NCBI GenBank assembly: GCA_963677485.1
Contig: OY781964.1
Span: 704,001-768,000 of the forward strand
DNA: 64,000 nt
Reading direction: 5' to 3'
Source: Armatimonadota bacterium
GTDB taxonomy: Bacteria > Armatimonadota > HRBIN16
In this document: piece by piece, positions 1-64,000 of the stretch
Position numbering within the stretch: position 1 is the first letter of the stretch
Layout of the letters: every line of letters starts with the position of its first letter
Translations under genes and position numbers: made by a program
The notes under the pieces: generated by a model
What the model was told of the DNA's origin: nothing
Database searches by the model: none
What the model saw: only the letters and a program-made list of their open reading frames with translations

Positions 1-1
1 C

Positions 2-109
2 GAGACGGAGCTGATCCGCACTGAAGAGCGGGTGAGCATCAAGCAAGGACGGCTGACGGTCCTGATGGCACCGGGAGAGATCGCCCGAATCACGGTGGAT
101 ATCGCTTAG
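2..109 (+). CDS. 3' end of a CDS entering the window (possibly a glycoside hydrolase C-terminal beta domain)
   Basis: Open frame ETELIRTEERVSIKQGRLTVLMAPGEIARITVDIA* ends at TAG 107-109, 4 nt before the next ATG. Confidence 0.55.
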   Translation, partial: ETELIRTEERVSIKQGRLTVLMAPGEIARITVDIA

Positions 110-113
110 CGTC

Positions 114-2372
114 ATGCGAGGCCTTTACTTTACAGTCGTATCTCTAGCCGCGATGTGGCTATCCATCATCGGGTGCGTTGGGACCGCTGCACCGGCTGCT
201 CCGATGTGCGAATACACCATCAACATGGCGGATGACCCCCACTGGACCGGGAACATCACCGAGTTACGGCTGGACCCCGTCAGCCAGGGAAAGACTGGCA
301 GTGTGGATGTGGATTACATCCGTCTGATGCCCAACGGCCCTCAATGGAACTTCGATACCGGCTTGGATGGCTGGGGCAGCTACAGCAACAGCGTGGCCAT
401 CACCTCCCCTGGCGGTCTATTACGGCTGGATATCACCGGCTTCGATCCCTTCATCGGCTTGAGTGGGCTGTCACTCGATGCGAGTAAAGTCAAGACACTG
501 AAAATCCGGATGAGCAACAACACCGACCAGACCTTAGGCCAGATCCTGTGGCGTAATGAAACGGGCATGTATGCCATCACCTTTCGTAATGCGCCATCGG
601 CGTTGTCTGGCGCGGTCAAACGCGCCTTGGCGAAGGGCGCCAGTCCGCCGGTGCCGATCCCCAGTGCCACATGGACAGCCACTGACCATCTGGGACGCAC
701 GCTGCCGGGTCCAGGAAAGGCACCAGCACCGCGCAAAGGCAAATACATCGGCATCTACTATCTGTTATGGAGCCTGGCCACCTATGGCGGAGAAGAGCCT
801 GACGGACCGTATGATCTGACGAAAATCCTAGCGAAATACCCCGAGGCGATGCAGGACATTAACCATCCTGCCCTGGGGGCTGTGGGCACGTTCCACCACT
901 GGGGTAAGCCGCTGTTTGGCTATTACCGTAATGATGACCGGTGGGTTGTCCGCAAACATATGCGGATGCTGGCGGACGCCGGCGTGGACATGCTGCTGCT
1001 GGATGCCTCCAACGGCTTCAACTACGAGGACATGGTTGAGGTGCTGCTTTCGGTGCTCGATGAGCTGCAGGCCTTGGGCGAACCGACGCCTAAGCTGGCC
1101 TTCCATATGTATCCACAGGCAGACCCAGGCTCAAGGAAGGCACTACGGAACCTCTACCAGCAATTTTACCCGGGCGGCAAGCACGCCTCGCATTGGTTCC
1201 ACTGGGATGGTAAACCACTGATCGTGGGGGTTCCGTCCGACGATCTCGGCAAAGAGATACTGTGCTTCTACACCTGGCGCACACCCTACTGGTTGGGCAT
1301 GAACCCCAGGGTGGGGAGCTGGACTCTGGACGGGTATTACCCTTACTCCGAAGACAGTGCGTTCATGCTGAACGAGAACCTCGAGATCGAGCAGACCACC
1401 GTTCATACGGGAGCCAGCATGGGATCTCCGCCCATCTCAGACATGGGCAAGGGCAACGGACGATCCTGGCAGGGGCTGACCTGGGACGGCCACCGCGTGA
1501 CCACGCCTAGTGCGGTGGGGCACGGCTACATGTTCCAGCAGTGCTGGGATGTGGGGTTGAAGCTTGACCCGCCTTTCCTGCTGGTATACAACTGGAACGA
1601 GTGGCTGGTTCAGAAATACCCTCACATGAACGACGCCTCCAAGCCGATGTTTGTCGATGAATTCAACCAGGAGTTCAGCAAGGACATCGAGCCGATGGAG
1701 GGCGGCCATCGTGACGCCTATTTCCAGCAGATGATCGCCGGTATACGTCGCTACAAAGGGGTCGCCCCTGTGCCGACGGCACACTCCGTGAAGATCACTC
1801 TGGACGGTAAGGATGCCGACTGGAAGCGTGTGACACCGGAATTCAAAGACCACGTGCAGGATGTGCAGGCTCGCGACCACTTGCAGTACGGCAACAAGAA
1901 AGTGCGTCTGCAGGACAATACTGGCAGGAACGACATCATACTGAGCAAGATGACACGCGACCATACGAACCTTTATGCAATGGTGAAGACGGCTCGCAAG
2001 CTCAGCATCCCTGCAGCGTCTGACCGTAACTGGATGGTGCTGATGCTGGATGTCGATGAAAATGGATCGAACGGGTTCATGGGCTTCGATGTCGCCATCA
2101 ACCGGATGCGAGACAGCCATGGGCGCGCCTCGGTTCAGGTGCGTAAAGGCAAAGCGTGGAGCACTGTGGGCTGGGCGGAGATGGCCAAGGGCAGCCAGAT
2201 GCTGGAGTTGGCCATCCCGACCAAACTGTTGCCCAAAATGAGACACACGCTGAGTTTCCAGTGGACGGACAATGTCTGGCTGACAGAAGACTGGGGATCA
2301 GCCTACCTGCATGGCGACTCGGCTCCTGATAGCCCCTACCGCTACCAGGTGGTGCTGCCGTCGGTAAAGTAG
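114..2372 (+). CDS. Secreted glycoside hydrolase, GH99/GH71-like TIM barrel with accessory beta domains
   Basis: N-terminal signal peptide; motifs HHWGKPLFGYY, HMRMLADAGVDMLLLD, DGKPLIV, YNWNEW, EFSKDIEP. Confidence 0.65.
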   Translation: MRGLYFTVVSLAAMWLSIIGCVGTAAPAAPMCEYTINMADDPHWTGNITELRLDPVSQGKTGSVDVDYIRLMPNGPQWNFDTGLDGWGSYSNSVAITSPGGLLRLDITGFDPFIGLSGLSLDASKVKTLKIRMSNNTDQTLGQILWRNETGMYAITFRNAPSALSGAVKRALAKGASPPVPIPSATWTATDHLGRTLPGPGKAPAPRKGKYIGIYYLLWSLATYGGEEPDGPYDLTKILAKYPEAMQDINHPALGAVGTFHHWGKPLFGYYRNDDRWVVRKHMRMLADAGVDMLLLDASNGFNYEDMVEVLLSVLDELQALGEPTPKLAFHMYPQADPGSRKALRNLYQQFYPGGKHASHWFHWDGKPLIVGVPSDDLGKEILCFYTWRTPYWLGMNPRVGSWTLDGYYPYSEDSAFMLNENLEIEQTTVHTGASMGSPPISDMGKGNGRSWQGLTWDGHRVTTPSAVGHGYMFQQCWDVGLKLDPPFLLVYNWNEWLVQKYPHMNDASKPMFVDEFNQEFSKDIEPMEGGHRDAYFQQMIAGIRRYKGVAPVPTAHSVKITLDGKDADWKRVTPEFKDHVQDVQARDHLQYGNKKVRLQDNTGRNDIILSKMTRDHTNLYAMVKTARKLSIPAASDRNWMVLMLDVDENGSNGFMGFDVAINRMRDSHGRASVQVRKGKAWSTVGWAEMAKGSQMLELAIPTKLLPKMRHTLSFQWTDNVWLTEDWGSAYLHGDSAPDSPYRYQVVLPSVK

Positions 2373-2384
2373 TCTGTGAGGAAT

Positions 2385-2514
2385 AGCAACCGCCCGTGCT
2401 GGCACGGCAGCCTATACTGTAACGGATACGATCGTAGGGGCGTCCCTTGTGGGCGCCCTAATCGTTGTTCATCCGATAGTGCCTGTTTAGGGCGCCCACA
2501 AGGAACGCCCCTAC
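2385..2514. repeat. Composite REP/REPIN-like element: inverted pair of GTAG-headed palindromes plus a conserved flank
   Basis: GTAGGGGCGTCCCTTGTGGGCGCCCTA (2434-2460) and its inverse (2488-2514); the whole unit recurs in reverse orientation at 50639-50806. Confidence 0.85.
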
Positions 2515-2585
2515 GACCAGTTATTTACAAGGGGTGCTGTGTACACGCCCCGGACGTAATCGAGATGCGTATCACCCGCTCACTA

Positions 2586-4580
2586 CTATCGCAGCTGACG
2601 CACCAGCTCAGGTAAATTCTGCCCTTCCACCACGCGGTCGCCCGAGCCTAGCTGCAACTTCACGACCTTCAGATTTTTGTCCTTGCCCGTATAAAGCGTG
2701 CGCATCCAAAGCAATCGGCCTTCCACCACCATCGGCCGGATTTCACCTTTTCGTAGCGTGCCGGAGCTCCGATTAGCCATCTGCGTGAACAGCTTCACGC
2801 TCATCTGCGGTGTCTTGAACACACTGCGCCACAGATGATACCCATCCGAAGCGAGATAGCCGGCGATTTGCGGGTTCTTTGCCGATACCTCGTAGGGCAA
2901 TACCTGCATCCAGTGACCGTCGCACAAAGTCCACCAAGGTTCCATCTGCTTCAAAGAAGGAAGTGGCACAGTGCGCACAGGCACCGTCACTGGCTGCTCG
3001 CTCTCAGGTCGGTCGACCACCGGCAGTTTCAGATCCAGGGCATATGCCTGGATGGCCATATAGTCAGAGCCAATTGACGGACCATCACCCTCCGTAAACA
3101 TCTTAGGAAAGACATTCCGGTAGGTTTGTAACAGCGGATTCGTTTTGTCTGTGATCATAAAGCTGATCTGACCACTGGTGGCATCAAGCCGGATATCCAC
3201 ACCAGGTTTTACACTTCGGAACCTATAGAACATGCCTGATGGCAGGTTGATAATGATCTGCTTGCTACCGGGCATATTTTCCGTGCCTGCGTACGCCAGC
3301 CGCTGCCAGTGAACTCTGTCGCCCTCGCGTACCAGTTGCACCGTGCGGTCATACATCAAGAATGGGGCCACGGCCCGCATACGGTCATATACGCTTCGTC
3401 GGAGCAATATGTGCGCATCCGACGGGATATCGCGTTTTAGAAGGCGCCGTTCCCCAACACGAAGACTCACCAGCCATCGCCGCAGTCCCGATTTCAGTTC
3501 GAAGCCTGCATTGGGATCGGTCAGTTTCGAGCTATATATCACGCCACGGTAATAGCCCGTTGCTCCCCGTAAGACCATCTGCTTTCGGTCGATGCTGTGG
3601 GCCAGCACAGGTTCCACACTGTTTTCCGAATACCAGACGGGCTGCACGTTGACATTCGTAACCCGTGGCTCTACCTGGTTGGCCTGAAACAGGCTAAGCT
3701 GGGTGCTATAGCCCAAAGGCATCACTGGCCCCTGCTTTGTCGGCAGGATGCTGGAAGGATCTGGGGCCGCAGGTTCGAGCAGACATAGCCACGTACCAGG
3801 CTCAGAGGGGCTCTGAGAGCCTCCCATGTAGCGGTTGCGCATTCTATCTGCATATGACGCATTCAGACGCTCCAAGACCATGTCACGGTCCCACAATAGC
3901 ATCTGATCGGACTGACATCCCGTTGCCTTCAGTTGGCCACCGACTGGCTGCACATCCAGTATATTGTTAAGCCCATAGGACAACGCGGTGTCTTTACTAT
4001 TGTCAGCGAGATTGGGCCAGCCATGCCCGTTCCCCACCGCCAACAACAATATGGCAGCCAGAGCGGTCAGCCCCATGCGCCACCTGCGTGGCACCGACAC
4101 CGCGCCAGATGGGTCTGCTGAGACCACCAGCGCCTGCACCATCCAGCAACCCGAAACCAGCCAGAACAGCCAGATCATCACCTGCTGGATAAATGGCAGC
4201 ATGAACACATCAAAGCTGGCGTCGACGCCAAAGGCTCCGATGTAGCCCAGGTTGGCCCGATGCGTGGCCAGCATCATGTTCTCCCAGAGGTTCGCAGCAC
4301 CGCCAGCAAAACATATGACGACTAATGCCACAAACACTTTAGGCATAAACTGCGGCCGTTTTCGGAAAAACATCCAGGGTAAAATCAGCGCAACGACCCC
4401 ACCCCAAAACGCTGCCACTAAGCGTGACTGAGTCACGGTGATATATGACGCCTCTTGGCCTAATTCCTTGAACCAACAATACTCCGTATACCCGCGCACC
4501 GAAAGAGAGACGAGAAACCCAAGGACGATCAGCGAGGTCGCCGACCAGCCCGCGACCCGAAGCCATTTCGCAACAGTCAT
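2586..4580 (-). CDS. UPF0182 (COG1615)-like membrane protein, divergent and shortened
   Basis: EYCWFKELGQ, FGVDASFDVFMLPF, RMRAVAPFLMYD, RLDATSGQISF and PLLQTYRNVFP resemble UPF0182 motifs; N-terminal TM helices. Confidence 0.7.
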   Translation of the reverse strand: MTVAKWLRVAGWSATSLIVLGFLVSLSVRGYTEYCWFKELGQEASYITVTQSRLVAAFWGGVVALILPWMFFRKRPQFMPKVFVALVVICFAGGAANLWENMMLATHRANLGYIGAFGVDASFDVFMLPFIQQVMIWLFWLVSGCWMVQALVVSADPSGAVSVPRRWRMGLTALAAILLLAVGNGHGWPNLADNSKDTALSYGLNNILDVQPVGGQLKATGCQSDQMLLWDRDMVLERLNASYADRMRNRYMGGSQSPSEPGTWLCLLEPAAPDPSSILPTKQGPVMPLGYSTQLSLFQANQVEPRVTNVNVQPVWYSENSVEPVLAHSIDRKQMVLRGATGYYRGVIYSSKLTDPNAGFELKSGLRRWLVSLRVGERRLLKRDIPSDAHILLRRSVYDRMRAVAPFLMYDRTVQLVREGDRVHWQRLAYAGTENMPGSKQIIINLPSGMFYRFRSVKPGVDIRLDATSGQISFMITDKTNPLLQTYRNVFPKMFTEGDGPSIGSDYMAIQAYALDLKLPVVDRPESEQPVTVPVRTVPLPSLKQMEPWWTLCDGHWMQVLPYEVSAKNPQIAGYLASDGYHLWRSVFKTPQMSVKLFTQMANRSSGTLRKGEIRPMVVEGRLLWMRTLYTGKDKNLKVVKLQLGSGDRVVEGQNLPELVRQLR

Positions 4581-4688
4581 ATGTAAACGTCACCTTGTGA
4601 TCAGACATTGTAATGAAACTAATACATTGTACCGTGTATAGGGTATTTGTTTGACTGAGGTATGAAGAGTACCGCATAATGTTACAGA

Positions 4689-5192
4689 ATGGACAGAGAA
4701 CACCATCAGCCCGATAGTTTCCCTCTGGTGTGGTGGGACGGAGCACTAGTCTCCTTCCGCACAGCAGAGAATGTGGATTCGTGGCCCGAAGCCGCTGAAG
4801 CCACGCTGCTTTTCGGTGTTTTCGAGAACCGGTTGCTGTTAGTTGATGTCAACCAGCGCGGCTGGAGTATTCCTGGCGGGCATATCGAGCTAGGCGAAAC
4901 GGTCGAACAGGCACTCATTCGCGAGGTCAAAGAAGAAGCAGGGGCTGCTGTGCAAAACCTGCAGCCGTTTGGCATCTATGAATTCCGTAAGGACGAACAG
5001 TCACCAGTTCATGCAGTGGTCACCACATATACCGGCCATGTCACTCATTTTGAGCCCATCTCGCTGGATATGGAATCACTGGGCATCATGCTGGTTCCCT
5101 TGGAGCAAGTCCAACGATTTTACTATACTTGGAACCCGCTGTTTGAAGCGGTGTTCAAGGCACTCATAAATCACGCAGCCTTATCGACGTAG
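4689..5192 (+). CDS. NUDIX hydrolase
   Basis: Nudix box GGHIELGETVEQALIREVKEEAG. Confidence 0.9.
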   Translation: MDREHHQPDSFPLVWWDGALVSFRTAENVDSWPEAAEATLLFGVFENRLLLVDVNQRGWSIPGGHIELGETVEQALIREVKEEAGAAVQNLQPFGIYEFRKDEQSPVHAVVTTYTGHVTHFEPISLDMESLGIMLVPLEQVQRFYYTWNPLFEAVFKALINHAALST

Positions 5193-5208
5193 GAGGAACA
5201 GAGAGACG

Positions 5209-6399
5209 ATGTACATTTCGCAGCGAGCTAAGAACACATTACCGTCACCCACCCTTGCTATCACCGCTCTGGCAAAAAGCATGAAGGAACAAGGGATAGA
5301 TGTGATCTCCTTTGGAGCTGGTGAGCCCGACTTTAATACCCCCGACGTGATAAACAAAGCGGCCATTGAGGCCATAGAATCTGGTTTTACGCGTTACACA
5401 CCTACCGCTGGCATCGAACCGCTGCGGCAGGCCATTGCAGACAAGCTGCTGCGGGACAACGGCCTGAGCTACAAGGCGACCGAGGTGATGGTCACTTGTG
5501 GTGCTAAACATGCGCTTTTCGGGATATTCCAGGCGATCTGCGATCCAGGCGATGAAGTGATCATCCCCGCACCATATTGGGTCAGCTATCCTGAGCAGGT
5601 CAAGCTGGCGGGTGGTGTACCCGTGTATGTGACCGCCGATTCGGCGGCGAACTTCATTCCCGATCCAGCTCAAATCGCTGCCGCGGTGACTCCCAAAACA
5701 CGAGCCATCGTCATCAACAGCCCGAACAACCCCTCTGGTGCCGTCTTCCCCGAAGCGGTCATCCGGGCAATCGCCGAAATCGCACTCAAACACGGTATTT
5801 ACTTGATTTCAGATGAAATTTACGAAAAGATGGTCTACGGCACGGAGCATTTCTCAGTGGCCAGCATCAGCGATGAGGTGAAGAAGCTCACCATCGTTGT
5901 GAATGGCATGTCCAAAGCGCACGCCATGACTGGCTGGCGCATTGGCTACGCTGCAGCAGAGCTTGAGCTGATCAAAGCGATGGTGCGGATGCAGGACCAA
6001 TCGACCTCTAACACCACTTCCATCGCTCAGAAGGCAGCAGTCGCCGCACTCAAAGCACCTGAAGGCCTTGTGACTGAGATGGTTGCCGCTTTCAATGAGC
6101 GGCGCGCGGTGATCGTGCAGCTACTGAACGACATCCCAGGGTTCAACTGCCCGAACCCGGGCGGCGCCTTCTATGCCTTCCCAGACGTGTCCGGTGTTTA
6201 TGGAAAGAGCTTCAATGGGAAGCAGATTAACAGCTCGGACGACTTCGCGGCATATCTTCTGAACGAAGCGCGGGTCGCCGTTGTTCCTGGCCGCGGGTTT
6301 GGACTTGATAGCAATATACGCCTAAGCTACGCCTGCTCGATGGACAGCATTAGGCAGGGGATCGCCCGCATTGCTGAAGCGGTATCAAAGCTCAGTTGA
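5209..6399 (+). CDS. aspC: PLP-dependent class I aminotransferase (aspartate aminotransferase-like)
   Basis: GEPDF, NSPNNPSG, SDEIY, SKAHAMTGWRIGY (PLP lysine). Confidence 0.9.
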   Translation: MYISQRAKNTLPSPTLAITALAKSMKEQGIDVISFGAGEPDFNTPDVINKAAIEAIESGFTRYTPTAGIEPLRQAIADKLLRDNGLSYKATEVMVTCGAKHALFGIFQAICDPGDEVIIPAPYWVSYPEQVKLAGGVPVYVTADSAANFIPDPAQIAAAVTPKTRAIVINSPNNPSGAVFPEAVIRAIAEIALKHGIYLISDEIYEKMVYGTEHFSVASISDEVKKLTIVVNGMSKAHAMTGWRIGYAAAELELIKAMVRMQDQSTSNTTSIAQKAAVAALKAPEGLVTEMVAAFNERRAVIVQLLNDIPGFNCPNPGGAFYAFPDVSGVYGKSFNGKQINSSDDFAAYLLNEARVAVVPGRGFGLDSNIRLSYACSMDSIRQGIARIAEAVSKLS

Positions 6400-8393
6400 T
6401 AAGTGAACCACAGATACACATCGCATTAAACCTGCCTGAGGAGTGTGAAACACTTCTCAGGCAGGCCCTGACACATAAACACGACGACGTCACTGAGTTA
6501 GAATGCAACGAACGGCTGGAATTTCTGGGAGACGCGGTACTCGGCCTTATTGTGACCGAAGAGTTCTTCCGAAACCACCCCAAAGCGCGTGAGGGCCTGC
6601 TCAGCCGCGCCAGAGCGGCGGTGGTCAGCCGTCCCAGTTTGGCCGATTCGGCACGCAAGATAGGCTTGCACAACCTCATTTTGACCAGCAGTATGGAACG
6701 GAAACACGGCATCACACAGGGGCAGCGTGTGCTGGCCGATGCTATGGAAGCGGTGATTGCCGCGGTGTATATGTCGTTGGGATATGACACCACCAAGGCC
6801 TTCATACTACAGCACTTTGGTGATATTATGGACCACGCCCTGGAAAGCGCAGTGTCGCTTGACCACAAAACCGCATTGCAGGAATACGCGCATCTCAAAC
6901 TTTCAGTCACACCGACCTACGAACTGCTGACCGCGTTCGGCCCAGATCACAGCCGGAATTTCACTTTTCAGGCTTGTGTAGGTGATATCCCCTTAAGCAT
7001 CGGCACCGGAAACAGCAAAAAGTCCGCACAGCAAGACGCGGCTCAAAGCTCGCTGGTGATGCTTAAACGGATGGTGTCCGCACAGAAAACAGGTGTCGTC
7101 TCAGTTCAACCGGAAACTATACAGTTCAGGCCCGATTATGAGAACACCGCAGACTATATGAACATCGCCACGATGTTTAACCTTCCTCAACCTGTCACCA
7201 TCTCAGAGTTGGACTGCAAGGGCAATATCAACACGGAGAGTTTTCTCGTCGTTGCCGCAGATACGCGGTATATCATGCAAAAAGTGAACCCAGGGGTCTT
7301 CCCTCTGCCACACCGCGTGATGAGAAATCTTCTATCTGTCTGCCATCATCATGCACAGCAGCCTGGGAATATGCCCAAAAACTGGAAATGCCTGCAGCTT
7401 CAACCCACCAAACAAGGCGCTCCCTATCTCCAAATCATGCATGCAGACAGCAGTAGTGTCTGGCGTATGATGCATTTCATCGAGGGCACGTGCAGCTTCA
7501 AGCAGCTATCTGATGTGGGTGATGCTCAGCGAACGCTAAAGATCGCTACAGAGGCCGGTAAGGGTCTGGCGACATTTGTGCAGCTCACTCAAGGACTGCC
7601 TTTAGACCACTTTTATGCTAGTTTCCCGGGCTACCGAAACACACAGCTCTATATTGACCAACTAGAGGCCGTGTGGGATGGATGCCTAACGGTAGAAGAC
7701 GCCCAAAAGCATCTTCCTGAGGAACCATATCTACGCACTGCGGTATGGCCGCAGTATGTTCTGCACTGCGATACAGAGCAGTATAACTGCCGCAAAGCCG
7801 CCACAGAGGTGGTCGAGCTGCGCGACTACCTCCTTGAGAACCGTCATGTGGTGATGAAACTCTGGGACGAAGTGCAGTCAGGCAACCTCAAGACGAGTAT
7901 CATCCACGGGGATCCGAAACTTGAGAACTTCTTGTTTGACAAACAAACTGACCAAGTAGTTTCCATGATTGACCTGGACACACTCATGCCTTATACCTGG
8001 CTGGCCGACTGGGGCGATATGGCGAGATCGCTTGTCAACCCCATGGGCGAAAAGACGACGGATATAGATTCGGTCTATCTCGACGTCAGTGTCTTCAAAG
8101 CCTTGATGCAAGGGTATGTGGCATCAGCTCATACAATCCCCCCTTATGAACTAGAACTCATGACGCTCGCTCCGGCCGTCATTGCGATGGAGCTTGGGAT
8201 GCGCTTCCTTACCGACTATATCAGGGGAGACAACTACTTCGGACTGACAGAACAAGACATTGAACAAGGCGTGACCAACCTCAGCCGAGCCCGGGTACAA
8301 CTGCGCTTGGCTCAGTTGGTTCTTGAAGCACAAGATGAACTTCAAGATGCTCTTCACCAATTTCTAGATATGACAACGATCGCTGAGGAGTAA
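6396..8393 (+). CDS. rnc: Ribonuclease III (catalytic domain + dsRBD) fused to an APH/N-acetylhexosamine-1-kinase-like phosphotransferase
   Basis: NERLEFLGDAVLG, ADAMEAVIAAVY and dsRBD (DHKTALQEY...GPDH...GNSKKSAQQDAA), followed in frame by GNINTESFLV, HGDPKLENFLF, IDLDTLMP, ELGMRFLTDY. Confidence 0.85.
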   Translation: MISEPQIHIALNLPEECETLLRQALTHKHDDVTELECNERLEFLGDAVLGLIVTEEFFRNHPKAREGLLSRARAAVVSRPSLADSARKIGLHNLILTSSMERKHGITQGQRVLADAMEAVIAAVYMSLGYDTTKAFILQHFGDIMDHALESAVSLDHKTALQEYAHLKLSVTPTYELLTAFGPDHSRNFTFQACVGDIPLSIGTGNSKKSAQQDAAQSSLVMLKRMVSAQKTGVVSVQPETIQFRPDYENTADYMNIATMFNLPQPVTISELDCKGNINTESFLVVAADTRYIMQKVNPGVFPLPHRVMRNLLSVCHHHAQQPGNMPKNWKCLQLQPTKQGAPYLQIMHADSSSVWRMMHFIEGTCSFKQLSDVGDAQRTLKIATEAGKGLATFVQLTQGLPLDHFYASFPGYRNTQLYIDQLEAVWDGCLTVEDAQKHLPEEPYLRTAVWPQYVLHCDTEQYNCRKAATEVVELRDYLLENRHVVMKLWDEVQSGNLKTSIIHGDPKLENFLFDKQTDQVVSMIDLDTLMPYTWLADWGDMARSLVNPMGEKTTDIDSVYLDVSVFKALMQGYVASAHTIPPYELELMTLAPAVIAMELGMRFLTDYIRGDNYFGLTEQDIEQGVTNLSRARVQLRLAQLVLEAQDELQDALHQFLDMTTIAEE

Positions 8394-8397
8394 TCCT

Positions 8398-10359
8398 GTG
8401 ATGAAGCCCAACGAAGCATTACCCAAGCGGGGGCCGCTGCGAGCCATACTCATCGCAGTGCTACTACTACCGCCCAACGCATTGTGGCTTGTTCAGACCG
8501 AGATGCTTAACCGCGCCAGTAACACTCCTGGCAGCTCTGGTGGGCCATACCCCTCCACCTTTTCGCTATTTGCCAATGTCATATGTATCATTGCGGCTTT
8601 GTTGATCGTGAATGTGGTCATCAAACGCCTGAAACCCAGTGCTGTCCTGAACCCGTCTGAGCTTTTAATCATCTACTGCATGTTATCCATCGGTACCGCA
8701 ATGACCTCAGTGGATGGATTTCATATTCTAGTGCCGATGATCGGCCACCTGCAGCGGTATGCCAACAACGTGAACCAGTGGGCGAACACGGTAATCCCGT
8801 TGGTGCCCAAGTTCATGCTGGTGAGCGATCCGACCGCTTTGACCGGATGGTATACCGGATCTGGGAACCCTTTTGCCATCAGAAATATGCTGGCCTGGTG
8901 GAAACCAATGGTCTGGTGGGGCAGTTTTTCATTCATACTGCTGTGGGTGATGCTCTGTCTTAACGTGCTCATTCGCAAGCAATGGACTCAAAACGAGCGG
9001 CTAAGCTATCCTACCATCATGCTGCCCCTCGAAATGACCGAGAACACCAGTTTTTTCTTCCGAAACAAACTCATGTGGGCAGGATTCTTTATCGCAGCGG
9101 GTATTAGCTTTGTCAATGGCATCAGCTATTTTATGCCCAACGTGCCCACGGTGCCAGTCAAAGCATTGAACCTGGGGCTATATATCACCTCCGCTCCCTG
9201 GAATGCGATGGGTATCAACGGCTTCATGGCCAGTTTCTACCCCTTCGCCATCGGGCTTAGCTTCCTGCTGCCTGCGGATCTGTTGTTTTCGTGCTGGTTC
9301 TTCTATTTGATTAATAAGCTGGAGCTGGTCATCAGCTCGCAAATGGGATATCTGGGGATCAACCCCCAGTTCCCATACATCGCCCACCAAAGCCTGGGTG
9401 GATACTTGGCCGTGGGTGTGCTTGCCATCATGGGTGCGAGAATGCACCTGAAGAGCGTGTTCATCGCCGCCTGGCGTGGCGAAAATGAGCCCGACAGCGG
9501 CTGGTTGGGCTACCGGATCGCCTCCATCGGAGCACTCGTCGGATTAGTAATGCTGTGCCTCTATTTCAACTATATGGGCTTGCCTTTCGTCTACTGCGTG
9601 GTCGCTTTCCTGCTCTATTTCCTCATAGGCATCGCCATCACCCGTATGCGCGCTGAGCTTGGTCCACCTGCCCATGACCTGCACTACGCCGGTCCCGACA
9701 CACTCTTTATCTCAACCCTCGGCGCGGGGCACTTCACTACAAAACAGTTGACTGCGCTCAGTTGGTTTTACTGGTTCAACCGCGCTTACCGCAGCCTGGC
9801 CATGCCGCACCAACTTGAGGCTATGAAAATAGCCGAAAGACGCAAAATGAAGCAAAGCCCAATGCTCACGGCGTTGGTCGTTGCCGCCTTAGTGGGTGTC
9901 GCCTCAGGTCTGTTTGCCGAATACTGGTATGGATACACCAAGTCAGCCGAAGTGGGCATGGCTGCCTACTATACAGGATTTGGGAAAGAGGCGTTTGATT
10001 TCCGTCTGCAGAACTGGATCACCGCCTCACCAAAAGCAGAGGTCGGCTCTACAATCGCCGTCGTCGTCGGTTTCTTCATCACTCTGCTGCTGGGCTCCGT
10101 TCGTCTGGTGGCCCCCTGGTGGCCGCTGCACCCATTGGGCTTTGCCATCAGCGGAGGGTATTCAGTGGGGATGATCTGGCTTCCGATGATGATCGCCTGG
10201 ACATGCAAAGTGACCATCCTCAAATTCGGCGGTTTGAAACTATACAAACAAGCCGTCTACTTCTTCCTGGGTCTAGTGCTGGGCGACTACATCATGGGAA
10301 TGGCATGGCCGCTCTTTGGCTGGATCACCAAGATGGCGACCTACAGCTTCCAGCAGTAA
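8398..10359 (+). CDS. Multi-pass membrane protein (DUF6785/DUF6784-like, putative transporter)
   Basis: Many TM helices; RKQWTQNERLSYP, RMRAELGPP, PWWPLHPLG, KFGGLKLY, FFLGLVLGD motifs. Confidence 0.7.
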   Translation: MMKPNEALPKRGPLRAILIAVLLLPPNALWLVQTEMLNRASNTPGSSGGPYPSTFSLFANVICIIAALLIVNVVIKRLKPSAVLNPSELLIIYCMLSIGTAMTSVDGFHILVPMIGHLQRYANNVNQWANTVIPLVPKFMLVSDPTALTGWYTGSGNPFAIRNMLAWWKPMVWWGSFSFILLWVMLCLNVLIRKQWTQNERLSYPTIMLPLEMTENTSFFFRNKLMWAGFFIAAGISFVNGISYFMPNVPTVPVKALNLGLYITSAPWNAMGINGFMASFYPFAIGLSFLLPADLLFSCWFFYLINKLELVISSQMGYLGINPQFPYIAHQSLGGYLAVGVLAIMGARMHLKSVFIAAWRGENEPDSGWLGYRIASIGALVGLVMLCLYFNYMGLPFVYCVVAFLLYFLIGIAITRMRAELGPPAHDLHYAGPDTLFISTLGAGHFTTKQLTALSWFYWFNRAYRSLAMPHQLEAMKIAERRKMKQSPMLTALVVAALVGVASGLFAEYWYGYTKSAEVGMAAYYTGFGKEAFDFRLQNWITASPKAEVGSTIAVVVGFFITLLLGSVRLVAPWWPLHPLGFAISGGYSVGMIWLPMMIAWTCKVTILKFGGLKLYKQAVYFFLGLVLGDYIMGMAWPLFGWITKMATYSFQQ

Positions 10360-10416
10360 ACCGCTCCGCCACGACCGGCAGACCGCAGGGGTGTTCGGTG
10401 ATCCCAGGAATCCTCT

Positions 10417-10442
10417 GTGGGGCAAGGCACGCCTTGCCCCAC
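10417..10442. repeat. REP-like palindrome between convergent genes
   Basis: GTGGGGCAAGGCACGCCTTGCCCCAC; similar to the copy at 22289-22315. Confidence 0.7.
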
Positions 10443-10451
10443 CGTTCGATG

Positions 10452-11582
10452 CTACTTGGTGGATGCCTCCACTGGCACGGCGGTAGTGATGTCCAGTTTA
10501 GCCAGCTTGGCATCAAACTGCGCTTTCACACCCGGCAGGCTGTTCAGTGCCTGCCACGGCAGATACAGCACACCCTTGCGGTTGAGCACCTTGGCATCCA
10601 GTGCCAGCTGCTTGCCGTCTAAGCTGAACGCTTTAGCGTTGGCCTTGGCGGCGAGGGCGTGGCCCTTGGCTAGGGCCCGGACAGTAGTTAAAGCGATGTA
10701 GGCCTGATTCTTCACCACTACTAGCGGGAAGCCGAGTTTTGCATCCTTCCCGTTTTGCAATACGCTGACAGCCGGCCATTTGGTGGCTGCTTTGGTCGTC
10801 TTTTTCCCTAGATGGCGATCATTACTCGCGAAAATCAGCAACCTTGCATCAACAACATCGCCTGTTGTCGCACTCACATTTACACAAACGATTGGCAATC
10901 CCATCTTGTCTTCAGGGCTACATGTATCCCTATTACTAAGGTAGAAGTTAAAAGGATATGCAATGTATGGATCACCATTCATTTCGGTACATATCACCGC
11001 AGTTTTAAGCATGGAATCATCATCAAAAACATATGGCCATGTATATCTTTCATTATTGACCATGTAAACCCAGTTGCTTGCGACTCTATGCGCAATACGA
11101 TATGCATCTTCGATATTTACCTTATTTGGAGGTAGAGGCTTGTCTGTCGATTGTGATTGAGCCGTAAAACCAATCGCCGAGGTTCCTGCATATGCAATAT
11201 CAATTGCAACACGTGAATCGAGTAATCCTTCGTCATGTTCGAGGAGATACATACCACGATAGTATTTAACCATCCTATCCCTAGGAATATCTGGTCGTAG
11301 GTTCCACACCAAATCGTCGTTATAAGTCTCGATTAGTGGCCACATACCGTTTTCAGGTAAACCTTGACTGTTGTAAGTCAATGTAAAGTTTTGTTTATCG
11401 AATAGCACAAGGTATTTGGATGAACCTTTGACGTCAACAGAAGGAATGATCTTGGGACTTTCATTTTGGCAAATTTGGGGCAACTGCTGTTGCACCACAT
11501 TCATGATTCGTTCGATATCGTCGGCATGACAGGCGATAGTCAGAATGACTATTGCCCATATTACAGTAATGACACGTTTCAT
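10452..11582 (-). CDS. Secreted protein with a PepSY-like motif and a conserved C-terminal stalk (copper-amine-oxidase-N-like) domain
   Basis: Signal peptide; VNIEDAYRIA...VNVSATTGDV; C-terminal LDGK...YLPWQAL..LPGVK shared with three genes at 22360-25951. Confidence 0.7.
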   Translation of the reverse strand: MKRVITVIWAIVILTIACHADDIERIMNVVQQQLPQICQNESPKIIPSVDVKGSSKYLVLFDKQNFTLTYNSQGLPENGMWPLIETYNDDLVWNLRPDIPRDRMVKYYRGMYLLEHDEGLLDSRVAIDIAYAGTSAIGFTAQSQSTDKPLPPNKVNIEDAYRIAHRVASNWVYMVNNERYTWPYVFDDDSMLKTAVICTEMNGDPYIAYPFNFYLSNRDTCSPEDKMGLPIVCVNVSATTGDVVDARLLIFASNDRHLGKKTTKAATKWPAVSVLQNGKDAKLGFPLVVVKNQAYIALTTVRALAKGHALAAKANAKAFSLDGKQLALDAKVLNRKGVLYLPWQALNSLPGVKAQFDAKLAKLDITTAVPVEASTK

Positions 11583-11593
11583 CTCTTTCTCCG

Positions 11594-13667
11594 TTATAAA
11601 AGTGTAAGGCCAAGAACAACAGCGTGTTCTGGCATTGGGTATGGATATTCGTTTCCAAGTTGAGCCTTTGTATCGCTAAATGATGTTTGCAGTTCATCTG
11701 AGCTCATTCCAAAGTTATGTGAACTCCAGTGATCCATCCATACTTCTTCTAGGCGATCTAGCAGAGTATTAGGAACCTCAGTACTGAATGCTATAACTCT
11801 CCATCCACGATTATGAAGATGATAGGCAAAACTCGTACTGCCACCAGATGCAGTAAAGCATGCATGCAAGATAGCTAATCTCCCAGCATTGTTGTCGAGA
11901 GGCATTGGTAGTGTATCAATGTCCGATGTTGTTAGGTAAGTGTTATTAGAACAAAGTAGTCTGCTAGATTCACCATGACCGTAGAATACAAACAGAGTGG
12001 GAGAAACTCCTGCCTGTGGCGAACTCCAAGACAAGTAACCGGTTGGGCTCCCGTATGACAAAGTTGATTTGATTGCGTCTGCGTCATCCGGGTCTGGCAG
12101 GCTTTGTGGAACATATGATGTCCCGATCGCCTTCCCGCATGTCGAAATATAAAATCCACTGCTTCGGTTGATCGGAGTGCCATTCAAACTGACATATGGA
12201 GCAGACTTAATTGTTGGCACGGTATTATTAAAGTAGAACGATAATCCGTACACCCGCTGCACAATACTGGCCCCAAGAATTGGTCTGCTCCGGTGAGATT
12301 TATCTGTAGCCAAGTTGTTATCATCACCACATAGAAACAACCTGTAGTCGCCACAAATAGACGAAGGTGCATACGAATATGTTTTCACTAGTGCTCCAAT
12401 CTGGGCAGAGGCTACATTATATGACTGGGTAACTGCGATATCTAGGTCTGGTTTGAATATCGTCATTTGCCCGTTATCCACAGATCCTGATGTAGACCCA
12501 TATACATTGGTCGTGTATGTGCTGCCTTGCGAATTGACCGCAGATAATGATAACGAGCTTAGTGTAGTTGTCGATTTATCACATACCGTATCAACACCGC
12601 CATCTTGTGTATGTGATACGGTTACCTTGAACACATATATCCCTGGTGTACATAACTGTCCTGAGTCATTTTTTCCATCCCACTGAATAAAGGATAGGTT
12701 GCTGGTCCAAGAATCCGTCATAGTCCGAATCTGTATTACGAACGTACTTGATTGGGGTTTATTGTCAGATTGGGTGATCTCAATCGTGTCAATATTACCA
12801 CCAGGTTTTAGCTTTAAAAACGCAGGAGCGGTAGTAATATCAAGGTTACCAACATTGACCCCATATGAAGGTGTTTCCGGGAACACCGTTTCACTAAGTC
12901 CTGGTAGTAGTAGGTAGCCCTCATTCTCACCTCATAGTGCGAGTTATGCAGGGAAAGAGTGTTCCACAACACCTTGAAAGTTTTGGTTACCACAGAATGG
13001 GCATCTGTCGTTGTTGATAATAGCTCTGGGGGTGTCGTGATCGCGGTCCAGTCGGATGTATACGGTGAGTTGTTCTCACGATATTCGAGTACCAGGTTTT
13101 GCTGGGTAGCGGCGTATGTGGTTGTTGTGTAGTTTATCTCATGTAGACCTGCCGCAGAGGCATCACATTTAGTAGTTGCGATGGCACCGGTTGGTACTCC
13201 TACCTGGAATGTGCGGGTCACCGGCTTATCGTTCCTGTCGCCCGTGTCTGGTGGCCATATAGCTCCCACATCATCCACTATTAGCTGGCACGTACATAGA
13301 CCTTTAGCGTCTGATGCTAATGCCCAGTGCATAATAGCCCTCCAGTTACAAAACCAGAATCGGTTGACCATGAATAGGTGCATTGGTCTGAAGCAGGTCC
13401 GTTATCGGGTGACTCGATGTAGTAGTCCAGGTCTGATATCACGGCATATATAACAAAAGCACTGCCTGCATGGGTTACAGTAGCAGTTGGTGTAATACCT
13501 GTGAATACACTTATTTCGCTAGGGAGAGCGGCCCACGCCTTAGCGGCTTGTGCTTGTAGAGGAAAAACAGTCAACAACGCCGCTACAGCGCACAGCGCAA
13601 GCGGTGCGCAAGCGGTGCGCAAGCGGTGCGCAAGCGGGTGATTTCGTGACGTAGATTCATGACGCAT
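11594..13667 (-). pseudogene. Secreted multidomain protein (PKD/Ig-like + FlgD-Ig + clan CD cysteine-peptidase-like domain) split by two frameshifts
   Basis: ORFs 13317-13667 (signal peptide), 12814-13383 and 11594-12886 overlap and read continuously if 1 nt is added near 13340 and 1 nt near 12900 (about 691 aa). Motifs: WDGKNDSGQLCTPGIY; FVFYGHG...LAILHACFT. Confidence 0.6.
13595..13637. repeat. 11-bp tandem repeat (GCGCAAGCGGT), about 4 copies, in the signal-peptide coding region
   Basis: Units start at 13595, 13606, 13617 and 13628. Confidence 0.95.
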
Positions 13668-14036
13668 TACTCCTTTGGGTTAGTTATGCTTCGTATAAAA
13701 CGACAACATTGTATTGAGTATACTCCATTTCCACAGCATGTCAAGTCGTTTCTAGCATATTTATCACAAAGATACTATTTCCGTGTTATCCATTTTTGAT
13801 GGAAATATGTTCCGTTTGCATTCTTGTGGTTATGGATCGACTTGAAGGTATTGCGTACCGGCTACGCCACTCGCTCCGGCACATGACTATAGATCATAAA
13901 GACCTATGGAAGCATGCTGCAGGAATTAGCAAGGGTATGAAACCCGCGTCATGATGCAGTTTTTTCCGCTTAGTGAGAGAGATGGAACAGACGGAGGCCC
14001 ATATTTGGTATACTAATGTAAATTGAGGTTCAAAAT

Positions 14037-15518
14037 ATGATAGATAAACTCCGCGAAGGACTTAGCTTCGACGACGTGTTGCTAATCCCGTTAGGTACCG
14101 AAATTACACCCGACAAGGTCGATACATCCAGCCTGCTGATAGGCAAGATTGTATTACAAATCCCGGTGATCAGTTCACCAATGGATACGGTCACCGAGGC
14201 CCGCATGGCCATCGCCATGGCTCGCGAGGGCAGTGCCGGTGTCATCCACCGCAATATGTCCATCGAACAGCAAGCTGCCGAAGTAGACAAAGTCAAGCGC
14301 AGCGAACACGGCATCATCGTAGACCCGATCTCCCTAAGCCCCAACCACACCATCCGCGAAGCACTTGCGTTGATGGAGCATTACCATATATCCGGTGTGC
14401 CAATCACTGACGACGACAACATTTTAGTGGGCATCTTGACAAATCGAGATACCCGCTTTGAAACCCAGTTCGAACGTAAAATTTCCGAAGTGATGACGTC
14501 CAGAGACCGCCTGGTGACCGCGACGGTAGGCACGACCCTGGCACAGGCTCAAGAGATGCTGCACACGCACCGCATTGAAAAGCTGCCACTGACCGATGAT
14601 GCCGGCCACCTCAAAGGCCTCATCACCATCAAAGATATCCAAAAGGTGCGTGACTTCCCGAAAGCCACTAAAGACTCCCGAGGGCGTCTGGTGGTCGGCG
14701 CGGCCGTCGGCCCACTGCGGCAGCCCGTCGAGCGCTCGGCCGCGTTAGCAGCAGCCGGGGCGGACTTCATCGTGGTGGACAGTGCCCATGGTCACAGCAG
14801 AGGCGTGTTGAATGCCGTCACTGCAATCAAAACTGCTTTCCCTGGTCTATTAGTGATCGCCGGAAATGTGGCCACAAAAGATGGCACAAAAGCGATGATC
14901 GACGCTGGCGTAGATGCCATCCGTGTAGGTATCGGAGCAGGCTCCATCTGCACCACCCGAGTGGTGGCTGGCGTTGGGGTGCCGCAGCTTACGGCTGTGG
15001 TAGACTGCGCAGAAGAGGCCGCTAAGCACAATATCCCCACCATCGCTGATGGTGGCCTACGGCTATCTGGTGACATGGCAAAGGCATTGGCCGGCGGAGC
15101 CAGCGCTGTGATGGTTGGCAACGCACTGGCAGGTACCGAAGAGGCCCCCGGTGAGGTAGTCCTATATCAAGGCCGGTCTTACAAAGAATACCGCGGCATG
15201 GGTTCCATTGCAGCAATGCAGCAAGGCAGCAGCGACCGCTACTACCAGGACAAAGCGGCCAAGTTCGTGCCTGAAGGCGTAGAAGGCCGTGTGCCCTACA
15301 AAGGGCCAGTAGCCGATGTGTTGTATCAAATGGTGGGCGGTATCCGCAGCGGAATGGGATACCTGGGAGCTCACACCATTGCAGAGATGCAAGAGAAGGC
15401 GCAGTTCATCAAAATCAGCGCGGCATCCTTACGTGAAAGCCATCCGCATGACGTGTGGATCACGAAAGAACCGCCGAACTACTCCTCAGAAACCAGCCAG
15501 CAACAGAGCAGCGAATAG
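14037..15518 (+). CDS. guaB: IMP dehydrogenase
   Basis: GLSFDDVLL, CBS pair, GIGAGSICTTR, YRGMGS, VPEGVEG. Confidence 0.97.
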   Translation: MIDKLREGLSFDDVLLIPLGTEITPDKVDTSSLLIGKIVLQIPVISSPMDTVTEARMAIAMAREGSAGVIHRNMSIEQQAAEVDKVKRSEHGIIVDPISLSPNHTIREALALMEHYHISGVPITDDDNILVGILTNRDTRFETQFERKISEVMTSRDRLVTATVGTTLAQAQEMLHTHRIEKLPLTDDAGHLKGLITIKDIQKVRDFPKATKDSRGRLVVGAAVGPLRQPVERSAALAAAGADFIVVDSAHGHSRGVLNAVTAIKTAFPGLLVIAGNVATKDGTKAMIDAGVDAIRVGIGAGSICTTRVVAGVGVPQLTAVVDCAEEAAKHNIPTIADGGLRLSGDMAKALAGGASAVMVGNALAGTEEAPGEVVLYQGRSYKEYRGMGSIAAMQQGSSDRYYQDKAAKFVPEGVEGRVPYKGPVADVLYQMVGGIRSGMGYLGAHTIAEMQEKAQFIKISAASLRESHPHDVWITKEPPNYSSETSQQQSSE

Positions 15519-15620
15519 CGGACTTAGCGGACTAGGCAGCACGGTCCTGATTTCGAAGCGGCCCGTAGCAATGCCGATGTGGTGCCCTTGGGTGCCATTT
15601 GGCTTGTTCGCATCTAGCGC

Positions 15621-15779
15621 TGCCTAAGTCCGGGGCGGTCTGGCGGGACGCTTGCGGGTGCAGAGAGCTCAAGACCGCGCCGGTCTGGCGGACAGCCATG
15701 AAAAAATGGTGTCGGGAACAAGACCGGTGCGGTCAGTATCCAGTGGTCACAACAAGCCACCCGAAAGACCGCCCCGGCC
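15621..15779. repeat. Family-B 77-bp palindromic repeat plus a degenerate inverted partner
   Basis: TGCCTAAGTCCGGGGCGGTCTG...AGACCGCGCCGGTCTGGCGGACAGCC (15621-15697); weaker inverse copy at 15721-15779; other copies at 32018, 44195 and 44283. Confidence 0.85.
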
Positions 15780-15805
15780 AAAGCCAACACGTGATATACA
15801 AGGAT

Positions 15806-16279
15806 ATGCGAATTTCAATGCAGGGTCATAAAGGCAAACTATCCACCGCGTTGGCGGTGGTATATCTGCTGGCCCTGGCTGGAGTTCTTGTAGCCGGAAT
15901 GCTCACCTACTGGCATATCGTCGGTGCCGATGTTCCCTGCACTAACCAGGGGTGTGACATCGTGGCACAATCGCCATACAGTCGTATATTCGGCATTCCG
16001 GTCGCCGCGTTGGGTCTGGGGTTTTATGCATTCTGCACAGCGGTCACAGCCTTGCTGCCTTCACTCAGCCGAAAAGCGGCCATGTGGCTGTTAAATGCCT
16101 TGTTGCTGTTCTGCATCATAGCTGTGATGGCATCAATATACCTCACCTATCTAGAGTTGGCGGTTATACATGCCGTGTGTCAGTGGTGCATGGCTTCCGC
16201 GCTGATATCACTTTTGCTGCTTCCGGCCAGTATCGTGCTTCGACGCATCTACCATCGTTCCATACTTGATGAGGGGTAA
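15806..16279 (+). CDS. Vitamin K epoxide reductase (VKOR) family protein
   Basis: CTNQGCDIVAQSPYSRIFGIPVA and CQWC motifs, TM helices; start moved downstream of the repeat. Confidence 0.9.
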   Translation: MRISMQGHKGKLSTALAVVYLLALAGVLVAGMLTYWHIVGADVPCTNQGCDIVAQSPYSRIFGIPVAALGLGFYAFCTAVTALLPSLSRKAAMWLLNALLLFCIIAVMASIYLTYLELAVIHAVCQWCMASALISLLLLPASIVLRRIYHRSILDEG

Positions 16280-16290
16280 TTCAATCATCG

Positions 16291-16947
16291 ATGAATATAA
16301 AACCTGAAACTAAATTCATGCTTACCGTTGCGGCCGTCGTAATCGTGTTAGGGGCCGTGACGGCCACGATCAACACAATCGCAAATCGTCCACCCGCGCC
16401 TCCGAAGGTCGCCAAGCCTGCGCGCGAGATATTTGATACCTCAGACCGTCCCTTTATTGGCCCGGCCGATGCGCCTGTGGTGGCCATCCAATTCAGCGAC
16501 TACTCCTGCCCTAGCTGTGCCCGCGGATCGCGACTGATACAGGAGCTCGTGAAACAATATAACCCCAAGCTCAAAATCGTGTTCCGCAATCTGCCCATGA
16601 CTAACATGCATCCCCTGGCTATGGAGCTGGCAGCGGCCGCAGAAGCCGCCCGGCTACAAGGCAAGTTCTGGGAGATGCATGACATGATGTATGCTAACCA
16701 GGACGATGCCGCCAGTAATATTCGTAAATATGCGAAATTCATCGGTATGGACATGAAGAAATTCGATGCAGACCGCGATGGTGAGGAGGCCCGCGTGGCC
16801 GTCACCAAAGACATGGAGCTGGCAGGCCGGTTTGGTATCAATAGCACCCCCTGCTATGTGCTGTTTGACGGCAACAAAGCCGGGATGATATACAGCGGCA
16901 ACGGCAAGTTTGAGCCTGCGTTGAAGAAGCTGATGGAATCCAAGTAG
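16291..16947 (+). CDS. DsbA-family thiol-disulfide oxidoreductase
   Basis: FSDYSCPSC, QGKFWEMHD, GINSTP; N-terminal anchor; adjacent to VKOR. Confidence 0.9.
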   Translation: MNIKPETKFMLTVAAVVIVLGAVTATINTIANRPPAPPKVAKPAREIFDTSDRPFIGPADAPVVAIQFSDYSCPSCARGSRLIQELVKQYNPKLKIVFRNLPMTNMHPLAMELAAAAEAARLQGKFWEMHDMMYANQDDAASNIRKYAKFIGMDMKKFDADRDGEEARVAVTKDMELAGRFGINSTPCYVLFDGNKAGMIYSGNGKFEPALKKLMESK

Positions 16948-17218
16948 ATACTGTGGCTTTTGTCAAGTCCCCAGGGGCAAATCTGGGGATTTGGACCTGA
17001 ATATCAGACACTGGCTCTAGACCACGTAGAATAACGTTAATGTGATGTTTGTGGCATATAGACCAAACCTGGATCCGCGACAGAAACAGGCTCAGATGGC
17101 ATCAGTTGGTCCGTAGCACCTCACATGACGCTCGGAGTCGCGAACGGACGTGCGACATCTTCGTGGCTTCGAAAGATATCGTTATGCTTCGATGCGTGCT
17201 ATCGGCAGACTGCCGCAG

Positions 17219-18511
17219 CTAGGATACTGGTGTCAGAACCCTCGGTTTGTTGCCCACCCGACTGCGCGATGGCCGGTTTCGGGATGCGGGCCGACCACCG
17301 CCGGCAGGAGTGGGCTCATTGGTGGGATTTCCATCCACGCATCCCCGTCTTGGAACGCTCACGTCCAGCCCAGGATCATTGCCTACACCGGCTATATCAT
17401 GGGCCGCTCCGGCACGATCCTGGACATGTCCGTTCGCGTCGGTCAGCGGTTGCTGGTTGGCCGCATTTGAAGCTTGTTCGATGCCGAAGTTTGGATCATA
17501 TGGCTGACGGCTGATTAATACCGACCACATGAGCACCAGCTGCTTGCGCATGATTGCGCACCGGACAACTCGCTTGGACTTCGGTTTCTTATTGGGATTC
17601 TTTACCAAATTCGGATGCTGCAGTTCCTTCACGAAGTCGTGCATGCTCTGGCCAAGCTTTTTCGACTTACCGTTGACCATCTTCACCACAGTGCTCGATC
17701 CACAGTAGAGTAATGTCCGCATATATCGGTCACCCATCTTGGATATGGAGCCGTCGTATGTCTTGCAGCTTCCTGACCGTTGCGGGCAGGGGTTCATTCC
17801 GAAATAGCGCGCGACCGCTTTCGATGTTTCAAATCGTTTAGCATCACCGATTTTCGCAAGGAAATAGCTTGCTGTGACGTCGCCGATACCCGGAATGCTC
17901 TTCAGCAGAGCCATATCTTCGGTCATCTGCGGTGAACTCATCACAAGCTCTTTGATCTGAACATCAAGCTTTTTGATGCCCATGTCATGAAAAGCGATCA
18001 TCTCGTCCAGCACTGTGCTCCGCGTAAGCCGACAGCTTTGGCGCTGGGCGATCGCCTGTCTGTGTTGCACCAGCATACGGCGGTCATTGGTGTAACCAAT
18101 AAGCGCATCATAGCATGCTAGACGAGGGACATAGAGTGAGACATTGTGACTTTTCACATAGTCAGCGATTAGCACGCTGTCAGAGCAGTCCGTCTTTTGT
18201 TCCCAGCCTTTGGCTTTGCGGTGATAGAGAACCCGTTTTGGCTCCAGTTGGACAGCATCGTGCTGGTGCTCGTAGAGGTAATCAAGCAGCGGTCGGCTGT
18301 AAGGCCCGGTGGCTTCAGCCGCATACAAGGCGGGAGTTCGGGTAAGCTTCTTCACCCATGACAACAACTCCTTGTATCCGGCCTTGTTGTTCTTGAACTC
18401 CTTATGGTCTATCGGCTTGTGCGATGAACCTAATACAGACGCGTCAAACGTCAATTTCGAGATGTCGATCCCGACATAATGGATGTAGATTTTGTCTTCA
18501 ACTTCGTGCAT
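17219..18511 (-). CDS. IS110-family DEDD (RuvC-like) recombinase/transposase with a long C-terminal extension
   Basis: YVGIDISK, EATGPY, KTDCSDS, SIPGIG, QRSG (Tnp serine), ISKMGD; GGAG RBS before the ATG at 18511. Confidence 0.95.
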   Translation of the reverse strand: MHEVEDKIYIHYVGIDISKLTFDASVLGSSHKPIDHKEFKNNKAGYKELLSWVKKLTRTPALYAAEATGPYSRPLLDYLYEHQHDAVQLEPKRVLYHRKAKGWEQKTDCSDSVLIADYVKSHNVSLYVPRLACYDALIGYTNDRRMLVQHRQAIAQRQSCRLTRSTVLDEMIAFHDMGIKKLDVQIKELVMSSPQMTEDMALLKSIPGIGDVTASYFLAKIGDAKRFETSKAVARYFGMNPCPQRSGSCKTYDGSISKMGDRYMRTLLYCGSSTVVKMVNGKSKKLGQSMHDFVKELQHPNLVKNPNKKPKSKRVVRCAIMRKQLVLMWSVLISRQPYDPNFGIEQASNAANQQPLTDANGHVQDRAGAAHDIAGVGNDPGLDVSVPRRGCVDGNPTNEPTPAGGGRPASRNRPSRSRVGNKPRVLTPVS

Positions 18512-18544
18512 GTGGTAATCTCCAGTTGGTAGTGATTGATGGTG

Positions 18545-18745
18545 CAATCAACCAAATCAGCCTAGCGAACACGGGGTTTTCTCCCAAGATACTGTTCGAT
18601 ATGGGTTGATTGGGAGAAGGATGCCTATCTACGTCACGGTGTTTTCCACCAGGGGCGGTTCCGGCATCCAATCCTTCTCCTTCACCCCCAGCTAAGGGGT
18701 GAGATTAGCTCCCCGACTGCTTTTGGTGTCCGGGGAGCTCACCAT
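18545..18745 (-). ncRNA. Bridge RNA of the IS110 element (5' hairpins, target-binding loop, donor-binding loop); ends approximate
   Basis: Target guides GAACCGCCCCT (18651-18661) and GACGTAG (18629-18635) inside the GGATGCC/GGCATCC stem; donor guides ACAGTATCT (18587-18595) and GCTAG (18562-18566) inside the CAATCAACC/GGTTGATTG stem. Confidence 0.85.
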
Positions 18746-18791
18746 ATATAGCGTACTAGGGGCGGTTCGCGAACCGCCCTTGCATATGATC

Positions 18792-18991
18792 CTTCGCGTG
18801 AGACCTCCCTATTCGTGGTTAAATGGCCCGGACAAGTAAGATGAGTCAGACGTGTAGGACGTGAGGCCCACCTCATCGGCATCATCTGCGCCAGCGGTGG
18901 ATGGTCCTTCGCGTCTTCGCGTCTTCGCGTGAAACCTCCCTGTTCGTGGTCAAATGGCCCGGGCAAGCAAGATGAGTCAGACGAGTAGGAC
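18792..18991. repeat. About 69-bp imperfect direct repeat, two copies, with a (CTTCGCGT)x3 microrepeat
   Basis: CTTCGCGTGA.ACCTCCCT.TTCGTGGT.AAATGGCCCGG.CAAG.AAGATGAGTCAGACG.GTAGGAC at 18792-18860 and 18923-18991. Confidence 0.85.
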
Positions 18992-19031
18992 ATCTGGTTA
19001 GCCACCCATACCAAACACCGCCCGGGGGCTC

Positions 19032-19060
19032 TTGACAAACTGCCCATTGTCTGGCATAAT
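19032..19060 (+). promoter_or_regulatory. sigma70-type promoter for tRNA-Met / hisS-aspS
   Basis: TTGACA, 17-nt spacer, CATAAT with an extended TG, 12 nt before the tRNA. Confidence 0.8.
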
Positions 19061-19072
19061 ATTTTTGCCTAT

Positions 19073-19149
19073 GGCGGAGTAGCTCAGTTGGTCAGAGCAT
19101 ACGGTTCATACCCGTAGGGTCGACGGTTCAAATCCGCCCTCCGCTACCA
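19073..19149 (+). tRNA. tRNA-Met (CAU), elongator type
   Basis: GGCGGAG acceptor stem, TACGG-TTCATAC-CCGTA anticodon arm, GGTTCAAATCC T-arm, encoded CCA; lacks the initiator C1:A72 mismatch. Confidence 0.93.
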
Positions 19150-19231
19150 ACTTTCACTGGCGACAACCGCGCAAGCAGTTGTCGCTTTTTTCATTCACGG
19201 CACCTGATAGGTCTTCAAAGGAGAACAGCCC

Positions 19232-20509
19232 ATGCGCTACAGCGCACCAAGAGGAACCAACGACTTCCTGCCCGACGACACCCCGCTTTGGCAGATGGTG
19301 GAAGATCGCTTCCGCTCGGTCGCCATGCGTTATGGATACCACGAGATCCGAACCCCCATCTTCGAGGATGTCGAGTTGTTTACCCGCAGCATGGGTGAAC
19401 ACACCGATGTGGTCAGCAAAGAGATGTATGTGTTCGAAGACCGCGGTGGGCGTAAGCTGGCCCTAAAACCAGAGGGAACCGCTCCAGCCGTGCGCGCCTA
19501 TGTGCAGCACAACCTGGCCGCGGAAGCCGGTGTGAACAAACTTTACTACCTCACCCAGATTTTCCGGTATGAGCGCCCTCAGGCGGGCCGGTATCGGCAG
19601 GCTCACCAAGTGGGCATCGAGGCGTTAGGATCGCAGCATCCCGCCATCGACGCCGAGGTGATCGCGCTGGCGATGCAGTTCTACCGCGAAATTGGCATCA
19701 ACGCGCTCAGCCTGGTGCTGAACAGCGTGGGCTGCCCGGTCTGCCGGCCCTCGTATCGCGAGAAGCTGCAGCAGTACGCTCAGCCATTCAAACACGAGCT
19801 TTGCGACGCCTGCCAAACCCGGTATGACAACAACCCCATGCGAATGTTGGACTGCAAACGGCCCGAGTGCCGTGAGCGGCTGGCCGACGCTCCTGACATA
19901 CTGGACAGCCTTTGCGATGAGTGCAGCACGCATTTCACTAAACTGCGGGGCTTCTTAGACGGCATGGCGGTTCCCTACCGTGTGGATAAGAACCTGGTGC
20001 GTGGGTTTGACTACTATACCAAAACCGCGTTTGAAATCCAGTCAGATGCCCTCGGCTCCCAGAATGCGCTCGGAGGCGGTGGCCGCTACGACGGCCTGGT
20101 CGAAGAGATCGGTGGTCAGAGCACCCCGGGCATCGGATTCGCGCTGGGTGTCGAGCGCGCCATCATCGTGCTGAAGGAACTTGGCGTGGTCACCACCGGC
20201 AGGAAACCCGTGCAGGTCTTCGTGGCCGCATTGGGCGAGCAAGCGGAAGCCCCTGCTCTGCTGTTGATGCAGCAACTGCGTAATGCAGGCATCAGCGTGG
20301 ACATGGACTTTCAACGCCGCAGCCTGAAGGCGCAGATGAAACTGGCAGACAAGTCCGGTGCATCTTACACCGTGCTCATGGGTGAAGATGAGTTGAAGAA
20401 CAACTCGGGGCTCATCCGTAACATGGCCAACAAACAGCAGCAGCTAGTCAGCTTAGACGAATGCTGCCATACCCTTTCACAGGCGCTAGACGCCCAATCT
20501 CGGAGGTAA
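19232..20509 (+). CDS. hisS: Histidine--tRNA ligase
   Basis: PRGTNDFLP, FRYERPQAGRYRQ, LVRGFDYY, GGGRYDGL. Confidence 0.97.
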   Translation: MRYSAPRGTNDFLPDDTPLWQMVEDRFRSVAMRYGYHEIRTPIFEDVELFTRSMGEHTDVVSKEMYVFEDRGGRKLALKPEGTAPAVRAYVQHNLAAEAGVNKLYYLTQIFRYERPQAGRYRQAHQVGIEALGSQHPAIDAEVIALAMQFYREIGINALSLVLNSVGCPVCRPSYREKLQQYAQPFKHELCDACQTRYDNNPMRMLDCKRPECRERLADAPDILDSLCDECSTHFTKLRGFLDGMAVPYRVDKNLVRGFDYYTKTAFEIQSDALGSQNALGGGGRYDGLVEEIGGQSTPGIGFALGVERAIIVLKELGVVTTGRKPVQVFVAALGEQAEAPALLLMQQLRNAGISVDMDFQRRSLKAQMKLADKSGASYTVLMGEDELKNNSGLIRNMANKQQQLVSLDECCHTLSQALDAQSRR

Positions 20510-20513
20510 CGCA

Positions 20514-22292
20514 GTGCAGCAGTGGCAACGAACCATATCTTGTGGCGATCTTCGCATAGAACATATCGGGCAGTCTGTAACCCTGAACGGGTGGGTGCAG
20601 CGAACCCGTGACCACGGTGGTCTACTTTTTGCGGATGTGCGCGACCGAACCGGCATCGTGCAGGTGGTGTTTGACCCAGATGTGAATGCTGCGATGCACA
20701 CGATGTCGCAGACTCTTCGAATGGAATTCGTGGTCGCCATCACTGGCACCGTGCGCCACCGCCCTGAGGGTGCTTCCAACCCGAAGCTGGGAACCGGTGA
20801 GGTGGAAGTGTTGGTGACGGATGCAGAGATACTAAACACCTGCAAGCCGCTGCCCTTCATGCTGAATGACGAAAACTTCAACGTGGACGAATCGGTGCGC
20901 CTGCGCTATCGATACCTCGACCTGCGCCGCCCCGAGATGTATAAGCGCATGGAGATTCGTCATAAGCTGGTCAACGGCATGCGCGAATTCCTGAACAAGA
21001 AGGACTTCCTGGAAATCGAGACACCCATCCTCATCAAATCGACGCCTGAGGGTGCGCGTGACTACCTCGTGCCCAGCCGCCTTTATGCCGGCCAGTTCTA
21101 CGCCCTGCCCCAAAGCCCTCAGCAAATGAAACAGTTGCTGATGGTTGCCGGCATCGAGCGTTATTACCAGATCGCAAAGTGCTTCCGCGATGAGGATGCC
21201 CGCAGCGACCGTCAGCCGGAGTTCACCCAACTCGACCTCGAGATGTCCTTCGTTAAGCAAGAGGACATCATGGAGCTGATTGAGGAGATGGCTCTGGAAG
21301 TCATCGGCAAGGTGACCACCAAGACGCTGCCCGCTCCCTGGCCCCGCTTGAGCTACGATGAGGCGATCCGCCGATACGGCTCCGACAAGCCGGACATCCG
21401 CTTCGGCATGGAGCTGCTTGACCTGACCGAGACGCTGGCGGACACAGAAGCCGGTGTCTTCCGCGGTGCTTTGGATTCCGGCGGACAGGTGAAAGCCATC
21501 TGCATCCCCGGCGCGGCCAGCTACAGCCGAAAAGAGCTGGATGAGCTCACCGATTTCGTGAAGCGATTCGGGGCCAAGGGCCTGGCCACCATCCAGTGGC
21601 AAGAGACGGGCGTGCGCTCCCCCATCGCGAAGTTCCTGAAGGAAGAGGAAATCGAGACCATCAAAACCGCTGTGGGAGCCAACACGGGCGACATGGTAGC
21701 CATTGTGGCAGGCGATGCCAAAATGGTGGCGAACTGTCTGGGACGCCTTCGTGTGGAGATGGGCAAACGGCTGAAGCTGGCCGACCCTAACTGTCTGGCT
21801 TTCCTGTGGGTCGTGGATTTCCCGTTGGTGGAATGGAATGCCGACAGCAACCGATGGGATGCGATGCACCACCCCTTCACCATGCCGCACGAAGAGGACC
21901 TGCCGATGCTGGAGACCGCCCCCGGCAAGGTGCGTGCCCAGTGTTATGACATCGTGTGCAACGGCGTGGAGTGGGCCAGCGGTTCTATCCGTATCCACCG
22001 GCCCGACATTCAGGAGAAGGTATTCGAGCTTCTGGCTTACACCCGGGAGCAGGCCCGCGAGCTGTTCGGTCACATGATTGAGGCCTTCGAGTTTGGGGCT
22101 CCGCCGCACGGTGGGATCGCACCCGGCATCGACCGTCTGGTGATGTTCCTGACCGATGATGACAACATCCGCGACGTCATCGCCTTCCCGAAGACCACCA
22201 CCGGCCAGGACATCCTGTTCGGCGCCCCAAGCACTGTGGACGAGGCTCAGTTGAGGGATCTTTCGCTGGTGATCAAGAAGGTAGTCAAGTAG
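20514..22292 (+). CDS. aspS: Aspartate--tRNA ligase
   Basis: RLRYRYLDLRR, STPEGARDYLVPSR, LPQSPQ, DRQPEFTQLD, GAPPHGGIAPGIDRL. Confidence 0.97.
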   Translation: MQQWQRTISCGDLRIEHIGQSVTLNGWVQRTRDHGGLLFADVRDRTGIVQVVFDPDVNAAMHTMSQTLRMEFVVAITGTVRHRPEGASNPKLGTGEVEVLVTDAEILNTCKPLPFMLNDENFNVDESVRLRYRYLDLRRPEMYKRMEIRHKLVNGMREFLNKKDFLEIETPILIKSTPEGARDYLVPSRLYAGQFYALPQSPQQMKQLLMVAGIERYYQIAKCFRDEDARSDRQPEFTQLDLEMSFVKQEDIMELIEEMALEVIGKVTTKTLPAPWPRLSYDEAIRRYGSDKPDIRFGMELLDLTETLADTEAGVFRGALDSGGQVKAICIPGAASYSRKELDELTDFVKRFGAKGLATIQWQETGVRSPIAKFLKEEEIETIKTAVGANTGDMVAIVAGDAKMVANCLGRLRVEMGKRLKLADPNCLAFLWVVDFPLVEWNADSNRWDAMHHPFTMPHEEDLPMLETAPGKVRAQCYDIVCNGVEWASGSIRIHRPDIQEKVFELLAYTREQARELFGHMIEAFEFGAPPHGGIAPGIDRLVMFLTDDDNIRDVIAFPKTTTGQDILFGAPSTVDEAQLRDLSLVIKKVVK

Positions 22293-22357
22293 GGGCAAGG
22301 CGTGCCTTACCCGTATAGGGGTGACCGCTGTAGGGGCGACCGGCCGGTCGCCCCTAC
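22289..22357. repeat. Two GTAG-headed REP palindromes; the first supplies the aspS TAG stop
   Basis: GTAGGGGCAAGGCGTGCCTTACCCGTA (22289-22315) and the perfect 28-bp palindrome GTAGGGGCGACCGGCCGGTCGCCCCTAC (22330-22357). Confidence 0.85.
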
Positions 22358-22359
22358 CC

Positions 22360-23466
22360 CTACGGCTTCGCGCTGGTCGTCACCTGCAGGAAGTTCGCCT
22401 TCGGGTAATAGACTGTTTTTACGCCCTTGAGGTATTTCAACGCCTGCCACGGCAGATACAAAACTCCGTCCTTCGACACCACCTTCGATGGCAACACCAC
22501 GCGCTTCCCATCCACAATAAACGCCGCGTCACCGGCCTTCGCAGACAGCTTCTGTTGAGGAGCCACTGCAGCGAGTCTCTTCAGCGGTATGAGCCCATCT
22601 ATGTAACCACGGGCGAACTCTTTACCATATCCGATCACCAGCATGTTCGACTTAGCAACAATTTGATGTGACCCATCCCAGCCGTAGTCGGTAGAACTCC
22701 ACACTTCGCCGGTGACCGCATTCACTTTCATATCAAAGTGGGATGCGCAACCGCACCTGTTGAGTGAATCCGGCAGATCACACGTCACTGTATACACAGG
22801 TACAGGATATGCCAGCGACTTGTCGTAGAATCCATATGTCAACTGGAACTCACTGTCTGGCCACGTCAGCTTGCCCTGATCGGTTTGATGTGCCGTCCGC
22901 ACCCAATGGCCAGCGATTTCCATCGCTTTTGCCGGTGTGATGGGTATGCTGCCCCTATAGTCGGCAAACCCTTCATCATTCATTTCGGCAAAGTTTAGCA
23001 CTCCGTTATGGTCCACCTGCACATATACATAGGTGTCTGGATGTTCGATACCGTTGGCCTGGCGATATAGCCAGTAGCCCGGCTGCACCATAGTCAGCTT
23101 TGCCATCAGCGTTGGAGCTACATGGGTGGGTGCCCAGGCTTTGAACGCCTTCAGTATGGCATCCCGATCGGTACTCACATCTTCATAGTCAAAGTCACCA
23201 GAAACCCACTTCAATACCTTGCCGTTGCTGCGGTTGATATGAAGCGCATCCGTCTTGTTCTCCAGGAACATATGTAGCAAGATTCGACCGTTCGGGCCTT
23301 TGGTTTTCATGGCGTCACACACATCAGGCTCCCAGTCCGGTTTACCCAGCCAGGTGCGGGCAATTTTCGTCACCTGCTCATCGTTCAACAGCGGGGCACC
23401 TATGCTCATGCTGACGAACGACAGACAGGATAGCATGGCCACCATGATAATAGATAATCGCTGCAC
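22360..23466 (-). CDS. Secreted PepSY-like + stalk-domain protein (array member 3)
   Basis: Signal peptide; ITPAKAMEIA...VYTV...KVNAVTGEV; YLPWQALKYLKGVK tail. Confidence 0.75.
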   Translation of the reverse strand: MQRLSIIMVAMLSCLSFVSMSIGAPLLNDEQVTKIARTWLGKPDWEPDVCDAMKTKGPNGRILLHMFLENKTDALHINRSNGKVLKWVSGDFDYEDVSTDRDAILKAFKAWAPTHVAPTLMAKLTMVQPGYWLYRQANGIEHPDTYVYVQVDHNGVLNFAEMNDEGFADYRGSIPITPAKAMEIAGHWVRTAHQTDQGKLTWPDSEFQLTYGFYDKSLAYPVPVYTVTCDLPDSLNRCGCASHFDMKVNAVTGEVWSSTDYGWDGSHQIVAKSNMLVIGYGKEFARGYIDGLIPLKRLAAVAPQQKLSAKAGDAAFIVDGKRVVLPSKVVSKDGVLYLPWQALKYLKGVKTVYYPKANFLQVTTSAKP

Positions 23467-24626
23467 TACTGCACCTTCTTCTTCATACTGCTCTTCGGTA
23501 TGCCGGTCCCTGTGGTGGTGACATCCAGCCGGTTCAATTTCGCGTCATAGCGGACCTTCACGCCAGGCAGGTATTTCAGCGCCTGCCAGGGCAGATACAG
23601 GTCACTGCCTTTGGCGATCACTTTGGCAGGTAACGGGATATTTAAACCGGACAGCATGAGTGCCATGTCACCTGCTTTTGCAGATAGCGGCTTCCCCCCA
23701 GCCAGAACCTTGGCAAATGCCAGACTCACCACGGGACTGCCATTTGCCATATGGGCTCCGCTCACTGAGGTTCCATTACGGTATAACGCCACGACTTTCG
23801 GGATATTCTGACGTGTGACTTGCACCCCTTTCACACTGTCATCTCCTGCACCTGTAAACAAGATATGGCTTGTTGATCCGGTCTGGGCATTGACTAACAC
23901 ACCATAGGCATACCCCCACCGATCATCATCATACTTTTCAAACACAGTGAAAGCATAGGCTACTTCATATGTACCAGCAGGCGTATACACGATCAATGGC
24001 ATGGGTTCCATTGGCTCGCAAACTACAGATGGTGCCTCTGTTATGCCATTTAGTAAATGCGCACCAGCATATGATTCGGCCTGCTGTATCGTCATGATTT
24101 CCGCGTCAGCAAATTCCGGTGATGGCTTTTCCTCGTAAGAGTACTTGTCTATCGTGCCATCTTCGAGCACATGAACGCGACAGGAATTGGTGTAGTCGTG
24201 GAACCCCCTTGAGGTAACCCGCCGGTACGACCCAGGCCACACTTCGGTATAGAAGCCTTTTGAAAACTTCGGCACCTTTTCCGACAGATACTTCATAGCA
24301 ACCGAGCGCGTTAACTCATCAGACGCACGCTTCCGTTTGCCCTTGTAGATACTATAATCCGAAACGATACCCTGATGCATCTCGACAACCCACATTTCAT
24401 CGCCTTTGGTGAACAGCCATCTGTTCTGCGCCAGAGGGTATTCGTCCTCTTCCACCAGTACCTTATCAATTTTATCAGGGACGAAAGACTGTAGGTTTGA
24501 AAACTTTTTAATCAGTTCGATGGCTTGCTTTTCGTTGATACGGTCCGGGAGACCTGCCAACACCAGTGACGGTACCATCACCGCCAACAGACAGATCATG
24601 ACTAAGCGAATGGGAGACATCACCAT
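23466..24626 (-). CDS. Secreted PepSY-like + stalk-domain protein (array member 2)
   Basis: Signal peptide from MVMSPIRL (GAGG RBS); INEKQAIELI, VLVNAQTG; YLPWQALKYLPGVK tail. Confidence 0.75.
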   Translation of the reverse strand: MVMSPIRLVMICLLAVMVPSLVLAGLPDRINEKQAIELIKKFSNLQSFVPDKIDKVLVEEDEYPLAQNRWLFTKGDEMWVVEMHQGIVSDYSIYKGKRKRASDELTRSVAMKYLSEKVPKFSKGFYTEVWPGSYRRVTSRGFHDYTNSCRVHVLEDGTIDKYSYEEKPSPEFADAEIMTIQQAESYAGAHLLNGITEAPSVVCEPMEPMPLIVYTPAGTYEVAYAFTVFEKYDDDRWGYAYGVLVNAQTGSTSHILFTGAGDDSVKGVQVTRQNIPKVVALYRNGTSVSGAHMANGSPVVSLAFAKVLAGGKPLSAKAGDMALMLSGLNIPLPAKVIAKGSDLYLPWQALKYLPGVKVRYDAKLNRLDVTTTGTGIPKSSMKKKVQ

Positions 24627-24697
24627 ACCTCTTGAGCATCTACGGTTAATACCCGGATAGACAGGCATGTTTCTAGAGATGACAGGCATCAATCTCA

Positions 24698-25951
24698 CTA
24701 CTGCACCTTCTTCTTCATGCTGCTCTTCGGTATGCGGGTCCCTGTGGTGGTGACATCCAGCCGATGGGTTTTCTCATCATAGCTCACCCTCACGCCGGGC
24801 AGGTATTTCAACGCCTGCCAGGGGAGATAATACCTGCCAGACTGGGCCGCCACCTTGTATGGAAGGGCTATTCGCTTGCCATCAAGCGTGAACGCCTTCT
24901 CGCCTGGTTTAGCAGTAATGGTTTGTGATGGAGCAAGGGCCATCATGGTTCTCAGCGGAACCATTCGAACAGACGGGGCCACGGTTTTGGTCTTAGCTTT
25001 AGCTGCCGTGTTTTTCCTGACTCCCTTTTTCGGTGCTGGAGGAGTCTTTGCACACAGATAAATACTGGCATCGGCCTGCAGGATAGCTCCCGAACAGGCA
25101 TCGACGTTGACGCGGTATATGCCACATCCTTCCAGCCCATGCTCGGATTGTTCGTCGGACCAGGACGCATTGACAGCGGGATCGTCCGAAATTAGGAAAG
25201 AAACCTCATAGACAGCCTCAGGATCGCCTTTTTGGTTGATATGCCACTTTATGCCATCAATGTCAAGCACATCGAAGTATGGCATGCCGCAGATATTGCC
25301 CTCATAGTCGTTCCAGGTATATGATCCAGCTATGGATTTCGCTATACTCACAGCTTGTTTGGGCGTCATTGTAGGAGTGGGAAGTGGTAGAGGTATGGGC
25401 TTATTCCACACAAATACCCCCTTTACTAATCCCTGCTCATCTCTATCCAAACTTAAGCGGACAAACGGGTTCCAGGTGCCGTCTGGATATCGCAGCTCCC
25501 AGTTATCTTCACCGTGTAGTTGCATCTGAGCTCTTGGCAGATCAGTGTGCCTGCTCCACATATCTTCTACATTCAGTGCATCAGCAGGGTATATAGTCAG
25601 GTCTGAGTCTGTAGAGACCATCTCTATGCAACCCGAGAGGGCGTTGACGAAATAACTTCGGTTGGCACAGTCAAATGGATAATGAGGATCTTTGTTACAC
25701 CACATTTCTAACGCGGTTCCGTAGTTTTCTGGGACACTCATATAACCTGACCCCATAGAATTGGTCACCATGGCAGTAGGATCACCGATGAATGCTCGGA
25801 CTCTCTCAATAGCCTGTTGCTCAGAGATAACAGCACCTGCTTGCAGCGACATTATCATCGCACAGAGGCTGAGTAACAATACGGTTATGACCTTGATGCG
25901 TACACGGGTGATGCATGCGAAACAGTCGGGTGTTACCATTACAGTGTTCAT
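24698..25951 (-). CDS. Secreted PepSY-like + stalk-domain protein (array member 1)
   Basis: ISEQQAIERV, MTPKQAVSIA...VYEVSF...VNVDACSGAIL; YLPWQALKYLPGV tail. Confidence 0.75.
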   Translation of the reverse strand: MNTVMVTPDCFACITRVRIKVITVLLLSLCAMIMSLQAGAVISEQQAIERVRAFIGDPTAMVTNSMGSGYMSVPENYGTALEMWCNKDPHYPFDCANRSYFVNALSGCIEMVSTDSDLTIYPADALNVEDMWSRHTDLPRAQMQLHGEDNWELRYPDGTWNPFVRLSLDRDEQGLVKGVFVWNKPIPLPLPTPTMTPKQAVSIAKSIAGSYTWNDYEGNICGMPYFDVLDIDGIKWHINQKGDPEAVYEVSFLISDDPAVNASWSDEQSEHGLEGCGIYRVNVDACSGAILQADASIYLCAKTPPAPKKGVRKNTAAKAKTKTVAPSVRMVPLRTMMALAPSQTITAKPGEKAFTLDGKRIALPYKVAAQSGRYYLPWQALKYLPGVRVSYDEKTHRLDVTTTGTRIPKSSMKKKVQ

Positions 25952-25990
25952 GAATACATCCTTTCAGTGGTAGAACATCGACAAGCGTCT

Positions 25991-26041
25991 TCGCTTGTTT
26001 AGCTAGATTATACCCTCGTTTTCACGATAAACGTATGGTTT
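25991..26041 (-). promoter_or_regulatory. Duplicated promoter-like segment, copy 1 (TATAAT -10 on the minus strand)
   Basis: 51 bp, 7 mismatches to 28076-28126; both copies lie just upstream of minus-strand genes. Confidence 0.6.
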
Positions 26042-26150
26042 TCTGCGTTTTAAGGAGATCTAGTTATAATTTCCGCAGATGGTCGGCGCCCATTTGTGTG
26101 CATTCGTGGTTAAGATTATTCTGACGAGTAGAGCATGATGCTGACTATCG

Positions 26151-26178
26151 AGGGGTAAGCACGGGGGCTTACCCCTAC
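26151..26178. repeat. REP-like palindrome ending in CCCCTAC
   Basis: AGGGGTAAGCACGGGGGCTTACCCCTAC. Confidence 0.7.
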
Positions 26179-26254
26179 GCAGCCAATTCACGCACGCCCA
26201 AACAGCAGTCGACCAACCGGTTCTCGTCCCCCGTGCTGGTGTAGGCGCATCTCT

Positions 26255-28048
26255 TTATCGGCGGTTACTTTTCAAATAGCCGTCTATTTTCCGCATATAT
26301 TCAAGATTGGCCGATTGGTCGAGCTTCTGCAGTCGTTCGACTGACCGAAACGCACCAGTGCCGGTATGATCACTCTGGAGCACGATGACTTCGTGCAGAA
26401 TCTGAAGCGGCAGTACACCGATCGACGCAAACACCACCATCCAGGCCAGAAATCGCCGCGTCTCCCTATTCGCCAGGATGTAGTAGTCCTGGATGCGGTA
26501 TTTCCGGCAGAGCATTGGCGTCATTGCAGCCGTAAACAGGCAGCCCGCCACGAATAATAAAAGATACCGTTCTACCCAATCCATGCGGAGAGTGCTTAGG
26601 TATACGGATATGGCATATATCCCTGCAACTCCCGCCACGGGAAGCCAGTTATACAACATCTCGGCCCATCGGCCAGGCGCCGGAATGCCCTGAAGCTGGC
26701 AATTCCGTTTGAATTCAAACCTGACGGATATCCAGCCTACGATCAGCAGCAAAGGTGCCACATACTGCGTCCTACGCCATACCGCTGTCACGTCGTCTGC
26801 CCAAATGTGTAAGGCCGCTATCTGTGCCACGGTGAAAACCATCGCGGCCAGCGTAAATCCAAGCGCTAATCGCGATGGCTGATGATGCCATATGAACTCG
26901 GCCACAGACTTCCGCTTGACCCGATATGCGATCCACCAGACGAGATCTCGGATCAGTGAAATGACCACCAGCAGTGCCATGCCAAAGCACAACCATACCC
27001 AGACCGTCTGCTGCTGTATCACGACGTTAATGGCATCCCATCCGATCCAGGGTCTCCCCATTTCTTCCGCTTGGACACGATGGCTGACAGGTAGAAACTC
27101 CCGGCGTGTGACGGGTAAACCTGGGTGGGGACTTATAAATGAACCCATCGACTCTTGCGGTGTGCCATCCAGAATCGTTTCTGAACGACTGCAAAATACC
27201 GACACGATATGCTGACGGTATTCCGAAGCCTGCTTGTCAGCCAGCATCATATTGACATACACTTTAATATAAAGTAGCTCACGAGCGGTTGCTTGATCAC
27301 CCTTCTCCACATAAAACTGAGCAGCGTCTATTATTGTGTCAGGAGACAGAATCTCATATATCTGCCTTCCATACTCATCGTCCATTGTTCGTCGTATTTC
27401 ATAATGCTCCCACAACAGGGGTGTAGGTATCTTCTCAAAATCGGCTTTCAGGTGATCATTCTCATATAACCGTATCGTCTTCTTTTGAGCTAACTGGAAC
27501 TGGCGCACCCCTTCGATGAACATTTTTGAGTCTCTGACTACTATACGCCAACCTCGTTGAGTGCCATGACGGTTCGGTGGTTTGCTCGCAGTTACAGTTG
27601 AGTGGGATAACAGCACTTGGGATTGCAGCAGATTATACAGCGCATTCGCCGGATCGATTTGTTCCCCCTTCTTCATCACCGCAATGTAGTTGTCCAGTTG
27701 CTTCTTCTTGGGAGAACTGCCTGCAAGGTACTGCGGATTACTTTTGACCATCGTCGCGAGTCTGGCGAACACGGCTAAATCGGAGGTTCGATGAGACTGA
27801 GTTCCAAACTCGTGCAGCAACTGTTCGGGTTGTTGTGATTCGACATCATCCGTGTGACCACACAAATCCCAGTACCTAAGTCCTGGCCAGATCACAGGTG
27901 AGTGGTGGAGACAGAAAGATAACATATAATACCGAACGGTGAGACCATGATCGGCGATCCATGTCCTATATACGCCGCGGGCCATCCATAAGAGTGCCAG
28001 CAACAATGCGGCCAGCACGAGGGTAATACTGCGGATGTTGGGTTTCAT
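26255..28048 (-). CDS. Hypothetical membrane protein (extracytoplasmic helical domain + about 6 C-terminal TM helices)
   Basis: Long ORF, AAGGAG RBS before MKPNIRS, hydrophobic segments; no family recognised. Confidence 0.7.
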   Translation of the reverse strand: MKPNIRSITLVLAALLLALLWMARGVYRTWIADHGLTVRYYMLSFCLHHSPVIWPGLRYWDLCGHTDDVESQQPEQLLHEFGTQSHRTSDLAVFARLATMVKSNPQYLAGSSPKKKQLDNYIAVMKKGEQIDPANALYNLLQSQVLLSHSTVTASKPPNRHGTQRGWRIVVRDSKMFIEGVRQFQLAQKKTIRLYENDHLKADFEKIPTPLLWEHYEIRRTMDDEYGRQIYEILSPDTIIDAAQFYVEKGDQATARELLYIKVYVNMMLADKQASEYRQHIVSVFCSRSETILDGTPQESMGSFISPHPGLPVTRREFLPVSHRVQAEEMGRPWIGWDAINVVIQQQTVWVWLCFGMALLVVISLIRDLVWWIAYRVKRKSVAEFIWHHQPSRLALGFTLAAMVFTVAQIAALHIWADDVTAVWRRTQYVAPLLLIVGWISVRFEFKRNCQLQGIPAPGRWAEMLYNWLPVAGVAGIYAISVYLSTLRMDWVERYLLLFVAGCLFTAAMTPMLCRKYRIQDYYILANRETRRFLAWMVVFASIGVLPLQILHEVIVLQSDHTGTGAFRSVERLQKLDQSANLEYMRKIDGYLKSNRR

Positions 28049-28075
28049 AGTAAGCTCCTTTTGCATCAGGCTTCA

Positions 28076-28126
28076 TCGCCTGCTTTGCTAGAGTATACCC
28101 TCGTTTTTATGATAAACGTGTGGTTT
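28076..28126 (-). promoter_or_regulatory. Duplicated promoter-like segment, copy 2 (TATACT -10 on the minus strand)
   Basis: Matches 25991-26041. Confidence 0.6.
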
Positions 28127-28140
28127 ACGAAAATATGCCA

Positions 28141-28213
28141 CTGACAAGTAGGATGAGTAGGACGAGTAGGAAATGAGGGAGGGTAAAGGGCACCCACAGG
28201 GGGGTGCCCCTAC
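28141..28213. repeat. 9-bp microrepeat (GACGAGTAG-like, x3) plus a REP-like palindrome
   Basis: CTGACAAGTAGGATGAGTAGGACGAGTAGGA; GGGCACCCACAGGGGGGTGCCCCTAC at 28188-28213. Confidence 0.65.
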
Positions 28214-28220
28214 CAAAGCA

Positions 28221-28958
28221 CTACCCCGCCGGCTTGCACAGCCAGTCAAACAATCGCTGGAAAGCTGCGACCTCATGCGACAGCTCCTCGGGGTGGAACT
28301 GCACCGCCAGAATGGGTCGACCGTCAGAAGCCTCAAGCCCCTCGATCACGCCATCGGCTGCCACCGCGTTGACCTTCAACCCATCGGCCACACAATCCAC
28401 GCTCTGGTGATGCCAACTGTTCACCGCGTTCAAATCGCTGCCTAGCACACTCTCCAACAATGAGCCAGGCGTCACGCTCAGGCTGTGCAGCAGCACAGGT
28501 GCGTATCCCCCGGCATAATGCTTCACGGAGCTACCGATCTGTGTGGGAATGTCCTGCACAAGCGTGCCGCCCATGGCCACATTCAACATCTGAATACCAC
28601 GACAAATCCCCAGCACGGGAATCCCCCGCCGCAGGGCGGCTTGAAGAGCCAGCTCCTCCATCGTGTCGCGCAGAGGGTCCTGCCCCGCGCTCATTCGGTG
28701 CGGCTCCTGACCGTATCGCAGCGAAAGCACATCACCACCCCCGGTCAAGATTAGCCCATCCACACGCTCCATCAAGGCATTGATGGCATCGGCCCCCGCC
28801 AGGTAGGGCAGCATCACAGGACAGCCACCCGAGCGGATGACGGAGTGCAGGTAGTTGACATTACTCCCGGCCCACACATTCTGAATTTCATTGTTACCGC
28901 TGAGTGGAAGGTTCACCCTCCCGGAAGTTATGGCGATAATTGGGGTAGACACACTCAT
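28221..28958 (-). CDS. Gamma-glutamyl-gamma-aminobutyrate hydrolase family (peptidase C26, PuuD-like)
   Basis: DGLILTGGGDV, LGICRGIQMLNVA, VNSWHHQ, VQFHPE (GATase1 triad). Confidence 0.9.
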   Translation of the reverse strand: MSVSTPIIAITSGRVNLPLSGNNEIQNVWAGSNVNYLHSVIRSGGCPVMLPYLAGADAINALMERVDGLILTGGGDVLSLRYGQEPHRMSAGQDPLRDTMEELALQAALRRGIPVLGICRGIQMLNVAMGGTLVQDIPTQIGSSVKHYAGGYAPVLLHSLSVTPGSLLESVLGSDLNAVNSWHHQSVDCVADGLKVNAVAADGVIEGLEASDGRPILAVQFHPEELSHEVAAFQRLFDWLCKPAG

Positions 28959-28981
28959 TTTCAGACACCTTTTTCATAAAG

Positions 28982-29032
28982 ACGGCCCGGCACCGCCTGG
29001 TTTGTGCGTAAACCTCAAGAATGCCGGGCCGT
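28982..29032. terminator. Intergenic hairpin (terminator or mRNA-stabilising stem)
   Basis: ACGGCCCGGCA...TGCCGGGCCGT inverted repeat; no clear U-tract. Confidence 0.4.
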
Positions 29033-29038
29033 TGTAGC

Positions 29039-30259
29039 TTAGCGGGTGCGGCTCAGCCGCGGTCCGCGTGAGCTGGTCACCACTCTGTCGATCATGCCAT
29101 TGGCAATCAGCCTCTGAATGACCTCCTCGGTGTCTGGCCCGGAAAGATGCATCACGTCACGCAGGCGGTAGAAGTGAGTATCTTCACCCACCAGCGCGAG
29201 GTGCTCTTCCAGAACGGTGTCTTCGGTGACGGCAGCCGCGGCTTCTTTCGGCGACGCCGAATCCAGATATTGGTCGAACGCTTCCCAGTGTCTCGCAATT
29301 TTACTATACACCGAGTTGTACTGGTACAGCTCGGGATAGCGCGATCCTAGCTCCATGAACAGGTCAGCCTGACAGGTTCGCTTCGTGATCATAGCATTGA
29401 TCAAGCCGAGATCGGATACCGCGGCCCCGAGGTCGGCAAGCTGGGCTTCGCATTCCTGAAGCATCTGCTGCAGCACATCCGCCACTGTCCGCTCATGCCC
29501 GTCTATGATGAACGTCGCCTGCATGCCATGCTTCGCCGCCGCCCAGCGATTGAGCAAACCCTCACGGTATTGCTGCCGGTTAGGTTTGAAGCCGGGCTGC
29601 AGTTTGGTTGCCATGCAGTGAACATAGGCTGCCACGAAGCAGCAGTATTCGGCCATGAACCGGCGCGAACTGGCACAGTCACCTATCCGAACCTCAATGG
29701 TTGGCAGATTGTATAGCTTCGGACAGGTGTCCATGCCCCACTCTGGCTGCGATGTATACGGGTCGCGTATGGAGCTCGGATGGGTCGCCCCATGTGCCAT
29801 AAACTGCACACGATGGCTTTTGAACTCGTCCCTGTGTCGATGCACAGAGGGCGAGTTCGCTGCCAGTGCGGCAAAGGCAGGCACCACGCCGAAAAGCTGG
29901 TTCTCCAATTGGATCGCCGCCGCTTCGTCGTGGATGGTACCCACATGAACATGCGCACTGTGGAACATCGGCTCCATAGGCGTTGAACCGGCCGGAAAGA
30001 GCTGCAGCTCATATTCGGCCAGTAGCTGCGTGGTGTTGTCTGTGAGCAACTGGATATTCGTCCAAACCTCGTCCAGACTATGGTTCACACCCAGTCCAAA
30101 CTCCAGCGAGTTCCAGTCCACATGCACAGGCAGATCAAGTTTGCGCTTAAGCTGACCGGCGAAGCCCATCAACTTCCCGGTATCGACGGCCCGCTCAAGG
30201 CGGTCCATCACCATGATCTCCCAGTCTGCACTGAAAGTTTTAGGATCGAAGATGCTCAT
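29039..30259 (-). CDS. Carboxylate-amine ligase, glutamate--cysteine ligase 2 (YbdK/GCS2)-like
   Basis: WEIMVMD, AHVHVG, ALAANSP, PTIEVRIGD, NRWAAAKHG. Confidence 0.8.
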   Translation of the reverse strand: MSIFDPKTFSADWEIMVMDRLERAVDTGKLMGFAGQLKRKLDLPVHVDWNSLEFGLGVNHSLDEVWTNIQLLTDNTTQLLAEYELQLFPAGSTPMEPMFHSAHVHVGTIHDEAAAIQLENQLFGVVPAFAALAANSPSVHRHRDEFKSHRVQFMAHGATHPSSIRDPYTSQPEWGMDTCPKLYNLPTIEVRIGDCASSRRFMAEYCCFVAAYVHCMATKLQPGFKPNRQQYREGLLNRWAAAKHGMQATFIIDGHERTVADVLQQMLQECEAQLADLGAAVSDLGLINAMITKRTCQADLFMELGSRYPELYQYNSVYSKIARHWEAFDQYLDSASPKEAAAAVTEDTVLEEHLALVGEDTHFYRLRDVMHLSGPDTEEVIQRLIANGMIDRVVTSSRGPRLSRTR

Positions 30260-31815
30260 ATTGCCACCTCACTTGCAGGGATGTCATCGACTTCCACTTG
30301 TATGGTGCTATCCAGTGCAGCCGCGAACTGAGCGGATGCGATCTGAACTTCACCCACTCCTGGGATTGGCACACTACGCAACAGCAGCTCCTGCTGCTGA
30401 CCGGCACAGCTTACTACGGCAGTAGCCCCCTCGTGGCTCTTCAACCGTGCTACAATGCCGACCATCAACTGGCCGTCATCGCTCACCCCGCGGCAAGCAA
30501 CCCAGGCACCGGCGTCGCCGGCACCGCATTGCTCGCCAAAGGCAAGAGCCACCGTCTGTCCCAGCCCACCGATTGGCCCTACAAGCTGGTCGCTCATGTG
30601 CCATTCCACGTTAAAGCATCCCGCATATGTGTTATGGTGCTGGCATTGGCAGTGGTCGGGGTTTATCAACACCAGGGTCATCTGCTGGCGGACAGGGTGT
30701 TCCACCACCAGCCATCCAGCATCCAGCTTCTTCCCGTTGCCGTGCGAATTCTCATATTCCTTAGCCAAACGCAGTGACACGAAACGGCCATCCTCGATAG
30801 CCGAAAGACGGCTTTGCAGCAGCCCTGAACCGTCGGTAACGCTGGACAAATGCCCATACAGCTTGAGTGATTCCACGCTATTGATGGGCACCTGCACACC
30901 CTCTGCCGACTTATCAAGGGGCTGACGTGCGTATTCACGCCGCCAGATGAGCAACGGAGCCCAGTCGGGCAGTTGGCAGTTGACCAGGCTGCGCAGCCGC
31001 AGCCCCTCATTCAACATCCCTTCCAGCCGAACTTGAGGGCCTTCACTCCCCGTATCTCCGCTGATGGATTTCGCCTGGATGGTTTCCAAACCGCCCAGTG
31101 GTCCCCAACCCTGACTTATGCCGTCGAAGTATCCGCCAAACTTCAGTTCGCCCAACACCGTATGCTCAGGTTTCGTGAGGTGCTCCTGCCCACGCAGCAG
31201 TTCCTTCACTCCACACAGCCCGCCCGCATAGCAGTTGGGGTTGATGTCGGCTTGCAGCCATCGGCCGCGTAACCGTACATAGTCACCCTGCGGCTGCTTG
31301 ACGTGCTGCCACACGGGCCCCTGCGCAGGCAACACCACGCACTGCTCGTGGAGTTTATCAACCTCAACGTCAATCACCACAGGTGCCCGCAGTTGCGTCA
31401 CCGCCTGGCTGATGTCAACCTTTGCAGTGATCTTCTCATCGTTCTTTTCGAACTTGCCGGTCATCTCCCAGCCGTTCACCTTCACGGTGTAGGTGGGCGG
31501 ATCGCCCTCTTTCCACCAGTGCAGCGACAGACTAAGCTTTTCTGGGATATCATGAACCACACCGCACGGCGTCACTTCAAGCGGAGTGAGCCACGGACGG
31601 CTCTCCTCGATGCTCAACACCAGGCTATCACCGGGGTGCCCTATTTCACGGAGGTCGTGTACTTGCCTTTCTACCTTAAGCGTCTGGTCCTTGATCCACT
31701 CTGGCGGAGCAGACCGGTTAGGGAGAACGCAGATGGGTTTGAAGGCAATACTGTATTGGTCGGTTTGACCCTCGATGGGATCCACGCTGACCAAGCGTCC
31801 TAACAGTGCTTTCAC
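30256..31815 (-). CDS. Hypothetical protein (beta-rich), translationally coupled to the ligase
   Basis: 519-aa ORF with a 4-bp overlap into the ligase start; no family recognised. Confidence 0.7.
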   Translation of the reverse strand: MKALLGRLVSVDPIEGQTDQYSIAFKPICVLPNRSAPPEWIKDQTLKVERQVHDLREIGHPGDSLVLSIEESRPWLTPLEVTPCGVVHDIPEKLSLSLHWWKEGDPPTYTVKVNGWEMTGKFEKNDEKITAKVDISQAVTQLRAPVVIDVEVDKLHEQCVVLPAQGPVWQHVKQPQGDYVRLRGRWLQADINPNCYAGGLCGVKELLRGQEHLTKPEHTVLGELKFGGYFDGISQGWGPLGGLETIQAKSISGDTGSEGPQVRLEGMLNEGLRLRSLVNCQLPDWAPLLIWRREYARQPLDKSAEGVQVPINSVESLKLYGHLSSVTDGSGLLQSRLSAIEDGRFVSLRLAKEYENSHGNGKKLDAGWLVVEHPVRQQMTLVLINPDHCQCQHHNTYAGCFNVEWHMSDQLVGPIGGLGQTVALAFGEQCGAGDAGAWVACRGVSDDGQLMVGIVARLKSHEGATAVVSCAGQQQELLLRSVPIPGVGEVQIASAQFAAALDSTIQVEVDDIPASEVAI

Positions 31816-32017
31816 TGTATTCCATGCCCCTTTCTATTGCATCACTGCAAACGATAGGACGGCCACTGCACTCGCATCTGGCCGCAATAGCAATAAATAG
31901 CATCCCGTACAGCTCTACGGAACACCTGTGACGGTGATGTGGATTCGTGAGGTGGGCCACAATTGGTCACGTAAACAGTATCATATCACGGAATTGTTGT
32001 AATATCAATACTGGTTC

Positions 32018-32094
32018 GGCTAACCGCCAGACCGGCGCGGTCTACAGCCTTCTGTTGTCGCTAGCGTACTGACAGACCGCCCCGGACTTAGGCA
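32018..32094. repeat. Family-B 77-bp palindromic repeat
   Basis: GGCTAACCGCCAGACCGGCGCGGTCT...CAGACCGCCCCGGACTTAGGCA; its ends are the reverse complement of the 15621 copy. Confidence 0.85.
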
Positions 32095-32333
32095 ATGAAG
32101 ATTGTATGGCGGTGCCAGCCTCCCTTGCGCCGGTCGGAGCGGAGCGACACCGGCCGCTAATGATCAGCCGTGCGGTGCAGGAACCCGCACTGGACGCAGT
32201 TCCCGGAGTGTCAGCTCCCGGAACGTAGTCGTGTGGGTGACTAAACCCGCGGCATCGTGGCTGGCAGCCACGTTCTGCGACACGCGCATTGGGGTTTCGG
32301 ATGGCCACAAGGGCCATCCCTACGAATCCAAGC

Positions 32334-33608
32334 CTATACCCCCGCTCGTAAAACCGCATCGCGGCTGACCAACCCAAGAAACACGCCCGCCTGATCAACC
32401 ACAGGAAGCCGCTTGATCCCATACTCGATCATGATGTTCACGGCTTCCTCGATACGGACATCCTCACGGATGGTGATGGTATCCGTCTTCATCACGTCGG
32501 CGGCGGTGTGATGTTTTGACTGATCGATATACTCTCTGTGTCGCTTGGCGATCTCCGCCAGCGGCAGGTGACTCAGAAGCTGGCTCCACTGCCCCGCTTT
32601 ATGCTCCGAGAACACCTGAAGTAAATCCGCATCGAACACCATGCCCGCCAACTTACCGCCTGCATCCACCACCACCGCCCGTTGAGTTCCAATCGCAGAC
32701 ATCGTGCGCACCACCTCCAGCAGTGGCGTATCGGCTTGGACCTGACTGACGTCGCGCTCCATGATATGCCCGACGGTGTCCACCTTACCCGTGAGTGTTG
32801 GATGGGGCTGTTCTTGATGTATGCCCGATGCATTTCGCGCGATCGTATGGAAGATATCAGCTCGCGCCACTATACCCACCAGCTTACCTTTAGAATCCAC
32901 CACTGGCAACCTCTTTAGCTTGTGATGCAGCATCTGATCTACCGCCGTCGTCAGGCGTTTGCTTTCCTCGACGCACACCAAAGGCTGGGTCATCACCTGC
33001 CTGGCGGTCAAACCGGCCAACTGCTGCAGGTAAGTCTCACGCTGGCTTTGCTCAAAACTGGTCAGCAGCCCCAGCCTGACGGGCATACCTGCCCGTGTGA
33101 TGAGGTCATTCTGAGTAATTATGCCGACGGGCTCGTTTCTGTCATTGACCACTGGCAGGGAGTTGAACTCATGCGATACTAAAATGCGGATCACCTCCGC
33201 CACCGGGGTCTCTTCTGTCACACTCACCGGTGAAGGTGTCATCACATCCTTGACGGCCAACTGGCGAGGGATCAAAGAGCTATGGCTCTTATGAATCTGC
33301 ACTTCCAGCTCTCTCACCGCCACGATGCCATCGGGCAGCACCTCATCTATCATCGACAGCACAGCATCGAGCACTGCAGAGGGCAGCACGATCTCAATCT
33401 TGAGCGGCATATTAAACGCTTCCACTTCGATGAAGCTATTCGCCACCTCCCCATTTTCGAAGCAGCCTTCGTAGCCCCGCGTCACGATACAACGGGCGGC
33501 GATATGCAGCTCTTGAATGCGGCGGATGATTACATCCCATGACGCCTTGCCGTGCCACCGCGCGTCCTCGCTGGTGAATATCTCTATCACGTGATATGAA
33601 AGCGGCAT
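32334..33608 (-). CDS. DUF190 (PII-like) domain + four CBS domains protein
   Basis: IEIFTSEDARWHGK...RGYEG...NMPLKIEIV, then repeated CBS motifs (VKDVMT, LPVVD, LVGIVARADI). Confidence 0.85.
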   Translation of the reverse strand: MPLSYHVIEIFTSEDARWHGKASWDVIIRRIQELHIAARCIVTRGYEGCFENGEVANSFIEVEAFNMPLKIEIVLPSAVLDAVLSMIDEVLPDGIVAVRELEVQIHKSHSSLIPRQLAVKDVMTPSPVSVTEETPVAEVIRILVSHEFNSLPVVNDRNEPVGIITQNDLITRAGMPVRLGLLTSFEQSQRETYLQQLAGLTARQVMTQPLVCVEESKRLTTAVDQMLHHKLKRLPVVDSKGKLVGIVARADIFHTIARNASGIHQEQPHPTLTGKVDTVGHIMERDVSQVQADTPLLEVVRTMSAIGTQRAVVVDAGGKLAGMVFDADLLQVFSEHKAGQWSQLLSHLPLAEIAKRHREYIDQSKHHTAADVMKTDTITIREDVRIEEAVNIMIEYGIKRLPVVDQAGVFLGLVSRDAVLRAGV

Positions 33609-33687
33609 GATTTTACCTCGTAAAAGTTACGTTTGACGACCAATGGCGGAGGGAGATCAAGTGACTATCCTATCCGCCATATGATGT

Positions 33688-36072
33688 TTAAGCTGGCTCA
33701 CCGTCGTCAGTCACGCCCCACTTCCAATTCCGAATCTCCGGCATGTCCTCGCCGTTTTTGTCGATGTATAGCCTGTGTTCGATCAATTTCTCCTTAAGCT
33801 GCTGCTTGAGATAGATGCCCTTTTCGCCGCTATGCGGCAGGCGTTCGATGGTGTCCATCACAAGGTGGAAGCGGTCCAGCTCGTTCAGCACCGTCATATC
33901 AAAGGGTGTAGTGATGGTGCCCTCTTCCTTATAACCGCGGACGTGGATGTTGTCGTGGTTGGTACGTCGGTATGTCAGCCGGTGGATTAACCATGGGTAG
34001 GCATGGAAGGCGAAGATAACCGGCTTGTCCTTGGTGAAGAGATCATCAAAGTCTGTGTCGCTCAACCCATGGGGGTGCTCGGTCTGCGGTTGCAGCTTCA
34101 TGAGATCGACGACATTGACCACCCGTATTTTAAGCTCGGGCAGGTGTTCGCGCATGATGGAGACGGCAGCGAGTGTCTCCAGAGTGGGCACATCGCCACA
34201 GCAGGCCATGACCACATCGGGGGAAACGCCCTGATCGTTGCTGGCCCACTGCCAGATGCCGACACCTTCAGTGCAGTGCTTGATGGCAGCATCCATTGAC
34301 AGCCATTGCGGTGCCGGGTGTTTACCAGCGATCACCACGTTGACGTAATGGCGGCTGCGCAGGCAATGGTCCATTACCGACAGCAGGCAGTTGGCATCCG
34401 GCGGCAGGTAGACCCGCACGACCTCGGCCTTCTTGTTCACGACCACATCGATAAAACCAGGGTCCTGGTGGGTGAATCCGTTGTGATCTTGCCGCCAGAC
34501 GTGCGAGGCCAGCAGGTAGTTCAGTGAAGCGATCTTCCGTCGCCACGGCAGGTGCGATGTCACCTTCAACCATTTTGCGTGCTGGTTGAACATCGAATCG
34601 ATGATGTGGATAAACGCCTCATAGCAGTTGAAAAGGCCGTGCCGTCCAGTCAGCAGGTAACCTTCCAACCAGCCCTCGCATTGGTGCTCGCTGAGCATTT
34701 CCATCACGCGTCCTGCAGGCGCCAGGAATTCATCATTAGGCACCGTCGCAGCATCCCATTGCCGATCGGTCACATCAAAGAGGGATTCGAGCCCGTTGGA
34801 GAGCGTTTCGTCCGGGCCGAAGACCCGGAAATTCCGCTGTTCACTATTTAGCTTTGCCACATCGCGCAGGAAGGGACCAAGCACATGCGTGTCACCGACA
34901 CCGCGCACGCCCGGTGAGGGCACATCAACCGCGTAGTCACGGAAATCAGGCATCCGCAGATCGCTGAGCAGGCTGCCGCCGTTGGCATGAGGGTTCGCGC
35001 CCATGCGTTGTTCGCCCTTAGGTGCCAGTTCAGCCAGTTCCGATTTCAAGCGACCTTGTTCATCGAAGAGCTCTTCAGGCCGGTAACTCCTCAGCCACTC
35101 TTCCAGCAGTTTGAGATGCTCGGGATGAGCAGCGGGATCCGATAGTGGTACCTGGTGAGAACGGAAGGTGCCTTCTACCTGTAGACCATCAACCACTTTA
35201 GGCCCCGTCCAACCCTTGGGTGAGTTGAGCACAATCATCGGCCATCGCGGCCGTTCGCAGTTTCCATTGACGCGGGCATCTTGCTGAATCTTTTTAATCT
35301 GCTCCACCGCCAAATCGAGTGTCGCGGCCATGGCTTCATGCATCAACTCAGGGTCGTGGCCCTCAACAAAGTATGGCGTCCACCCGTAGCCGCGGAGCAA
35401 CTGCTCCAATTCTTCGTGGGTGATGCGGGCCTGAACCGTCGGATTAGAGATCTTATAGCCATTAAGGTGAAGGATGGGCAGCACCGCGCCGTCGGTGGTC
35501 GGATTGAGAAACTTGTTGGAATGCCATGCCGTGGCTAGCGGACCGGTTTCCGCTTCCCCATCGCCGACTACGCAAGCGACAACCAAGTCGGGGTTGTCAA
35601 AAACCGCACCAAACGAGTGGCTAAGCGAGTAGCCCAGCTCCCCACCCTCGTGGATGGAGCCAGGCGTCTCAGGGGAAGCGTGACTGGGGATGCCGCCAGG
35701 AAACGAAAACTGCATAAACAGCTTACGCAGCCCAGCCTCATCCTGGCTGACGTTTGGATATATCTCGCTGTAGGTACCCTCAAGGTAAGTGTTACTCACC
35801 ACGGCCGGACCGCCATGTCCTGGGCCGGAGACGTATATCATATCAAGGTCGTATTTCTTGATCACCCGGTTCAGATGCACGTATATGAAATTCTGCCCAG
35901 GCGTGGTGCCCCAGTGTCCAAGCAGCATGTGCTTCACATCCGCGAGAGTCAACGGCCGTTTCAAAAGCGGGTTGTCATATAGATACATCTGACCCACCGA
36001 CAAGTAGTTGGCGGCGCGCCAGTAGGCGTCCATCTGGTATAGCAGTTCCGAATTCAGAGTGCTCATGGTCAT
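33688..36072 (-). CDS. xfp: Xylulose-5-P/fructose-6-P phosphoketolase
   Basis: [41 protein letters not shown]. Confidence 0.95.
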
Positions 36073-36180
36073 TGAATTCCCTTCAGTTCAGTCTCGATGA
36101 GGCCGTTCGCCACCTCGGGTTTCCGAAGCAGCCTGCGTAGCCACTCGGCCCTGTTACGGTCACGTGATATGAACGCGGCG

Positions 36181-37113
36181 TCAGTTCACATCCTGCATGA
36201 TGGCATGGGCCACATCGCGTACGGGTTTGCTATCCTTGCCTAACGCCTCGAATCCTGCGATGACATCAAACAGCTCCTCATCGATCCCGCTCTGGCGGAT
36301 TCGGTGGAAGGCGCTGATCAGTGTTTCAAGCAACTCACTGATGTTCTTATCGGCACGTTGCATGGCGGCAAGTCGGCAGGCATTTTCGGCCGCCAGCGAG
36401 GCTGCACAAACCCGAAAGATCGAGACGAAAAGATACTCCCGGATGAGCACCTTCAGCATATCCGTGCCGCCACCTATCATCTGAGGTACGGTGGATGTCG
36501 GCCAAGGGAGTTCCTTCAACCGCCGCATCCAGCCTTCATCAAGCGGCAAGACGTTCTGGCAGGTTGGAGCATAAGCAGTGCCCTTCGTGGGATTATTGTA
36601 TATAAGGCACAGCTCAGTGACTTCATCCTGACGGCCGCTCATTATGCATTCATTCAGAATCTGACCAATAAGCGGAGTGATGCCTTTGACGGAGTTCGGC
36701 ACGGCATACAGCCCTTTTAATGGCAATCCCTCATCGACCAACCGACCATGAACCCGCTCGCCAACCGCCCATACCTCTGGCTTGGCCTTCAACGCCCCCA
36801 GCGTCGCCAGTGCAAAATCAGCCACCACATCATTGAATTGGCCCACCAACCCCTGATCCGACCCAAACACCACCACGACCATCGCAGAAGCCTGCTTTTT
36901 CTGACCTTTTATCGCGGAGTGTGCAGGAATGGCCTCTCGCAGGCATTCACCCAGCCCCAACTCCACCGTGTGGTAATAGTCGGTCAAAGCACTCACCGCT
37001 CGCTCATACTGGCCGATACTCGAGGCGGCAACGGCCTTCATGGTGCGCACGACCGACTGAAGGTCGTTCACTCCGCTGATGATCCGCCGGAGGTTCAGTA
37101 CGGTGTCGCTCAT
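36181..37113 (-). CDS. atpG: N-ATPase gamma subunit
   Basis: [43 protein letters not shown]. Confidence 0.93.
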
Positions 37114-38699
37114 TTTGCACCCTCAGGTGGGGCATCAGCTCGCGGTTTGGTCGACACGCTCAGCTCTGATCCCGACAAGGGTTTCAGCTCCGCCAATGCC
37201 TTTTTTGCGAAGCCAATGATAAGCTCGTGGTCCTCATCAGATATCTTCTTTTCAGCCACCAAACGTTCGCAAACATCAGCAGGAATGTCAGCGGCAGCTT
37301 CGCGCACAGCATATTCAGCCTGCGTCATCTGCTCAAGTGGTACACCTTCAAAAAGCCGTTCTGACAACGCCAGAAGCACTGTGATCTGCGCTGGCACGGA
37401 AACGGGTGAAAACTCCGCTTGTTTAAGGCACGCACGGATGCGTCGGCCATGCTCGATGATCTTCAACGTGGCATCATCCAGCCGGGTGCCAAACTTGGTG
37501 AATGTCTCAAGCTCTTCAAACTGTGCAAATTCGAGTTTGAGTGAGCCGGCCACCGCCCGGTATGCAGCCCGCTGCGCCTTGCCACCAACGCGTGATACCG
37601 ACTTCCCCACATCCACCGCTGGCAGCACACCCAGCTCGAACAGAACCGGTGAAAGATATATCTGCCCATCGGTGATGGATATCAAGTTGGTGGGGATATA
37701 AGCCGAGATATCCTGCGCTTCGGTCTCCACGATCGGCAGCGCGGTCAGCGAACCGCCGCCCAGCTCCTCACGCAAATGAGTCGCCCGCTCCAGCAGTCGA
37801 GAGTGGATATAGAAGATATCGCCAGGGAACGCTTCACGGCCAGGAGGACGGCGCAGCAGTAACGAGAGCTCGCGATATGCCCGCGCATGATGCGTCAGAT
37901 CATCATATACGATCAACACATCACGGCCAGCTGCCATGAACGCCTCAGCGATACTGGTCGCAGCATACGGTGCGATATAAGCCAGACCTGGTGCATCGTT
38001 GCCTTCGGTCACCACCACGACGGTGTAGTCCATCGCACCCCTTTCACGCAGGGTGGCTATAGTTTTGGCGACTGACGATGCCCTTTGCCCGATGGCGCAA
38101 TACACGCACAGCACGCCGTATTCACGCTGGTTGAGGATGGTATCCAAAGCGATGGTGGATTTCCCCGTTTGGCGGTCGCCCATGATCAGCTCGCGCTGGC
38201 CACGTCCTACAGGGATGAGCGCATCGATCACTTTCACGCCCGTCTGAAGTGGGATGGTCACGGGTGAACGGTCCATGATCGGCATCGCGGGACGTTCGAC
38301 GGGCAGACGCTCTTCCGTGTCCACCACCCCTTTACCATCGAGGGGTCTGCCAAGCGGATCGATGATACGGCCCAACAAACTGTTGCCAACAGGCACATCC
38401 ATCACCCGGCCAGTGCGATGCACCTCATCGCCGGTATGCAGATTCCAGTAATCGCCAAGCAACACCACGCCAATTTCATTCGGGTCTATGTTGAACGCGA
38501 TACCCATGATATTACCAGGGAAGACCACAATTTCATCAAAACCCACGCCCGGAAGACCTGACACTTTGGCGATGCCAGTGGCGATGCTGGTCACGATGCC
38601 CACCTCACGCGGCTTAATCTGAGGCGCATGCGCTTCACGAACCTGCTTCATCTCGTTGAATGCGTTCTCTATACTGTTCTGAAGGCTCTCTGCATCCAT
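37110..38699 (-). CDS. atpA: N-ATPase alpha subunit
   Basis: [26 protein letters not shown]. Confidence 0.96.
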
Positions 38700-38701
38700 G
38701 C

Positions 38702-39538
38702 TTATGAACTCACGACTTCACTAGTTGGTTCCACTGGTTGCGCGTCACCAGACTTGGGTTTCTCATCCGCGTGTTGTTTGTGGTTCGCTTGAATCAGTTC
38801 ATCGATACCGGATTGGAGTGTTGTCAAGTAGTCCGAAAAACTCCAGGCCAGCTTTTGACCGTGTGTCGTGAGCTCAATACCACTCACAATGTTCGGATCG
38901 GTCTCGAATTGCACAGCAAAACTGGTCTGAAACACATCGTTGAGTGCAGATTGGATATTCGAACGTGATTCGGCCGGCAACTCAAAAGCACTCCGCACGA
39001 TCGAAGGCTCCGAAGATGACTTATTGGCTTCTGAGAGCTTGAGCTTCGTCGGCTCGTCCAGTTGGTGCAGGCGTTGTATGAACACATCACACATCCGCTC
39101 ATCCAGGCTTGCGTCTGCCATATCGGTCAGTGCAAGCCGTGCGATATCAAGCACCTCCTGCTGAGTCCTGCGGCTGATCGCACTAATCAACTTATGCTCT
39201 TCATCCTGCAGCAATCGGGTCTGTTGGAGGCCTAACTCCACAGCCGCTTGACGTGCCTCGTCCATCAACCGCTGACGTTCCGCACCAGCTTCATCGGTGG
39301 CTTTACTCATCAGTGCCGCGCGTTGTTGTTCCAGCTCCTCGTTCTTGCGCTGGAACTCATCGCGTTCCTGCTGAGCTTTTGCCTTATCATCGGCAGCCGC
39401 AGCGATCTCGTCGGCTATCCTCTTCTCCCGATCGTCGATCGCATCAAGTATCGGCTTATATAGGAACCGCCGTATAAAATACACCAGGATCAGAAAGTTC
39501 AGTGCCTGGGTTCCGATTGTAAACCAGTCGATCTGCAT
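38702..39538 (-). CDS. atpF: N-ATPase b subunit (b-delta fusion type)
   Basis: [17 protein letters not shown], coiled coil, delta-like C-terminus (GIEL). Confidence 0.9.
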
Positions 39539-39542
39539 GGGT

Positions 39543-39830
39543 CTACTTCCCTGCAGCTTGCGTGATGAAGTAAGTCCAGAACGGGTTAGCGAAAATCAAG
39601 ATCATTGTGATCACAAAGCAGTAGATAGCGATCGATTCAACCATAGCCAACCCCACGAACAAAGCCCGCGTGATGGTGGCTGAAGCATCTGGCTGTTGAG
39701 CGATTGAGCTCAATGCCATCGCGATGGCCCTTCCTTCCGCTATGGCCGGACTCACGCAACCCAGACATGTCGTCAATCCTGCTAATACGATGGATACTAC
39801 TGCGACTATTGTGATGTTATCCATAGTCAT
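39543..39830 (-). CDS. atpE: N-ATPase c subunit
   Basis: Two TM helices, AEG, AQQPDA loop, ESIAIY. Confidence 0.93.
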   Translation of the reverse strand: MTMDNITIVAVVSIVLAGLTTCLGCVSPAIAEGRAIAMALSSIAQQPDASATITRALFVGLAMVESIAIYCFVITMILIFANPFWTYFITQAAGK

Positions 39831-39857
39831 CTCCTTTGGATAAGGCCGCTGTTGTCA

Positions 39858-40550
39858 TCACGCGGCATCGTGTTTCGTTTGCGGTGAATGTGCCTGAGTA
39901 GCTGCAGCGATGTAGACGGCAGCTAAGGTCGTAAAGATATACGCCTGCACCATGCCCGTCAGCAGGCCCAGTGCAATCATAAACAGGGGAAAGATGAGCG
40001 GCGCGATCATGATTAGCACCGCGACGATCATCGATCCACTCATCATGTTTCCAAAAAGACGTACCGACAACGCCACGGTGCGTGACAGCTCACTGATGAG
40101 ATGGAACGGGATCATGATGGCGGTAGGCTCCGCATATGTCTTCAGGTATCCGATGATTCCTTGTTCTTTGATGCCGAATATCGGCACCGCGAAGAACACA
40201 CAGAGCGCAAGAGCTATCGTTGTGGACAGCGAACCGGTTGGCGGCTCCACGCCCGGGATCAGCGTGCAGAGGCATGATCCTGCGATGAACAGAAAGAGCG
40301 TGCCCAGAAAGCTCAGGTAAGTCCGCGGGTGTTTCAGCCCGACCTCGCGTATCTGGTTTTCGATGGCGGAGACGATGAGTTCCAGGAAATTCTGACTTCG
40401 AGACCGCTCCATGCCTGTTGTGATGCGGCGTGTGACCAGTTTTGAGCCGATCACGAGCACCAGCATCAGCACCCAGGTGACCACCATCGTGCCGTTGATT
40501 TTGAATATGCCATGATGCCAATAGACAAGCTGATCCGGGCTAAGATGCAT
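39858..40550 (-). CDS. atpB: N-ATPase a subunit
   Basis: SRTVALSVRLFGN, VQAYIF. Confidence 0.93.
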   Translation of the reverse strand: MHLSPDQLVYWHHGIFKINGTMVVTWVLMLVLVIGSKLVTRRITTGMERSRSQNFLELIVSAIENQIREVGLKHPRTYLSFLGTLFLFIAGSCLCTLIPGVEPPTGSLSTTIALALCVFFAVPIFGIKEQGIIGYLKTYAEPTAIMIPFHLISELSRTVALSVRLFGNMMSGSMIVAVLIMIAPLIFPLFMIALGLLTGMVQAYIFTTLAAVYIAAATQAHSPQTKHDAA

Positions 40551-40851
40551 GGTCTTCCTCCTTTGTGATCAGACCCGACGCTTCAGGAAGCCGAGTGAGG
40601 CGTGTCACAGCAACACGGGCAATGACCAGTCCTAAAAGGCATACCACGAACCGCTCCCAGTGGCCATGTGCCACCAAGACCATACCGATGATGACAGCCC
40701 CCAGACGCAATAGCAGGCTGCCCATCACCAAAGCCACAGGGTGGCGTGCTGTGAGTATCCGCTGCACGGTCCACCATAGGCCGCCAAAGAACAGCAGACC
40801 CAGCAACAACCCAGTCAGCAGCGATACTACTATACCTGTGGTGTCACTCAT
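40540..40851 (-). CDS. atpR: N-ATPase AtpR (ATP synthase subunit I-like)
   Basis: GLLFFGGLWWTV, SLLLR; position in the operon. Confidence 0.85.
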   Translation of the reverse strand: MSDTTGIVVSLLTGLLLGLLFFGGLWWTVQRILTARHPVALVMGSLLLRLGAVIIGMVLVAHGHWERFVVCLLGLVIARVAVTRLTRLPEASGLITKEEDHAS

Positions 40852-41183
40852 CCTTGTCCCCCTGCTCGTCAGTATCATCGTTGATCTTTCGGTGCTCCTC
40901 ATCCACCCAATGCCAGGCCGATAGACAGCCGACTACCACACCTGCCGCCAGCAGCATCAGCGTCCACGAGTGTGGCCCCGGATGATGCGTATCAATCCAT
41001 ATTCCGAGGGCGGCACCTCCCAGAGTCGGTATCACCACCGACCAGCCGATCAGCCCCATCATGCCCAAGCCAAACCAGATGTCACGCGATTGGCGGCGTT
41101 TGGCCTTCACCTTACGCTGTGCTTTCGCACCGATCTCACGGCTGAACTCATCAGAGCCCGTCTCATTCTTGTTGCCCGGCTTG

Positions 41184-41191
<8 letters not shown>
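40844..41191 (-). CDS. atpQ: N-ATPase AtpQ (AtpZ/AtpI family)
   Basis: WFGLGMMGLIGWSVVIPTL, GIWID. Confidence 0.85.
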
Positions 41192-43047
<1,856 letters not shown>

Positions 43048-43051
43048 CTAA

Positions 43052-43966
43052 CTACACACCCTTCTTAACTCGCGGCGACACAGGCGCCGCCGGTGCTGTA
43101 TGCCATTCCGCTTGTGCCGCACAAAGGCAAGCGCCCATGATCAGAATGCATCCTGACAGAAAAATCCACATCAACAACGCGATTATCCCGCCGAATGCCC
43201 CATAAATCGCATTGAACGTGGCATAATCGCGGAGGTAGATCACGAATAGGCTCTCAGACGCCTGCAAAAACAGGGTGGCAAACAGCGCCGCAACCCATAC
43301 TTCACCAAATCGTGTAGGACGGCGCGGAGCGAGTTTATAGAACAGGCTCAGACCGGTAAATACCATGAGAATGGGGATTAATGTGCTCACGGCAGAGTAG
43401 ACGAGTGAACCAAAACCACTGGCCGGAAACAGCCCATCCTTCGCCATTTTGGTCAGCACCGGTATAGCTATACCGAATAGAACTGCGCTCACCATGATGG
43501 CTAAAAACACCAGGCTTTTGAGCGGCAACCGCCACCAACTATATGCATCAGCTCCCCAAGCGCGATTTGTGGCACGGATCAGCGTTGTGAAGAAGCCCAT
43601 AGAGCCCCACGCGAGGATAATAAACGCCAGGAGACCCGCCTTCCCTCGCGTCTTGACCACTCCCGCGATGGTGTCAAAAATGTATCGCTGGTTATCACCC
43701 CCGATCGGAACATAGCTCTCTACGTAGGAAATGATCTCCGTTCCGGCGCGATCGCGATTGATAAAGATGGAGGCTATTGTGACGAAGAGGATGATGAGTG
43801 GGAACAACGAAAAGAACGCATAGTGCGCGAAAGCCGCAGCCCACTGCGTGCCGTCGATCAGCGCGAACTTCTTAACCGCAAGACATAGTATCGTCCAGAC
43901 GCGGTTCGCTTCCCGGCTAAGCCTGTGAGGATTGACGGGTAGCTTATCGAGCTGCATTTGTATCAT
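43052..43966 (-). CDS. YihY/virulence factor BrkB family membrane protein
   Basis: AAAFAHYAFFSLFP, YGAFGGIIALLMWIFLS. Confidence 0.9.
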   Translation of the reverse strand: MIQMQLDKLPVNPHRLSREANRVWTILCLAVKKFALIDGTQWAAAFAHYAFFSLFPLIILFVTIASIFINRDRAGTEIISYVESYVPIGGDNQRYIFDTIAGVVKTRGKAGLLAFIILAWGSMGFFTTLIRATNRAWGADAYSWWRLPLKSLVFLAIMVSAVLFGIAIPVLTKMAKDGLFPASGFGSLVYSAVSTLIPILMVFTGLSLFYKLAPRRPTRFGEVWVAALFATLFLQASESLFVIYLRDYATFNAIYGAFGGIIALLMWIFLSGCILIMGACLCAAQAEWHTAPAAPVSPRVKKGV

Positions 43967-44194
43967 GTTGGCATGAGCCAGAAGATAATTCTCAGGTGAC
44001 GGTTCATGAAAACATATCTCCTATCACAGGCGTGCTTAAAGATTCACAGGCACCTGCCATTGAAAACAGCAATGCTGGTGTATATCTTTCTGAGTATACC
44101 CGCTTTAGGAATGTCTTTGTGAAGCGTCATAACCTGGTTAATATGCCATCCGGCCTATCTATGTTATATGGCCGGCCTGTCAGTAACCCTTTAT

Positions 44195-44359
44195 TGGCTA
44201 TGTCCGGGGCGGTCTGTCATTACGCCTGCGGAGGCCACTGTAATAGACCGCGCCGGTCTGGGACCTGACACAAATCTATCCAGGCTATCCGCCAGACCGG
44301 CGCGGTCTTGAGCCTTCTGCATCCGCTAGCCTGCGCACAGACCGCCCCGGACATAGGCA
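44195..44359. repeat. Inverted pair of family-B repeats
   Basis: Copies at 44195-44262 and 44283-44359 in opposite orientation. Confidence 0.85.
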
Positions 44360-44398
44360 ACTTAGTTACTCACAAGGGTGATTGATGTATGGTTAACG

Positions 44399-45043
44399 CT
44401 AACCACCGAGCGTCACGTCCTGCTTTGAATACCATTCTATTGCCTGGGTGAAGTGATTGGGCTTGAAATCAGGCCAGAGGTCATCGACTATGTAAATATC
44501 GGCATATACAGATTGCACCGGTAGAAACCCGCTCAACCTGTTCCAACCGCCCCAGCGAATAATCAAGTCTATCCTCGAAACATCAGCAGATCGAAGGTTA
44601 GGAATCACTCCTGTTTGTTTGGGATCGGCTGTTCGCAGGTTGTTCAAATCCCATTCCCACCCATAGTTCACCAGGAAATTGACTTTAATGCCGCCGTTGC
44701 CAAATCTCTGGCGTTGACCGGTATAAGGAAGAAGCTCACTGGGAAACGTCCGGGAGTCGGTATTACCCACGACCAGTAAATCCGCATCCTCTTTAGAAAG
44801 CATCTCAACACCCTGAATACAAGCTGCGATGAACGCATTCCGTTGTATCAACGGCCTTTTGGTATTCTCCATGGTGTACCCATAATAGGTCACCTCTTGA
44901 ATTCCGGCGTCCTGCATCAGCTTGAAAAGCGTATAGCCTGGATCTAGCCCTTGGACCCATCCTTCTGCTTTCGGTATGCCCTTCGATGCGGCCCACCTTC
45001 TGCTTCCGTCAGGAATAATACCAATATGTCTTGGTAACCGCAT
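44399..45043 (-). CDS. cis-prenyltransferase / undecaprenyl diphosphate synthase family protein (short form)
   Basis: PRHIGIIPDGSRRWA, ENTKRP, DLIIRWGG, RLSGFLP. Confidence 0.85.
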   Translation of the reverse strand: MRLPRHIGIIPDGSRRWAASKGIPKAEGWVQGLDPGYTLFKLMQDAGIQEVTYYGYTMENTKRPLIQRNAFIAACIQGVEMLSKEDADLLVVGNTDSRTFPSELLPYTGQRQRFGNGGIKVNFLVNYGWEWDLNNLRTADPKQTGVIPNLRSADVSRIDLIIRWGGWNRLSGFLPVQSVYADIYIVDDLWPDFKPNHFTQAIEWYSKQDVTLGG

Positions 45044-45417
45044 ATATATGACACCTCTATATTCGTTAAAATGAGCCGTTCCCTAAGAAATCAACATCTT
45101 ATTAGCCTATGCACAGTTTACCTAAAATCTAATCTGGCTATTCAAAGTCGTTAGCCTAGTATTATTGGTAGAAGCCTAAGGCATGTTGAATACGATCACA
45201 TGGTTGGCTCACTCTTCCGAAAGCACACGCAGATAACAAGGCAGCGATGAGAAACATGAAGAAGGCTGTATAGACTTTGCTCTGTCCATACAGCCTTCTT
45301 GATGGATCACATTGCGATACACGAACCACGAGTGCTACGGCTCGGAATGTTAGGCCAGTGTCCGTGCAGAAGAACCAGCTCATCCTGCCAGTTTTTGCAA
45401 TACATCCCCATCGGCAG

Positions 45418-45567
45418 CTAGAGTGTGGTTTTTCTGCCAGTCAGTAAATTGACCACCAGTACGATCACCGCAAGCACCAATACTAGATGAATGAGGCTGC
45501 CGCCGATGCCGCCAAGCAAACCAAGCAGCCACAGCACCACCAGAATCACGAATATCGTCCATATCAT
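45418..45567 (-). CDS. Small lmo0937-like (DUF5670) membrane protein
   Basis: MIWTIFVILVVLWLLG...GGSLIHLVLVLAVIV; AGGAG RBS. Confidence 0.8.
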   Translation of the reverse strand: MIWTIFVILVVLWLLGLLGGIGGSLIHLVLVLAVIVLVVNLLTGRKTTL

Positions 45568-45708
45568 GGTTATTTCTCCTACAGCACCGATCATCAGATC
45601 GGTGTATCGTATCTGCTCCATACCTTTGTGATCCAGGCTAATGCAAGCCTCGACCCGGTACGCTCAGGATCATTTTTGGGTCATCGGTTGCCAGATATGG
45701 TTACATTA

Positions 45709-46116
45709 TCAGTGACCATACCATTTCATCTGCCACTCCTTCATCTGGGCAATTTCCTTCTGCTGAGCAGCGATGATATCACGTGCCATTTGCTTGATCT
45801 CCGGCCATGTGGCTTTCTCAAGCGCATCCTTTGCCATCATGATAGCCGCTTCGTGATGGGGTATCATCAGCGATATGAAACGATTATCATAGTTTGCGTC
45901 TTTCTCGCCTAACTCCTTCATCATCATGGCATCCATCATAGGTCTGTCCTTCTTTGAATCGCCACTCATCATCATGCCGCCGTCGTTTGCCATCCCTGAA
46001 CCCATAGGCTTCACAGGTGCTGTTGTTCCTTGTTGTTTTGCACATCCCACGAGAATGAGGGCTGCGATAACGCTCACCGCGGCCATCGACAAAACCAGGT
46101 ATCTTGATCTGATCAT
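45709..46116 (-). CDS. DUF305 (ferritin-like, Met-rich) lipoprotein
   Basis: Lipobox LVGC; FISLMIPHHEAAIMMA, IIAAQQKEIAQM. Confidence 0.85.
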   Translation of the reverse strand: MIRSRYLVLSMAAVSVIAALILVGCAKQQGTTAPVKPMGSGMANDGGMMMSGDSKKDRPMMDAMMMKELGEKDANYDNRFISLMIPHHEAAIMMAKDALEKATWPEIKQMARDIIAAQQKEIAQMKEWQMKWYGH

Positions 46117-46145
46117 TTATCGTTCTCCCTTGTAAGTAACAGGTC

Positions 46146-46171
46146 GTAGGCTGCCGTGCCAGCACGGGTAG
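46146..46171. repeat. Solo copy of the REP flank motif
   Basis: TAGGCTGCCGTGCCAGCACGGG also occurs in the 2385-2514 (reverse complement) and 50639-50806 elements. Confidence 0.7.
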
Positions 46172-46185
46172 GTGTTTGTATGGAA

Positions 46186-46692
46186 CTACAGTAGTGGCTT
46201 CCCACTAGTTTTTGGCCGGGCCTTGATATAGGGTAAGCCGACTTGTAAGGCGGCCGCTGCAAGGGATCCAGCTAGTTTTAGTTTGGTACCAAGGCTGTTA
46301 TGTGATTTGAATACATTCGCAAACTGCACCCATGAGAAGACCTTGTCGAGGGAAGCCATTCGGACACTGATGATCTGAGAAATCTCGCTCACGGCTGCTG
46401 TGGTTTCATGAGTATGTCGAAGGGTAGGAATTAGCTCAGTTTGGATGTGATCCAGTAATTCCCCTGTTTGTGCCATGACACCAGGAAGCGTAGCATTGAG
46501 ATCAGTCACCAGTATGTTGGCATTTTTGATAAGTCCACCAGCACCAATGAGGGTAGCCTCCACACGCTCGGTAGTCGCTCGGATTCGAAACTCTGCTGTG
46601 ATCACTAGCAGACGCAGAGATATCAACAACCTAATCATATAGATTAGTGTGACGATGGCCGCGGTAATCAAGATAGCGATGAGAAACTCCAT
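46186..46692 (-). CDS. Hypothetical membrane-anchored coiled-coil protein (DUF948-like)
   Basis: N-terminal TM then an amphipathic helix; GAGGAG RBS. Confidence 0.55.
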   Translation of the reverse strand: MEFLIAILITAAIVTLIYMIRLLISLRLLVITAEFRIRATTERVEATLIGAGGLIKNANILVTDLNATLPGVMAQTGELLDHIQTELIPTLRHTHETTAAVSEISQIISVRMASLDKVFSWVQFANVFKSHNSLGTKLKLAGSLAAAALQVGLPYIKARPKTSGKPLL

Positions 46693-47030
46693 GTCCGTAT
46701 ACTCCTCATTCCTTACTCGGTGTATACCAAGTATGGCATGTTGCGGAGTAAGATAGCAATACGTTTCGTGCTAGTTTATTAACATTTTTGCTGGTAATTC
46801 TACCATATTTAGGCACCATAACAGGCTGGAGCTTTCGTCAACTATACACCATCAGATCCCCACCAGCACGAGTCACGAATGAGGTATAAGTCGTGATTGC
46901 GCTACACACGTTCGTGCCATAAACACCAGATTCACGGAATTTACAAGCCATCCCCCCCAAAGAATGATTTCTGACTTCGCACGGTGAAATTACAATTAGT
47001 ATTGTTTCGAAAACGAAAGGATCGCACCAC

Positions 47031-50000
47031 ATGCTCAACATCATAAAAAGAGCCGTCATCGTCGCAGGTCTTCTTTTTGCAGTCACCGGCTGCTACGCTG
47101 CAGACGCACTGGTGACAGGCTGGCAGAAGCCACCAGGCACCGCTAAACCACGAACCTGGTGGCACTGGATGAACGGCAATATCAGCAAACAAGGAATCAC
47201 CCGCGACCTCGAGGCCATGAAGCACGCAGGCATAGGCGGTGCCACCATATTCCAGGCGGCACTGCAGGAGCCCAAAGGGCCAGTGCCCTTCTTTAGCCCG
47301 GAATGGCACCAAATGATGTTGTTCGCGGCGCAGGAAGCCAAACGGCTTGGCATTGAGCTGAGTATGCACAACAGTGATGGTTGGAGCAGCAGCGGCGGAC
47401 CATGGGTCAAGCCTGAGGATGCCATGAAGATGCAGGTTTTTAGCGAAGTGCATGTCACAGCAGGCTCTGGAGCCGTCAAACTACCTCAACCCTACACGAG
47501 GATCAACACCTATGGTGACATCGCGGTGGTGGCCTTCCCCACGCCGGATGTGGAACGCGCGCAGATATCCGCTGCGAAACTCACCATACCCGGCAGTGAC
47601 ACCCCCATACCCAACGCCGATGTGTTGTGTGATGGTGATGTGAATACCACACTGGACATCGCTGCCAACCGGCCAGACGGCGGCAGTGAGCTGCGTATCG
47701 AGTTCGATCAGCCCACCGAAATCCGGCAGTTCACTCTGCGCCACTGCATGGGTGTGGCCAACTCCGTCACACTGGATGTATCTAAGCCGGATGGTTCCTG
47801 GGAGAACCTGGGCAGCTGGAACAGTAACATGTCCGGAGAGCGGCCAGAGTGGCAAGGATCCTGGCCTGTCAAGCCGACCACAGCCAGGCTCTTCCGAGTG
47901 GTCTTCAACGGTCCCGCTGGAGGACATGCTCGCCCAGGGGAGCTGCAGCTTAATGGCGGAGCCCGAGTGCGCGACATCAACATCAAAACACTCAGTGCCC
48001 ACTCCAATATAGGGGCACAGCGTGAGATCGCCATCGTGAAGCCTGGTTCCGCCATATCGCCCGAAAGCGTGAAAGACATTACGCAGTACATGAAGCCGGA
48101 CGGCAGCCTCGACTGGCATCCCACATCGGGCGACTGGACCGTGATCCGCTTCGGCTGGACCCCGGTCACCGTGACCAACCACCCGGCCACCGCAGAGGGG
48201 GTCGGTCTGGAGGTTGATAAACTCAGCTATCAGGCTGTCACAGACTTCTACAAAGTGGCCGTAGGCACCGTGGTGAAGAACCTCGGTCCTTTAGCTGGCA
48301 CGACGCTGAAGCACATCCTCATCGACAGCTACGAAACAGGTCCACAAAACTGGACCCAGGGTTTTGATGAAATCTTCAAGACTAAAAACAAGTATTCCAT
48401 CATCTCCTGGCTGCCTGTCCTCACGGGACGGTTCGTCAGCAACGATGAGCAGACGGAGCGGTTCCTGTGGGACTTCCGCAAGACCGTCAGCGACCGATGG
48501 GCGGATGTGTATTATGACGCCTTCCGCAAGCTCTGCAACAACGACGGCATGTTGCTTGAGTCAGAGCCTTACGGTGATGGCCCAATCAACTCCGTGCTGG
48601 AAGCCGGGCTCAGCAACATCCCGATGACCGAATACTGGGCTGGCTCTGACGGTTTTGGCGACATCACATACCAGGTAGTCAGTGGAGCGCATGTCACCGG
48701 TCGAAACATCATCGGCGCTGAAGCTTTCACCGGCGGCGGCTGGGAGTATGGCCCGTTTGAGCTTAAGCGGCTGGGTGACTCGCAGTGGTGCGAGGGTGTC
48801 AACCGATACGTCTACCACACCATGGCTCTCCAAGCAGATGAGAAGCTGCCAGGTTGGACACTCGGTTACTTCGGGACGTTCTTTAACCGTCACAACACCT
48901 GGTTCAATCAGACCGCATCTTGGAACCAGTATGTCTCAAGAAGCCAGTACCTGCTGCAACGCGGCGACTTTGTTGCCGATGTGCTGGAGCTAGCAGAGGA
49001 AGGCGCACTCGATGTGACCGACAACATCGGGCTTCCATTCGGCTGGCGTTCTGACCGCATCGTGTCACCTTTCCTTCTGAAGGCAACGGTCAAGAATGGT
49101 CGCATCGTGATGCCAAGCGGGATCAGCTACCGCCTGCTGATGCTGCCCAAGAGCGGACGAATGAGCGTGTCTACGCTGAGCAAGATACAGGAGCTGGTCG
49201 CTGCCGGTGCCACAGTGTTGGGTCTTCCACCCACCGAAACACCCGGTCTTGAGGCCTACCCACAGAGCGATTCCCAGCTTAAGGCGATCGTCCAAAAGTT
49301 ATGGGGCAACACGACTGTCAGCAAAGGCATGGGCAAGCGCAAGCTTGGTGCAGGGCTGGTCATGTGGAACATGAGCATCGTCCAGGCACTGCAGGCGTTG
49401 AAGGTTGGGCCCGATGTGCAGGTGACTGATAACTACAAGAAGGTCAGATATATCCACCGACGAACCGCGGATGCGGATATCTACTTCGTCTGCCACTCCG
49501 GGCAGGAGCCAGTGCAGCTTCAGATCGCCTTCCGCGCCACTGGCCGAATACCCGAGTATTGGTATCCCGATACCGGCAAGATGGAACAAGCCACGCAGTA
49601 CACCAGCACAAGGACTGCCACGACACTGCCCGTGCGAATGGACGGCACGGGATCGGTATTTGTGGTCTTCCGAGACAAATCCAGTAAGCCTGCACCCGTC
49701 AAAACGGTGAAGCAGAGCGTGACCACCAAGAAGCTCAAACTGCCATTGACTGTGCTCTCAGCACAATATGGAGTTCTGAATGACCCCGCCCGATGCATGA
49801 ATGTGACGGCGAAAATCACCAAGATGGTCGTTGACAACAGCCTCGAGTTGATGCCATCTAATGACACTTTCGGCCGCGACCCAGCCTCTATGACCGTCAA
49901 GCAGTTCTCTATCAAGTATAAGCTGGGTGACGAGGTGCTGGAGAAGACATACGCTGAGAACAGCTCGGTACTGATTCAGACATCAGGTCCAAAACGCGAT

Positions 50001-50615
50001 TACGCCTGGGTAGATGCCTCCGGTGCCGACAAGCTCAATCTAGTGGCAACCGAGCCCGGCAGCTACAAGGTGGCGCTTTCCAACGGTAAAACCCGCAGTA
50101 TTGCAGTCAAAGCACTACCATCTATGACCATTGCCTCACCCTGGCAGGTGGCATTCCAGCCGGGCTGGGAAGCCCCCGCCAGCGTGGTGTTTGACAAGCT
50201 GATCGACTGGTCACAAAGCGATGTTCAGGTCATCAAATATTACTCTGGCACGGCGGTCTATACCACCAGCTTTGATGTTGAACAAAACCTTACCGGCTCC
50301 AATCTCGATGTCTACCTGAACCTGGGGCAGGTAAAAATGATGGCTACGGTGAAGATCAACGGCAAGACGCTGGATACCCTCTGGAAGCCACCGTTCCGAT
50401 TGAACGTCACAGGGCTCGTGAAACCCGGTGCCAACTCATTGGAAATCGCCGTCACCAACACCTGGGTCAACCAGTTGATCCGTGACACTCAACGGCCTGC
50501 CGACCAGAAGAAAACATGGCTGACCTGGCAGCCGTATGATGGCTACTCACAACTGCAGTCCAGTGGTTTGATTGGGCCAGTCGTGCTCGAAACCGAAGCC
50601 AGGGTACAGCTCTAG
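47031..50615 (+). CDS. Secreted GH106-like (alpha-L-rhamnosidase-like) glycoside hydrolase, paralogue 1
   Basis: KPRTWWHWMNGNISKQGITRDLEAM, GWSSSGGPW, IDSYE, GAEAFT, LWKPPF, SGLIGPV. Confidence 0.85.
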   Translation: MLNIIKRAVIVAGLLFAVTGCYAADALVTGWQKPPGTAKPRTWWHWMNGNISKQGITRDLEAMKHAGIGGATIFQAALQEPKGPVPFFSPEWHQMMLFAAQEAKRLGIELSMHNSDGWSSSGGPWVKPEDAMKMQVFSEVHVTAGSGAVKLPQPYTRINTYGDIAVVAFPTPDVERAQISAAKLTIPGSDTPIPNADVLCDGDVNTTLDIAANRPDGGSELRIEFDQPTEIRQFTLRHCMGVANSVTLDVSKPDGSWENLGSWNSNMSGERPEWQGSWPVKPTTARLFRVVFNGPAGGHARPGELQLNGGARVRDINIKTLSAHSNIGAQREIAIVKPGSAISPESVKDITQYMKPDGSLDWHPTSGDWTVIRFGWTPVTVTNHPATAEGVGLEVDKLSYQAVTDFYKVAVGTVVKNLGPLAGTTLKHILIDSYETGPQNWTQGFDEIFKTKNKYSIISWLPVLTGRFVSNDEQTERFLWDFRKTVSDRWADVYYDAFRKLCNNDGMLLESEPYGDGPINSVLEAGLSNIPMTEYWAGSDGFGDITYQVVSGAHVTGRNIIGAEAFTGGGWEYGPFELKRLGDSQWCEGVNRYVYHTMALQADEKLPGWTLGYFGTFFNRHNTWFNQTASWNQYVSRSQYLLQRGDFVADVLELAEEGALDVTDNIGLPFGWRSDRIVSPFLLKATVKNGRIVMPSGISYRLLMLPKSGRMSVSTLSKIQELVAAGATVLGLPPTETPGLEAYPQSDSQLKAIVQKLWGNTTVSKGMGKRKLGAGLVMWNMSIVQALQALKVGPDVQVTDNYKKVRYIHRRTADADIYFVCHSGQEPVQLQIAFRATGRIPEYWYPDTGKMEQATQYTSTRTATTLPVRMDGTGSVFVVFRDKSSKPAPVKTVKQSVTTKKLKLPLTVLSAQYGVLNDPARCMNVTAKITKMVVDNSLELMPSNDTFGRDPASMTVKQFSIKYKLGDEVLEKTYAENSSVLIQTSGPKRDYAWVDASGADKLNLVATEPGSYKVALSNGKTRSIAVKALPSMTIASPWQVAFQPGWEAPASVVFDKLIDWSQSDVQVIKYYSGTAVYTTSFDVEQNLTGSNLDVYLNLGQVKMMATVKINGKTLDTLWKPPFRLNVTGLVKPGANSLEIAVTNTWVNQLIRDTQRPADQKKTWLTWQPYDGYSQLQSSGLIGPVVLETEARVQL

Positions 50616-50638
50616 CATCAATTTCTGAGTAACTAGCC

Positions 50639-50806
50639 GTAGGGGCACCCCTTGTGGGCGCCCTAAACAAGCTATCGAACGATCCACGATTAGGGCGCCC
50701 ACAAGGGGCGCCCCTACGACAGTATCAGATTAGGGCGCCTACAAGGAGCGCCCCAACGACCGAATCCGTTACAGTATAGGCTGCCGTGCCAGCACGGGCG
50801 GTTGCT
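50639..50806. repeat. Composite REP element with three REP units plus the conserved flank
   Basis: GTAGGGGCACCCCTTGTGGGCGCCCTA, two inverse TAGGGCGCC.ACAAGG.GCGCCCC.AC units, then ATCCGTTACAGTATAGGCTGCCGTGCCAGCACGGGCGGTTGCT. Confidence 0.85.
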
Positions 50807-50836
50807 TGATACAGATCGATGAAAGGACCCCTCCGT

Positions 50837-53800
50837 ATGCATAAAAATAACAGTAAAGCCGTGATCATTGCCAGTATGCTGATGATGACCACTTGCGCCT
50901 TCGCCGCCGACGCTCTGGTGTCTGGCTGGCAGAAACCGCCCGATACCGCGAAACCACGCACATGGTGGCACTGGATGCACGGCAACATCACCAAGCAGGG
51001 CATTACCCGCGACCTTGAGGCCATGAAGCGCGTAGGGATAGGTGGAGCCACCATCTTTAACGCCTCACTGGCGCCCAAAGGCAAGGTGCTATTCTTTACC
51101 CCCGAATGGCACGAGATGATGGTGTTTGCGGCCAAGGAGGCGAACCGCCTCGGGCTTGAGCTCAGCATGCACAACAGCGAAGGCTGGAGCAGCAGCGGCG
51201 GCCCATGGGTCAAACCTGTAGATGCCATGAAAATGCTGGTGTATTCTGAGACCCGAGTCACGAGTGACACCAGTAAAGTGGCTTTGGCACAGCCCTATAC
51301 ACGCCTGAATACATACGGCGATGTTTCAGTCATCGCATTCCCCACCCCCGCTGCAGAGCAGCACGCGATGCTCCCCTCAGCCGTGCTGACCGTGGCGGGC
51401 AGCAGTGAGCCCCTAAGCAACCCCCAGCGGTTATGGGATGGCGATGTAAAAACCACTGTTCGTATTCCCGCCAGTCAATCTGACGGTGGTAGTGTGCTGG
51501 ATATCGAATTCAAGCAGCCCACCGAGGTTCGCCAGCTCACCTTGGCACAGTGCGTCAACATGTGCGACACCATAACACTGGAGGCCGCCACCGCCTCTGG
51601 CCAGTGGCAGCAGTTGGGTCAGTGGTCGGGCAACATGCTCGGTGACCGCCCCGACTGGCGCGGTTCCTGGCCCTGCACACCTGCGAAGGCCAGCCATTAT
51701 CGCATCATCTTCAAGCGTCCTTCCAATGGGCGAATCGAGCTGGGGGAACTCAGCCTGGATGCCGGGGCACGCGTGCCCAACATCGACACTAAAACATACA
51801 GCGTCCATGCAGGACAACCTGCAGAACGGCAGAAATCAACCGTTCCCGCAGGATCAGCCATTAACCCCGCCAGTGTGATAGACATCACACGCCACATGCA
51901 GGCGGATGGCAACCTCGACTGGCGTCCCACATCCGGTGACTGGACCGTCATCCGGTTTGGCTGGACACCTATCAGCGTGCAGAACCACCCCGCCTCAGAA
52001 GAGGGCATCGGCCTAGAGATCGACAAACTGAACTACGAGGCCGTCTCCGGGTTTTACAAGGTTGCAGTGGGCACCATTGTGAAAAATATGGGGCCACTCG
52101 CCGGCACGACTTTGAAAAACATCCTCATCGACAGCTACGAAACAGGCCCACAAAACTGGACACCAGGTTTTGAAGCTATCTTCAAAGATCACACAAAATA
52201 CTCCATCACAACCTGGATGCCGGCTCTCACTGGCCGTTACGTGGGCAATGACGAACAGACCGAACGGTTCCTGTGGGACTTCCGCAAGACCATCGGTGAC
52301 CGCTGGGCGCAGGTCTACTACGACGCCTTCCGCAAGCTCTGCCATGCCGACGGCATGCTGCTGGAATCGGAGCCTTACGGCGATGGACCCATCAACTCGG
52401 TACTGAATGGTGCCCTGAGCGATGTCCCCATGACCGAATTCTGGGCTGGCACTGACGGCTATGCTGACACCACCTATCAAGTGGCCAGCGGGGCGCACAT
52501 CGGCGGACGACGGGTGATCGGTGCCGAAGCTTTCACAGGAAATGCCGATAGCTGGCAATACGGACCATTTGAGATCAAGCGGCTGGGTGAAACCCAGTGG
52601 TGTCTTGGCGTCAACCGGTATATATTCCACACGACCGCACTGCAATACGACGAGAAACTTCCTGGCATGGCCCTCGGACCACACGGTATGCATTTCGACA
52701 GACACAATACCTGGTTCGAGCAGAGCGCGGTCTGGATGAAATACATCGCCCGCAGCCAGTATCTGCTGCAACAAGGCAACTTCGTGGCCGATGTTCTGCA
52801 TCTGGCCGAAGAAGGAACGATGGAAGGCACCGATGACATAGGACTGCCGTTTGGATGGCGTTCCGACCGCATCGTCGCCCCCTTCCTCATGCGCGCCAGC
52901 GTGAAGAACGGCTTGATCGTTCTGCCAAGCGGCATGAGTTACCGGCTTCTGGTGTTGCCATCCAGTGGACGGCTGAGTGTACCCACACTCCGCAAGATCC
53001 GTGACCTTGTCGACGCGGGTGCTACCATCATGGGTAACCCACCCACTGAGACACCAGGACTGAGTGCATACCCTGGCTGCGATGCACAGCTCAAGTCGAT
53101 TGCCAATAGCCTCTGGGGCGCGAACAGGACCAAACGCAAACTCAACTGGAGCAAAGTAGGTAAAGGGCTCGTTCTAGACACGATGCCTATTCAGCTTGCA
53201 CTTAACCGCATCGGTGTGCTCCCTGACCTCAAGGTACTGAATTCCTACAAACAGGTCAGTTTCATTCATCGCCGCACAGCCAATGCTGACATCTATTTTG
53301 TATGCAACACAGGCGAGGAGCCTGCGCAGTTGCAGATGTCCTTCCGAACAACCGGACGAATCCCTGAACTATGGCACCCCGATAGCGGTAAGACGGAACG
53401 AGCCAGCAGCTATACCAGCAACAAAGAAACGACCACGCTGCCGATCAGGCTGGACGGCACCGGCTCGGTGTTTGTCGTGTTCCGCACCAAGTCAACGGCT
53501 CCTGCCCCTGTCCGCTTGGTGAAGCAAAGCGCATCATCAGCTCCCGCCAAACTGCCGCTCAAAATACTAAGTGCGCAATATGGTGTGTTAGGCGATGATT
53601 CACGCACGATGGATGTCACGCAACTCGTGACAAAGTTGGTCAAAGCCAACAGCCTCGAAATGCTGGCCTCCAACACCACATTTGGCCGTGATCCTGCTGG
53701 CCTCGTGGTGAAGGGGTTCTATATCAAGTACCAACTGGGTAGTGAAATCATCGAAAAGAGTGTCGGTGAAAACACCACCATACTGATCCAGGCTCAAGGA

Positions 53801-54430
53801 CCCTCACAAGATGCAGCATGGGTTGAAGCTGATATGGACGGCAAGCTGACACTGAACGCAACCAGCTCTGGTCTGTTCCAGGTTACGGGCACAAACAAAG
53901 ATAATACGACACTTACAGTGAAAGCACTGCACACCCAATCCATCAACAGCACCTGGCAAGTAGGATTCAAACCCGGCTGGGATGCCCCCGCCACCGCCAC
54001 GTTCCCCAAGTTGATCGACTGGACGAAAAGCGAAGACAAGGGCATCAAATACTACTCGGGAACAGCGACCTATACCACGCGGTTCACTGTGCAGAAGGCC
54101 ATCCAATCAGCAAACCAGCGGGTTTACCTCGACCTGGGCAAGGTCTGCGTCTTCGCCAACGTGAAGCTCAACGGCAAGGACATGGGCACCCTATGGAAAC
54201 CGCCGTTCCGAGTGGACGTGACCGATGTGCTGATACCTGGCAGCAACGAGCTGCAGGTTCAAATCACCAACAACTGGGTGAACCAGCTCATCCGCGACCA
54301 GCAACGCCCGGCAAGCCAGAAGAAGACATCGCTTCCCTGGCAGGTCTACAACGCCAACTCACCGCTGCAAACCAGCGGTTTGCTTGGCCCTGTAAAGCTG
54401 ATCACCGAAGCACGCATTCCGTTGAAGTAA
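50837..54430 (+). CDS. Secreted GH106-like glycoside hydrolase, paralogue 2
   Basis: Same motifs as, and colinear with, 47031-50615. Confidence 0.85.
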   Translation: MHKNNSKAVIIASMLMMTTCAFAADALVSGWQKPPDTAKPRTWWHWMHGNITKQGITRDLEAMKRVGIGGATIFNASLAPKGKVLFFTPEWHEMMVFAAKEANRLGLELSMHNSEGWSSSGGPWVKPVDAMKMLVYSETRVTSDTSKVALAQPYTRLNTYGDVSVIAFPTPAAEQHAMLPSAVLTVAGSSEPLSNPQRLWDGDVKTTVRIPASQSDGGSVLDIEFKQPTEVRQLTLAQCVNMCDTITLEAATASGQWQQLGQWSGNMLGDRPDWRGSWPCTPAKASHYRIIFKRPSNGRIELGELSLDAGARVPNIDTKTYSVHAGQPAERQKSTVPAGSAINPASVIDITRHMQADGNLDWRPTSGDWTVIRFGWTPISVQNHPASEEGIGLEIDKLNYEAVSGFYKVAVGTIVKNMGPLAGTTLKNILIDSYETGPQNWTPGFEAIFKDHTKYSITTWMPALTGRYVGNDEQTERFLWDFRKTIGDRWAQVYYDAFRKLCHADGMLLESEPYGDGPINSVLNGALSDVPMTEFWAGTDGYADTTYQVASGAHIGGRRVIGAEAFTGNADSWQYGPFEIKRLGETQWCLGVNRYIFHTTALQYDEKLPGMALGPHGMHFDRHNTWFEQSAVWMKYIARSQYLLQQGNFVADVLHLAEEGTMEGTDDIGLPFGWRSDRIVAPFLMRASVKNGLIVLPSGMSYRLLVLPSSGRLSVPTLRKIRDLVDAGATIMGNPPTETPGLSAYPGCDAQLKSIANSLWGANRTKRKLNWSKVGKGLVLDTMPIQLALNRIGVLPDLKVLNSYKQVSFIHRRTANADIYFVCNTGEEPAQLQMSFRTTGRIPELWHPDSGKTERASSYTSNKETTTLPIRLDGTGSVFVVFRTKSTAPAPVRLVKQSASSAPAKLPLKILSAQYGVLGDDSRTMDVTQLVTKLVKANSLEMLASNTTFGRDPAGLVVKGFYIKYQLGSEIIEKSVGENTTILIQAQGPSQDAAWVEADMDGKLTLNATSSGLFQVTGTNKDNTTLTVKALHTQSINSTWQVGFKPGWDAPATATFPKLIDWTKSEDKGIKYYSGTATYTTRFTVQKAIQSANQRVYLDLGKVCVFANVKLNGKDMGTLWKPPFRVDVTDVLIPGSNELQVQITNNWVNQLIRDQQRPASQKKTSLPWQVYNANSPLQTSGLLGPVKLITEARIPLK

Positions 54431-54437
54431 CCCAACC

Positions 54438-54470
54438 AAAAGGGGCACCCAACCGGGTGCCCCTTTTTTT
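54438..54470 (+). terminator. Intrinsic (probably bidirectional) terminator
   Basis: AAAAGGGGCACCC-AACC-GGGTGCCCCTTTTTTT between convergent genes. Confidence 0.85.
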
Positions 54471-54568
54471 CTATTGGACGCATCGGGCGGATCAGACCAC
54501 TATGTTAATTCGTCCGATCTGTCGAATCCGTCCGATGAATAACAATCTAGTTACAACAACCGCTCGTT

Positions 54569-55423
54569 CTACCTGGCTACTATCACCCGGTTTCCCCGCT
54601 CCACGACGGGCAGGAACAGCGGTCGCTCATTGAAGGCGCTGTTGGGCTGGTGTAAACACATGGTAAGCTGCCCCTTCAGGCTGGTAAAGATCATTCCATG
54701 CCCGCCATCATTGGTGTAGATAGGCCATCTCTCTTGAACCCACGGTCCGGTGATTTCACCGCTCAAGGAATGTGCAACCGCCTGGCAGTATCCATCAGCG
54801 GCAAAACTGCTCCACAACATGATCAAATGGCCGTTGCCCAGTCGGTGAAGAAAGCAGCCATCTGTCACTTTGCCTTTTTTTACGGATTCCCAGGGGATAT
54901 CCAAACACCACTTGGCATCACCCGCACGAAACAGCAGCACAGGGGCCCCTACTGGTCGGCTGAGATCATCACTCAGCGGCATGGCACATACCTCACCGTT
55001 ACTGACCTGCACCCATTCGTGGCAGAACACGATCAACGGTTTACCCTTCTTGTCTACATACAGCGAGCCGTCCAGGCACTCCCACTCCGCAGGTGTCACA
55101 GGAAACTGCGATATCGGTACGAAGGGGCCGTCCGGGTTGGCCGACTTGAAAATCTGGGTACCGCGCCGCCTCTTCTCACTATGGATGCTGGCAAAAAGAT
55201 AGTAGCTGCCCTTCCACTCGTGTATCTCAGGTGCCCACCAATCTCGGTCAGCCCAGAAACCAGGTTGCGGTCGGAAGGCTGCGATAGGGCCCTCCCAACT
55301 CTCCAAATCGCTGCTTGTGAAGACGTCGTAGCCCACAGCCACTGTGCCAGTCATGATGTATCGCTGCCTGGCCCGATCGACGACTACAAAGGGATCACGA
55401 ATATGTAAATCAGCTCGTTTCAT
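54569..55423 (-). CDS. Glycoside hydrolase family 43
   Basis: IRDPFV, WWAPEIH, CLDGSLYVD, GGHGMIF; GGAGG RBS before MKRADL. Confidence 0.85.
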   Translation of the reverse strand: MKRADLHIRDPFVVVDRARQRYIMTGTVAVGYDVFTSSDLESWEGPIAAFRPQPGFWADRDWWAPEIHEWKGSYYLFASIHSEKRRRGTQIFKSANPDGPFVPISQFPVTPAEWECLDGSLYVDKKGKPLIVFCHEWVQVSNGEVCAMPLSDDLSRPVGAPVLLFRAGDAKWCLDIPWESVKKGKVTDGCFLHRLGNGHLIMLWSSFAADGYCQAVAHSLSGEITGPWVQERWPIYTNDGGHGMIFTSLKGQLTMCLHQPNSAFNERPLFLPVVERGNRVIVAR

Positions 55424-55493
55424 GCGGTCCTCCTGTGATGTTATACCAACATATCGATTCACCATCGCAGCTTGAGATTCCTGCGATAATTAT

Positions 55494-55511
55494 TTGTGAA
55501 ATAATACACAA
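55494..55511. promoter_or_regulatory. Rex operator (ROP)
   Basis: TTGTGAA-ATAA-TACACAA, one mismatch to TTGTGAANNNNTTCACAA; upstream of a TATAAT and of rex. Confidence 0.85.
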
Positions 55512-55568
55512 TCGCCTCCGAGGCCAGTATAATGTATATATATCTACATGTGGAGGACAGGAGCAGCT

Positions 55569-56231
55569 ATGAGCACCGAAGGTAAACCTAAAGCGATACC
55601 TCAAGCGACTCTCGAGCGCATGGCGACCTATCTGCGAATCGTCAGCGATCTGGACAATCTGGGAACGGAACGCATCTCCTCCAGTGAGATGCAGCAGATA
55701 GCTGGATTTAGCGCGGCTCAGTTCCGTAAAGACCTGAGTTATTTTGGCGATTTTGGCACCCCTGGTGTGGGATATAGTGTTAAACACCTGAGACAGCGCA
55801 TCGCGAAGATTATGAACACCGACCACACGCATTCCGTGCTGCTTGTCGGTGCAGGGAAATTGGGAAGTGCTCTTGCTGAGTATGACATCCTTCGCCAGCA
55901 GAATTTCCACATCATGGCGATTTTTGACACCGATCCCGATAAAATCGGACGCTCCGTGGCGGGCATTACGGTGCATTCGGCGGAGCACATTCATGATGTC
56001 AACAAATGTATCTGCGCACGCCTGGGTATCATCACAGTGCCCGTGGATGTCGCACAGCAAGTAGCGAATCAGTTAGTTGATTCTGGTGTCGAAGGTATTC
56101 TGAACTTCGCAGCTACCATTATCAAAGTACCTGCACACGTAAAAGTCCGCTATTTCAGCATGAAACGTGAACTGGCATTGCTGGCTTACTTCTTGGAACA
56201 CCCCTTCGATGAGTGCCTTGAAGCCGAATAG
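55569..56231 (+). CDS. rex: Redox-sensing transcriptional repressor Rex
   Basis: IPQATLERMATY, QFRKDLSYFGDFGTPGVGY, VGAGKLG, GILNFA. Confidence 0.95.
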   Translation: MSTEGKPKAIPQATLERMATYLRIVSDLDNLGTERISSSEMQQIAGFSAAQFRKDLSYFGDFGTPGVGYSVKHLRQRIAKIMNTDHTHSVLLVGAGKLGSALAEYDILRQQNFHIMAIFDTDPDKIGRSVAGITVHSAEHIHDVNKCICARLGIITVPVDVAQQVANQLVDSGVEGILNFAATIIKVPAHVKVRYFSMKRELALLAYFLEHPFDECLEAE

Positions 56232-57105
56232 CTTCACGCTCGATATTACCCCGCATGAACTTCGACTTGAGGTCTCTCTGTGCTGTGGAATGAGCTTCCG
56301 ATGGCAACCGCTCTCTGAGCATGAGTGGCAAGGGGTGTTGGGCAGCGCGGAGCTGCGGTTGGAGCAAACAGCAGATAATGTGATTTGCCATGTTGTCAGC
56401 GGCACGATAGAGCGTTCTGTGCTGCATGACTACTTCCAACTCGAAACACCCCTCGTCCCTCTGGTGGCTCACTGGGCAAAAGCCGATGCGCGGTTGGCGG
56501 AAGTGGCACCAGCTTTTCGCGGTCTGCGTGTGTTACGCATGGATCCCTTTGAGTGCCTGATTAGCTTCATATGCAGCAGTGCGAATCACATCAGGCGAAT
56601 CACGGGTATGGTTAACAGGTTGTGCCAGCATCTAGGTGATGAGCTGCCATGCGGTGGATACAGTTTTCCGTCGGTCAGCCGTGTCGCGGAGTGCCAGTCA
56701 CAGCAGTTGCGTTCACTTGGGTTTGGTTATCGCGCGGAGTTTGTAGTAAACGCGGCTCGGATGGTTCAAGCACAAGGGGAAGGCTGGCTGGAAAGCCTAC
56801 GAGGTGTGAGTTATCAAGAAGCACACACCGCGCTACAACAGCTTCCGGGTGTCGGGGCCAAGGTGGCCGATTGCGTCTGTCTCTTCGCCCTGGATAAGCC
56901 CGGAGCCATCCCTGTGGACACCCATGTGTGGCAAATTGCCCGGCGTGACTACGGCCTGTTCGCGGATGCAAAATCCATCACGCCTAAAATCTACGCCGGC
57001 ATCGGTGACTTCTTCCGCGAACGGTTTGGTGAGCACGCTGGATGGGCACACAACCTGCTGTTTGCCGCTGATCTGCCCATCTATCGCGACCGATTGGGCT
57101 GTTGA
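56209..57105 (+). CDS. 8-oxoguanine DNA glycosylase (OGG1-like, HhH-GPD)
   Basis: CGMSFRW, DPFECLISFICSS, LPGVGAKVADCVCLF, PVDTHV; start uncertain. Confidence 0.88.
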   Translation: MSALKPNSFTLDITPHELRLEVSLCCGMSFRWQPLSEHEWQGVLGSAELRLEQTADNVICHVVSGTIERSVLHDYFQLETPLVPLVAHWAKADARLAEVAPAFRGLRVLRMDPFECLISFICSSANHIRRITGMVNRLCQHLGDELPCGGYSFPSVSRVAECQSQQLRSLGFGYRAEFVVNAARMVQAQGEGWLESLRGVSYQEAHTALQQLPGVGAKVADCVCLFALDKPGAIPVDTHVWQIARRDYGLFADAKSITPKIYAGIGDFFRERFGEHAGWAHNLLFAADLPIYRDRLGC

Positions 57106-57142
57106 ACTGAAAGCCTTCGCTCACTACAACGGTGACCTTCCG

Positions 57143-58138
57143 TTAGCCTAGCTGCAAGTCCGTGCTGTGCCCCGGGAAAAACTTCGCTTCGCTATCCAGC
57201 TTCATCTTGATGGCATTCACAGCGATCGCCGCTTCCCCCACGGCTGTGGCGATCAGCTTCAGTTTAGCCGGATGATCGGTCACATCTCCAGCCGAATAGA
57301 CCATCGGCAAGTTGGTGGCCATAAACTCATCAACATAGATGTTGCTTCGGTTGACATTCAACCCCCAGCTCTCATATCCCCTCATTCCGGCCAGGAACCC
57401 GATATTGACCAGCACGGTATCGACATCCAGCGTGGTCATCTCCTCGGTCTTGGTGTTCTGCACGGTGACACCGTGGATGATGGGGGCCTCACCATGTATC
57501 TCCCGCGCTTCCGTGAAAGTCAACACCTTCACGCGGCTCGCGGCCAGGCTCTGAAGGCTCTGCTCGTGCGCACGGAAAGTATCACGGCGGTGTATCAACG
57601 TCACGCTTGCGGCTAGCGGTTCGGCGGCCAGTGCCCAGTCAACCGCACTATCTCCCCCGCCCACTATCAGTGTTTTTTTGCCTTCAAGTGCCTTGAGTTG
57701 CTTGACGAAATAGAGCAGGCTGGTGCCCTCGTATAGTTCCGCATCAGGCACCTCCAACGGGCGCGGCACAAAAGCTCCTGCCCCAGTACATATCAACAGC
57801 GACTTTGTGAAGTATTCACCCTTATCCGTGTGCAGCGAATAGACCTCGGCAGCTTGATCCCAGCGAAGTTGCGTGGTGCGCTCTTCCAGGCACACCTGTG
57901 GCTTGAAGCGCATCGCCTGTGCTATCATCCCATCTGCAAGTCCACGGGCAGTGACTTCAGGAAATCCGGGCATGTCGTAGATGGGTTTTTCGGGGTATAG
58001 GGCGGTCAATTGGCCACCGAGTTGGGGGAGGCAATCAATAACGCGGGTGCTGAGTTCCCTCAGCCCCGCATAAAAGGCGGCGAATAATCCGGTTGGGCCG
58101 CCGCCTATAATTGTGATGTCAGTAGGGTTATTATTCAT
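57143..58138 (-). CDS. Ferredoxin--NADP+ reductase, TrxR-type (YumC-like)
   Basis: IIGGGPTG, LYPEKPIYD, GGGDSAVDWA, HRRD, C-terminal PGHST; no CxxC. Confidence 0.88.
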   Translation of the reverse strand: MNNNPTDITIIGGGPTGLFAAFYAGLRELSTRVIDCLPQLGGQLTALYPEKPIYDMPGFPEVTARGLADGMIAQAMRFKPQVCLEERTTQLRWDQAAEVYSLHTDKGEYFTKSLLICTGAGAFVPRPLEVPDAELYEGTSLLYFVKQLKALEGKKTLIVGGGDSAVDWALAAEPLAASVTLIHRRDTFRAHEQSLQSLAASRVKVLTFTEAREIHGEAPIIHGVTVQNTKTEEMTTLDVDTVLVNIGFLAGMRGYESWGLNVNRSNIYVDEFMATNLPMVYSAGDVTDHPAKLKLIATAVGEAAIAVNAIKMKLDSEAKFFPGHSTDLQLG

Positions 58139-58147
58139 AACCCTATT

Positions 58148-59245
58148 TTACCCGTTCTTGGTTTGGAACTCCTGCATGAATTGAACAAGAGCCTTCACAC
58201 CTTCAGCGGGCATGGCATTGTAGATCGATGCTCGGATGCCGCCCACGCTTCGATGACCCTTCAGCTCCCACAGACCAGCAGCCTTGGCTTCAGTCACGAA
58301 CTTGGCTTCCAGCTCATCGCTGGGCAGGCGCCAGGTGACGTTCATCATCGAGCGGCTCGAAGGAACAGCGTGGCCCTTATAGTAGCCGTTGCTGCCGTCG
58401 ATCGCACTATACAACCAGCCGGCCTTTTCCTGGTTCAGCTTCTGCATCGCATCCAGCCCACCGACGGTATCCTTGATCCAGCGGGTGACCAACGAGATGA
58501 TATAGATGGTAAATGCTGGCGGCGTGTTATACAGCGAGTTGTTTTTGATATGGGTTCGGTAATCGATCATGCTTGGCAGGCCATCCGGAATACGGGCAAC
58601 CATATCATCACGGATGATCACCACTGCCGCACCGGCAGGCCCGATGTTCTTCTGCGCACCAGCATAGATCAAACCATACTTACTGACATCCATCGGGCGA
58701 GATAAGAAGTCCGATGAGGCGTCGCATACCAGCGGAGCTGCACTGGCAGGTTCGGTCTGGAACTCCACACCTTGAATGGTCTCATTACTGGTGATGTGGG
58801 TATAAACGGCGTTGGGATCCAGGTTCAACTCGCTATCGGCAGGCACGTGGTTGTAGTTGTCCGCTTTGCCATCCCAGGCCACATTGGTCTTGCCGAAAAG
58901 TTTGGCTTCGGCCAGCGCCTTTTTGCCCCAGGTTCCCGTTAATATGTAGTTAGCTGTCTCTTCTTTTCCCAATATGTTGGCTGGAATAGTCGCAAACTGG
59001 GTACTGGCTCCGCCGCCAACAAACAGCACGTGGTAGCCTTCGGGCAGGCCCAGAAGCTGCTTGATGTTGTTGATGGCTTCGTCCAGGATCGCTTCAAATA
59101 CTTTGCTTCGGTGACTGATCTCCAGGATAGATGCTCCCCCACCGGGCAGGCAGAGAAGATCAGCTTGAGCCTGCTCAAGAACAGGCATGGGAAGCACGGC
59201 TGGGCCGGCGGTGAAACTGTAAACGCGAGATGCGTGATTGTTCAT
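58148..59245 (-). CDS. serC: Phosphoserine aminotransferase
   Basis: FTAGPAVLP, EISHRS, NETIQG, AGAQKNIGPAG, GHRSVGGIRASIYNA. Confidence 0.96.
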   Translation of the reverse strand: MNNHASRVYSFTAGPAVLPMPVLEQAQADLLCLPGGGASILEISHRSKVFEAILDEAINNIKQLLGLPEGYHVLFVGGGASTQFATIPANILGKEETANYILTGTWGKKALAEAKLFGKTNVAWDGKADNYNHVPADSELNLDPNAVYTHITSNETIQGVEFQTEPASAAPLVCDASSDFLSRPMDVSKYGLIYAGAQKNIGPAGAAVVIIRDDMVARIPDGLPSMIDYRTHIKNNSLYNTPPAFTIYIISLVTRWIKDTVGGLDAMQKLNQEKAGWLYSAIDGSNGYYKGHAVPSSRSMMNVTWRLPSDELEAKFVTEAKAAGLWELKGHRSVGGIRASIYNAMPAEGVKALVQFMQEFQTKNG

Positions 59246-59461
59246 GGTTTTATTCTCCTGAAAGGCAGATTGCTTAATGGTGGTGCTTGCGCCATTGACA
59301 GCCCATATTGCAGCTTTTATGACAGGCGGATACTGATAGCCCCATGGTCAATAAGGCCATCACCACACGATTCAGTGTATCATAATGATAATCAGACGCA
59401 CGATAAATCACTCTGAAATGAGCAAGCGATATTGTGCGATCGACGTGATGGAGAACATCGG

Positions 59462-59692
59462 ATGGATTTTCCTAAAAACCGGTTGAAGATCACCAAGCAT
59501 AAGGGAACCCGGACAAGTGAGCAGGGCTGGCTGGTGCTGGATATCAAAGGGATTGACCTGGATGGCGTAAACGAGATAGTGATTTCGATGGCAGATGTCA
59601 CTGGATTGAATGAAGAACCTGCGCCACAAGATGATCCACTGGCAAAGCTCGCTCAGTTCCTCCAGGACAAACAAAGTCACAGCGACGAGTAA
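59462..59692 (+). CDS. Small hypothetical protein
   Basis: GGAG upstream of MDFPKNRL; co-oriented with thyX. Confidence 0.5.
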   Translation: MDFPKNRLKITKHKGTRTSEQGWLVLDIKGIDLDGVNEIVISMADVTGLNEEPAPQDDPLAKLAQFLQDKQSHSDE

Positions 59693-59790
59693 GCCTCAAG
59701 GCAGCACGAGTCGTCGCGGCATCGCCTGTGGACATCCGTTTTATGCAGTGGGCATAGCCTCGCTGGCATTCAGCAAGGAGTAATAATAAC

Positions 59791-60612
59791 ATGACCGATA
59801 CGCACAGCGTATCTCCGATGAAAGTGAAACTCATATTCCCGACACCTGATGTCGCGAAGGATTATTATAGACAGATCGTCTTTCTGGCCTGCAAACTGTG
59901 CTACAGCGAATCAAGCCCCGAAGAGATCTGGGAAAACTTGCAATCAGGCAAGATTACCGATAAGAAAATCGAGAGCCTGATCAACAAGGTGGTCGCTTCA
60001 GGGCATCACAGTACCATCGAGCACATTGTGTTTTCATTTGCCATTTCAAGCGTAAGCCGAACGCTGACACATCAACTTGTGCGGCACCGTATCGGCGTCG
60101 CGTTTGATCAGCAAAGCCAGCGATATGTCTCCCTGTCGTCTCCGGTTTTCGTGGAACCCCCCACCATAGCAGAGAACAGTGAAGCTCATGGTCTGTATCA
60201 ACAAGCGCAGCAGCAAATGGCTCAGACCTATGACCAGTTACTGAAGTTAGGCATACCATCTGAAGACGCCCGGTTTGTGTTTCCTCAAGGTGTATGCAGT
60301 AACCTCATCATGACAGTGAACCTTCGGGAGTTGATCCACATCAGCGGATTACGGCTATGCAGTTTGGCCCAATGGGAAATCAGGTCGATGTTCCAGAAGG
60401 TTCGTGCAGAAGTGAAGCAAGTCTCACCTTATTTTTCGCGGATGATGGTGCCCCACTGTGTGAATGAAGGGTTCTGCTCCGAACTAGGCAATAAGAACGG
60501 TCATTGCCGCATTCGTCCACACATTGACCAGGTGCAGGCAATCTACACTCGCTGGAAAAACGGTGAACTGGTCGATGCGCCTGAAACTGATTCCTCAGGC
60601 GAAAATGATTAG
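59791..60612 (+). CDS. thyX: FAD-dependent thymidylate synthase
   Basis: GHHSTIEH, SRTLTHQLVRHR, QQSQRY, EDARFV, AQWEIR. Confidence 0.95.
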   Translation: MTDTHSVSPMKVKLIFPTPDVAKDYYRQIVFLACKLCYSESSPEEIWENLQSGKITDKKIESLINKVVASGHHSTIEHIVFSFAISSVSRTLTHQLVRHRIGVAFDQQSQRYVSLSSPVFVEPPTIAENSEAHGLYQQAQQQMAQTYDQLLKLGIPSEDARFVFPQGVCSNLIMTVNLRELIHISGLRLCSLAQWEIRSMFQKVRAEVKQVSPYFSRMMVPHCVNEGFCSELGNKNGHCRIRPHIDQVQAIYTRWKNGELVDAPETDSSGEND

Positions 60613-60783
60613 CTTGAAGACATGCTAAAAACACGCTAAATCACGATATCTGCTACCTCGAGATGGTCGTTTTTAGAATTCGCACTGATTCTGGTTATTT
60701 TCATCCGAAAAACCATGAAGAACGACAGATATCGGGGTATACTTTGAAATAGTAGTTATATCTCAACTTGGTGATGCCCTTAT

Positions 60784-63700
60784 ATGGCCAATTTATGGCA
60801 AAACAATCTCGATGTATCGGCCTTCCTCAACGGCTCGCTGATCATCGTCATATCGTATCTATCACTGATGATTTCCAGATTACAACGATCTCATAAGTGG
60901 TGGGTATGGCTCATATTGGCATCGCTACTGCTGGGATGCGCCTCCTGGTTTGATATCTTACTGCTGAGCTCCAGTAATGTAGCTGGTCCCCCATGGGTAT
61001 CGTTCGTAATTAAGTTCGTCGGTTTTGTGTGCCTCGCGGCCTTTGCTGATGCTCTTTTAAAAAGCAGCGGTGGTTCGCAGAAGTTCCTTAGTTATGCGGT
61101 ATTAGCAGCCTCGGCTCTCACTATATATAGCATCAATGGTGGCGTTGCTGTGGCCACGTCTGTGATGTACCTTAGCCTTTTTGTGCCAACCTGCGTGGTC
61201 ATCGGCGTAGCTGTGTGGCGGCATCTTCGGACAGAACCGCCGGTTCGTCCCGCCTCATCCTGGGTATTCATTGCCGTGTCGATTTTGCTGGCTGTCTCCA
61301 ATATCCTATTACCTCTGCGAACCCTCTCGCCCTACATAGTGATCACAGAGCGAATTGAGATTACGGTATTAGCTTGGTCCAGCTTAATACATATACTCAC
61401 CCTTTTATTATGTATCTGCGGAATGTTAATGCACCTGAGGTTTCTCAGCTCCACACCGGCTAACCGCGATTACTTCAACAGAGTTTTGGTTACCACCTGT
61501 GTTGCCGTGGTGGCGTCCGGAGGATTCAGCATATGTGCCTACACCAGCGGAATTAGCGCCATCAATAAAGCTTACGAAAGTGTAATGCAGTCATCAAATA
61601 GTCTGGCGGACCAGCTCCAAACCACTAAATCTCTAGGACGCAGAGCCGCTAGCTCCGAGCGGTATGGCATGTTGTTCAACACCATGATCAATACACCCGC
61701 ACTGCAAAGCCTGCGCCTTGTTCATGGGGCGGCTACTAATGGTGAGTACGACCAGATCGTCGCTGTTGACAGTCCGACACTGAACCTGGGGTGGCCCGCC
61801 CAATTCAAGCATGTATTCATTTTGGACAAACTTGATGATCCTAAGAATGCTGTTTTAACTGCTGAGAGCTCGCATCTTTTCATTGTCCGCAAACCATTCC
61901 TCCTTCGCATCCCGCTCTTTATGAGCGGCATCATCTTGACCAGCCTCTGGCTGCTCATTGGCACCGTGATGGCCAGTAGTAAACTGCTGGCGGATGAGCG
62001 GCAATTGACAGCCAGTAGTATCGACAAACAACAACTCCGTATCAACAAGATTTTCCATTGCAGCCAGATCGGTATGGCTGTGCTAAACCAAAACGGCGAT
62101 GTGGTGGAAGTGAACGACGCGACATGCCGCTTCCTGGGCCGCAGCAACAGTGAACTGGGAGGAATGAACCTCAACCTTCTGATCTGGCGTGACGACTACC
62201 CGGACATTCAGACCGAACTCGCCCGGATTTCTGGCAACGAAAACGAGATTTACACCACCGAAGTACGCTTCGCCCGGCCCGACACCCGGCAAGTCTGGGC
62301 TCTGGTAAACCTAATGTATGAGCCTGGCGAGTCTGGTGAACAAGCGCATATCATCATGCAGCTACAGGACATCACCTCACGCAAGCAAGATGAAGACCAA
62401 CTGCGGCATAGCTGGGAAATGCTGCAAGTGTTGCTGAACGCACCGGATTACGGTGTATTCCTGCTGAACCCAGATGGAACGACACTGCTTTGTAACGAGA
62501 ATGCCGCACGACGATGCGGATTGTGTATGGACAAGATGGCGGGCGTCAGACCGCTTGATGAACTGAGCCCTGAAAACAAAGAGTTCCGTATTAATCAGCT
62601 TGATCGGGTTGTGAATAATGCCATCCCGATCAGGTTCGAAGATGCCACCGAAAAATACACCACTACTGTTGCCATGTGGCCAGTGTGCGACGAAAATGGA
62701 TCAGTCGCTACCGTAGCCCTTTTCGTGCAGGACACCACCGAGATGCTGCACAACAAGCTTGAGCTGGCCCGAGTTACGCAACAAGCCGCCGACTTAAAGA
62801 CTATCCTGGACCGTAGCAATGTGATGGTCATGCGTTCAACTGTTCACGGTGATAAGGTGGTGAACATATTCATAGGCGGTAACCTGAACATGCTGGGATA
62901 CCCCGTCGAGTTCTATACTGCCCCCAACTTCCGATGGGATAGTATCCTTGCCGATACCGATAATGACCGTACACAGGATGAGTTCTGGCGGCGATATCAT
63001 GCAGGCGAACAGGAGTTCGTTCTGGAAGCTAGGCTGTGTGATGCCAAGAGCAGAGAGCAATGGTATACACTCACTGTGAATGTGTCGCACGACCAGCTTG
63101 GTAATAAAACAGGCTTTGAGCTCGTAGTCAGTAATGTCAACAGCCTGCGTGTTGCCGAATACGAAACCCGCACCATGGAACAGCGCATGATACAGGCCCA
63201 GAAATATGAGAGCCTCGCTGTATTGGCCGGCGGTATTGCACACGATCTGAACAACAACCTGATGACCATCATCGGCAACGCAGAACTGCTGCTGGATGGC
63301 ATCTCAGCCGACGTCACCGCATCGCTGCAGGACACTCTGTCGGCGGCTCAACGGGCCGCTAAGCTTTCCGAGCAGATGCTGGCTTTCTCGGGACGTGGTA
63401 TCTTCCACTTGACCCCTTGCCACTTTAACTCCCTGCTTGCAGACACCATTGATAGTATCCGCACTCATATACCGCCTAAGGTGAAGCTACACCAACACCT
63501 CAACGGTGATATCCTTCAAGTGCTTGCTGACCACTCGCAGATGGCCCAAGTGATTACGAACCTGTGCATGAACGCGGTGGAAGCAATGACCACTGGTGAG
63601 GGCAATCTCGCCATCAGCACAGAGGAGCGTTACTTAACAGGCAATGAGCAGTTCGGTGCCCACACAGGCGTCATCAAACCCGGCCGATATGTGGCGTTGG

Positions 63701-64000
63701 TTGTAAAAGACGATGGTCATGGCATGGACGCAAACATGACGGAACGGATGTTTGAGCCTTTCTTCAGCACGAAACTGCCCGGCAGAGGGCTTGGGCTAGC
63801 GGCGGTGTTGGGGATTGTGCGCGCTCATGGTGGGTTTGTGCAGGTAGAAAGCCTTCCTGGTGTAGGTACGACGGTGACGGTCTATATTCCCATACGTCAC
63901 AACACCGAACCCGACATCACACCCAGCAAACAACAGGGCACTAATAAGAGCAACATCATACTGATGGTCGACGATGAACCCGCTGTGCTGGATGTCGGCC
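60784..64000 (+). CDS. Membrane-bound hybrid sensor histidine kinase (TMs, PAS domains, HisKA, HATPase, receiver); runs off the window
   Basis: Frame from ATG 60784 gives QAQKYESLAVLAGGIAHDLNN, NLCMNAVEAM, DDGHGM, FEPFFSTK, GRGLGLA, ILMVDDE. Presumably absent from the ORF track because it has no stop in the window. Confidence 0.9.
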   Translation, partial: MANLWQNNLDVSAFLNGSLIIVISYLSLMISRLQRSHKWWVWLILASLLLGCASWFDILLLSSSNVAGPPWVSFVIKFVGFVCLAAFADALLKSSGGSQKFLSYAVLAASALTIYSINGGVAVATSVMYLSLFVPTCVVIGVAVWRHLRTEPPVRPASSWVFIAVSILLAVSNILLPLRTLSPYIVITERIEITVLAWSSLIHILTLLLCICGMLMHLRFLSSTPANRDYFNRVLVTTCVAVVASGGFSICAYTSGISAINKAYESVMQSSNSLADQLQTTKSLGRRAASSERYGMLFNTMINTPALQSLRLVHGAATNGEYDQIVAVDSPTLNLGWPAQFKHVFILDKLDDPKNAVLTAESSHLFIVRKPFLLRIPLFMSGIILTSLWLLIGTVMASSKLLADERQLTASSIDKQQLRINKIFHCSQIGMAVLNQNGDVVEVNDATCRFLGRSNSELGGMNLNLLIWRDDYPDIQTELARISGNENEIYTTEVRFARPDTRQVWALVNLMYEPGESGEQAHIIMQLQDITSRKQDEDQLRHSWEMLQVLLNAPDYGVFLLNPDGTTLLCNENAARRCGLCMDKMAGVRPLDELSPENKEFRINQLDRVVNNAIPIRFEDATEKYTTTVAMWPVCDENGSVATVALFVQDTTEMLHNKLELARVTQQAADLKTILDRSNVMVMRSTVHGDKVVNIFIGGNLNMLGYPVEFYTAPNFRWDSILADTDNDRTQDEFWRRYHAGEQEFVLEARLCDAKSREQWYTLTVNVSHDQLGNKTGFELVVSNVNSLRVAEYETRTMEQRMIQAQKYESLAVLAGGIAHDLNNNLMTIIGNAELLLDGISADVTASLQDTLSAAQRAAKLSEQMLAFSGRGIFHLTPCHFNSLLADTIDSIRTHIPPKVKLHQHLNGDILQVLADHSQMAQVITNLCMNAVEAMTTGEGNLAISTEERYLTGNEQFGAHTGVIKPGRYVALVVKDDGHGMDANMTERMFEPFFSTKLPGRGLGLAAVLGIVRAHGGFVQVESLPGVGTTVTVYIPIRHNTEPDITPSKQQGTNKSNIILMVDDEPAVLDVG

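Follow-up and report, generated by a model that had tools for sequence, protein, structure and literature searches.

A conserved in-frame fusion of RNase III to a NahK-like kinase in a single genus of Armatimonadota

Within the 64,000-nt stretch of Armatimonadota DNA analysed here (the window), a single open reading frame on the forward strand (6396..8393) encodes a protein of 665 aa in which a complete class-1 RNase III, comprising a catalytic domain and a dsRNA-binding domain (dsRBD; residues 1-225 in all), is continued into a kinase related to N-acetylhexosamine 1-kinase (NahK). This is a real, conserved gene fusion of narrow distribution, limited to one genus of uncultured bacteria. The reading favoured here, with some reserve, is that of a lineage-specific fusion between neighbouring genes that gave rise to a bifunctional protein whose halves most likely work independently of each other.

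The fused frame contains no internal stop codon, and it begins at a TTG that overlaps by 4 nt with the TGA stop of the upstream aminotransferase gene; the position of the start is backed by two relatives (P0002 and P0003) that carry an ATG at the aligned site. An initial annotation of this DNA, made from the sequence, had proposed one uninterrupted 665-aa ORF composed of a complete RNase III, with its acidic residues and dsRBD, and of a kinase most like the N-acetylhexosamine-1-kinase type with intact motifs. The first part of this description is borne out by the Pfam and TIGR02191 matches and the motifs, the second by sequence and predicted fold, and all of the motifs that had been named (NERLEFLGD, DAME, HGDPKLEN and IDLD) were located.

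The catalytic domain of the RNase III half (residues 18-140; 6447..6815, forward strand) is recognised by Pfam Ribonucleas_3_3 with 103 bits, and it is followed by a dsRBD (residues 158-220; 6867..7055, forward strand) recognised by dsrm (PF00035) with 49.2 bits, both above cut-off; one dsRBD after the catalytic domain is the arrangement expected of class 1. The NCBIfam model TIGR02191 (RNaseIII) scores 197.2 bits against an equivalog cut-off of 166.25 (200.2 bits in the genome search), and residues 10-224 align to the RNase III of M. tuberculosis (2a11, E 1e-37) through the end of 2a11. The NERLEFLGD signature occupies residues 38-46 (nt 6507-6533) and DAME residues 115-118, and the acidic residues of this half are E39, E42, D46, E66, E101, D115 and E118, four of which (E42, D46, E66 and E118) do not vary across an alignment of 48 RNase IIIs; their correspondence to the catalytic residues in E. 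coli numbering is presumed. In all of these features (catalytic domain, NERLEFLGD, acidic residues, one dsRBD) the protein resembles typical Rnc enzymes such as those of M. tuberculosis (2a11), Thermotoga (1o0w) and Aquifex (1yyk), and 7r97, yet typical Rnc proteins are stand-alone and 220-250 aa long, whereas here a 430-aa C-terminal extension adds a complete kinase. A search for a second, stand-alone rnc found none in the three genomes of the genus (g1): TIGR02191 matches exactly one gene in each (G000, G001, G002), and in each it is the fused gene, which is thus the only RNase III.

The kinase domain (residues 251-665; 7146..8390, forward strand) has a NahK-like APH fold according to Pfam, to sequence matches in the PDB and to its predicted structure. 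Pfam APH (PF01636) covers residues 276-548 with 43.8 bits, above cut-off, and NahK is the sole PDB match by sequence (three distinct NahK sequences, about 1e-31). When the predicted model of the kinase half (pLDDT 93.8) was searched with Foldseek, the top six matches were all NahK, with TM scores on the target of 0.87-0.94, the best being 4wh3 (E 2.8e-23, TM 0.94 on the target, rmsd 2.0 A), and the next family was homoserine kinase at E 3e-10. The catalytic loop HGDPKLEN (residues 504-511, nt 7905-7928) and the metal motif IDLD (residues 525-528, nt 7968-7979) line up with HNDTKLNN and IDLD of NahK. The fusion retains each of the 21 columns that do not vary among 55 aligned kinases, and H504, D506, K508, N511, D526 and D528 are invariant in both the 55-member alignment and one of 41 kinases. 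The NahK of Bifidobacterium longum (4wh1-3, 4ocj) thus shares with the fusion the APH fold, the H-x-D-x-K-x-x-N loop and the DLD metal motif, and the C-terminal helices with the pattern LELG.RF..DY..GD.YF are conserved in both; the fusion kinase differs from NahK in its modest identity (25%), in an insertion of about 38 aa between the lobes, and in being joined to RNase III. On the reading favoured here, the kinase would phosphorylate a hexose or an N-acetylhexosamine at C1 with ATP.

The closer relatives are stand-alone long-form phosphotransferases, which are 36-43% identical to the fusion kinase throughout, including the 38-aa insertion and an N-terminal leader, and which are annotated just as 'phosphotransferase' or hypothetical. 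Members of this family are 410-445 aa long and mostly stand-alone, apart from a TIR-fused form in genus g3, and those with names belong to Fimbriimonadaceae/Armatimonadota. Twenty kinase loci were fetched, 17 of which gave a kinase ORF in the filtered set of ORFs; the other three (L062, L065 and L068) were left out of distance counts and of the tree, in which the fused kinases form a separate clade, outside all stand-alone kinases, on a stem of 1.23 changes per site. In a review (PMC8106489), NahK is placed in a GNB/LNB sugar-utilisation cluster with a phosphorylase, GalT, GalE and an ABC transporter. No cluster of this type was found around the fusion, where the neighbours are a NUDIX hydrolase, an aminotransferase and a DUF6785 protein, and no recognised sugar-pathway gene occurs at the locus. 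Among the 20 fetched loci, no gene is conserved beside the kinase across families; the one exception is a pair of PGM/PMM phosphohexomutase genes in family f26 of the phylum, which directly follow the kinase in L066 and L067 and, in L055 and L062, are found somewhere in the 15 kb that were fetched. This context, drawn from one family, hints at hexose phosphates and is the sole, indirect hint that the kinase might phosphorylate GlcNAc or GalNAc at C1.

Between the two enzymes lies a linker of about 25 aa (residues 226-250; 7071..7145, forward strand), the most variable stretch of the protein and one that is predicted to be flexible (low pLDDT), the C-terminal half of which aligns with the N-terminal leader of the stand-alone kinases.

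A search of 41 genomes recovered full-length, stop-free matches in all three genomes of genus g1 (G000; G001, 89% identity; G002, 68%) and no fusion outside that genus, and a fourth version with an open frame was found in a metagenomic cluster (P0002, 76-77% identity). The fusion is thus not the property of one assembly: the four versions come from separate assemblies, are 68-100% identical, and in none of them is the gene split. Across the junction, contigs of three runs from two studies cover 6200-8600 with no differences and no gaps relative to the window, and the contig of a fourth run, covering 6427-8600, is identical to it; these runs may be the source of the assembly itself. Selection on both domains is strongly purifying. 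For G000 against G001, dN/dS is 0.020 in the RNase III domain, 0.021 in the dsRBD, 0.039 in the kinase and 0.106 over residues 226-255, at dS values of 0.57-2.1.

The view that bacterial RNase III is normally a stand-alone protein, from which the initial annotation started, holds for the most part, but databases do contain RNase III joined to other enzymes, including PHP, SfsA, URO-D, an FAD oxidoreductase and Fpg, as well as tandem RNase III (such as P0116). The RNase III-PHP proteins of Desulfobacterales (about 520 aa), RNase III-SfsA and the FAD oxidoreductase fusion P0223 resemble the present protein in that a complete RNase III with its dsRBD shares one ORF with an unrelated enzyme, and differ from it in partner and lineage, none of the partners being a kinase. 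Among the titles and abstract openings found in the literature, no RNase III-kinase fusion is described. It is accordingly only the kinase partner that is new, and the joining of RNase III to several unrelated enzymes elsewhere fits a pattern of opportunistic fusions with neighbouring genes.

The fused gene is the third of a probable four-gene operon on the forward strand. The first gene encodes a NUDIX hydrolase (4689..5192; PF00293, 57 bits), and just 5' of it lies the best-scoring sigma-70-like site, TTGACT-18-CATAAT (4651..4680, forward strand), a candidate operon promoter by its match to 10 of 12 consensus positions. A gap of 16 nt separates the NUDIX gene from that of the class I/II aminotransferase (5209..6399), and 4 nt past the fusion stop begins a gene for a polytopic membrane protein with DUF6785 and DUF6784 (8398..10359), the last of the operon, with a GAGGAG lying within the last codons of the fusion; the same downstream neighbour is present in G002. 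PADLOC defence models gave no family at E <= 0.01 for the fusion, and the DUF6785 protein is likewise without a match. Elsewhere in the window, an Rfam scan found a tRNA at 19073-19146 and nothing else.

The neighbourhood also bears on the origin of the fusion. The aminotransferase is the upstream neighbour of rnc in both genus g1 and its sister genus g3, where it is followed by a stand-alone rnc, and the window aminotransferase is 69% identical to its orthologue in G004; the ancestral synteny is aminotransferase followed by rnc. In the RNase III tree the g1 sequences group with those of family f1. In genus g3 the nearest kinase lies away from rnc and has a TIR domain as its fusion partner. 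The sole rnc would thus have stayed at its ancestral place behind the aminotransferase gene, and a whole gene for an anomeric sugar kinase of the NahK family would have joined its 3' end, with loss of the rnc stop codon; this order of events is the one that we infer.

On the preferred reading, one 665-aa polypeptide would carry the RNase III catalytic domain, the dsRBD, a flexible linker and the kinase. The RNase III half would dimerise in the usual way and, with Mg, cut dsRNA in rRNA and mRNA processing, the kinase would presumably act on its sugar, and the fusion would have no effect other than fixed co-expression from the NUDIX-aminotransferase-rnc::kinase-DUF6785 operon. That the linker is the least conserved part of the protein and the one predicted with lowest confidence counts for independent halves, as do the absence of rnc near the kinase at the 17 other loci and the joining of RNase III to unrelated enzymes in other lineages. 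Structure prediction of the whole speaks neither way: prediction of a complex between the two halves, for which the mark is 0.32, gave two scores of 0.00, which argues neither for nor against binding, and a full-length AlphaFold2 model (pTM 0.68) is uninformative on domain packing, with a pLDDT below 50 in the RNase III half because only four rows of its alignment (4 fused sequences and 37 kinases) cover that half. An alternative alignment mixing fused proteins, kinases and RNase IIIs was misaligned, with the kinases at 9-16% identity, and was left out.

Rather unlikely is the opposing scenario in which the kinase domain regulates the sole RNase III in cis, by ligand-driven movement or by phosphorylation of the RNase III half. 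A large open-close change of NahK is reported in the review cited above (PMC8106489), and such a movement, driven by ATP or a sugar, could affect RNase III dimerisation or access of dsRNA. The fusion has also been retained for long (68% identity, saturated dS) with no split form in any of the four versions, and the linker itself is constrained (dN/dS 0.11); long persistence of the fused state is also what would be expected from selection for it, and hence from some functional link. Against this stand the predicted flexibility of the linker, the separation of the two genes at the 17 other loci with a kinase ORF, where rnc is absent from about 7 kb around the kinase, and the Foldseek result, in which the closest structural relatives are small-molecule rather than protein kinases. 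The distinct clade formed by the fused kinases on its long stem may reflect a changed function, judging from the sequences, but the stem of the fused RNase III clade is equally long (1.29, with 1.19 for genus g3), which weakens the argument, and an acceleration of the kinase after fusion (stem 1.23 against 1.29) is rejected. The initial annotation had supposed a coupling of dsRNA processing to sugar or ATP sensing or to phosphorylation; the computed evidence lends it no support and does not refute it.

The idea of such a coupling draws on known partnerships between kinases and RNases. Phosphorylation by the T7 kinase (gp0.7) stimulates E. coli RNase III, and IRE1 and RNase L are eukaryotic kinase-RNase fusions in which the RNases are KEN/HEPN domains and the kinases are protein kinases. 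What the present protein has in common with these systems is the pairing of a kinase-like module with an RNase; unlike IRE1 and RNase L, it pairs RNase III with a homologue of small-molecule kinases and has no Pkinase match, its only Pfam matches being to the APH, RNase III and dsrm families. On a bolder version of it, the NahK-like domain might be a cis sensor that gates the sole RNase III, altering the activity of its dimer through binding or turnover of ATP and a sugar or through autophosphorylation, which seems quite unlikely. If it were true, dsRNA processing throughout the cell, and with it the maturation of rRNA, would follow the supply of carbohydrate, and the protein would correspond, in bacteria and with RNase III as the nuclease, to the kinase-gated RNases IRE1 and RNase L.

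There is also little probability that one ORF yields two proteins, with internal initiation or proteolysis at the linker freeing the kinase so that the fusion would be without consequence at the protein level. The linker is flexible and variable, and a Met occurs at residue 226 in three of the four versions, but no start codon is common to all four over residues 226-260 of the alignment. As had been noted from the sequence at the outset, no obvious internal ribosome-binding site is seen: a Shine-Dalgarno-like run is absent before the kinase part, and a promoter-consensus scan gave no notable sigma-70-like site there. Were separate proteins favoured, the return of a stop codon would be likely, yet none of the four versions has one.

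That the kinase half acts on a nucleic acid or nucleotide tied to RNase III products, rather than on a free sugar, is very unlikely. It could be prompted by the physical link to an RNase and by the nearest kinase of the sister genus, which is fused to TIR, a domain that acts on NAD; but by sequence and fold NahK, an anomeric sugar kinase, is by far its closest match, hexose phosphates are suggested by the PGM/PMM genes beside the kinase in family f26, and PADLOC defence matches for the fusion are nil. An artefact of sequencing or assembly, in which a stop codon was missed or an indel introduced where two genes meet, is rejected as extremely improbable, given the frame kept in four separately assembled versions, the exact agreement of the contigs from four runs and purifying selection over the junction as well as to either side.

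Little is understood of how bacteria regulate RNase III, a conserved housekeeping enzyme, and a sole RNase III tethered to an intact small-molecule kinase is a natural construct with which one may ask whether metabolite sensing can control this enzyme. If the halves are independent, it would be another instance in which rnc has fused opportunistically with the gene next to it. In either case, the fusion flags an uncharacterised subfamily of NahK-related kinases in the Armatimonadota.

The RNase III-kinase ORF (6396..8393, + strand) encodes 665 residues with no internal stop, and Ribonucleas_3_3 (residues 18-140), dsrm (158-220) and APH (276-548) all match it above the Pfam cut-offs, which bears out the in-frame fusion proposed in the initial annotation; the motifs quoted there were all found where it had placed them. 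The TTG start shares 4 nt with the TGA stop of the aminotransferase gene directly upstream (5209..6399, +), and is supported by the presence of ATG at the aligned position in two relatives. Together with a NUDIX gene (4689..5192, +) and a gene for a DUF6785/DUF6784 membrane protein directly downstream of the fusion (8398..10359, +), these genes probably form a single operon that begins with NUDIX: all four lie on the same strand, the intergenic gaps are 16, -4 and 4 nt, the top promoter-like site of the locus is immediately 5' of the NUDIX gene, and no + strand terminator-like site was found within the run. A membrane protein of 664 aa that matches UPF0182 in part (116 bits; 2586-4580, -) is encoded divergently from this operon, and a 376-aa ORF with an N-terminal hydrophobic stretch and no Pfam match at E <= 0.01 (10452-11582, -) is convergent with the DUF6785 gene. 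The sole Rfam match at the gathering threshold in the 64-kb window is a tRNA (19073-19146, +). The DUF6785+DUF6784 family is strongly expanded: the window's genome has 10 matches (nine besides 8398-10359), and of 41 related genomes 33 have members, 6-28 each; 14 well-known control genomes have none.

The concern that the fusion might be limited to one assembly was dispelled by its conservation. A search of 41 related genomes returned stop-free full-length matches in the window's genome (G000), G001 (89% identity) and G002 (68%), that is, in all three genomes of genus g1, and a fourth fused version, the metagenomic cluster P0002 (76-77% identity), comes from a separate assembly. Synonymous divergence between G000 and G001 is large (dS 0.57-2.1); the two parts of the RNase III have dN/dS values of 0.020 (catalytic domain) and 0.021 (dsRBD), the kinase 0.039 and the linker 0.106. 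Three public runs, from two studies, gave contigs that span 6200-8600 with no differences or gaps, and those of a fourth span 6427-8600; these are weak support alone, since the assembly may itself have been built from these runs. An assembly artefact is therefore ruled out by independent species with the same fusion rather than by reads.

Both halves are complete and, from their residues, look active. With the NCBIfam RNase III equivalog model TIGR02191 the protein reaches 197.2 bits (cut-off 166.25), and solved bacterial RNase IIIs align end to end with the N-terminal 225 residues (best 2a11, E 1e-37, residues 10-224). E42, D46, E66 and E118, which never vary across 48 aligned RNase IIIs, are all present, and E39, E101 and D115 can also be read in the sequence. 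The suggested check for a second stand-alone rnc gave none by TIGR02191: G000, G001 and G002 have exactly one match each, the fused gene, which is their sole RNase III, and G004, G006 and G008 have one stand-alone match each. Among PDB sequences the C-terminal 430 residues matched only NahK, N-acetylhexosamine 1-kinase (three distinct sequences, ~1e-31). An AlphaFold2 model of this half built with 55 relatives (pLDDT 93.8, pTM 0.92) had NahK as all six best Foldseek matches (4wh3, E 2.8e-23, TM 0.94 on target, rmsd 2.0 A, 25% identity), with homoserine kinase as the runner-up family (2ppq, E 3e-10). Since all 21 columns invariant across 55 kinases are kept, including the catalytic loop (H504, D506, K508, N511) and the metal motif (D526, D528), the kinase half would not be classed as a pseudokinase. 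Unlike NahK-sized relatives, the fused kinase and its closest family carry a ~38-aa insertion between the lobes.

The joining of this sole RNase III to an intact NahK-family kinase is genuine and conserved, and is restricted to a single genus. Searching the whole fusion against 5.8 billion proteins gave 91 matches among 8000 scored candidates, with RNase III plus APH in three clusters, all belonging to the g1 genus-level group; with the RNase III half against proteins of 413-2000 aa, APH appeared only in the same three clusters among the 120 of 212 matches listed. Among the best 150 of 23,862 matches in an exhaustive HMMER search over 1.84 billion cluster representatives, only P0003 spans both halves; any weaker RNase III-APH fusion of independent origin would rank below these. 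P0116, a two-stretch match in that search, was rejected as a kinase fusion and is a tandem double RNase III of 480 aa. A full-text literature search, judged from titles and abstract openings, yielded no bacterial RNase III-kinase fusion. The kinase half matched 73 of 401 genomes of the phylum at E <= 1e-20, among them 2/2 of g1 (plus G000), 2/2 of the sister genus g3 and 0/13 of g2; named homologues are 'phosphotransferase' of Fimbriimonadaceae, Fimbriimonadales or Armatimonadetes bacterium, which makes Armatimonadota the probable phylum.

With respect to origin, the g3 genome G004 has the aminotransferase gene followed by a stand-alone rnc and then convergent M16 peptidase genes. Given this shared order and the 69% identity of the g1 and G004 aminotransferases, aminotransferase followed by rnc is the ancestral order; in g1, rnc is now followed by the kinase and then the DUF6785 gene. 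The g1 RNase III clusters with its family f1 counterparts (SH-aLRT 89), which fits vertical descent of this half. Stand-alone kinases have an N-terminal leader to which the C-terminal half of the linker aligns, so the join looks as if a complete rnc had come to abut a complete kinase gene through loss of the stop and spacer. In a 36-row kinase tree the four fused sequences group as a single clade (99). Its stem measures 1.23 changes per site, and it lies outside all the stand-alone long-form kinases and is not grouped with the g3 kinase. This long stem was not read as fusion-driven acceleration because the RNase III stems of g1 (1.29) and g3 (1.19) are similar.

Most members of the kinase family are stand-alone proteins of 405-445 aa, and the family is unannotated. 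Among 17 kinase loci (20 15-kb loci were fetched; L062, L065 and L068 lack a kinase ORF in the filtered set), no neighbour gene is conserved across families, apart from the context in family f26. There, a tandem pair of PGM/PMM-type phosphohexomutase genes comes directly after the kinase (L066:4254-7004, 12-nt overlap; L067:8258-11090, 28-nt gap), and mutases of this type also lie within the fetched regions of L055 and L062; no other functional context was found to recur for the kinase subfamily. Phosphohexomutases interconvert sugar 1- and 6-phosphates, and an anomeric kinase producing a sugar-1-phosphate beside them would make a coherent pathway. The NahK fold and these neighbours suggest, as a best guess, a kinase acting at C1 of a hexose or N-acetylhexosamine. 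NahK works within a GNB/LNB-type cluster, according to the review PMC8106489, but members of such a cluster are absent from the fusion locus. The closest g3 homologue (40% identity) has 549 aa and carries a TIR_2 domain at its N-terminus (PF13676, 42 bits, residues 10-128; clusters P0095/P0096); its gene, at L005:1090-2739 in G004 and also at L006 in G006, is flanked by genes for a metallo-beta-lactamase fold and for Ppx/GppA, and PADLOC gave the protein marginal TIR-type matches only (E 0.002-0.004). With TIR_2 in g3 and RNase III in g1, one kinase family is joined to two different N-terminal partners in a single bacterial family.

What the fusion does for its host is most likely the work of a bifunctional protein whose halves act independently. 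T7 kinase stimulates E. coli RNase III, and IRE1/RNase L provides an analogy for a kinase-linked RNase; the initial annotation had suggested that dsRNA processing might be coupled to sugar/ATP sensing or phosphorylation. Regulatory coupling of the two halves is a minority reading that we consider unlikely: the fused state is kept in 4/4 versions across deep divergence and the linker is constrained, which is also what selection for the fused state would give, yet no stretch varies more or is modelled with less confidence than the linker, and rnc is not near the kinase in any of the 17 other kinase loci. The specific sensor-gated form is more doubtful still. The analysis found nothing for coupling and nothing decisive against it. 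In other lineages bacterial RNase III is joined to several unrelated enzymes. The majority of listed Desulfobacterales proteins, named genomes included, carry an RNase III-PHP fusion; this RNase III-dsRBD-PHP group is large (~520 aa; P0006-P0049, P0371-P0445) and includes Desulfatibacillum and Desulfobacula. Further partners in the databases are SfsA, URO-D, an SGL-type domain, an FAD oxidoreductase (P0223, 676 aa) and Fpg; the PHP, SfsA, FAD oxidoreductase and tandem RNase III fusions are undescribed. Such a variety of unrelated partners fits an opportunistic fusion of rnc with whatever gene is downstream.

Follow-up and report, generated by a model that had tools for sequence, protein, structure and literature searches.

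The question raised by this locus is whether the non-coding sequence upstream of an IS110-family recombinase gene in the window (the whole stretch of 64,000 nucleotides from an Armatimonadota bacterium that was analysed here) encodes a bridge RNA that specifies both the ends of its own mobile element and the site of its insertion. Our answer is that positions 16946-18757 on the minus strand are very probably an intact IS110-group insertion sequence, designated IS-A, which is IS621-like in operation. This conclusion is drawn from the anatomy of the element, the homology and catalytic residues of its recombinase, a conserved RNA fold, concordant insertions, an empty orthologous site and the co-variation of guides with targets. 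IS-A joins a known class, as the initial annotation had pointed out; the class and its mechanism are already well described, and our findings leave the known mechanism unchanged. New in this clade are variations, namely about 0.5 kb of extra 3' sequence and a conserved RNA hairpin, and the natural evidence for guide-directed targeting is unusually clean.

The left end of IS-A is non-coding over 246 nt; a frame of 430 codons follows (18511-17219 with the stop), and 273 nt lie beyond the stop codon (Table 1). Its boundaries are fixed independently of the repeats by a sister species of the same genus (genome G001), in which the orthologous thioredoxin-like gene (85% identity) is directly followed by AG-GGGCGGTTCGCGAACCGCCC(+), an LT-CT-RT arrangement in which the core occurs once and the element is missing. 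The CT core, single in this empty site, is found at each junction of an inserted copy, and the duplication extends no further (12/12 copies). In the window, the element is inserted exactly at the stop codon of the thioredoxin/DsbA-like gene (16291-16947(+)). The duplicated CT core keeps the TAG stop of this gene, which is intact but parted from the hairpin that the sister species has after it.

Table 1. Features of IS-A, its bridge RNA and its insertion site, in window coordinates
Feature	Position	Strand	Basis or remark
IS-A element, 1812 bp including the 3' CT core	16946..18757	-	12 genome copies with identical ends; empty site in sister species
REP-like palindromic hairpin GGGCGGTTCGCGAACCGCCC; the arm adjoining the element is the left target	18760..18779		44 family sites in genome, 10 with an element copy
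Left target (LT) ACCGCCC, target positions 1-7	18760..18766	-	same as bridge RNA 18659-18653
CT core, left copy	18758..18759	-	one CT in empty orthologous site, two once inserted
Right donor (RD) AGTACGC, first bases of left end	18751..18757	-	complementary to right donor guide 18572-18562 in discontiguous register
-10-like hexamer TACGCT	18750..18755	-	predicted; 17 bp from -35 box only in circular form; 3/6 to TATAAT
Bridge RNA 5' stem-loop	18707..18741	-	single and consensus folds; second small hairpin at 18702-18682
Target-binding stem-loop (TBL)	18613..18680	-	folds, covariance model, alignment
Left target guide (LTG) ACCGCCCCU	18651..18659	-	flank identity reaches 18661
Right target guide (RTG) GUAG	18629..18632	-	complementary to CT-AC; GAC 18635-18633 possible extension
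Handshake guide AUA	18626..18628	-	predicted from IS621 scheme; complementary to donor positions 5-7 (TAT)
Donor-binding stem-loop (DBL)	18546..18610	-	folds, covariance model, alignment
Left donor guide (LDG) ACAGUAUC(U)	18587..18595	-	same as right end 16954-16946
Right donor guide (RDG) GUGU-(UC)-G-CUAG, then one handshake G at 18561	18561..18572	-	IS621 scheme; 2 positions covary with RD
Recombinase gene, 430 aa + stop; family profile ends at aa 336	17219..18511	-	Pfam, NCBIfam, structure match
Conserved RNA hairpin of ~140 nt in 3' extension of recombinase frame	17318..17468	-	folds, alignment; also L118:2514-2664(+), L106:1546-1696(-)
-35 box TTGACA in right end, pointing outward	16961..16966	-	conserved in IS-A, IS-B, IS-C and L098
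Left donor (LD) ACAGTAT, last bases of right end	16948..16954	-	sequence
CT core, right copy	16946..16947	-	12 copies and empty orthologous site
Right target (RT) AC; overlaps stop codon of thioredoxin-like gene 16291-16947(+)	16944..16945	-	sequence, ORF list

The recombinase carries the Pfam domains DEDD_Tnp_IS110 (PF01548) and Transposase_20 (PF02371), with a DEDD RuvC-like N-terminal domain and a Tnp C-terminal domain that bears the catalytic serine. It scores 180.6 bits against the cut-off of 140 for NCBIfam NF033542 ('IS110 family RNA-guided transposase'), and its sole two matches among solved structures are IS621 (8wt6, E 2.5e-28, over an alignment limited to residues 10-274) and ISCro4 (9t56, E 5e-26). 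The catalytic residues described for IS621, D11, E60, D102, D105 and S241 (PMC11208158), align opposite D16, E66, D108, D111 and S246 of the IS-A protein, and these five are invariant across 8 clade members. The fold family and all five catalytic residues are thus common to both proteins, in agreement with the intact IS110 recombinase that had been claimed for this locus; the IS-A protein is longer, with 430 aa against the 328-residue IS621 PDB chain.

With regard to the non-coding left end, four matches to the junctions had been reported, and all of them are found on the minus strand. The string GAACCGCCCCT (18661-18651(-)) is identical to the left flank plus core at 18768-18758 (11-nt match), and ACAGTATCT (18595-18587(-)) repeats the right end plus core, 16954-16946 (9-nt match). 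The GTAG within GACGTAG (18635-18629(-)) is complementary to the core and right flank CT-AC, and GCTAG (18566-18562(-)) pairs with the left-end CTAGT through one G:T. Chance agreement was estimated by shuffling the left end (247 nt) 20,000 times with its dinucleotides preserved. The left flank plus core was matched over at least 9 nt in 30/20,000 shuffles and the right end plus core in 13/20,000, and both were matched over at least 7 nt in 2/20,000.

The minimum-energy fold of 18757-18511(-) (z = -3.2; 0/200 shuffles as good) consists of a 5' stem-loop, a small hairpin and two successive stem-loops with large internal loops. The strands of the first internal loop are GGAACCGCCCCU and UGACGUAGAUA, those of the second CAUAUCGAACAGUAUCU and GUGUUCGCUAGGCUGAUUU, and both guide pairs sit on the two strands of these loops, where the initial annotation had placed them. 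The consensus fold of three sequences, IS-A and its sister elements IS-B and IS-C (see below), is the same as the single-sequence fold, with its 5' stem-loop as well as both internal-loop stem-loops, so the fold is conserved, and it is conserved with compensatory changes.

A covariance model of the two loop-bearing stem-loops of IS-A, IS-B and IS-C matched 5/72 loci of distant recombinases (22-40% identical by best segment) at E <= 1, each time immediately upstream of the gene. Among the 4 matched loci with enough flank, the LDG 8-mer recurs downstream of the gene in 4/4 and the LTG 8-mer recurs exactly upstream in 2/4. In the resulting alignment of 8 sequences, 94% of cells pair and 24/29 pairs are changed on both sides, a level reached by 0/500 shuffles and to be compared with 3-9 such pairs in slid controls, these pairing statistics being favoured since the alignment was fitted to the covariance model. 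Bridge-RNA model R1 gave no second copy within IS-A, and it left two enterobacterial IS621-like loci (L025, L028) unmatched at E <= 1. A search of 16500-19200 against Rfam 15 at E <= 1 returned a tRNA only and no bridge-RNA match, the presence of such a family in Rfam being itself not established.

These parts can be read against the scheme published for IS621, which gives a 9-nt LTG, an RTG to positions 8-11, an 8-nt LDG, a discontiguous RDG in which two bases stay unpaired and T12 faces a G, and two handshake bases after each 3' guide (Durrant et al. 2024, Hiraizumi et al. 2024). As far as this scheme describes them, each RNA part has its counterpart in IS-A in the same order and register, so that the proposed IS621 bridge-RNA architecture with a CT core holds throughout. 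In both elements the RNA is encoded in the left end and comprises, besides the 5' stem-loop, one loop that binds the target and one that binds the donor. The two also agree in a 9-nt LTG that equals the top strand, a 4-nt RTG that pairs with CT-AC and an 8-nt LDG, and in the CT core, handshake guides of 2-3 nt and REP-type targets; the split of the promoter across the circle junction in IS621 is a prediction for IS-A. IS-B and IS-C agree with IS621 at all the donor positions given for it (6-14), and IS-A departs from them at 10 and 14, with its guides changed to match. Read in the same way, the handshake bases of IS-A pair as AUA with donor T5-A6-T7 and as G with target C7, whereas only one base pairs per loop in IS-B and IS-C, and the left donor guide of IS-C has one natural mismatch. 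Unlike IS621, IS-A has the left target ACCGCCC, the extra 3' sequence of about 0.5 kb with its conserved hairpin, and a host in the Armatimonadota.

By analogy with IS621, the transcription, circular form and catalysis of IS-A may be pictured as follows. IS-A would be excised as a circle that joins the right end, CT and the left end, and this junction would set the right-end TTGACA 17 bp from the left-end -10-like TACGCT. Joined by eye, the ends of IS-A read TTGACA-17 bp-TACGCT (9/12 of the consensus) and those of IS-B and IS-C read TTGACA-17 bp-TATGCT (10/12); in the integrated IS-A, no sigma-70-like site was found on the minus strand upstream of the RNA. The putative junction promoter would produce a bridge RNA of about 200 nt. 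As read from the sequence, the first loop contains ACCGCCCCU, which equals the left target plus core on the top strand, and GUAG, complementary to CT-AC; the second contains ACAGUAUC(U), which equals the right end plus core, and GU..G-CUAG, complementary to CT-AGTAC. Once strands are exchanged, the handshake guides (AUA after GUAG and G after CUAG) could pair with the strand arriving from the other DNA. The DEDD/serine recombinase would swap strands at the CT core, and this exchange would put IS-A beside the 3' arm of the GC-rich REP-like hairpin.

The genome of 5.22 Mb, assembled as one contig, holds 12 copies of IS-A, ten of 1812 bp and two of 1796 bp; a blastn search of plasmids gave no match. 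The left end is preceded by CT in 12/12 copies, and the right-end CT is followed by AC in 11/12 and by AT in one. Ten of the 12 lie at one arm of the REP-like palindrome GGGCGRTTCGCGAAYCGCCC (44 genome sites). The right flanks past AC do not match the possible RTG extension GAC.

The specificity of insertion was estimated by removing the copies in silico and classing all N7-CT-AC sites on both strands by their mismatches to ACCGCCC; the twelfth copy, with the AT flank, falls outside this count. Occupancy was 6/9 for perfect sites, 4/148 with one mismatch, 0/584 with two, 1/1986 with three and 0/26,779 with four or more, that is, 1/29,349 for all sites with at least two mismatches. The difference was significant both between no mismatch and one (Fisher's test, p = 8.7e-7) and between one or fewer and more (p = 1.5e-22). 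Against this pattern stand one insertion at a three-mismatch site, one with AT on the right, and three perfect sites that are empty. The target ACCGCCC-CT-AC and the donor ACAGTAT-CT-AGT(ACGC), which had been predicted from the single copy in the window, fit the 12 junction pairs and the orthologous empty site, and the sites of the other 11 copies follow the guide.

Several GC-rich palindromic repeat families end in ...CCC-CT-AC, such as GGGCGGGG-nnAC-CCCGCCC (about 50 copies) and GGCCGGCACAAGGCACGGCCC (both in the genome of IS-A, G000); the genome is therefore rich in near-targets, nearly all of which are unused. We also noticed five element-free hairpin-repeat sites (G000:C1 near 1990835, 2010704, 2382966, 2851067 and 1903922) at which the repeat is followed by CT (once CA) and the first 6-7 bases of IS-A (AGTACGC or AGTACG). 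They resemble left junctions without an insertion, and two of them lie within a 234-bp paralogous repeat. We considered these REP-CT-AGTACGC sites as excision scars and rejected the idea, because exchange at the core would leave LT-CT-RT and no element sequence follows.

Two sister elements allow the guides to be compared with changed targets. IS-B has 2 copies in the genome of IS-A and a recombinase 45% identical to that of IS-A; IS-C has 9 copies in G001 and is 85% identical to IS-B in DNA. The left target guide of IS-B is GUCGCGCCCCU, and its sites are CGCGCCC-CT-ACG and CCTGCCC-CT-ACG. That of IS-C is GGGUCAUCCCU, and 8/9 of its sites are GGGTCATCC-CT-ACG; the ninth has an unrelated left side and CT-AT. 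Over 137 columns the bridge RNAs of IS-B and IS-C differ 14 times; the 11-nt LTG strand accounts for 5 of these differences (p = 0.0017) and the opposite strand of the same loop for 3. Similarly, at donor positions 10 and 14, where IS-A is unlike IS-B and IS-C, its right donor guide differs at the pairing positions too. G001 contains 31 unoccupied GTCATCC-CT-AC sites, versus 3 for a reversed-pattern control. The initial annotation had listed the effect of loop changes on specificity among its grounds for refutation, and these natural variants do go with changed insertion sites, on the basis of three elements in two sister genomes and not of many independent lineages. As judged from these sequences, a natural change of guide may move an element from one genomic hairpin-repeat family to another.

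An explanation that shares much of this evidence is that the recombinase mainly recognizes the GC-rich REP-like hairpin and that RNA pairing is a secondary check. We consider this unlikely on balance, though it is the most serious of the alternatives. For ISPpu10 of Pseudomonas putida, a 'dual-match' logic is described in which the target is set by RNA pairing and a hairpin on the 5' side, with a structural gate (bioRxiv 10.64898/2026.03.19.712850), and by that description ISPpu10 is like IS-A in inserting beside the GC-rich stem-loop of an intergenic repeat. In IS-A, IS-B and IS-C alike, a GC-rich hairpin supplies its 3' arm as the left target (GGGCGGTTC/GAACCGCCC, GGGCGCGG/CCGCGCCC and GGATGACC/GGGTCATCC), a compensated hairpin is kept at every occupied one-mismatch site, and the one-mismatch sites outside hairpins are all unoccupied. 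The hairpin may therefore have a role in the target of IS-A. However, about 50 CCCGCCC and about 20 ATCGCCC hairpins, one mismatch off, are nearly all empty and the perfect-match family is nearly full, which indicates that the guide match, not the hairpin alone, decides. The position of the mismatch (1-2 versus 3-7) is confounded with the presence of a hairpin, and the two effects are inseparable here. It is also conceivable that the left-end strings are protein-binding DNA sites (subterminal repeats) and that there is no guide RNA; as DNA, the strings do repeat the junction sequences in direct orientation, and the RNA is predicted here from sequence. This reading is very improbable, given that the strings occupy the two facing strands of internal loops and the fold is preserved through compensatory changes between recombinases only 25-45% identical, that the 3' strands of the loops are complementary and not identical to the flanks, as pairing with the other strand requires, and that RNA guidance is demonstrated, in the reported structures (PMC11208158), for IS621, a homologue of the protein.

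The guide-directed reading also has to be weighed against the possibility that IS-A is an immobile, fixed relic, its copies stemming from an old burst or from segmental duplication. In each of five public runs, 0.99 or more of the words sampled from a 2.7-kb stretch are present, with the same sequence in all five, and the assembled contigs of 4 of these runs contain neither a circle junction nor an empty-site joint. This would fit a relic, but contigs drop rare variants, so the absence of such junctions there says little. On the other hand, the flanks differ on both sides among the 12 copies, which are therefore not duplicated segments, and the copies are only 0-2 substitutions apart: 5 are identical, 5 differ by 1-2 substitutions, and 2 share a 16-bp deletion. 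The frame and catalytic residues are intact in 10/12. The deletion, at element positions 685-700, splits the frame in the copies at G000:C1:1369196-1370991 and G000:C1:1871159-1872954 (L011, L012), and its presence at two different sites implies that a defective copy was mobilised in trans. Accordingly small is the chance we give to the relic, and the similarity of the copies suggests that IS-A was recently active.

With regard to lineage, among the best 120 matches in 5.8 billion proteins, 7 cover more than 90% of the recombinase, of which five are 61-95% identical (P0001-P0005, short metagenomic contigs, protein only) and two 41-42%; the rest of these 120 have 34% identity or less and coverage of at most 80%. 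In a one-genome-per-species collection, the sole near-full-length relatives more than 40% identical (query residues 3-413) are the IS-C copies, which were found with an alignment query and not with a single-protein query. The best named matches of the host's IMP dehydrogenase (70-71% identity) belong to genomes labelled Chthonomonadales or Armatimonadetes, in keeping with a host in the Armatimonadota. Two of 40 related genomes have a recombinase match at E <= 1e-30, and a literature search gave no paper pairing IS110 with Armatimonad-. The suggestion of an unstudied lineage is thus plausible, the closest recombinases in one-genome-per-species collections being at most 42% identical apart from the sister species.

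In addition, the three elements differ from their relatives at the 3' side. The combination of a long left with a short right end in the IS110 group, a descriptive and not a mechanistic trait, is not seen in the IS-A clade; IS-A, IS-B and IS-C have 273-376 nt of non-coding sequence past the stop codon and about 90 codons beyond the family profile. Compared with L098, a 32%-identical relative that ends canonically with its stop codon inside the -35 box and a short right end directly after, this amounts to the extra 0.5 kb or so in all three. The IS1111 group, described as having a short left end and its guide RNA in the right end (PMC11208160), likewise has a long right end, but the bridge RNA of IS-A is in the left end.

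The most conserved part of the extension is 17468-17318(-), which begins just past the end of the family profile and folds into the hairpin of Table 1. The z values of the sense strand are -3.3, -4.55 and -4.58 in the three elements (0/200 shuffles each), compared with -0.95 for the antisense strand (34/200 shuffles as good). Over the three elements, 93.5% of the cells of its 51 pairs do pair, and 9 pairs are changed on both sides, against 3.8 +/- 1.4 in shuffles (0/500) and 0-2 in slid controls. Between IS-A and IS-C, synonymous change is depleted in the hairpin (7/25 identical-residue codons differ, versus 37/70 in the N-terminal part), and the excess of third-position change is lost in this region. 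The frame lengths vary (430, 387 and 400 aa among the three elements), and residues 342-430 have pLDDT values of 21-33 with no secondary structure in an AlphaFold model built on a shallow alignment (mean pLDDT 59.9), suggesting that the tail of the recombinase is probably disordered. The 3' hairpin is thus a candidate RNA element, as judged from three sequences of two lineages, and possibly a new accessory RNA structure.

We examined other origins for the conservation of the hairpin. An RNA complementary to the left end, like Ssr9 (see below), was rejected, the duplex z values being -1.5, -0.5 and +0.8, as was likeness between the hairpin and the left end, which share no words beyond the known left donor guide. 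Capture of a genomic repeat was rejected since the genome has no copies outside the elements; a search of 401 genomes of the phylum gave only two short, weak matches. An antisense gene is unsupported: in the three elements no frame but that of the recombinase stays open through the hairpin and past it, and one antisense frame is stop-free across the hairpin itself, as expected of a near-palindrome.

A parallel in the literature is ISPpu9 of Pseudomonas putida, for which a small-RNA module, Ssr9, is reported downstream of the transposase gene; it is described as a separately mobile, MITE-like unit whose sequence is complementary to that of an antisense RNA from the 5' region (PMC12288879). Judged by this account, ISPpu9 is like IS-A in being an IS110-family element with REP targets and, 3' of the recombinase gene, an added module related to RNA. 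Unlike Ssr9, the hairpin of IS-A has no complementarity to the left end, lies inside the frame and was not found outside the element. The 3' hairpin may act in cis on the recombinase message, through its stability, processing or translation, and hence on copy number; it may instead serve as a decoy or cofactor bound to the recombinase. Taking the observations together, we tentatively propose, as a reading with a little less than an even chance of being right, that this clade has gained a third RNA part, the 3' hairpin, and that its target guide has been rewritten in nature. The hairpin, if functional, would constitute an unreported regulatory layer.

IS-A provides a bridge-recombinase system with a defined target and donor and a presumed activity, accompanied by two sisters with other target guides. 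Its genome amounts to a natural specificity experiment, in which few perfect sites are left free, insertions at one-mismatch sites are rare, and a copy that is itself defective was mobilised in trans. Such natural tolerance data are of the kind sought by bridge-recombinase engineers.

Finally, several minor features of these genomes were recorded. The two IS-B copies are L118:1242-3031 (G000:C1:1296596-1298385) and G000:C1:2667677-2672037. One IS-B copy is split by an IS21-family element (L124:102-2594) with 29-nt inverted ends, which encodes IstA (rve and Mu-transposase C domains) and the IstB ATPase. Two IS-C copies, L100 and L102 (G001:C1:5014205-5017696), share one orientation and are separated by 2.27 kb, with a separate hairpin repeat for each. 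In the window, two copies of another repeat (18792-18860 and 18906-18992; 91% identical over 69 nt), which start with short tandem units of the CTTCGCGT type, lie between IS-A and a tRNA gene (19073-19146(+)). Parts of this repeat recur about 60 times in the genome, and the read depth is raised there.
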